A DNA stretch of 20,000 nucleotides from Cirrosporium novae-zelandiae (GCA_026023565.1 JAPETS010000072.1:50777-70776), one strand, 5' to 3'. Positions 1 to 20,000 are shown, numbered from the stretch's first letter. Notes: generated from the sequence alone by a model not told the origin. Program-made: numbers and translations.

Positions 1-479
1 GGACAGGACCCTCCTTGACATTTAAGCAGATTCCGAATCTCGCTTTCATATTTCCCTTTCTTAACGAAATGTTTATCCGGATCAACGTTCATCGAGGGAA
101 GCGAAGAAAGAATTGTACTAAGATTTTCTGAATCATCTTCGTACGGCTCCGGTAGCTTTGGTACATTTTCAAGCTGGCTGATATAGTTGCCGACAATCTT
201 GTAGTCACCATTCAATAATGGCAGGTCCTGGCGTAAACGAAGGATATCACCAGAGAGAGTACCTGGAAGGTCAGCCAGCTGAATGCATTGACCTTGAGGC
301 CTGCCGTCGTCATACCAATATGTGTGGTACATGACGTTTTCAATCATATCCACGCTTTGTTCGATTACGGATCGGCCAGCGGGTGGAACTAAGTGGGTTG
401 TCTCCCGCAATTCCATATATTCAGCTCGGAGACGGTGGACTTCTTTAGTGAAATTATCATTGGGAACGTTTCGGCTCAT
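1..479 (-). CDS. 5' part of a fungal protein kinase-like gene, truncated by the window edge
   Basis: Seen: ATG at 479 opens 159 codons without a stop to the edge (MSRNVPNDNFTKEVHRLRAEYMEL...VDPDKHFVKKGKYESEIRNLLKCQGGSC). It is absent from the ORF track because no stop lies in the window. Inference: HFVKK...SEIRNLL resembles the beta3 Lys and alphaC Glu of a kinase N-lobe. The catalytic loop would lie outside the window. Confidence 0.7.
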   Translation of the reverse strand, partial: MSRNVPNDNFTKEVHRLRAEYMELRETTHLVPPAGRSVIEQSVDMIENVMYHTYWYDDGRPQGQCIQLADLPGTLSGDILRLRQDLPLLNGDYKIVGNYISQLENVPKLPEPYEDDSENLSTILSSLPSMNVDPDKHFVKKGKYESEIRNLLKCQGGSC

Positions 480-1146
480 AACTGCACCGTAGACAGCTGC
501 TAAGTTGTGTGTGAGCGGGAGATATTTAATAGGGAAATTTCATTAATTCACTTTCTATACTTTTATTATGCCTCGTAAGAGAAAGCTGTGGATTCTGCGT
601 TGTAATCAATACAAAATGATTCCTTGAGGCAGTGATTCTTATTATGTGTAAGGATGTAGAATAAATCTATGAAAAACGTGCCATCTATATACGGATGCTT
701 CGCACGGATAATTCCGGAACATCATTATAACGGTGTCGGTCAGTCTAAAAACCTTCCCCTTCTTCTTCTTCTCCTTCTGAGTCACTTGACTGCTTTTCAA
801 TAACTATTATGTTTTTTTTTGTTTTTGTGTTTCATTTTAGTTAGTCAATAAGTTTCTCAGCGCCGTCAGTTGTGTTGTGTTGTGTGTGTCGATCTAAACC
901 TAAAGCCTTTCCCGGACCTTCTCTTTTTTTTTTTACCTCCTACGTCTACCTCTACTTCTTATGCTTCTCCTTTTCCAATTCCCATTCTATATTTTTCTAA
1001 TATCTGTTACTTGGTTACTAAGTAAGTTCCTCACTACCGTTGCCGTTGTGTTGGTTCTACCAGTTCCGTACCCATCTATCTATTTATCTATCTTTTCTTT
1101 TAGGTAGCTAGATAAAAGGTGAAGGATATATCAACCATATCCAGAA

Positions 1147-1164
1147 ACACACACACACACACAC
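1147..1164. repeat. (AC)9 microsatellite
   Basis: Directly visible. Confidence 0.95.
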
Positions 1165-1368
1165 TGATTGCTACATACCAATATATACGTATACCAGTAA
1201 CCATGACGTGGCCAATCAATCAACCACTAATTATCCATCCCCTCCCCTCTCTGACCCAAACCCAACTTGGTTATTTATTTATTTATGTATAGACATCTGG
1301 GAATATTGATATATTAATATGCTTAGGGCTAAGATAGATGGATGGATGAGATGAACTAAAGGGGGTGA

Positions 1369-1397
1369 GGGAAAGGGAAAGGGAAAGGGAAAGGGAA
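1369..1397. repeat. (GGGAAA) x about 4.8 microsatellite
   Basis: Directly visible. Confidence 0.95.
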
Positions 1398-2284
1398 GAG
1401 AGGGAACGAAGACGGATGGATGGAGGACTTGGATAAAAATATCGAATCAAAGATCCTCCTCCGATACCTTACTATCCCACCCCTAAGTCCCTTCTCTTTA
1501 TCTTCACTCCTTGTATTTAATTCTCGTAGTTTCCTTCTTTCTTTCTTTCTTTTCTTTTCCTTCTACACCATGATCATGACCATGACATGCACATTATATG
1601 TATATGACCCATGACTCGTAGTGGGGGCTCGGGGGAGCGAGAGAACGAATGAATTTTATATTTATATTTATATCTGTGCTTTTTTGGGGCGGGGGTATAG
1701 GTTTAGGGGTTAGGGTTTAGTTATAATGGAGAGAATGGGGAATGGATAAGGCTAAAAGCGAAGGAAAAGTGAAATGGAGAAGAGGAGTGAGGTTGGAGGA
1801 GGGTGGAGGATTGGTAATAAGGAATGAATAGATATAATGGATAGTTAGTCCAGTCCGCCGTTTCTGTTTCCTCTATTAATCGATTCCCTCACCTCACATA
1901 CATAGATATATATGATAAGAGATCTCCTCTCCTTATCCAGTTTCAATGTTAATTCTCAAAAATACTTATGCTCGTACTGTATTAGTACTAGATATCTCTC
2001 TTGCCTCTCGTATTTCGAACAGCGGATTGCGTGTCGGGAGGGGAAGGGAGAGGGATGGAGGGAGGGAGGAACAGGTTTTGGGATTTTGAGATTGGGATTT
2101 GGGTTTGGGGAAATAGTGTGGACTGGATGGACTGGACGGTGGGATAGGGGGTAGGAGCTAGGGAAGGGTAAAGGGGTGGTGTAGGGGCTTGAACGAAGAC
2201 GAGACTAGGTAAGACTCTTTTGAGGTAAGAGGTTTGATGTAATGGGCCTTTTTTATTCGGTAGATGAGCTGAGAGGATTTGATG

Positions 2285-2309
2285 TGATGGTGATGGTGAT
2301 GGTGATGGT
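2285..2309. repeat. (TGATGG)4 microsatellite
   Basis: Directly visible. Confidence 0.95.
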
Positions 2310-3215
2310 CTAGGATGAGATGGAGGTACTGTCATTTTGCCATTCTGCTATTTTTTTTATTTTATTTTTATTTTTTAATGTGAAGAGGAGAGGAGCCAAC
2401 TGACCTATAAGAAAAATATTATAATCTATCATCTGTAATATGTGTGTATCTCTTATCCCTAACCTTATCTTATCCTATTCCTTTTTTTTCTTTTCTCATA
2501 TCCACTTTCCATCCAGATCCACGTACAACCAAGATCAGCCTTTTCATATTTATATCTATATCTGGTTTGATTTTTTTGGTAATGATTTATTGCTCGGGAA
2601 TGGAGTCGGACTGTGTGGGTAGGTAGGGAGTTTGCGGAGGTGGTTTGACACAGGTGAGACGGTTACTATGTATGGATGAATGGGTTAATGGTTTAATGGT
2701 TTGGTTTAGGAGATTGGGATTGGGATTGGTACTTGGACCTACTTACTACATTCCATTCTGACCTATACATACGAACCAGACCCAGGATCCGGACTCGAGA
2801 AGGTAAACCGGAACCCAGGACCTCCTCTTTGTTTCCATGTTTAATTCGAAATTCGGAATTCGAGATGTCGGTGTCGATTTCAGTGTCGGTGATCCTGGAG
2901 TAGGTGCAAGGTTTAGTGTATACATCTACCTACCTACCCACCTATCCACCTGCCTGCCTATCTGTCTGCCTGGCGTTGCCGTTAGTGATATACGAAGAAG
3001 CTCGAAACCAGAAAAGAAAATAAGATCGGGTATGAGACCAGAGAGAAGGAAGGGCGTACGAGGAACGAGGAATTGAATGAAAGTGAAGTGAGGTATTATT
3101 ATAGGAAGGGTATGACAAAACTGTGGTGGGCAAGATAGATGGAACGGACGTTAGGTGTTGGATCTAACAATCTAACAATTTATCTAACGAACGGACTCCT
3201 AAACCACAATCCTCC

Positions 3216-4214
3216 TTAGCGTTACAACGCCTGGGATATGGGTTTTTGATGTATAAGCTTGTTATTTGAGCTTAGAAACACAAGCAAGCTTATTCGTGCT
3301 TATTGATTGCGCAATTGGTGAATATAAGAGGGGAAACCCCTAAACTGAGGGTAAACCTAAGGAATCCTAGGGGGCTGGGCTGGGCTGTAGCCTAGGATTG
3401 TTGAATAGGGGATATAAAGTCCAAAATCTTATGGATATTGTGGGGATATCAATGTAAAGGCCTAGTGGGGGATTGAGGAAAAGAATTGATAGGAGGTTTC
3501 GAAGGGGCCTTGAGGGGCTTAGCTGAGGCCTTGGTTGGGGTAGGCTTTTTGGTAGGGGCCCTAGGAAGCTTCTGGGGGGCCTAGGGGTTGCTAGGTCCTA
3601 GAGGTTCTCACAAAGCTCTATTAAAACGAAGGTCTTTGCAAGCAATGCCTGCAATTGAGGGGGTGATCTAGGGCTGGGGGGGTGGTCGAAGGTCGAGGTT
3701 TGAGCGGTACAGGTGGTGATGCAGCAATTGCGATAGTCGCTGCAGGAGGCGACTAGGCTTTTTTAGGGAACTAGGGCTAAGACAAGGGGTCGAGGTTTGT
3801 ATTGCGTAAGTTCCTTTTCTTATACAATTGTAGGTGAATACCAGGTTTTGAAAGCTAGTAAATGACACAGTGCTGTTTGGGAGCGGAACCATGGTTAGGG
3901 CACGTAGTAGTCGAGCTCGGGGGGGGGGAGCTTCTAGAGTTGGTATATTAGTTTTTAGAGCTTCTAGAAGACCTGGCTGCAGGTGGTGCAATATTCGAAC
4001 CAGAGTTTGTGGGGGTGATCGAGGCTTGGGAATCAGGCGTGTTAAGCATAGAAGTTGCAAAATATGTTCTATGGAGCGTATTGCGATAGTTGTATGCCAA
4101 CTTTTGCAACTGGGCCCTGTTTAATGCGTATACCCCCAGTTTAAAGGTTTTTATTTCTAATATTTCTATGCATTCTTCGTTTATACATCACTCGTACGAC
4201 CTGTGGGAGTCCAT
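3216..4214 (-). pseudogene. RIP-inactivated reading frame (about 330 codons, Pro/Gln/Ser-rich), probably from a repeat or transposon
   Basis: Seen: ATG at 4214 in strong context (TTCAAAATGG). One frame reads MDSHRSYE*CINEECIEILEIKTFKLGVYALNRAQLQKLAYNY...ASITPTNSGSNIAPP...*QPLGPPEAS*GPYQKAYPNQGLS*APQGPF... with about 16 TAA/TAG stops and one TGA. The stops sit in Gln-rich context and CTAG/TA are conspicuously frequent. The 3' end is uncertain. Confidence 0.6.
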
Positions 4215-4258
4215 TTTGAAAGCCTAGTTGCGGTACTAGGTTGGGGGTTTGGTGTGAG

Positions 4259-4485
4259 GCTTGGTACAAAGCTCGGAGGGATTTATAAAGAGGCTCTCTG
4301 TCTAGCTAGTAAAATACCAGGGAAACTGAGGTTCGGTCGACGGAGGGAGGGAGGGGTAAGGTATGGAAGCTCAAGGGAGCTTGAACGGAGGCTCGGTGGG
4401 AGATTGTCGTCGAGAGGCTCTCAAGTTAGCTATTAAAATAGTAGGAAAGTTGAGGTTCGGTCGATGGAGAAAAGGAGGAGTACAG
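4259..4485 (+). repeat. Degenerate tandem duplication, period about 124 bp, with weaker copies out to about 4700
   Basis: Seen: gaggctctctgtctagctagtaaaataccagggaaactgaggttcggtcgacggag from 4290 versus gaggctctcaagttagctattaaaatagtaggaaagttgaggttcggtcgatggag from 4414. Confidence 0.8.
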
Positions 4486-5209
4486 GAAGGATCTCAATTT
4501 GATTAGCAAAATATTAAAAAAATTAGATTCAAAGGTCTGACGGTGAACAAGATATTAACTTGGTGGGTGAAATAGAGATAGATGCGAAATCAAAAGGTGA
4601 GAGGGGCGGAAGCCGGGTAAGCAGACAAGTTGTTCTCCACAAGCTGTTAAGGAGGAGGCCTCACTTTTGCTAACAAAATTCTAGCAAAGCCAAAGTCAAG
4701 GTTGCAAGGATCAGAGTAGAAAAGGCAAAGGTTTTATGGAATATTCTTTCATTGAAGAACATGACATGTCTACACTATTTGAGTTCTAGTAACAGAACTA
4801 CCTATGACACTACGAAACTGAAGCCCCAGAAAGAAAGAAAAAAGTCTTATAGTTGTTAAATCAATGGGAATGAGAAGCAAAACAATAATGCCATTGACTG
4901 TCTAGGTAAACAAATACTTTTCCCATTCATTTCTTTCTCCAAAACAAACAAATACAAAATGCTTTTCTTTTATACCCCCCTCTCCACCTCCCCACCGATC
5001 ACACTTTTCTATGCAACATGCAAGATGGGCAGAAAGCTGAACTAACTTCCCCATCCCATACACAACCGTTGCCGTTCGACGTCAAGCACGAATAGCAAAA
5101 GACAGACATACAAAGATAAAGGCCTAAATCTCAAAAAGAGAGAAAGAGTTGAGGCCATACACCACCCCGTAGCTGGCTCCTTCGAAAGAAAACGAACCAC
5201 CCTCTCATC

Positions 5210-5504
5210 TTAATGACTACTCTTCCCCTTCCCATTTCCCTTTCCGTGTTCTCTCCTCCACTTCCTGTGTTCCTCTTCTTCTCTACACGTCCCTATTGAA
5301 CAAATCAGTCCCCCATCCCCCCAAAAAGCCCACATCCCCAAACAAAATAAAAAAACACTCACCACACATCCTCTCCAAATCATACAACTCCTCACTCACG
5401 TTAGGCTCACACCGCACCCCCGTCTGCACGTATTGTAAACACCAAGCCTTTATCCAATATTGAGCGTGGCCGCATGAGTATTCGACTCTTTTGTGGGAGC
5501 ACAT
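5210..5504 (-). CDS. 74-aa Cys/His microprotein (MC-x8-CGH type), putative zinc binder; exons 5504-5363 and 5292-5210
   Basis: Seen: ACCATG start; 70-nt intron 5362-5293 (GTGAGT...CTGAT...TAG). Spliced product MCSHKRVEYSCGHAQYWIKAWCLQYVQTGVRCEPNVSEELYDLERMCGTCREEEEHRKWRREHGKGNGKGKSSH. Splicing joins two track ORFs and creates the terminal CxxC. It resembles, from memory, a widespread uncharacterised ascomycete family. Confidence 0.85.
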
Positions 5505-5740
5505 GGTTGGTGGGGGGGATGGGGGTGGAGAGGGGTATGGGTTTGGGCTTTTCAAGTTGAACCTGGATCTGAATCTGGTCGGGTGAGGGTTCTGATGACG
5601 AGTGAGGCCGTGTCTGTGGTGGTTGCAGTGGTGGAAAAAAAGTATGGAGAGTATGGAATATGAGAGAAGGAATGCTGGATGCATGTGCGTGTATGTGCGT
5701 GTGAAGAGGGAGAGAAAAAATGAGGTTGGAGGGTTGAATG

Positions 5741-5748
5741 TTTATATA
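5741..5748 (-). promoter_or_regulatory. Candidate TATA box (TATATAAA) of the microprotein gene
   Basis: Consensus match about 240 nt upstream of ATG 5504, followed by pyrimidine-rich sequence on the minus strand. Confidence 0.55.
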
Positions 5749-6490
5749 GTATACTATTTCGTCGGAACTGATAACTGGTATAACCAATAAGTGAGTGAGT
5801 GGTGAGTGAGTGAGGCTGATATATCACCATAACATTATATCGCACAAACAGACAAACAAATAAACTGGGCGTTCGTATTCACCAATGGCCCATCCACAAA
5901 GGCAAGCCTACTGAAAAATCTTTTTCTTCTCAAAAACCCAATCAGTCAAATCAGTTAGTTCAACGTTAATGAATCGGAACTACTTAACAGCATCAACCCT
6001 ACTGTGTCCCGCTACCCTTACTCCTTATTAGGGATTTGGAATTGGAACACGAATATGCACTCCTTGTCCTGCATCCCGCATGCCCTGAAAAAAAGGAGAG
6101 AGAGAAAGAGAGAGAGAAATGGATGGATGAGTGAGCGGGTGAGTGAGGCGGATGAGTGGATAGGAATTCATCCGTGAAGTTAGACATGATGTTAAGGATA
6201 TTAAGATGTTAAGATGCATGGCATGTACGCCCGAGAAATGAGGAAGGAGAACTTTGTTCAGCTTTCATCTACAGCAGTTCCAGTTTTGGTTTTAGTTCTA
6301 GTTCTATCTAGCTGCACGGAGTAGGGCATAAGGCATAGATGAATGGATTGGATGGGACATAAGCACCAGCCAACCAGCCAACCAACTGAACAAACAAAAC
6401 AAAACACATATATTACCCCTGGATCCTGAATTCTAATCCACTCAGTCTCGCCGATCTCCTCGATCTCCCCGACTTTCTTCCTTCTAGAAC

Positions 6491-6554
6491 ACCCGCTGAG
6501 CCTCTAGTTTCTTCTTTCCATTCCCCTTCCCGTCCTTCTAGAAGCTCAGCGGGT
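6491..6554. repeat. 17-bp inverted repeat with a 30-nt loop
   Basis: Seen: acccgctgagcctctag (6491-6507) and ctagaagctcagcgggt (6538-6554), 16 of 17 complementary. Confidence 0.85.
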
Positions 6555-9500
6555 AATCCCAAGCCACCAATTCCATTCCCACTTCCATGTGCATCCTATC
6601 CATCTATCCAATCCGCTCTTCGAGGGGACTTTCCGTTTCTATGGGAATGGGGTTTCTTTCGAGTCGTTATCCGTGCTGCAGTAATAGGGTTTGGTTTTTT
6701 AGTGATGGGAAGAAGGAGCGGTAAGGGGTAAAGGAGGGGGGGATGAGAGGGTTTTATCTCCTTTCCTATTCTATGTGAGCCTCTATGAACCTGTGTGAAA
6801 GGTAGGTGAATGAATGAATGATTGATTGATTGACGGGATTACCCGGATACGTTAATGAGATGTGAGAGCTTCTCGTACGGGCTGACTGGCTAGCTAGCTA
6901 GCCACCTTACCTTCGTATTCGATTTGATATCAGGCTTCAAATTAGGAAGGAAATGGAAAAAAAGGAAAGAAAGTAATAGGAAAGGAGGGAAGCCATACAT
7001 GTACATACGGTAGGTAGCAGCACACATAATGGGTACATAGTAAATAGTAACACTAGCAGTAAGAGATATAACTATAGCTCCCATAGTTCCTTAAAAAACT
7101 ACAACTAGAACTAGAACTAGATAAAAATAATAATAAAACATAAATATTGAATTTGAGCGCCTCTACTTTGCTTTATTTTTGCTCTTTTTTACTACTACCT
7201 GTATAACCGTTACCCATTAACGGTTTAATTATAAAGGGTTCAGAGGATAAAAGAGATTGGTAGGTTAATTTCGGGGGTTTTTTTGAAAGAGGGGAGATGA
7301 GATAGGGTATATGGGATATGGGTTCGGTATGAAAGTGTAATAAGAAGGTGGAAGAAGGGGTGGAGTGAGTGAGCGAGCAAGTACCTTACTAGGTAAGGAA
7401 GTAAAATCAGTGGGTGAGTGAGTGCTTATGTCCCCCTTCTGAAAAATTCAAAAACCAAGCCCAAGTAGCAATAGCAACAATAAAAACCCTAACATTTCCA
7501 TTTCCATTTCTATTTCTTATTCCTTATCTTATGCCATGCCAATTATTACTTTAGTATGTATATATGAACACTGTATTTGGAAAACTTTAAAGAAAAAAAC
7601 CTTTTATTTTTGCTTTGGGAAAAGTTTGGTTAGCTTGACTAGGTTGATATTCTCTCTACTGCTCTGTAAGATAGATTCAGATCCTAGATATCAGGGATAT
7701 TTGGATTTATTTTTGGACTGGGTTGGAGGGGGAGATTGAAAAAAGTAAAAGGATTAGATAGATCTATAGAATTGAAGCTCGAAGCGCGCGAGTATACCCC
7801 CCCTCGCCTCAAAACAATAACGAGCGTCGTAGTCGCCCGTTTGACTTATTATAGACTCTCTCTCCTCTCTCTTGCCCCCAGCTAATCACACTCATCCTAT
7901 CCGGCGATATAATATAATAAATACCTCAATGCACGTAAGTTATTCTGGAAACGGAAACGTCTAGAAAACAACGGGTTGAGGTTGCTGAGGGGAAGTTGTT
8001 TGTTGTTGGAGAGTTGGAGAGTTGGAGAGGGGGGGTTTAAGGTTAAGGTTTGTGGTTTGTGGTTTGTGGTTTGGGGTTTGAGTTTGAGTTCTAAATTTGA
8101 GGTTGGTTGTGGGGTAGAGTATGGGTGAGGAGGAGAGAAGAGGAGAGAGATATTCGGGCTCAGGCTCAGGTGAGGAGATAGATATCTATTATGGTTTATG
8201 TTATCCCGATGCTATATCCAAATACCAGTTTGGTTTGGTTTGGTTCGATTTCCCAAGAAGCGCTAGTGGCTTGGTCACACTGGTTATTAGGGTTCTTCTA
8301 GAAAAGAAAATTGTTTGATTCTAGTGTGAAGGGTAGATAGGTGGATTCCTTGATTTTCTAAACTAGGTATAGGTATATGTGTAACTGGAAGCGGAGGTGG
8401 AGGTGGGAAAATTCTCGATATAGATATGGTGGGTGGTGTTGTTGGCTGCTTCGAATGACGATGCGGATGTAGATTGAGACTGGGATCGGGAAAAAGAGGA
8501 GAAGAAGAGGCGTGTAGTGGTCTGCTTTAGTTTAGGCCGCCGTTAGAAAGTTAGAAAAAAAAGGGGGCTGTGGGGTTGTTCATTCCCATCCATCCAACTA
8601 TCCATCTATTTATCCACCCATCCATGCTGGAACCAGGCACTTCTTCGATTCTTCGATTCTTCGATCGATTGATCGATTGTTCGATAGGTTAAGATCAGAT
8701 GAGATGGGATGGGATGGGGTGGCTCCGTCCGTTCGAATGTTCGTTGACGCGGGGAAGGTGCTTGCTAATTATCTAGTTGGAGGAAAGCTGATGGCTGATC
8801 TAGACCTGAACCAACCTAATAATCGGGTCGTGCTTGTTCTTGTTTTTTTGTGTCTTATACTTCTATACTTTCACAGCCAAGCCAAACCAGCGCCAAGCTA
8901 AGGCCAGGCAAAATAGTATGCAATTTGAGTTTTTTCTTTCTTTTGGGTTTTTTTTTCTCTTTGGTTACACGAGAAGGAAGGATAAATGGATATATCAGGC
9001 CGGTCTGGGACTAGGGAAATATGGAATATGCATGTGAGATTTGAATTTTTTTCTTTCTTTCTCTTTTTTGGGGTTTGAATGGCTGGCTGGGGTGTCCTAG
9101 CTGAGCCGGGTGTTGGGTGTTGGTGAGATTGGGGAATTAATGGAAAGGATAAGTGGATTAGATCATGGTTGTAATGGAGAAATGGGGGAGAGGGAAAAGG
9201 GCATGGATGTATATGTATACGCAAATGAATGAGAACGCGTGCACCCTCCCCCTCTCCTCTCCTTTGCAGACTTTTACAACCCTGGTCTGGTCACTCACCC
9301 ACGCCGCGGGTGCAAGTGTAACATACATCTATCGTCTAGGCTATGGCGTGTGGGGAATGGCTTGAGGGGGAAGGGAGGGGTGAATAGTTAGTGGAAACCT
9401 CCGAGAGCGAACTTGGAACTTGGATTTGGAACTTGGATGTATTTACGATTTAATGCCTGGGGATATGATAAGTGCAATTTCTTGGTTAATATTAATGGTC

Positions 9501-9686
9501 GAGATGACTGGCAACTCGTATGGTATGCTGCGGGTTCTGCATTAAGTATTTCCATCAGCGATGTTCGTCATAGCTTAGAAGTGACGTGTAGACAATAAAA
9601 TGAATCATCATTATCTCAACTAGCTTGTTACTGTAGCAGAAGGCTGTCGTAATACTGCATATAAGCTAAATCCATTCGTTCATAGA

Positions 9687-10738
9687 TCACACCAGCGCCG
9701 ATTCGCCTACAACAAGACCAGCTTCGTCATCATTGCTAGGAAGTCCAATGCACGAAAAATCCAAATCATTATTACCCGATTTCTTCCTCACGCCGGTATT
9801 GTTTGCTTTCGCCCTGGTTCCAATATGTACTAGTTTCACCTTTGCATATAATCCAATCATTGGGAGGCGAGTAGCGTATAAGCTAGCACACATTTGCATA
9901 ATCTATTATCGAGTTACTCTATCAATGTTCGTCCCAAGAACCCGGAATCCAACCTACCGAAAAAGACTGTACGAGTCCTCCTGCAATTTCATTTTTCCAA
10001 CCAAGTGCCAAGCACAGTGACGATGGGCAGGCAATCAAAAGGCATAGGGAGATACTGGCAAATAAAAAATGGAAATTATGACGCGTGGTAGTGGTGGCGG
10101 CAAGAGGTTCAGAAGGCCTGGAAACAAATTGCCAAAGAAGTAGGTAATATCCAATACATAAGAAAAAGTATGAGCTATAATAGGCGGTGATCATCGCGGT
10201 TAGAGCAGTATTTTTCGGAATGGCGGTAGCCGCACTGTTTATGACGTAAATTAGATGTCGTTTCAGCTGAGGGGGTGGTTGGATTTAGGGCTGTACCTGG
10301 AAATAATCCAGACTATTTCGAAAAATATCAAAAGACATAAAGGAACAAAAATCCATTGGCTGTAATAAGATTGGCCGAAACTTTCCCATAGCCGCTCAAG
10401 CTCATATGCTAAAAGTATGGGTACGTAAGAAAGCATCAACGAAAAATATAGACGCTGGATGATTGTATTGTCTATTCAATCAGAGCGTTACTATGTTACT
10501 ATAACTGTAGGGGGAGGGTTCTCTTACCATGGCTAACTTTGCCAAGCTGCATGATGTTGAGCACAAGCAGTGCAATAGAGAGAAGGAGGAGGAATATAGG
10601 CAACCCATATCGAATCATGCGGTGAGAGCGTGACAGTGTTTGACGAGGCGGCAATAACACGACACCTACTAGTAGAAGGATCGTGCATAGAAGAGTGACC
10701 ACAAAGGGTGCTAAACATGAAGGGTTCAAGGAAGGCAT
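9687..10738 (-). CDS. 292-aa predicted seven-transmembrane protein; exons 10738-10528, 10471-10297, 10234-9958, 9902-9687
   Basis: Seen: three GT-AG introns of 56, 62 and 55 nt with branch-like motifs (CTGAT, CTAAT, GTAAC) join three track ORFs and an unlisted exon in frame (879 nt). About seven hydrophobic stretches are followed by a polar C-terminal tail. Family not recognised. Confidence 0.85.
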
Positions 10739-11341
10739 AGCGTCCCAATTTTCTCAATCAATGGGTGGAGACGTGGTAGAAAAAATAGGTAGAAAGGGGT
10801 AGGTAATGGACAGAAACTGGGCAAAACAGTTGAGCTAAGCAAAAGGTTTCAGTGTCCAGAGCCTGTATATATAGAAAAGCCAAGGAAACAAGCAATCATT
10901 GAAATCGATGCAGCTTTCTACAAAACTAGGATCTCAACCAGGAAAACATGCATCCCGATACTATGGGCATTCGGTCCGAGTACAGTAATTACATACATAT
11001 TAGATGATTGAGTGCCAAAACGACAAGAGATTTCCGATGATCGAAGCCACATTTTCCATCATGGGATTCTGGCAGAAAAATTCGAGCAGATGATGCATAA
11101 GAAATAACGAATGCATAACAACAACATTATGAGGGATACTTGCTTTTAGTTTGAATTTCTGATAGGATAACGGAAGTGGGTCAAGATTCCGTCTATCTAA
11201 CCGAAAAAGGACATTCTCATCGTAGATACTCCACGAAAAGTCCATTTCTAGTTAGTGCTATATAAGTAGGCGGAGATGCCGCTACTCGCCCATTATCATC
11301 CCCAAAATTCATAAACCGACTCCTCAATTTATTCCTCAATA
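10739..11341. promoter_or_regulatory. 603-bp divergent promoter region
   Basis: Seen: TATATATA at 10866-10873 (about 130 nt before ATG 10738, -) and TATATAA at 11259-11265 (about 80 nt before ATG 11342, +). Confidence 0.6.
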
Positions 11342-13237
11342 ATGGCTTCCATTGACCTCCGTAAATTTTTACAGCGCGATGCACAGCAGTTCCTGTCAGA
11401 CGGTGCTATGGCAACGCAGTGGTTACTTCGTGTGCACAGCTTCCTTAAGCCTATCGTGGATCAATACCCAATCGACAAACAGAACACCGCTCCAAAGATT
11501 CTTTCACGTTTCATGGATTCTTTGACCAATTCTAGTCCTGGAAAATATACCAAGGCACGGAGAATTTTGGAAGAAACAAAATTCAATAACCTTGATGAAA
11601 GGTTGACATGCATCATCAGCAACCTGAAACTAGATCTACGTGCCTTTTTTATATCAGAATCAATGTTGGAACCTCCAGATCTTGGATCAACACCTGTTGG
11701 CGAGATTGGTTTGTTATACCTCCTCAAACGCCTGCATCAATTGGATACTATGGAAAATACTAGTGCTCTAATGATGTGTATCCGTAAAAGATTTTTTCTA
11801 GTCGGCTTTTATCTGCAAGCCAAGGATGCTCACTATGACAACAACCGAATTAAAAGAATTCACCAAGAGTATGGTAGTGATGCAGGCGATGAGGATCGTT
11901 TCCGAGAGCAATTTTGGCACCATTACACATTAGGCAGAATGTACTGTGAATGGGCAGAATTAGCAGGTGGAAACGGGTCACTGTTTCTTTTTCCAAACGT
12001 ATCTGAATCGAGGTGAGTTATTTGACTCGAAATTTCGGCCCTGTACTAATTTCCTTAGTTATCGATATATCATTAAAGAAGAGCGACAGCGGATAGTGGA
12101 GAATTTCCGTGAACATGGCTTATCGGAAGCTATTGATAAATATGAACTCAACAACCTGGCAGATCGGTTAGTAGATGTTTTGGGAAGTAAGAACACGCCC
12201 CATATACCAACTATCACATTCACCGAACCGAATATTTCGGTGAACAGATCAAAAAGGAGATATCAAAAGAATGCTATAAAAAAGAGAAATGATGGACCTA
12301 GCCGAAAGGCGGCCTTTGGTGTTCATCAGTCCACCCTTCAACATCAGCTTCTTCCTATGGACAATAATCTGCCCGAGCAACTAACGTCGGAAAATGAGTC
12401 TACGCTTCCACCGAACGTAATCGATAGGAATCCTGGATCTCACAGCGTTGAAGACGCTAATACATCTACTATCAGACCAGATATTCAACTACCTATAGTA
12501 GAACATGTGACTGAGGTACTACAAGATGAACAGGCCACGCGGATGCATTATCCGATGCGTCAGAATCTAGCTAGTTGCTCAGCAGAATTTGTGGAGAATG
12601 AATCTCAACGTAGTCTGGGGCCCACAGACGCAACACTCTCTGGTAGTCAGTTTACACAACATGATCTCGATGCCATACCACAAGACCTGGCTGCCTCGTT
12701 TTCGAAAGAACCGGTAAACCAAACGGAGATGCAACAAGCGTACGAAGACGCAATAATGACTGAGGACAGCCATGATAGTGTAAATACACACAATTATAAG
12801 ATGAGTTTGGATCAACCCAGTATGACTTCAGTGTCCAGACTTTTATAGCATAGCTAATAGCATTTTTAGTTGATAATATTGCTCACAACAATGCTGAATT
12901 GGGAGAACAAGAAACTGATAGACTTGAAACGAGTAAGTAACACCCTATCTTTAACTTAAACATCCCTAATCAATCGCGTCAAGGCATGGTAGATTCTTTA
13001 AACGTAACTAGCCAAGACATTGAGAGGATTAGCGTCCCTCATGGATATACGCCCTTCGAAGGCTTCACGATACCCTTAGAACGCCAAATAAATCATGAAC
13101 AGATTCAATCACACGTACTGACGACTGCCTTAACCCAGCCTCATAACCAGTCCATATATATGCCTGGTTCGCAGGCATATGACCCTAATAATCAGAACGA
13201 GGTTTCCCTTTTTATCGCAAACGCGCAAATATACTAA
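11342..13237 (+). CDS. About 582-aa hypothetical protein with a helical N-terminal domain and a disordered C-terminal half; exons 11342-12012, 12059-12819, 12870-12932, 12984-13237
   Basis: Seen: introns of 46, 50 and 51 nt (GTGAGT, GTATGA, GTAAGT donors; CTAAT branch points; AG acceptors) join three track ORFs in frame. Motif-like segments IRKRFFLV and GRMYCEWAELAGGNGSLFLFP; basic patch RSKRRYQKNAIKKR as a possible NLS. The 3' end is uncertain. Confidence 0.85.
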
Positions 13238-13375
13238 CTATCCTTGCTACCCCTACGAACTTCCCGAATCCGTCTCTCTCTGGCAAGTATGCAACTCCTC
13301 CACATTTCTTCCGGCGAATTCATGTGATGCGACATCAACCCCCACAAGTATAGGACGAAGCCATATCTCCGTCAT

Positions 13376-13902
13376 TTAGCTATCATATACCTGAGCTATA
13401 AAGAGGCAATCCAGTCCTGGGCTTATTTTGACCGGTTTAGTCATATGTGTTATCCAACCAGGTATTAACAATTTGTGAGGGCTGATTGTTCCTGTCGCAA
13501 TTTGAGGGTCGAATACTCCCCATATATCTGGACTTCCACTCCATATTCTTATCGGAATAATGCAGGCGAAACCTGGGGTGTTTTTAAACGCCGATGGGAA
13601 GGGACCTGGGATTCGCAGTACTGTCCATCCGAAACGAAATGCGCCGAACTATTGTTTTAATTAGCTAGAGTTGATGGAATCCTGTTTCTTTTTCGCCATA
13701 CCCTCCTGACTAGCTCTAGCGCAGACCGAAGCGATTCGGAAGCTTTATTCAAGCCTTCGTCCCTGCAGACTTCAACATCACCACTTGACTCGAACCTTGC
13801 ATCTTTAACCCAAGCTCCAAATTCATCTAGCAAATTTGGGATAATAGGGTTAGTCAGCTTTTCTTGTAGAAGATGAGTGTTGTCATGCCCAATTGTAGCC
13901 AT
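13376..13902 (-). CDS. 157-aa hypothetical protein, beta-rich C-terminal half (possible cupin-like double-stranded beta-helix); exons 13902-13702 and 13648-13376
   Basis: Seen: 53-nt phase-0 intron 13701-13649 (GTATGG...GCTAAT...TAG) leads into a 91-codon open exon FGAFRFGWTVLRIPGPFPSAFKNTPGFACIIPIRIWSGSPDIWGVFDPQIATGTISPHKLLIPGWITHMTKPVKISPGLDCLFIAQVYDS. The fold is inference only. Confidence 0.8.
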
Positions 13903-16705
13903 AACTTCGTCGTCTAACGTACGGCTTTTTTAAATCCGTGGTGGTTGGTCAGCAAAGGATTTAGCAAGAAGTGATTATACGCGATACCCGTACATGTTAA
14001 CTTAAATTTTGCTGAACGATAATCTTTGATACGCAAAGCTCACCAAGGAGCGGGGTATGTTCCTTAGAGGTTACGCAGCTATTGGCGGGGGCGGGGTGGT
14101 GGGGCACCGAACCAAACTCGAAAGTTCTTTGTCATGTGACGAGTTGTGGTATAACGATATTCCGAGTTCCGTACAATAATATTCCGGTTAAATCTTTGCA
14201 AAGTTACGGGTTGAGATCTCCTACTCTTCATTTATCCAAGTCCACCATCATTTTATAGTTTATTCAATAAGCCTCAAACCAGGAATTTCCAGCAGCAGTA
14301 ATAATATAAGGGGTTCTCAAACGAAAAGCATAAAAGACGTTTTGTGATTCCCAAAGTAAACAAATCAACCGCACCCCCCTCAGTACTATTTCAAATCGGT
14401 TGCTATACCTACTACTACACACATGACCAAACCAAACCAAACCAAAACCATTCAATAATGTTCAAACCTAATTGTGCACAAAAGCACAATTACAAGCAGG
14501 ATCCAGGAAGAAGAAGAAAAAGTAAACTTAATTATATAAAGGTGAGATGAATTGTGGCGTTATTGTTGTTGTTGTTGTTCCTATGCGTACATGTAACATG
14601 TATAGTAATTACGAACTTTTTTAGTCCTGCCCTTTCGATTTGAATCTGGTTCTGGAAATGATGGGAAACTAGAGCATTGCCGCCGAATATATTTTTTCTT
14701 GTGTCTACTACACACTGTATAGTATCTATGTGGGCTATACATCTTAATTTCAACAAACCTCGAAGATAATTAAGCTAAGCATAGATACCACTCAAAAAGA
14801 CCTCTTATTACAAGCCCCGGCTTCGAAGGTGGTGAAAGGCTCTCTCCTCTTCCTCTCTCTCTTTCTCTCTCCCACCCAACCAACCCAACAAGCCTAACCA
14901 AAAATCCCAAAATCCCGAAATCCTTTTTTCCACAGTCCCATTCCTTTGGTTTAGTTTCCTTCCAACTTCAAAAAACAAAAACACACATCCCAAATCCATA
15001 AGTCATGAGTCATTATTAATATTACAGTAGGTAATTAATTAGAGACTATGCAAAGTAAAGTTCATGCAATGCTATGCCATGCAATGCTATGCCCTCCGCT
15101 AATAATGAGAAAGAAAATTTCTTAGTTTGTTATATTTCACTGTATGTATGTTCTAATGTTGGGGATATAAGCAAGTAAAAGTAAGCTAAGCTCAATAGAC
15201 AGATAGATAGATTGTAAGTAAAACTTGGGGAAAAGCCCGTTCATTCATGTGTGTATGTGCTCTGCAAGTTTGGAATAACAGGCCCTAGGTAGGAACGAAA
15301 GAAAAAAAAATAATCATCCCCCCAAACCCTAAACCACAATATTCTCCCAACTCCCAAACCTTGAAGAACAGGCTTTGTTTGCTTTATTTATTAAGTGAGT
15401 CAGAAGTCAGAAGTCCCCCTTGTCTCACTCGATCCAGTTTTCGATTCAGATCCGGATTTCACAATCTAACCATGTAACCATGTCCTATGTACAACATGAA
15501 AGGGACTAGGGATTAGGGAGATTCTGAAGAATGGGGACATGACGTGGATTTTTTTGGGGGACAAGGGTTAAGGGTTAAGGGGGATAGGCCTTTAATCTAT
15601 TCATTTTCTCTCATTGTTGTTTTCTAGTCTATTACGTAGGTATGCATAATGGATATATTCTCGAAGCACTGTAAGCATCCAACCCAATGCACACATACCA
15701 TACCACCCTAGATCCAAGTGACATATTATGCATGCCCGTTCTTTTCTCTCAGCCTGGCTGGCTTGGCTAACAGGCTGGCTGCTTGTGTTGTATCATTCGC
15801 AATAGTGCAGTGCAGTGCATCGCTGTGGCTGATTCCCCAGAAAGCCCTTCCTTCCATTGGCAGCAAGTCTAGGTGTTCTGTAGTGCATCTAATTTTTAGC
15901 CTCGTTTCAGGGGGAGGGGGCTGGGGGGGGGCTTGGGGGTTATGTCCCGATGCTGTTGGGGGTTCGTGACCCTTTTCATGCTTCTAGACGGTCCGAATCT
16001 CGCCGTTTACAGTGGACCCTTTTCGTGGCAGCGAGGACATCAAATGGAAGAAACGTCGAGTGGTCTAGGAGCGAGGAATCTCGTACGATCCATCGATTTT
16101 TTAGAGAGCAATGACGATATAAGGGGACCTCCCGATCAAACTTTCCTCCTAAATTCAGATAACGGGGTGGCTTATAGTTCCCACATCCAACTATTTTTTA
16201 ACTATGGACAGTCTTATAAACAACCGAGCCAGCCGATGTTTGTGAGATTTCACTTGCTGATTCTTCAGGTAATCCTTTATCTATGGAAGATTTGGTCTCC
16301 CGAGGACAGCATCCATTTCCCTGTATACGATTGTTTTCAACCCATGGACGTGTATATCAATCCGTCATTTTCTTAAACGTAAGATTCGTCATGGAAGGGT
16401 TAATTCCAAAAATATATCACAATCGCACCGGTTATTTAGTTCTTATCAAGTTATGCTCTAGATATGGTTAAAAGATAGAAAGGTTTTTAGCCTAATCTTA
16501 CGATAGTTAATAAATATGTCAATGGAGAGAAGCAATATTGCTACTCATTTAAATACAATGGAATGTACAGGAGGCATGGAAGCGGATGTTTAGATACTTT
16601 TGAGTGTTAAGTTTTAATTGGTGATTTTCTCCCTTTCACATCGAAGATTTGAAGGCAGTTACTCTCAACAGTTGGACCCGGATGGAAACCTTCCTTACAA
16701 TATAA

Positions 16706-17205
16706 TCATTCTTGTGTGGTTTCCAGCACCTTGAGTTGTTTAGATCGTTCCTCATAATACATTACTATAAGCGTGCATTCACTCTTATTGACTTTGTCCT
16801 TTTTTTCCTTTTCGGAAATAAAGAAGTCACAAGGTCCACTGACGATGGCGATACGCCCTGGTTTCCAATCGATCATCTCTTTCTCTTTGTTAGGAAGTCT
16901 CGGCATGACACGGGTATTAACACGAGGGCATAAAACGGCTAAAGATCTGGATGTAAACATGTTCCACTCCTTGCATATTGATGGGTATCAGGGAGAAAGT
17001 CTTTGAGGCGCTATTCTAATTGTTAGTGTTTGCCAGTTATTTGTAAATTTGCAACGTGAGTTTTACAGTTGGAAGATGGGTATTCACTAAATTCCGTACC
17101 AGTTCTAGGAATTCTCACCGAGTAGTACAACAGGTTGGGGCAGTTTGAATCACGTGCCAGAGATAGAATTTCTTTCGTTTTAAGAAACGGATATATATCT
17201 AACAA
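16706..17205 (-). pseudogene. Stop-interrupted distant paralog of the 157-aa gene; 5' end unresolved and may include ORF 17343-17588
   Basis: Seen: branch and acceptor ACTAAC...AATAG (17027-17011); candidate phase-1 donors at 17066 or 17087; in-frame TGA at 16990-16988. The terminal exon shares A-x3-P-x7-P, PG-x-I-x5-P and [DE]C-x-[LF]I-x3-Y[DE] with the 157-aa protein. Confidence 0.55.
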
Positions 17206-17931
17206 TAAATTCTAACTGCCAGCTTCTCTTGATTAATATTAACATTAACATTAACGAAATTATTTTACTTTAGACTTAGTATTTATTTAATATTAGCTGT
17301 TAATCAACCGAGTTTTCTGCTAAAAAGGCTTATCGTTCGATTTCATGCAAGAAATCGGTCCTTCCTTTTCCCCGCCATCAAATACTCCTCGACTTCAGTG
17401 GAAGCGCTTAACCTTCCATCACCATGGCGTCTTACGATCCAAAAAAGTCCCGCCGTATCGCCGTTATCGATATTCCCGAACCCTTTCATGATGAATACTC
17501 GGCCCTTGTCTAGAACGCCGCTAGAACGGCTCAAGACTGTATATGAGAAGAGCCAGTTAATATACTCCACGTGACACATAATTTTCATACCTCTCAGGAA
17601 ACCATTATTTAACGGTGATCCAAATCCAACATATCCTACTTGGCCCTGTGCTTAGTGTTCTATGACTTACGTCATATCTAGTTAGGATACTTTATTGAAA
17701 CCATATTCTATTGCAGTACAAGAACACCAGAGGCTAATTGATCTAAATACTATTCCGCCAGATGATATATATGCTTATGCACGCTATGTTCTGGGCCTCT
17801 TCAATAAATCTCGTCTGGCCCTCGTGTAAGCGACTCCTTCGTGATATAGCATGTATGACAGCGCTCGTATCCACATTCACTACAATTTTCCCCAGGCCCT
17901 GTTATCTGGCCACATGAGCAGCAGTGAACTC

Positions 17932-18426
17932 TTATGCGTTCTCATACGCAATGATATTCATCAACTTGACGACACTATATTCATATCAGCGGAGCTTATG
18001 GCTAAAAAGAAGAAAGAATTACTAAATCTTTCCTTCTCGGTACTCCTTGCCGTTCGGCTCTTTCTGCAGTACCAGGACTTTCTGTCCTACAGTCATTGTT
18101 GGTATGACCAAAAAGACTGCATCAGGGAGAGTTTCATGTTCTTGTTGTCCGTATGAACCGTTGTGGGCAACAAAAATGGTCTCGAGCTCCTTTTCTTCGA
18201 GCGTAGATGGTAGACTAGAGCTAATGTTAGCATTATTTGAGTGATTAGTCTTAGGATTATCATACAAAACATCAGCATCCTCGCCGAAGGCTTGTGAAAT
18301 GAAGGCTGTCTCGACAGCGCCAATCTTGAGCTCGACAGTATCGTCCTTTTCCGGCCTTCGACCGCCATTACCCTTCTCTAATTCGTATACGCACTCTCCA
18401 AGGGGGATTATGTTAGACAGCTTCAT
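17932..18426 (-). CDS. 131-aa divergent FKBP-like protein, probably catalytically inactive; exons 18426-18266, 18214-18023, 17974-17932
   Basis: Seen: 51-nt in-frame intron 18265-18215 (GTATGA...GCTAAC...TAG) and 48-nt intron 18022-17975 (GTAATT...CTGAT...TAG). GNGGRRPEKDDTVEL, PTMTVGQKVLV and KIYVVKLMNI match, in order, FKBP12-type GDGxxxPxxGxxVxV, xMSVGQRAKL and LVFDVELLKL. Confidence 0.75.
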
Positions 18427-18502
18427 ATTTGTTAGCTAAGGGTATAGGTAAAGTAGGATGGTAGCGATGAAAGTGGTGGATGCCGAAAACGTAACCCACC
18501 CC

Positions 18503-18509
18503 TTTTATA
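18503..18509 (-). promoter_or_regulatory. TATA box (TATAAAA) of the FKBP-like gene
   Basis: Consensus match about 80 nt upstream of ATG 18426. Confidence 0.6.
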
Positions 18510-19957
18510 GGCTCAAGTTTCTGCCAACTCTCAAAGAAATCCAAGGGACTACTAGATAGGCGCTAGAATAAACAACGACCAATTGTCTGTAAGCTACAAC
18601 GCTACAGATGGTGTCCAACGCGATAGTTATCAATATGTTCACCCAACGAGCCACGGGGTGCTGGGAATGAGGAGATCTGGAGAGCCTAGTGCCTGAAAGG
18701 ATCCCAAAGTTCAGCAGAATCGGAATATACTACTCTTGGATCCACTATAGAACATTTGGGCTTGTGCCAATGGAAGGATTTCTAGGAAATCAGCCACAGC
18801 AATGACGACCGCCCCCAACGACACAACATGCAGCCAGGCCAGCCTTAAAATAAAGATGACAACCATGACGAATTATAGCCAGGAAATAGATATGACATGG
18901 ATATGCCGCTTGGATTCAGGATAGCATGCATTGGATGCTGCGGTGCCTCGAGAATCCATTGTGCTCAATGGGCTAGACAGCAGCAACGGGAAGAAGTGAA
19001 CAGATGAAACAATCGTCAATGTAGAAAGCCGGTCTTCATAAAGGTTGGATGGAAAAACAGTTACACGGCATCTTACCCTCTTCTGCTCCCATCTCTCCCT
19101 TGATTTCAACAGGGAAGAGTAAAAAGCAGCTGCATGGGGTCAGGCGCTTTCGACCATTATCTTGGATCTCCCTTGTTCTGTAAGAACGAAATCTCCAATG
19201 GTTTTATGTGGTGTATATGGTAGATTCCAAGGAGCCGTAATTCGGGGCCAAAAAGTGGAGTCAAGAGGACCCCACCAAACTGATTCTTCAAGATTGAGAG
19301 ATAAGCTTCCCAAAACTTAGGCATCGAGCCTGCTTAAAAACCTGCTTATTTCTAGAATTTTCTGCATTAGACAAACCTTACGCGTTGTTGTATAAGTCGA
19401 GGGTTTTTATACAGGGGATTGGAAGCAGTATTGCCATACTTGTAACATGAATGACTCCTAAAAATGCGGATATTTCCGAGTTGGAGCAAACCAAACCAAC
19501 TAATTGAATCGAATCGGGCCCTATAAAAGAATTTGATAATTTCCGTTATCCCCTTCTTTGGATTGGGGGAGTCTCTTCCACCATTCTTCGAAACCCCCTG
19601 TAATAAAAAGTCTTTTTGAATCCTTATCCCAACTAGCTTCGAGATTTTTTCTTCTTTCTTTATAGCCAAGGGTTTGTATAATAAATAACACCTTCAAGGC
19701 AGAGAGAAATAAATACTCTAAGCCTCTGACGAAATAGGTCACACAAGATACTATATCAAATGCAACAGTACTTTGTAACTAGTAACTTCCTTCTCTTCTC
19801 CTTGGTAAGAACCTCTCCAGTCATCTTCTAGCATTAGCAAGCCTATCTAAGCACATCATCTTATCGAAGCTTGGAAATTGAAAAAGTATGGAATTTTTGC
19901 CACGTTATTGAGGGCTAATATAGCATTAAAGCTGGAGATGCGAGGCACAAGAAGGGG

Positions 19958-19983
19958 AAAAAAAAAAGGGGGGGGGGGGGGGG
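19958..19983. repeat. A10 run followed by a G16 run
   Basis: Directly visible. Confidence 0.9.
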
Positions 19984-20000
19984 AGAAATAACCACTTATT

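Follow-up and report, generated by a model that had tools for sequence, protein, structure and literature searches.

Starship-type giant transposons, as described in the available text of PMC11162782 and PMC13486527, carry a DUF3435 captain together with auxiliary DUF3723, FRE, PLP and NLR genes, and a median of 49.9% of their cargo is without COG annotation in the available text of PMC11162782. The portions of PMC11162782, PMC13486527 and PMC9156397 that are available do not describe a cassette of three fixed slots whose partners are swapped. Indeed, no description of such a cassette was found in our literature search, the scope of which excluded subscription papers and Starship cargo supplements that may contain these families, and we consider the slot-swapping layout presented here, which is of a known mobile-cargo kind, to be undescribed in the literature searched. 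The host, Cirrosporium novae-zelandiae, belongs to a genus that forms an isolated lineage of Pezizomycotina, according to the available text of PMC6712537. The window, by which we mean the whole 20,000-nucleotide stretch that was analysed, is the final 20 kb of a 70.8-kb contig (G000:C99:50777-70776) in an assembly of 31.4 Mb and 128 contigs, and our comparisons are between paralogs within this one genome. Contigs are referred to as C11 to C127, with C99 being that of the window, while genes A, B and C occupy slots 1, 2 and 3 of the cassette.

Other described systems offer partial parallels. The Spok, wtf and het conflict genes are multi-copy, diverged, often pseudogenised and linked to mobile DNA, and the cassettes resemble them in each of these respects, whereas no domain in common with the cassette genes was found. 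In the Ofd1-Nro1-Sre1N system of S. pombe and in PHD-HIF, a dioxygenase-fold protein regulates a transcription factor, providing a working analogy for how C might regulate B; however, no homology of B to those factors was found, and Ofd1 and the PHD enzymes retain their metal site and are neither clustered nor mobile. We tentatively suggest that the three genes form a Starship-derived, slot-shuffling cassette that is probably regulatory, a proposal which, taken as a whole, we hold to fall a little short of an even chance.

Gene content of the block

The features of the window are given in Table 1. The initial annotation had described three intact multi-exon genes, and the gene models proved exact: all seven introns in the spliced models of A, B and C are GT..AG and 46-62 nt in length, and spliced B corresponds, when compared by reading, to NCBI KAI9726557.1 (M1834_008999). 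On re-measurement, the length given for the divergent spacer and the 138 bp between the convergent stops of B and C were both upheld, as was the contrast between a block free of microsatellites and flanks that are full of them, since simple repeats occupy 0 bp in 10001-14000 as against 92-117 bp per kb in adjacent DNA (117 bp in 8001-9000 and 92 bp in 14001-15000). Estimates of dN/dS against the closest paralogs are 0.39 for A, 0.30 for residues 1-272 of B and 0.32 for C; the bootstrap upper limits are 0.54, 0.41 and 0.50, respectively. A, B and C are real protein-coding genes under purifying selection on whole-gene averages. Misassembly of the block is unlikely: a single contig from run X1, which is possibly the source of the assembly and hence not independent, spans 8000-15962 with 0 differences, joining the block to its left flank. 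A RIP-like signature is absent from the block (TpA/ApT 0.62-0.89).

Table 1 Annotated features of the window, with positions counted from its first nucleotide
Feature	Position	Strand	Details
Gene A	9687..10738	-	exons 10738-10528, 10471-10297, 10234-9958, 9902-9687; 292 aa
Divergent spacer A/B	10739..11341	.	603 bp ATG-to-ATG
Gene B	11342..13237	+	exons 11342-12012, 12059-12819, 12870-12932, 12984-13237; 582 aa
Gene C	13376..13902	-	exons 13902-13702, 13648-13376; 157 aa
Relic of C72-type B-slot tail	16086..16287	+	73% DNA identity to L095:6900-6702; protein z 12.2
Relic of C72-type C-slot 3' part and convergent junction	16366..17103	-	68% DNA identity to L095:6477-5720
5' piece of the same C-slot relic	17357..17550	+	inverted; two in-frame stops; 74% identity to L095:5467-5658
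ORF F (annotated as "FKBP-like")	18022..18426	-	single ORF, 134 aa

Gene A is one of at least 8 genomic copies of an orphan membrane-protein family, and shares 67% identity (dN/dS 0.39) and all three intron positions with its copy on C48. Its earlier identification as a seven-transmembrane protein is likely rather than proven, given that hydropathy yields seven peaks, four of which exceed 2 and one of which reaches 1.4, while the remaining two are weak (1.0-1.2 only). With approximately seven hydrophobic segments A resembles the PTH11-like receptors, and the last of these segments contains a CASL motif that we take to be similar to theirs, whereas by profile A lies outside the corresponding family, PF20684. 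Searches with single exons of A gave no Pfam family. We rejected an assignment to PTH11-like receptors (Fung_rhodopsin, PF20684): no A locus occurs among 102 genome matches (E<=10), four spliced A proteins score between -0.3 and -7.2 bits on a PF20684 profile built from 10 genome pieces, and a comparison of A with PF20684 at the profile level gives a probability of 0.2, which leaves room for remote fold homology.

Gene B consists of a predicted all-helical part (residues 1-266), a basic patch (281-300) and an acidic, polar, disordered tail. Its last 200 residues include 29 D+E and 8 K+R. The combination of a basic patch and such a tail is not specific to transcription factors, and a net acidic and polar terminal 200 residues was found in all six of the B-slot proteins examined. 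The N-terminal part is 56% identical to that of the C48 copy, with a dN/dS of 0.30 over this part. There is no Pfam hit to B and no match to a DNA-binding family, the best structural match to its model (pLDDT 35) is within background (Z 6.4), and a search of Atlas with residues 1-275 returned no feature match and structure rows with TM <=0.34 by query. We infer that B may be a transcription-factor-like nuclear protein. The subfamilies that occupy the B slot (B1, B2 and B3) show no significant homology to one another (hhalign probability 0.1-0.2; z <=1.3). A likeness of motifs among them that was apparent by eye was discarded following a negative held-out test, in which the best held-out B1 ranked 13-14 of 591 ORFs, with three training rows above it, and B2 and B3 lay outside the top 14.

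The fold of gene C was read from its closest relative, P0005, a 69% identical paralog on contig C127, and not from a whole-chain model of C itself. The top structural match to the P0005 model (pLDDT 63, pTM 0.63) is a 2OG-Fe(II) oxygenase (Z 10.3, rmsd 3.5, 143 aligned), all of the top 50 VIA rows are of 2OG-Fe(II) oxygenase type, and P0006, the slot-3 protein of C48, matches PhyH/2OG clusters with a TM of 0.68-0.70. The beta-helix of 2OG-Fe(II) dioxygenases such as PHD2/P4H, PhyH and AlkB spans nearly the entire chain of P0005 and P0006; in contrast to those enzymes, however, C-slot proteins show only about 10% identity, lack the triad, are 127-197 aa long in the models and have no Pfam hit. 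By strand register, which was taken from DSSP of the P0005 model as opposed to a superposition, the HxD site reads N-T-P in gene C and H-E-N in P0005, and no His is present at the start of strand VII, while P0006 is without any histidine. Gene C can be named by its predicted fold, as a degenerate 2OG-Fe(II) dioxygenase-type double-stranded beta-helix that lacks the HxD...H triad and is predicted to be catalytically dead. Consequently, the initial view that none of the three genes belongs to a nameable family stands for A and B, which are still orphans, but not for C. Mutual homology among the C-slot subfamilies is not significant (held-out tests, best 5/300 shuffles), the assignment of C2 and C3 was by position and pattern alone and is partly circular, and profile matches to C120 employed profiles containing C71, and so do not link C1 with C2.

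Recurrence of the layout and exchange of partners

The arrangement of A, a divergent long gene and a convergent small gene is found at five loci (C99, C48, C71, C72 and C120), and the small convergent gene is present at five of the six A loci with sufficient upstream DNA. The exception is C101, where the gene divergent from A is of another kind and has TPR-like and Mur-ligase-domain genes after it. At C120 the A gene is truncated by the start of the contig, while C124 and C11 end within A. This repetition of order and orientation at five loci, one of them Starship-like, strengthens the earlier suggestion of an accessory module. Partial arrangements also occur, with B and C lacking A at C35, C alone at C127 and a weak B alone at C66, and C-type genes are additionally found at C43 and at C74 (E 0.0012, C2 profile), the latter converging on an ORF of C2H2-like type (Pfam E 0.018, which is below cut-off). 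B and C, which are kept together at C35, are the tighter pair of the three. Among the four complete-layout copies other than that of the window, C48 is intact like C99 and the remaining three bear lesions: C71 and C120 have a stop in A in common, the C-slot gene of C71 contains a frameshift and that of C72 is apparently frameshifted. In addition, the B gene at C35 contains an in-frame stop.

The histories of the genes within these copies are discordant. Between C99 and C48, A has a dS of 0.47 as against 1.14 for B, and the slot-3 gene of C48 cannot be aligned with gene C. Similarly, A copies that are 68-96% alike flank unalignable genes: those of C71, C72, C101 and C120, with 68-91% identity in exon 1, face three types of gene that are unalignable to each other or to B. 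Since similar A copies flank unalignable B-slot genes, and since partial and broken copies occur, the block has not been inherited as a unit; the co-inheritance proposed in the initial annotation applies to the layout, but not to the genes, the histories of which disagree and the partners of which have been swapped between copies. The spacers of C48 and C72 are 91% identical over 141 bp on the A-proximal side despite their A genes being only about 36% alike, which suggests exchange within the spacer. On this sequence evidence, slots have probably been exchanged by recombination in the common A-side spacer.

Starship context and competing explanations

At C48 the cassette is situated at 195.5-199.8 kb, 24 kb beyond a DUF3435 captain (C48:170034-171413, + strand) that is oriented into the cargo. 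A patatin (E 2e-6) and a DUF3723 gene (E 1e-78; 181.0-182.6 kb) lie upstream of the cassette, and a ferric reductase lies past it (216.7-218.1 kb; E 5e-5, below cut-off, with FAD_binding_8 at E 8e-10), so that the neighbours of this copy comprise the captain and three of the four auxiliary families named in the available text of PMC11162782. The C48 copy is thereby shown to lie in a Starship-like region. As is typical of Starship cargo, the genes of the cassette are unannotated, whereas not one of them falls in any of the four auxiliary families. A further difference from Starships is that the contig of the window copy carries no captain: none of the 17 DUF3435 and none of the 10 DUF3723 genome matches are on C99, C71, C72, C120, C101 or C35, in a genome-wide search that covered these two families, and most captain-free copies sit at contig ends, with C99 ending 6.1 kb past gene C, so that a captain could lie beyond its end. 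Around the window block no element boundaries were found, the repeats there being short and at chance level, and no cassette was found in two other Starship-like regions that were scanned (C90 22-52 kb and C13 562-602 kb). Residence in a Starship, which had been raised as something to check, is supported by context for the C48 copy but not for that of the window, which we read as stranded cargo.

Under the explanation that we favour, three-slot cassettes would belong to the cargo of Starship-type giant transposons, and decay of the element would leave them behind in host DNA, an origin that we regard as likely. Slot 1 would be filled by an A-family membrane protein, slot 2 by a protein of approximately 530-590 aa, ordered in its N-terminal part and ending in a long acidic tail that is disordered, and slot 3 by a small degenerate dioxygenase-fold protein, with copies exchanging these occupants. 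Given such an origin, we consider a regulatory mechanism to be about evenly balanced. B would then act as a nuclear protein resembling a transcription factor, C as a non-catalytic binding partner or as a sensor of a metabolite or peptide that tunes B, and A as a membrane sensor or output, co-regulated with B from a bidirectional promoter. These roles are proposals, as are the receptor, nuclear effector and ligand-binding protein suggested in the initial annotation. A broader formulation would make the cassette a hitherto undescribed system of filamentous fungi for signalling or recognition, operon-like and borne by Starships, in which an orphan 7-TM protein, a new family of helical nuclear regulators and a pseudo-dioxygenase are combined, diversified by slot swapping through the common promoter and domesticated in host DNA; this is in our estimation doubtful. 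The constant order, the selection on the genes and the exchangeability of the partners together delineate a three-gene unit, and the cassette illustrates a way in which cargo might be left behind and retained in host DNA following element decay. If it is a regulatory or recognition unit, fungal biology gains a new helical family and a dead dioxygenase partner, and if it is not, the cassette still serves usefully to mark the relics of Starships.

Several alternative hypotheses may also explain these patterns. For example, the gene order could be an old accident of Starship cargo that was subsequently duplicated, with each gene selected singly and the three having no joint function. Such hitchhiking is consistent with discordant dS and swapped partners, with the loci that hold only one or two of the genes (C127, C66, C35 and C101), and with the mostly unannotated and rapidly turned over cargo of Starships in the available text of PMC11162782. 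However, slot order has persisted although the occupants of the B and C slots have diverged beyond alignment, stop-to-stop gaps remain tight across copies (11-318 bp), and the copy in the window is both undamaged and under selection despite being surrounded by host-type repeat-rich DNA, and we consider an accidental order rather unlikely. Alternatively, B (or A) may be a toxin or non-self trigger for which the convergent C provides a matched antidote, in the manner of spore killers or of incompatibility systems, such that diverged copies represent different specificities. Frequent pseudogenes among many diverged paralogous cassettes would be in keeping with this, as would the retention of C without a nearby B at C127 and the matching of B2 with C2 (C71 and C120) and of B1 with C1 (C99 and C35); yet at C48 B1 is paired with a C gene that cannot be aligned with gene C, A, B and C have no hit to a toxin, NLR or HET family, and selection is purifying, not diversifying, when averaged over whole genes. 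A role in conflict appears improbable.

A third possibility concerns maintenance of the element itself, with B binding element DNA, C reading modified nucleic acid or chromatin and thereby preventing Starship silencing, and A being a passenger. Such a role would have parallels in the TET/JBP genes of KDZ transposons and in Epe1, a dead JmjC protein; the block is without a RIP-like signature, and the fold neighbours of P0005 include ALKBH5/6/7, FTO, AlkB and NgTET1 (Z 7.8-9.5). Nevertheless, prolyl hydroxylases and small-molecule oxygenases match the fold equally well (tied within 1 Z), no cassette was found in the two other Starship-like regions scanned, and the window copy has been kept on a contig with no captain. 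This is the least probable of the explanations considered, and one to which we assign only a slight chance.

Outside homologs and the remainder of the window

Protein and contig searches, which are insensitive for fast-evolving families, gave no homologs outside this organism. None of 53 candidates matched exon 3 of A, and neither A itself nor its 71% identical paralog was returned, from which it follows that A is probably absent from the collection searched. Exon 1 of B gave four hits among 1.84 billion representatives, three of which are from the same organism, while the fourth, a tandem-repeat protein, was dropped as a chance match. Likewise, the C profile yielded 2 of 2265 and the B2 profile 2 of 8000 scored, all of them from this organism. 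Pattern matches in metagenome contigs were not confirmed in any case (0/336 and 0/212), and PHROGs contained nothing below E 0.04.

Beyond the block, the segment at 16086-17550 is 68-74% identical in DNA to the B tail and C-slot gene of C72, and is a second, broken copy of the cassette. The initial annotation had listed here a paralog of the third gene; what is present is a broken and partly inverted relic of a C72-type gene, with no significant similarity to C. The "FKBP-like" label given to ORF F is likewise not sustained, as neither Pfam (E<=1) nor the PDB (E<=10) gave a match to this ORF. A homolog of ORF F (41-43%) is located in a second Starship-like region, on C13, where it is flanked by a DUF3723 gene (559-560 kb) and a decayed captain (600 kb).

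Starship-like regions of the genome

One region that resembles a Starship, with a DUF3435 captain and auxiliary families close together, contains a cassette copy (contig C48); its gene content comprises the captain, patatin, DUF3723, a Myb-domain gene, the cassette, Est1-like pieces and a ferric reductase. Two further regions of this kind lie on contigs C13 and C90 (captain and DUF3723; ferric reductase-type genes), and contig C45 carries DUF3723 together with a captain full of stops.

Starship-like regions and recurring genes (L-numbers, stretches of the assembly)
Feature	Coordinates	Remarks
Starship-like region with cassette	C48:170000-218100 (L047, L048, L024, L005, L025, L049)	right end undefined
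Further Starship-like region	C13:558700-601000	
Further Starship-like region	C90:21800-53000	
Fourth small beta-rich gene	L019:5864-6238; L020:4757-5131; L021:649-1086; L022:4130-4666	convergent to A
Orphan/TPR-like/Mur-ligase-domain block	L022:6992-9999 with L026; L096:1103-4983	C101 and C13

Other recurring genes and slot-2 tails

A fourth small beta-rich gene lies beside the copies of the membrane protein gene A at C71, C124, C11 and C101, and was not seen at the C99 (window) or C48 cassette loci. A second recurring block consists of an orphan gene, a TPR-like gene and a Mur-ligase-domain gene resembling folylpolyglutamate synthase.

In several slot-2 proteins (P0002, P0007, P0008 and the C72 copy, L095:6470-7327) the tail ends with short tandem repeats in which aromatic and acidic residues abound. 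Activation domains are often rich in such residues.

Kinases, short repeats and possibly duplicated contigs

At its left edge the window holds part of a protein kinase fragment (L009:9258-9998, extending into window 1-220; Pkinase E 7e-10), and lone kinases of similar kind occur near the C72 and C120 cassette copies. A 90-bp A/T-patterned element (window 639-730), possibly a cis-element of cargo DNA, matches two C120 sites at 75-77%. The non-coding left flank contains a direct duplication of 70 bp (4289-4358 and 4413-4482; 79% identity), and an inverted 75-bp pair (15818-15892 and 18736-18804; 79% identity) lies either side of the second, rearranged block.

Matches to PF20684 (Fung_rhodopsin) suggest that the assembly contains duplicated contigs: C35 and C47 share identical matches whose coordinates are nearly the same, and the scores on C32 equal those on C94.
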